Under the pieces are notes generated by a model. The model was not told the origin of the DNA. It saw only the letters and a program-made list of their open reading frames with translations, and searched no databases. Positions 1 to 10,619 of a stretch of DNA of 10,619 nucleotides are shown in pieces (the stretch's first letter is position 1; each line of letters opens with the position of its first letter). The DNA comes from Candidatus Hermodarchaeota archaeon (GTDB taxonomy: Archaea > Asgardarchaeota > Heimdallarchaeia > Hodarchaeales > Hodarchaeaceae), in the NCBI GenBank assembly GCA_048886185.1, contig JBHLKY010000048.1, positions 1 through 10,619 of the forward strand, written 5' to 3'. The translations under genes and the position numbers were made by a program.

Positions 1-36
1 ATCTTCTCTTCTATCAAACTTAAGAGATATTTTCAT
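1..36 (-). CDS. 5' end of a hypothetical protein running off the left edge (MKISLKFDRRED...)
   Basis: Minus-strand ATG at 36-34 directly after a purine-rich SD-like AGAAGGG. The frame is open to the window edge and is divergent from the 233 gene. Only 12 codons are visible. Confidence 0.35.
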   Translation of the reverse strand, partial: MKISLKFDRRED

Positions 37-232
37 CCCTTCTTTTTATTTAAAATCAGAGATGTTAATTAGACTATTTAGTTTTGCATTAAGTTCGCTT
101 TTTAATCCTTTACGAATTATTTCTCACATGATATCGTGAATAAATAAGGTTGAGAATTGAAATATAATTATAAGTGACTACGCTTCCTACCACCTTAGGA
201 AAATCAAACAACAATTAGTTGGAAATATAAAG

Positions 233-1114
233 ATGGTTCTTAGAAAGGTTAGTTTTCTAGAAGCAACTTCTTTATTAGACTCCAAAGTATATCCCGAAGG
301 GGCACATATGGATATAGAATTTGAATGTCTAGCCTTTGAAAGGTGTTCAGAGAAGAAAACATATGGCCCAGCGCCATACCGATTGTTACGAGTCACAGAC
401 AACCGCCATTCAGTAGTTAGAACGTTGTATATATGGGGTGACCAAGGATATACATATAATATGGATCTTGCCACCTCTCTTAAGAAAGGTGATAAATTAA
501 TAGTATCAAATCCCACAAGACCCCAAAATAATAGCTATTCTCGAGATGAATGGGGAAATAATGCTTTTTGGGTTAAACAGTGGGATGGTAGATCCTCAAA
601 GAAGGGATCACGACTAGCTATGAGAACTGAATCAAAAGAGACATGCAGTGTTTGTAGACGGCCTATAACATCAGAAGAGGAAATTATCTATTGTCCAACG
701 TGTCAGAATCCTTTTCACCCACCTCATTTTGCTGAAAGCCTCAAATTGACTGGAAAATGCCCAATTTGCGCAACAAAAAGCTCTTTCGATAAGATTATGA
801 GGGATATTACAGAGATATTCGATTTTCCAAAAAGTAACCATACCAATACCTTTGTATTAACACGAAAAACTGATAGATTTTACTTAAAAGATAATCATAA
901 GTCCTCAAAGTATGAAGTTATTCCATTAACTTCAACAACCAAAGACTTATTGAAAGAAGTCTGTTTATATATCAAAATGCGAACAGGAGCAGGAGTTAAA
1001 ATTCTATCTAAGTCAGGCCAACAGTTCATTGGTATTTCTTACCAAGATGGAGTTACCCTAGACTTGTTAGAAAAAATAATGCTACAATATGAACAGAACC
1101 TAATACCTGAGTGA
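233..1114 (+). CDS. Multidomain protein: N-terminal OB-fold-like domain, central RING/PHD-type zinc finger, unassigned C-terminal alpha/beta domain
   Basis: 293-aa ORF. Residues ~25-130 carry an RPA/SSB-like OB pattern (LLRVTD...VRTLYIWGD...LKKGDKLIVSN). Residues 138-179 read C-x2-C-x12-C-x2-C-x4-H-x2-H-x10-C-x2-C. Domain calls come from motif recognition only. Confidence 0.75.
   Translation: MVLRKVSFLEATSLLDSKVYPEGAHMDIEFECLAFERCSEKKTYGPAPYRLLRVTDNRHSVVRTLYIWGDQGYTYNMDLATSLKKGDKLIVSNPTRPQNNSYSRDEWGNNAFWVKQWDGRSSKKGSRLAMRTESKETCSVCRRPITSEEEIIYCPTCQNPFHPPHFAESLKLTGKCPICATKSSFDKIMRDITEIFDFPKSNHTNTFVLTRKTDRFYLKDNHKSSKYEVIPLTSTTKDLLKEVCLYIKMRTGAGVKILSKSGQQFIGISYQDGVTLDLLEKIMLQYEQNLIPE
644..769 (+). 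other. Cross-brace zinc finger with 8 ligands (C4-H2-C2), RING-variant/Prok-RING-like
   Basis: CSVC-x12-CPTC-x4-H-PP-H-x10-CPIC, counted directly from the translation (C138, C141, C154, C157, H162, H165, C176, C179). Confidence 0.85.
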
Positions 1115-1207
1115 ATAGGACTTGACAATAATATTTTTTTATAGATATTTTATATCTGAAAATAATATTTAGCTATTTGGTCTGTTTTCCCCCTTTTCCT
1201 TTCTATA

Positions 1208-1852
1208 TCACTCAAAACAGTCTTCAAATCGCTTATCCCAGTCAATTTCATCTTGGGATAGAACTAGTCTACCAATTATAGCGATAGCTGTTTGACGTTG
1301 CTTCATGTCCCAATTAGCTATGATTTCTGCCTGTTTCTCATCAGTATTCTTTAAAACTTTCCGAACTAGTTCACTTTCTCTGATAAATAGGTCTGCAATG
1401 AAATCGTTTAACATTTCTGAAGATTTTAATTTTTTATCACAAGTTTTCTCTATTAATTCACCAATGACGTCGAAAATCTCTTTTTTCTGGCGTTTCACCT
1501 CATAAGAGGTACTGATGGGGAAGAAAAGCTTAGCAGCTCTCATATAAAGGGTTTTGGTTCTAATTTTTTTCATATCTTCAGAATATACTCGCTTTCCTGC
1601 TTGAACAACAAGCTCCACGTCCTCTAGCTTCTTTAGATACCTATAAATGGTTTTTGATGATTTTTCCTGGTCAATAGCTTTTAATGATTCCTCTAATTCA
1701 TCCACTGTCATTGGTCTATTGCTATCCCTTAAAATGAGGAGAATTTGTGATAGATTCGAATCCAATAATGCCTTTTTTGCATTATCATCAGAAATCTCTT
1801 TCATTAGTGGTTGAGAGTAAGTTATAGCGTCAGTAAAAGGAGAATCAGGCAA
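1208..1852 (-). CDS. Winged helix-turn-helix (ArsR-like) transcriptional regulator with a helical C-terminal domain
   Basis: 214 aa, TTG start after an SD-like AGTGAT. The wHTH pattern QILLILR..RPMTVDEL...KSSKTIYRYLKKLEDVELV..AG is followed by a LYMRAAKLF motif resembling regulators I recall from Heimdallarchaeia. Confidence 0.85.
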   Translation of the reverse strand: MPDSPFTDAITYSQPLMKEISDDNAKKALLDSNLSQILLILRDSNRPMTVDELEESLKAIDQEKSSKTIYRYLKKLEDVELVVQAGKRVYSEDMKKIRTKTLYMRAAKLFFPISTSYEVKRQKKEIFDVIGELIEKTCDKKLKSSEMLNDFIADLFIRESELVRKVLKNTDEKQAEIIANWDMKQRQTAIAIIGRLVLSQDEIDWDKRFEDCFE

Positions 1853-1930
1853 TTATATCACTATATAGATATTGAATGATAACGAATTATTAGTATTAGT
1901 GATTTATATAATTCTTGCCTTTACCGAGAA

Positions 1931-1963
1931 TTTTTTATAAGCTAATTTGAGAATATTTTCTCA
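1931..1963 (+). promoter_or_regulatory. TATA-like box plus a 6-4-6 inverted repeat (candidate operator) in the divergent wHTH/NTF2 intergenic region
   Basis: TTTTTTATAA at 1931-1940. TGAGAA-tatt-TTCTCA at 1948-1963 spans the expected transcription start region. Confidence 0.4.
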
Positions 1964-2005
1964 CTTTTATTGAGAAATACTAAAACATTTTTAGGTGTGA
2001 ATAAA

Positions 2006-2413
2006 TTGATTGAAAATCGAAACATAGAATTAGATGCAATTAAAAAAGCTATGGACATCTATTTTGAGGGAATTAAGTCCTTAGATCACGATCAGATTTA
2101 CAAAGTGTTTCATAAAGAAGCTAATTTGATGACGACGAATCCAGAAGGAAAAATCGTCATCCATGAATCCTCTGTGTGGAAAGATATCTGTTTAAACACT
2201 AAGAAGAATATCAAAGATCTTAGTGAATATAGTGTCTCTGCTTCTATTGAAAACATCGACCTGGTGCAAGATACTGCTTCTATTAGAGTAAAAATGAGAA
2301 TGGAAACCCCCGAGAGAATATCAGATTTCAAGGACTACTATCACATGTTGAAAATCGATGGAAACTGGATGATTGTGGCAAAGACCTATCATGGAGACCA
2401 TCATTCAAAATAG
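2006..2413 (+). CDS. NTF2/SnoaL-like fold protein, putative lumazine-binding (Lumazine_bd_2-like) family
   Basis: AIKKAMDIYFEG...D...IYKVFH..A, IENIDLVQDTASIRVKM and DYYHMLKIDGNWMIVAKTY are typical of this family. The longest ORF starts at 1970 (TTG), but the SD-like AGGTGTGA at 1993-2000 favours TTG at 2006. Confidence 0.8.
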   Translation: MIENRNIELDAIKKAMDIYFEGIKSLDHDQIYKVFHKEANLMTTNPEGKIVIHESSVWKDICLNTKKNIKDLSEYSVSASIENIDLVQDTASIRVKMRMETPERISDFKDYYHMLKIDGNWMIVAKTYHGDHHSK

Positions 2414-2415
2414 TA

Positions 2416-2713
2416 AATGATCATTTCAACTATATTTTTAAGGTAAAGACTCCAAACTATACTTCCAATACTTTCTACTTTGGAACTATAACATTGACCA
2501 ATACATTAATTTTTACTACCTGACTTATATGAAACTACTTTAACCATTATAGACTCAGATAATAACATAAATTACTATATTCCAACAAATATCACCATGT
2601 TGAAGAATCTTCCTATTGCTCAGTTCAGTGTGAATAGCATTACCCTTAATGAAGGTGAATATGTACAATTTACTGATGAAAAGGGTGATAAACTCTCAAA
2701 TCTTAAGATTTAG
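2416..2713 (+). pseudogene. Frameshifted internal fragment of a PKD-repeat surface protein
   Basis: Frame 2510-2713 reads LPDLYETTLTIIDSDNN...ITMLKNLPIAQFSVNSITLNEGEYVQFTD, which resembles the end of one PKD unit and the start of the next. The upstream frame (stop 2521-2523) gives FYFGTITLTNT, a possible degenerate WDFGDG-like segment. No start codon or SD is evident. Confidence 0.5.
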
Positions 2714-2923
2714 TAATCTTATGACATTTTCTCTGGATATTTTTACTTTATCCTCCTCTGAGATATTTAACTGATTGATACTTTCCACCATCTTCTTCAA
2801 ACTACCGATTTGATGTAGATAATCACTTCCAGCCAAAATATGATCCGCCCCTGTAAAATCGATGATAATTTGTAACGCTTTTTTACAAAATTGGGAATTA
2901 AGACAAATATTTTGTTTAAATGT
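2696..2923 (-). pseudogene. 3' remnant (75 codons) of an amidohydrolase-2 (ACMSD/LigW-like) gene
   Basis: Manual translation: ...KKALQIIIDFTGADHILAGSDYLHQIGSLKKMVESINQLNISEEDKVKISRENVIRLLNL KI*. This matches the family C-terminus G.D.IL.GSDYPH...N..RLL.L. The frame is bounded upstream by TAA at 2926-2924 and the N-terminal metal-binding part is absent. Confidence 0.8.
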
Positions 2924-3089
2924 TTAATTATCTTTTGTAATTCTTGATTCAATTTCATTTATGGCAAAAAAAAATAGCTTTTACTGCCCAAATCAATTGT
3001 TTAAAAAACAAATTTGTATTCCTTTCTTTTAAAAGCCTTTTATAGAGTCAACTAGAGCACTTTCAATATATAATGGTGGAATATTAAAT

Positions 3090-3713
3090 ATGCGATGGAT
3101 AGAAAAGTTTTCTAAGAATTTAGATCAATATGTGGGAGGAAGAGTGAGGAAAAAGGTAATGGAGGGTAGTGAGGAACTAAAATCAAAATCTAGTGGGGAT
3201 AAGAAAGCTAGGTGGGTGAAAGAAGCTATGGACAGATTTGATGAAATGGTTGAAGAGGAGACCCGAGAGAAGGTGATGACAAGTTGCTCACATGTTTTTC
3301 CTAAAACACGTCTTAGACCACTCAAATCGAAATATACTGAAACAGGTAGTATTGATGCCATCCTCAAACTAATGCATCAGGATCGTTCATGGGGAGGTCT
3401 CTCGTATTATGAGTACCCTAAAAGGGAAGGAAATATAATCTATGTTACGAAAATTCCGTTCAATCCTATGAAATATGAACAATCAGAAGATATAAATGAA
3501 AAAAAATATCATTATTGTCATTGCGGATTAGTTAAAGCTTCTCTTATGGCATCAGATATAAAAATCTCCCCAACATTCTGTTATTGCGGTGCTGGTTGGT
3601 ACAAGACATTGTGGGAAGGGATTCTTGACAAACCTGTGAGAATTGAGGTTCTTCAATCTGTTATTCAAGGTGATGATTGTTGTAAATTTGCTATCCATCT
3701 ACCCCTATCCTGA
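3090..3713 (+). CDS. Cys-rich DUF6144-like protein with a V4R-like C-terminal region (putative ligand/metal-binding)
   Basis: 207 aa with SD-like GGTGGA upstream. Motifs YCHCG, FCYCGAGWYKTLWEGILDKPVRIEVLQSVIQGDDCCKFAI fit the DUF6144 pattern as I recall it. Confidence 0.7.
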   Translation: MRWIEKFSKNLDQYVGGRVRKKVMEGSEELKSKSSGDKKARWVKEAMDRFDEMVEEETREKVMTSCSHVFPKTRLRPLKSKYTETGSIDAILKLMHQDRSWGGLSYYEYPKREGNIIYVTKIPFNPMKYEQSEDINEKKYHYCHCGLVKASLMASDIKISPTFCYCGAGWYKTLWEGILDKPVRIEVLQSVIQGDDCCKFAIHLPLS

Positions 3714-4020
3714 AAATTGTTCAGACCTTGAACTTCAAGAAGCTATTGAAAGTTATTATTCCTATTACGAGAGTAATCATGTTCGTGAGTTTCGACAAGA
3801 ATAGCACTGTATCTGAGTAATAGAAATTTATATTATTCAAGAAGGATTTCAAATGTTTTGTTTCACTCAATATAATCTTGAGATTTTCGTAAATCCTTTT
3901 CCAGATTTCTAATAGCTACTTGTACTAACAGTTCTTTGATAATATTACCTACCACTAAAAATATCTTCTTATATTATGTAACCAGATTAAATTTAGATCA
4001 TAAAATGTTGGTTCTAGCTG

Positions 4021-4587
4021 ATGGCTGGATTAGCACACTTAGGTATTGGACTTTCAGCTAAGCGGTTTGCTCCCACGGAACCATTATGGGGTTTACTAGT
4101 AAGTACATGTCTTCTTGATATCCTATGCTTTGTTTTCTTTTTCCTAGGCATCGAAGAGATGAATAAAGTCTCCTGGTCTCATAGCTTATTAATGGCAGTA
4201 ATCTGGTCACTCCTCTCAATATTTGTTATCGGCGTTCTCAGTCGTAACAAGCGTGTTAGTCTGCTGATTGGATTTCTGGTCTTTAGTCATTGGTTAGTGG
4301 ACTTCATTACCTGGCCAACAGGACCACCACTCTTTCCCATTGAAGTTTCTCCAGAATTAAGCCTTGGTTTGATTAACTTCCTGTATTCCAGTGATATTGG
4401 AATGATTATTGGAATCCTTGTCATCGAATTTGGGAGTTTGATCTTAGGCATCGGAATCTACATTTTGACCAAGAAACGACCCTCTCAGACAGTAGAAGTC
4501 ATTATTCACGAAATTCCTAAAGCTCATTGGGGTATTGATGGGAAACCAGCAACTAAGTTGCTTAAGGATGCAAAACCACCTATCTAG
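4021..4587 (+). CDS. Membrane-bound metal-dependent hydrolase (YdjM/DUF457-like) with an atypical tautomerase-like C-terminal tail
   Basis: Several hydrophobic helices. His/Asp motifs: AHLGIG, LLDIL, WSHSL, SHWLVD. The last ~35 aa are soluble and tautomerase-like. Confidence 0.8.
   Translation: MAGLAHLGIGLSAKRFAPTEPLWGLLVSTCLLDILCFVFFFLGIEEMNKVSWSHSLLMAVIWSLLSIFVIGVLSRNKRVSLLIGFLVFSHWLVDFITWPTGPPLFPIEVSPELSLGLINFLYSSDIGMIIGILVIEFGSLILGIGIYILTKKRPSQTVEVIIHEIPKAHWGIDGKPATKLLKDAKPPI
4480..4587 (+). pseudogene. C-terminal half of a 4-oxalocrotonate tautomerase-family gene fused in frame to the hydrolase
   Basis: PSQTVEVIIHEIPKAHWGIDGKPAT matches the second beta-strand/hairpin consensus P..V.V.I.E.P..WGxGG..A. 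The N-terminal catalytic Pro1 and the helix are missing. Confidence 0.7.
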
Positions 4588-4610
4588 TTCAATCTGATTA
4601 ATAATGCCGC

Positions 4611-4677
4611 TACTACTATAATATTGTGATAACCATCAGAATCAAGATTTATATTCGTACTCTAGCTTGTGGTTGTA
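4611..4677 (-). repeat. Displaced direct copy of 6858-6924 (part of repeat 4 of the surface-protein gene)
   Basis: Manual alignment gives 60/67 identical in the same orientation, including a 24-nt exact run TAATATTGTGATAACCATCAGAAT. It translates as TTTS*STNINLDSDGYHNIIVV versus TTTGQSTSVNLNSDGYHNITVV. Confidence 0.9.
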
Positions 4678-4781
4678 AGAACACAGTTACTTTTATGGTT
4701 CCTAGTGAGTACATGGTATATCTCCAGCACAAATTCTAAGCCCAATCTACTAATTGTTCCCGAAATAAAAATTCGCGACAT
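4662..4781 (-). pseudogene. 39-codon ORF resembling the degenerate N-terminus of a short-chain dehydrogenase (SDR)
   Basis: MSRIFISGTISRLGLEFVLEIY resembles M...ILITGxxxGLGLEFV..Y. The ATG at 4781-4779 has a GAGG SD upstream, and the frame runs into the Ig-repeat scrap. Confidence 0.45.
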
Positions 4782-4830
4782 TAATTTTCCTCATTCAAGA
4801 AAAGATTGTCAATCTAGAAAATGTACTCCT

Positions 4831-5214
4831 TTATTGAGAAAATTCTTCACAATTCTTGCAAAATCCATAAAAATTGGCCTCAGCGGTGTCAATAACAAAA
4901 TCTTTCTGTTTATCGATCATTTTTAAGGCAAATACTATTAATTTTTTCGATTCAAAATCCAAGATTTTCCCACAGGATTTACAGATGATATGATGATGAG
5001 GCTTCATTTTTGCTTCAAATCTTGAAACACCCTTCACATTCACCTCTTTTATCAAGCCATTCTCGGTCAGGACCCTCAAATTCTTGTAAACAGTAGCTTT
5101 AGTTATTCTCGGTAACTTTTGATGTACTTCTTCAAAAATTTCTTCAACAGTTGGATGATTTAGATTGTCTTTGAGGAAATTTAAGATAGCCATTCGTTGA
5201 TTGGTATATTTTAT
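4831..5214 (-). CDS. perR: Fur-family transcriptional regulator, PerR-like (peroxide stress)
   Basis: Motifs: KYTNQR, HPTVEE, ITKATVYKNL, HHHIICKSC and C-terminal CKNC. Asp in GKILDF is PerR-like (Fur usually has Glu). The gene is adjacent to a DPS-like gene. The ORF track start (5193) truncates the TxQR motif, so the start is placed at ATA 5214-5212, 9 nt after the SD AGGAG. Confidence 0.8.
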   Translation of the reverse strand: MKYTNQRMAILNFLKDNLNHPTVEEIFEEVHQKLPRITKATVYKNLRVLTENGLIKEVNVKGVSRFEAKMKPHHHIICKSCGKILDFESKKLIVFALKMIDKQKDFVIDTAEANFYGFCKNCEEFSQ

Positions 5215-5299
5215 TGGTAAGATCTCCTGAAAAATGGTTTGATATCATTCTTTTGACTGATGCCAAGAGAGATTTCAGCTAATTTTCAAATATTTTTCT

Positions 5300-5314
5300 G
5301 TTTATTCATTATAA
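5300..5314 (-). promoter_or_regulatory. Per-box-like site / TATA-like element upstream of perR
   Basis: Minus strand TTATAAT-G-AATAAAC matches 11/14 of the Bacillus Per box TTATAATnATTATAA. The region is AT-rich, so specificity is low. Confidence 0.35.
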
Positions 5315-5329
5315 TCCAATTAAAGACGT

Positions 5330-5356
5330 AAAAAAAAAGAGGAAAAAGAGGGGAGA
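5330..5356 (-). terminator. Archaeal-type polypyrimidine/oligo-T terminator after dpsL
   Basis: A continuous pyrimidine tract ending in T9 (A9 at 5330-5338 on +) follows the TAA directly on the minus strand. Confidence 0.6.
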
Positions 5357-5920
5357 TTAATGAAGGAACTTTGAAACATATGGGCTATTGACTCCATTGG
5401 GCCTGAGAAAATGGCCTGATGGCCCTTTTCCTAAAAATTCTGTGAACCACGCCTCATGTTCAATCTCCTCATGCAATATTGCCAATGCAAGATCATATGT
5501 TCTGTGATCTTTTCCAAAGGTCATATTACAGATCTCTGTGTAACCTCGGACAGCACATTGTTCTGCTTTTAGGAGGATTTTTACTATCTCTTCAATTTCA
5601 GCTTTATCTTTTGGTAAATATGCAGGAGGACACGCAGAGATATCATGAAACTCATTCATATTTTCAGGTAATTTTCCACCAAGCTCATAGATCCTTGGGA
5701 CTAATGCCTCGAAGTGATTTCTATCTTCAATTCGTGCATCTTCGGCTATTTTCTTTAGTCCTTCTCCATCGAATCCGATGAGATTTACCCGTAAGATGGT
5801 ATAATAGTAGTATGTTGTTAATTCTGCGGAGGCATTTTTAACAAGAAGTTCCAATAGTTTCTCAACATCTACTCCAGCTTTTTCTACCATTTTTCTTGCT
5901 ACTTCGGCAGTCATATTCAT
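5357..5920 (-). CDS. dpsL: DPS-like protein (DPSL, thioferritin; ferritin superfamily)
   Basis: [58 protein letters not shown] and EEIEHEAWF show the di-iron ligands and the thioferritin Cys pair. The start may be the second ATG (5914), which is 9 nt after AGGA. Confidence 0.95.
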
Positions 5921-5945
5921 ACTTCCTTTTGTGATTACTTGATTT

Positions 5946-6002
5946 CAATAATTCTTATCAATTAATACACAATATCAATGAAATTTTGTTATTATATAAT
6001 AA
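5946..6002 (-). promoter_or_regulatory. dpsL promoter: palindromic TATA region plus a Fur/Per-box-like site
   Basis: Perfect 14-bp palindrome TTATTATATAATAA (5989-6002) contains TTATATAA. Minus-strand TGATAAG-A-ATTATTG (5960-5946) matches 11/14 of the Fur 7-1-7 box TGATAATnATTATCA, just past the expected transcription start. Confidence 0.45.
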
Positions 6003-6095
6003 TACCTCTCTGAAAAAGTAACAATATCATCTTTAAACCAAAAATAATACAATTAATTTTATAGAAAAAAACAAGTTCCCAAGAAATTAGAGAAA

Positions 6096-6275
6096 TCAAA
6101 GTTCCTGTCTTTTAAAGAATCGAACTAGACTAATTCCTAAGAATCCTAAAATCAATGATATCAAGAGAAACCCTGGGGCACTGATGTCGGTTGTACTACT
6201 GGTAATTGATCCAGTAGTGCTAGATGCTGGTATGGTACTGAATGGTTGAGTTGTAGTTATTGTAGAGGGTATAGA
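6096..6275 (-). other. S/T-rich linker and PGF-type C-terminal sorting/anchor signal
   Basis: SIPSTITTTQPFSTIPASSTTGSITSSTTDIS-APGF-LLISLILGFLGISLV-RFFKRQEL*, with PGF at 6176-6168. This tripartite layout matches archaeosortase-type signals. Confidence 0.75.
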
Positions 6276-9200
6276 GGATTTTATCATCCATATTGTGTCC
6301 TGGTTCGAGTGTCCTACTCTATCATAAGCTATTATGGTTATATTATAATAGTTAGTAATGTCTAACGCTATTGACATACTAGAACTGGTCGTAGTACCTT
6401 GAGATACATCATTTAGGAACACTTCATAGTAGTAAATCCCTGTACCTGTATCACTACCTGTCCATTCGATAATAATAATAGCTTGATTTGTTACAGTACC
6501 ATTTGCAGGGGAGGTAATACTGATCATTGGATCATAGATATCTCTTATCACCCAGATGATGTCCCAACTTGTGTTATTTGCATAATCATGGGCAACTATG
6601 GTAATATTGTGATAGCCATCATTAGTTAACAACACTAGCATGTTAGAGCTGGTTGTAATACCTTGAGACACCTCGTTCAGGAACAACTCATAATAGTCAA
6701 CGCCCGTACCAATATCACTGCCTGTCCATTCGATTATTATGCTGGATTGCTGTGTAATTGTGCTATTAGCAGGAGATATCACACTGATCATTGGAGTCGT
6801 CATATCTCGTCGAACCCAAATTATATTCCAGTTAGTATTACCAGCTTTATCATGAATTACTACAGTAATATTGTGATAACCATCAGAATTAAGATTTACA
6901 CTCGTACTCTGGCCTGTGGTTGTACCTTGAGATATTCCGTTCACAAAGACCTCATAATGGTCAACCCCAGCGCTTACATCGCTACCACTCCATTGAAGAA
7001 GAAGTGTGTTCTGATTGGTTAAGGTGTCATTGACTGGAGAGGTGATACTGATAGATGGGTTAACAATATCTCGTTGTACCCAAATACTATACCAATTTGT
7101 TCTTCCTATTTTGTCATAAGCCATTAAAGTGATATTATAATAACTATCAACAGTTAAGGACACTAACATGCTAGAGCTGGTTGTAGTACCTTGAGACACC
7201 TCGTTGAGGAACACCTCATAATGGTCAATCCCTGTCCCTGCATCACTGCCAATCCATTCGACAATAATAGTAGCTTGATTTGTTATAGAATCATTTATTG
7301 GAGAAGTGATACTTATCATTGGATTGTTAATATCTCTCACTATCCAGATGACGTCCCGATTGGTATTACCTGCATAATCATAGATTGTTACAGTAATATT
7401 GGAATAACCATCAACAGTTAAGGACACTAGCATGCTAGAGCTGGTCGTAGTACCCTGAGATATCTCGTTCAAAAAGACCTCATAATGGTCAACTCCCGTA
7501 TCTGTATCGCTACCTGTCCAATCAATAGTAATACTGGTCTGTTGCGTCACTGTGGCATTACTTGGTGATGTCACACTGATTGTTGGGACTTCTGTATCTC
7601 GTCGTACCCAGGTTGTGTTTGAAGTGGTGTTTCCTACCATATCATAAGCTGTAACGGTGATATTGTAATAGTCATCTGCAATTAAGCCCACTGACATAAG
7701 CGAATTGATTGTAGTGCCTTGAGATACCTCATTAAGGAACACTTCGTAATAGCTAATTTCTCCTCCCACAATATTCACACTCCATTCGACAGTTATAGCA
7801 GCCTGATTCGTTATCGTATTATTGGCAGGAGAACTGATAATAAGGTCAAAATAGGGTATTGTAAATTCTACTTTTGTGATAAATGCATCGACACCGCCAT
7901 TATTACTAGTATTAAGTGCACTAAAGGTGGGATAAGTAGTAGATGCGGTAAATCCCGTCACATAGCATTGATCATTGTTGGCAATGGCGAGGTCTCTTCC
8001 ATATTCATATGAATCGCCTTTAAGATAAGTGCTATACTTAAGGTTTTCACCAATTGAGTCTAATTTTGCTATAATTACATCTGTAACACCAGAATTGCCA
8101 TCCCATTCATCATCATAAGCCCATTTCATTGGAAAATTACTTGAATAGGTACCCCCAGTAATGTAGCAATTTCCATCAGTGTCAAGATCTATTGCCCAGC
8201 CAAAATCGGTTTGATCTCCTCCTAGAAATGTACTGAAATCAATTCCATTTCCTGTAGCATTGAATTTAGTTATAAAACAATCCGAATTTCCCCCGTACTC
8301 AGTTTGGTAAGCAGTTGAGGTGATAGGAAATGTTGTACTTGAACTTGTTTGGCCAGTCACATAGACACTCCCATCAGAACTGACCGCAATACTATAGGCA
8401 TTGTCAGAACTGGTACCTCCTAAAAAAGTACTAAATATTAAGCTGTTACCTGTTGGATCAATCTTCGTCACAAATCCATCAGTTTCAAATCCAGTTGGAC
8501 TTGCATGAGTGTCTTGAAAAGCATTAACTGTGGGAAAATTAGGTGAATAGGTTAATCCAGTGATATATGCATTACCTGCTGAATCAACAGCTATTGCCTT
8601 CCCGAAAGAATATTCATCATTGTTTCCACCAATATATGTACTATAGATTAGACCATCACCATTGGCGTTTAGTTTCGTAACAAAAATATCGCGATCACCC
8701 TTATTGCTATAAGTATCGTTATAGGCATTTTTTGTTGGAAAATCTGACGATTGTGTAAAACCATAAATATAACTATTCCCGTTATTGTCTATTGCTATAG
8801 CATATCCTTCATCTCTATCGCTACCACCCAATCCTGTACTAAATATCATACCATTACCAGTCGCGTTTAATTTTGATACAAATGCATCAGTACCATTACT
8901 ATAAGTACTCATATACCCTTTAGATCCAAATCCAGTAGGGTAAAAATCAGAAAGGGTGGTTCCTGTAATGAAGACATTCTCAGATTCATCAACAGCAATT
9001 CCATATGCATAATCAAGATTATCACCCCTTATATACGTACTGTAGATAATCCCCGTTCCTGTACTATTCAATTTAGTCACGAAAACATCAGTATACGCCC
9101 AATGACTAGTGTTCATAGCATTTTTAATGGGAAAATTAGTCGATGCTGTCGATCCTGTTATGTAAATATTCCCTGCACTATCAATTGCTATTGATTCACC

Positions 9201-10028
9201 TTTATCGTCTCCACTTCCGCCCCAGTAAGTACTAAATGACAGAATCAGTGGATCTATAATCAATTTCTTCGTTGAATCATATGAGGCTATTTTAAATCCA
9301 TAACTATTAGAAAAGCTTCTTTTTGGAACATACATTGAAATGAGTGATGAATCCTCTTGATACGTTTTAAGACCTTTATCTTGAAGAATTGGATTTTTCA
9401 GATAATTTTGAGAATAATAAGAGACAGATTGACTTTCTACCTCGAGAACCAATGAGTTATCAAGTTTTAGAGTGATTTGATCTGGATTACCACCAGGATG
9501 AACAATGAAATCATATTTTAATCCCTGAGTAGACATATAATACCGTAGATCGATGCTTGGATACAGATCTAAATACCAGATTTCAGCAAAACTTGGTACA
9601 TTACAGTATTCCTGGTTTTTATCAAAAAAGTTTGTTAGATGACCCATTTGTTTTATCGCAGTAGGATGAACTGTCGAAGCGGCTGGAAAATATATACTGA
9701 AACTTATACATTCCTCATTCTCCAGATAAATTTCATAAAACACTTTTGAGATGCCAAAACCTATTATATATGAGTCTCTTGAGTAATAGTACAAAAATTC
9801 TTCATTATTTAACTGGCCATTATTTTTGAGAAATCCTGAAAAGGGGATTGATGTATCCTCGTGAGAGGGGATGTTGTCTAATGTGGACGGGAATTTTTCC
9901 TCTTCATAACATATAGGATTATCAAAAAAGCCTATTTCACAAGGCTGACCATTTACAATTATTAAGCAGAGTATTGGAATAAGCAGAAAAAATCCAGTAA
10001 GAAATCTTTTTCTTATTTCATTCATCAC
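6096..10028 (-). CDS. Large secreted, C-terminally anchored surface glycoprotein with SBBP beta-propeller and Ig/FN3-like repeats
   Basis: 1310 aa. It has an N-terminal basic+hydrophobic signal, the conserved pre-SBBP domain (NNGQ...Y.DLYP.IDLRY...GLKYDFIVHPG.NP..I; DUF7948-like), 7 SBBP units, 6 tandem 88-aa beta repeats, an S/T-rich linker and APGF-TM-RFFKR. SD AGGAG lies upstream of GTG 10028 / ATG 10025. Confidence 0.9.
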   Translation of the reverse strand: MMNEIRKRFLTGFFLLIPILCLIIVNGQPCEIGFFDNPICYEEEKFPSTLDNIPSHEDTSIPFSGFLKNNGQLNNEEFLYYYSRDSYIIGFGISKVFYEIYLENEECISFSIYFPAASTVHPTAIKQMGHLTNFFDKNQEYCNVPSFAEIWYLDLYPSIDLRYYMSTQGLKYDFIVHPGGNPDQITLKLDNSLVLEVESQSVSYYSQNYLKNPILQDKGLKTYQEDSSLISMYVPKRSFSNSYGFKIASYDSTKKLIIDPLILSFSTYWGGSGDDKGESIAIDSAGNIYITGSTASTNFPIKNAMNTSHWAYTDVFVTKLNSTGTGIIYSTYIRGDNLDYAYGIAVDESENVFITGTTLSDFYPTGFGSKGYMSTYSNGTDAFVSKLNATGNGMIFSTGLGGSDRDEGYAIAIDNNGNSYIYGFTQSSDFPTKNAYNDTYSNKGDRDIFVTKLNANGDGLIYSTYIGGNNDEYSFGKAIAVDSAGNAYITGLTYSPNFPTVNAFQDTHASPTGFETDGFVTKIDPTGNSLIFSTFLGGTSSDNAYSIAVSSDGSVYVTGQTSSSTTFPITSTAYQTEYGGNSDCFITKFNATGNGIDFSTFLGGDQTDFGWAIDLDTDGNCYITGGTYSSNFPMKWAYDDEWDGNSGVTDVIIAKLDSIGENLKYSTYLKGDSYEYGRDLAIANNDQCYVTGFTASTTYPTFSALNTSNNGGVDAFITKVEFTIPYFDLIISSPANNTITNQAAITVEWSVNIVGGEISYYEVFLNEVSQGTTINSLMSVGLIADDYYNITVTAYDMVGNTTSNTTWVRRDTEVPTISVTSPSNATVTQQTSITIDWTGSDTDTGVDHYEVFLNEISQGTTTSSSMLVSLTVDGYSNITVTIYDYAGNTNRDVIWIVRDINNPMISITSPINDSITNQATIIVEWIGSDAGTGIDHYEVFLNEVSQGTTTSSSMLVSLTVDSYYNITLMAYDKIGRTNWYSIWVQRDIVNPSISITSPVNDTLTNQNTLLLQWSGSDVSAGVDHYEVFVNGISQGTTTGQSTSVNLNSDGYHNITVVIHDKAGNTNWNIIWVRRDMTTPMISVISPANSTITQQSSIIIEWTGSDIGTGVDYYELFLNEVSQGITTSSNMLVLLTNDGYHNITIVAHDYANNTSWDIIWVIRDIYDPMISITSPANGTVTNQAIIIIEWTGSDTGTGIYYYEVFLNDVSQGTTTSSSMSIALDITNYYNITIIAYDRVGHSNQDTIWMIKSSIPSTITTTQPFSTIPASSTTGSITSSTTDISAPGFLLISLILGFLGISLVRFFKRQEL
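6276..7856 (-). repeat. Six tandem 264-bp (88-aa) Ig/FN3-like repeat units
   Basis: Units approx. 7856-7596, 7595-7332, 7331-7068, 7067-6804, 6803-6540 and 6539-6276. Consensus P.ISITSP.N.T.TNQ..I..EW.GSD.GTG.D.YEVFLNEVSQGTTTSS.M.V.L..DGY.NIT..A.D..G.TN...IWV.RD, with N-x-S/T sequons in every unit. Confidence 0.95.
7869..9239 (-). repeat. Seven SBBP-type beta-propeller repeats
   Basis: Seven copies of (F/Y)ST..xG...D/E....IA.D..GN.Y.TG.T.S..FP followed by D.F.TK. Confidence 0.9.
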
Positions 10029-10393
10029 TAATTCTCTCCTTTACCTACCATAATAAGAAAGCATTAAAACTTGAGAACATCTTTAAAACAATAATTATTT
10101 TTAAAGTTTCTCTTCTTTAATGAGATTTACATTTGTTTTCTCTTTCTTTATGACAAAGTTCCGTTAGTTTGAGATTCTCCATTAATTCTCTATTCTTATC
10201 GTAATAGAGAAGTTTAATCAGGATTAGAAGTTCTTACTCATATCTGATTATCATCAATCCTGGTAAAAAAATTGAAGCTCGAAACACAATGAGTAAAACA
10301 ACATTGTGACAAAAATGAAAATTATAGAAATCGTTTGAAACAAAATAAAACTTTTAATCCCAAATAAATAGCGACATTGTATATTTAGCTAGT

Positions 10394-10619
10394 TCAGAAA
10401 TTGATAGGGGGAAACTCTTTTACATACTCTTCGTTTATAGTTATTTTAGATACCTTTCTTATCATATGAAGTAGAATATCTTTAATCTTATGTCTCTGAG
10501 ACACTGAATAAACATCCATTGTGATAGAAACAGTATTCAATGCTTTCGAATGAAGAAGAATCCTTTTTAATCTAGCATCTTTGTGGTTTCTGAAAAAAGG
10601 AATTGAATAGACTGTAGTT
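10394..10619 (-). CDS. 3' part of a hypothetical protein entering from the right edge
   Basis: The minus frame is open for 74 codons from the edge (TTVYSIPFFRNHKDARLKRILLH...EEYVKEFPPINF) to TGA at 10396-10394. No family was recognised. Confidence 0.55.
   Translation of the reverse strand, partial: TTVYSIPFFRNHKDARLKRILLHSKALNTVSITMDVYSVSQRHKIKDILLHMIRKVSKITINEEYVKEFPPINF

Follow-up and report, generated by a model that had tools for sequence, protein, structure and literature searches.

A three-domain protein of Hodarchaeales-type Asgard archaea with a RING-H2-type finger between a predicted OB fold and an alpha/beta domain: a candidate component of the ubiquitin system

Few known organisms are more closely related to eukaryotes than the Asgard archaea of the Hodarchaeales/Heimdall group, which carry a working-looking ubiquitin toolkit; to our knowledge almost nothing is known of the targets that are selected by their many RING proteins. 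A gene at the beginning of a contig of Candidatus Hermodarchaeota archaeon raises the question of whether one such protein selects its targets through domains fused to the finger itself. The preliminary description of this DNA had proposed that the gene encodes an OB fold joined to a RING-type zinc finger and a further domain, and that this single chain may couple binding of ssDNA or RNA to ubiquitin ligation. The window, by which we mean the whole stretch of 10,619 nucleotides that was analysed, represents the opening 10.6 kb of contig 48 in the genome G000, which measures 4.8 Mb and is 96% complete. The three-part protein, here termed OB-RING-X, is real and is encoded by a small group of Hodarchaeales-type Asgard archaea, and its layout of OB fold, RING finger and alpha/beta domain is a new domain architecture inside a known RING family. 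It thus presents a compact, soluble and single-copy candidate in which a RING-type finger lies between two recognisable, undescribed domains.

The coding sequence is an uninterrupted frame that specifies 293 amino acids (Table 1). A search of a collection of 5.8 billion proteins returned 25 homologues, the majority of which are full length and 45-83% identical; their source labels are Hodarchaeota, Heimdallarchaeota, Promethearchaeota or Thorarchaeota, and the start codon is common to them. Alignment of 20 full-length homologues (46-83% identical) established that all eight ligands of the finger and many residues within positions 1-115 are invariant, indicating that the gene is genuine and subject to selection. 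Genome searches detected the full-length protein in nine out of 22 members of its genus-level group and in no genome among 19 more distant relatives, while an exhaustive HMMER search across 1.84 billion cluster representatives recovered one full-length representative, five representatives of a paralogous family and approximately 220 further proteins that match at the finger only. Neither the OB domain nor the C-terminal domain occurs more than once in the genome of the window. The architecture matched no named family in the Pfam, defence-system and NCBIfam libraries, in agreement with the preliminary description, which had not recognised it as one.

Table 1. Positions of the features of the OB-RING-X gene, of its membrane-anchored paralogues and of further finger and ubiquitin-system genes (unprefixed positions are those of the window; L-numbered positions are counted within the named locus; C denotes a contig of G000)
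Feature	Position	Strand	Basis or remark
Probable own promoter and 5' leader	118..232	+	Only upstream stretch that can be aligned with the nearest homologous locus (L024); putative promoter function
OB-RING-X coding sequence (P0001), stop codon included	233..1114	+	Open frame, 25 homologues, common start
OB-fold domain (predicted), aa 1-133, new sequence family	233..631	+	
RING-H2-related binuclear zinc finger (predicted), aa 134-184, C4-H2-C2	632..784	+	Invariant ligands, family profile, Pfam, model
Flexible linker, aa 185-209	785..859	+	pLDDT below 50 in both models
Family-specific alpha/beta domain, aa 210-289, b-b-b-a-b-b-a	860..1099	+	
Oligo-T (1134-1140), then 6-3-6 inverted repeat AGATAT-TTT-ATATCT (1143-1157)	1134..1157	+	Read from the sequence
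Membrane-anchored paralogues P0026-P0031	L039:6353-7660, L040:6380-7660, L041:3618-4958		
Ubiquitin cluster L027	G000 contig 14, 32001-48000		
Gene 1, UEV-like E2	L027:2236-2982		
Gene 2, Ras-family GTPase			
Gene 3, ThiF-type E1	L027:6617-7642		
Gene 4, ubiquitin	L027:7714-7968		
Gene 5, KaiC-type ATPase			
Gene 6, Arf-like GTPase			
Gene 7, 149-aa protein			Without assignment
Gene 8, 112-aa C4H2C2 RING	L027:10163-10501		
Gene 9, metallo-beta-lactamase-fold protein			
Gene 10, canonical E2	L027:13163-13618		
Further C4H2C2-finger proteins (L028-L031)	C1:240316-242931, C6:74164-75141, C8:96031-97350, C10:202112-202981		

The N-terminal domain had been proposed to follow the strand order of RPA and SSB OB folds, and it is indeed modelled as a fold of this type. 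An AlphaFold2 model built from the 20-sequence alignment has a pLDDT of 80-90 over aa 1-133 and places strands at 28-34, 49-55 and 62-68, a helix at 75-82 and strands at 88-92 and 112-114, an order which corresponds to the canonical b1-b2-b3-a-b4-b5 five-strand OB barrel; the strings from which the strand order had originally been read (IEFECLAF at 28-35, LLRVTD at 51-56, RTLYIWG at 63-69, KKGD at 84-87 and LIVSN at 89-93) are all present and match the modelled strands and helix. When the N-terminal model was compared with the PDB by Foldseek, 16 matches were obtained at E <= 0.001, the majority of them OB-fold proteins, among which were Teb1, POT1, RPA, HIN, SSB and the anticodon domain of lysyl-tRNA synthetase, and a protein-language-model search pointed, as leads only, to RFA-like, POT1 and tRNA_anti-codon clusters (0.89-0.92). 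The structural predictions therefore support an OB fold of the RPA/SSB type. As the domain found no Pfam match at E up to 1, and a nine-sequence profile of it found nothing among PDB sequences at E up to 10, it appears to represent a new sequence family with an OB fold. Its invariant residues include the aromatic and basic Y49, R50, R63, W68, Y102, R104, F112 and W113, most of which are retained in the membrane-anchored paralogous family too, as well as the acidic E29, E31, D56 and D105. The orthologues differ in the net charge of the domain, which lies anywhere between +6 and -6 and makes it basic in some and acidic in others, which argues against a general nucleic-acid-binding surface. The OB domain of OB-RING-X has no detectable sequence similarity to the OB folds of RPA, Teb1, POT1, CTC1, SSB and MCM10, is accompanied by a predicted binuclear RING-type finger instead of a four-ligand ribbon and does not conserve its charge, and its nucleic-acid binding is only putative; nucleic-acid targeting by the protein is speculative and, in our estimation, unlikely.

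The claimed eight-ligand C4-H2-C2 finger is present, as C138-x2-C141-x12-C154-x2-C157-x4-H162-x2-H165-x10-C176-x2-C179, with every ligand invariant among the 20 homologues; the eight ligands form four pairs whose spacing is of the RING type. Its RING character is only borderline when a single sequence is compared with Pfam, since the whole protein scored 21.2 bits with Prok-RING_1, 20 bits with zf-RING_2 and 18 bits with PHD, all below cut-off, and the excised finger just passed with Prok-RING_1 (29.5 bits, where the cut-off is 29.1). A considerably clearer assignment was provided by a finger-family profile composed of the finger of OB-RING-X and those of 24 small proteins, comprising little beyond the finger, that were recovered by the exhaustive HMMER search described above. 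All 25 fingers in this alignment have the C4-H2-C2 pattern, and Pfam assigned zf-RING_2 to 25 and Prok-RING_1 to 23 of the 25 members. Against the PDB the profile matched RING-H2 E3 ligases at 4e-9 to 1e-6, headed by RNF24 (3.8e-9), Arkadia (8.6e-9) and RNF165 (1e-8) and followed by RNF4, EL5, AMFR, RNF38, RLIM, listerin and synoviolin, whereas the first PHD finger, that of WSTF, appeared at 1.8e-3. The profile comparison thereby upholds the RING-type claim and supports membership of the RING-H2 superfamily rather than of the PHD fingers. The alignment with the eukaryotic RING-H2 E3s that are among its top matches (RNF24, Arkadia/RNF111, RNF165, RNF38 and EL5, at 4e-9 to 5e-7) spans all ligand positions and the central helix, which in the model of aa 130-293 lies at aa 163-173, directly after ligand 5, with a pLDDT of 85-90. 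There are nevertheless differences: in the eukaryotic proteins ligand 4 is the His of a C-x-H pair, whereas in OB-RING-X this His is replaced by Asn159 and Cys154, three residues before ligand 3, would substitute for it (C-P-x-C), ligand 6 is a His, and the helix Trp and linchpin positions are occupied by Ser and Ala, respectively. Fold searches with the model of aa 130-293, which were conducted in three ways, gave match lists taken up by the C-terminal domain. Searched as a single sequence, the finger had as its best match in the PDB (E 1e-3) chain a of 9fhl, aS34, which is a small zinc protein of the 30S subunit of Saccharolobus solfataricus (PMC11698992); in the finger-family profile search aS34 was found at 3e-5, far below the RING-H2 ligases at 4e-9.

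Whether such a finger may be expected to activate an E2 was assessed from the residues that matter in srfp of Caldiarchaeum subterraneum, of which W58 corresponds to the position of W408 in c-Cbl. srfp is a small RING protein from a ubiquitin operon and is a proven working E3, in which ubiquitylation was abolished by the mutation I30Q and chain formation by W58A, while R69A also proved impaired (PMC5654768). Hennell James et al. described in srfp an extra cysteine similar to the ligand 3/4 variant of OB-RING-X (PMC5654768). The two proteins have in common a RING-H2-type binuclear finger, as represented by Prok-RING_1 (PF14446) and zf-RING_2 (PF13639), an extra Cys able to replace the canonical C-x-H pair, an Ile or Val after ligand 1 and a Pro after ligand 7. 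In contrast to srfp, OB-RING-X has 293 residues with an OB fold ahead of the finger and an alpha/beta domain behind it, lacks both the Trp and the Arg/Lys linchpin, and has a gene located apart from those for E1, E2 and ubiquitin. These positions were surveyed in 150 C4H2C2 fingers from 144 family representatives and in an orthologue group consisting of OB-RING-X and 23 orthologues. The position of srfp I30, two residues after ligand 1, is Ile or Val in 147 of the 150 family fingers, and is Val140 in OB-RING-X and Ile in two orthologues; the position after ligand 7 (C-P-x-C) is Pro in 148 and corresponds to Pro177, which is invariant in the orthologues. The helix position of srfp W58, by comparison, is Trp in 96 of the 150, and is Ser169 in OB-RING-X and Ser, Thr or Ala in all 24 members of the orthologue group, while the linchpin position after ligand 8 (srfp R69) is Lys or Arg in 79 and is Ala180 here, with Ala or Thr in the orthologues and Asp in one of them. 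Two features of active RINGs, Val140 and Pro177 at E2-contact positions, are therefore present and two, the E2-contact Trp of the helix and the linchpin Arg or Lys, are absent, so that of the three residues whose mutation affected srfp the orthologue group is without two; an invariant lysine, Lys182, lies two residues past Ala180. About a third of the family fingers are Trp-less, with E-[ATS]-[ILV]-K-[VL]-T-G-K-C-P as their common motif, and OB-RING-X belongs to this subgroup, in which it is unusual in that a basic residue is absent after the last Cys. Canonical activation of E2~Ub is thereby made less likely, but may still occur, as many eukaryotic RINGs likewise deviate at the Trp and linchpin positions. 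The absence of both residues raises two alternatives, namely that the finger is a silent RING which pairs with an active one, or that it is used outside the ubiquitin system.

The domain of about 100 residues that had been noted behind the finger is present and is located C-terminal to a disordered linker; it has a pLDDT of 83-93 over aa 210-289 in the model of aa 130-293. Foldseek returned nothing for this domain at E <= 0.001, and no sequence relatives were found outside the OB-RING-X family. A SUI1/eIF1 identity was considered and rejected, as profile-profile comparison with 12 Asgard aIF1 sequences gave a probability of 0.1%. The OB domain, on the other hand, recurs in membrane-anchored paralogues of some 360-450 amino acids, encoded by related genomes and absent from the genome of the window, in which an N-terminal multi-pass membrane region is followed by a short zinc ribbon (named L40E in one JGI record), an OB domain with 33-40% identity to that of OB-RING-X, and then a finger that differs from the one described here in having seven Cys and no ligand 6. 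Because these paralogues repeat the order of OB domain and then finger, the two domains appear to work as a module. Such a membrane tether fits a role of the OB domain in target recognition, and does not favour chromosomal ssDNA as its ligand. A VapBC-like PIN pair, located near a membrane-anchored paralogue at two loci, is the sole recurrent neighbour of this family and is uninformative.

The preliminary description had cited ubiquitin, E1, E2 and RING proteins as established in Asgard archaea, and genes for the first three were identified in the genome, where four proteins of the UQ_con type score above cut-off and two belong to the ubiquitin family. The E2 and UEV genes are located at C14:45202-45573, C1:295215-295682, C8:10436-10912 and C14:34641-34898, and ubiquitin at C14:39732-39929. 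Scanning of all open reading frames with a regular expression detected six C4H2C2 fingers. One of these is a RING of 112 amino acids contained within an 11-kb stretch that also includes a UEV-like E2, a ThiF-type E1, ubiquitin and a canonical E2 (Table 1), and the type of finger is thereby tied by context to the ubiquitin system, albeit through a paralogue and not through OB-RING-X itself. Small GTPases are interspersed among the ubiquitin genes of this cluster. Four further finger proteins encoded elsewhere in the genome are multi-domain proteins of 289-871 amino acids, in three of which the finger is C-terminal and in one of which (L031) it is near the N-terminus; the remainder of each found no match in Pfam. 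Related genomes of the class contain up to about 20 finger matches apiece, and E2 genes were found in all 41 related genomes searched, as a consequence of which co-occurrence of OB-RING-X with E2 is uninformative.

The OB-RING-X gene itself is monocistronic. At the nearest homologous locus (L024), where amino acid identity is 83%, the similarity extends over about 115 bp upstream of the gene, in which an AT-rich TATA-like stretch is found at about 160-175, and about 20 bp downstream, and is lost further upstream. The oligo-T run and inverted repeat behind the gene probably function, judging from their sequence, as a transcription stop; a different perfect palindrome occupies the position equivalent to the repeat in L024. 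The neighbours in the window encode a winged-helix protein, a lumazine-binding-like protein, DUF6144, YdjM, Fur and ferritin. Since the gene has unrelated neighbours in each genome (the window as compared with L024, L019 and L020), it appears to relocate as a one-gene unit. Status as a gene cassette would agree with such missing synteny but is not supported here, as a CCAACG-type site is absent from the window and a 24-nt repeat behind the gene, described below, is too rare in the genome to serve as a joint. The preliminary description had also proposed a survey of homologues and their neighbourhoods, and among the neighbours scanned against Pfam at eight homologous loci no recognised ubiquitin-system gene was found. 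Shared neighbours were likewise not found in the near clade by tblastn of the window genes or by all-against-all clustering of open reading frames from the eight homologous loci, while in the distant clade two flanking genes (c3 and c4) recur that have no Pfam match and whose homologues are located on other contigs in this genome.

The best explanation of these observations, tentative as it is and held at somewhat less than an even chance, is that OB-RING-X is a substrate-selecting component of the host ubiquitin system whose finger docks onto an E2 or onto an active RING. According to this proposal a soluble, stand-alone, three-domain member of the archaeal RING-finger family would bind two zinc ions through aa 134-184 in the RING-H2 manner, with the cross-brace that this entails; the finger would dock onto one host E2 or onto an active RING partner, and the OB fold, the C-terminal alpha/beta domain or both would hold the target, which may be a single-stranded nucleic acid, a nucleoprotein or a protein, for the transfer of ubiquitin. 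That the protein acts in the ubiquitin system at all, either as an E3 or as the partner of one, we regard as a serious yet uncertain possibility. A related but catalytically different role would be that of a silent RING, or pseudo-E3, which pairs with an active RING or sequesters a partner, and for which BARD1, MDMX and Bmi1 are eukaryotic precedents. In its favour, the ligand set is intact and invariant while non-canonical residues consistently occupy the Trp and linchpin positions, and the genome has four to five other family fingers, three of which have both the Trp and the Lys or Arg; a dimerisation element was however not identified, and more than one third of the wider family is also Trp-less, so that the family may use another E2 surface, and we consider this role improbable. 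A substrate-selecting component is similarly to be distinguished from the more specific model of the preliminary description, in which one chain acts as an E3 whose OB fold reads ssDNA, RNA or nucleoprotein and directs ubiquitin onto proteins at exposed nucleic acid. Membership of the RING family and a complete set of E1, E2 and ubiquitin lend moderate support to one part of this model, while the missing Trp and linchpin, an OB charge that varies from +6 to -6 and the lack of linkage to ubiquitin genes speak against it, and in its complete form it has little likelihood. The same concept, a RING coupled to the recognition of DNA or of a DNA-bound protein, is known from RFWD3 (with RPA) and HLTF (with HIRAN), and would apply here if the OB fold binds ssDNA; RFWD3 recognises RPA and has WD40 repeats, HLTF combines HIRAN with a SNF2 motor, and homology with OB-RING-X is limited to the RING. 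Were it true, a nucleic-acid-guided E3 of this kind would represent a prokaryotic forerunner, among the archaea closest to eukaryotes, of damage- or ribosome-linked ubiquitylation of the RFWD3, HLTF or listerin type, and its RING surface, in which both Trp and linchpin are missing, would be a non-canonical one.

Outside the ubiquitin system, the principal rival to a substrate-selecting role is a zinc- and OB-containing nucleic-acid-binding factor resembling MCM10 or archaeal RPA, which would hold single-stranded DNA or RNA and in which the finger would be a structural or interaction module. The OB matches include MCM10, which itself combines an OB fold with a zinc finger, together with RPA, SSB, POT1 and Teb1; the Trp and linchpin that E2~Ub activation requires are missing, the gene has no genomic link to ubiquitin genes, and the finger, as a single sequence, finds its best PDB match in aS34, a zinc protein of the archaeal ribosome. 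This reading is rendered rather unlikely, though less so than the pseudo-E3, by the clear homology of the finger family to RING-H2 ligases and the presence of a finger of the same type in the ubiquitin cluster, as well as by the unconserved charge of the OB domain, which showed sequence relationship to none of the nucleic-acid-binding OB families. Use of the finger as a PHD-type reader of a modified protein tail would agree with the spacing C-x2-C ... C-x2-C-x4-H-x2, with Pfam PHD scores of 18-22 bits (below cut-off) and with the name 'PHD finger domain-containing protein' that two homologues carry at NCBI. It is nonetheless very improbable, as ligand 6 is His and not Cys, the Trp that precedes ligand 7 in PHD fingers is absent, the long helix placed by the model right after ligand 5 is RING-like, and the family profile matched RING-H2 ligases at 3.8e-9 as against 1.8e-3 for WSTF. 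If the preferred reading of a substrate-selecting component holds and OB-RING-X is an E3, then RING ligases with several domains and substrate specificity, and possibly ubiquitylation linked to nucleic acids, predate eukaryotes; if it is not an E3, the RING scaffold has been put to other uses in these archaea. In either case two new domain families are defined, together with a large Trp-less subgroup of archaeal RINGs in which any E2 interface must differ from that of the textbook.

Other features of the window were observed alongside the OB-RING-X gene. The convergent gene at 1208-1852 (- strand) encodes a 214-aa winged-helix protein with a Pfam HTH_12/HTH_5 match, for which PADLOC gave weak matches to WYL (1.9e-6) and to Csa3-type CRISPR-associated regulators (1.8e-4); no cas genes were found in the window. 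This gene is flanked by same-strand copies, at 1126-1149 and 1850-1873, of a 24-nt AT-rich word, CAATWATAT-N6-ATAGATATT, and given that only five loose copies occur in the 4.8-Mb genome the word is probably due to chance or is a local terminator or promoter feature rather than a cassette joint. Further along, positions 6096-10028 (- strand) encode a surface protein of 1310 amino acids with SBBP beta-propeller repeats, DUF7948 and five tandem Ig-type (Big_7) repeats of 264 nt, of one of which a 67-nt orphan copy is located at 4611-4677.
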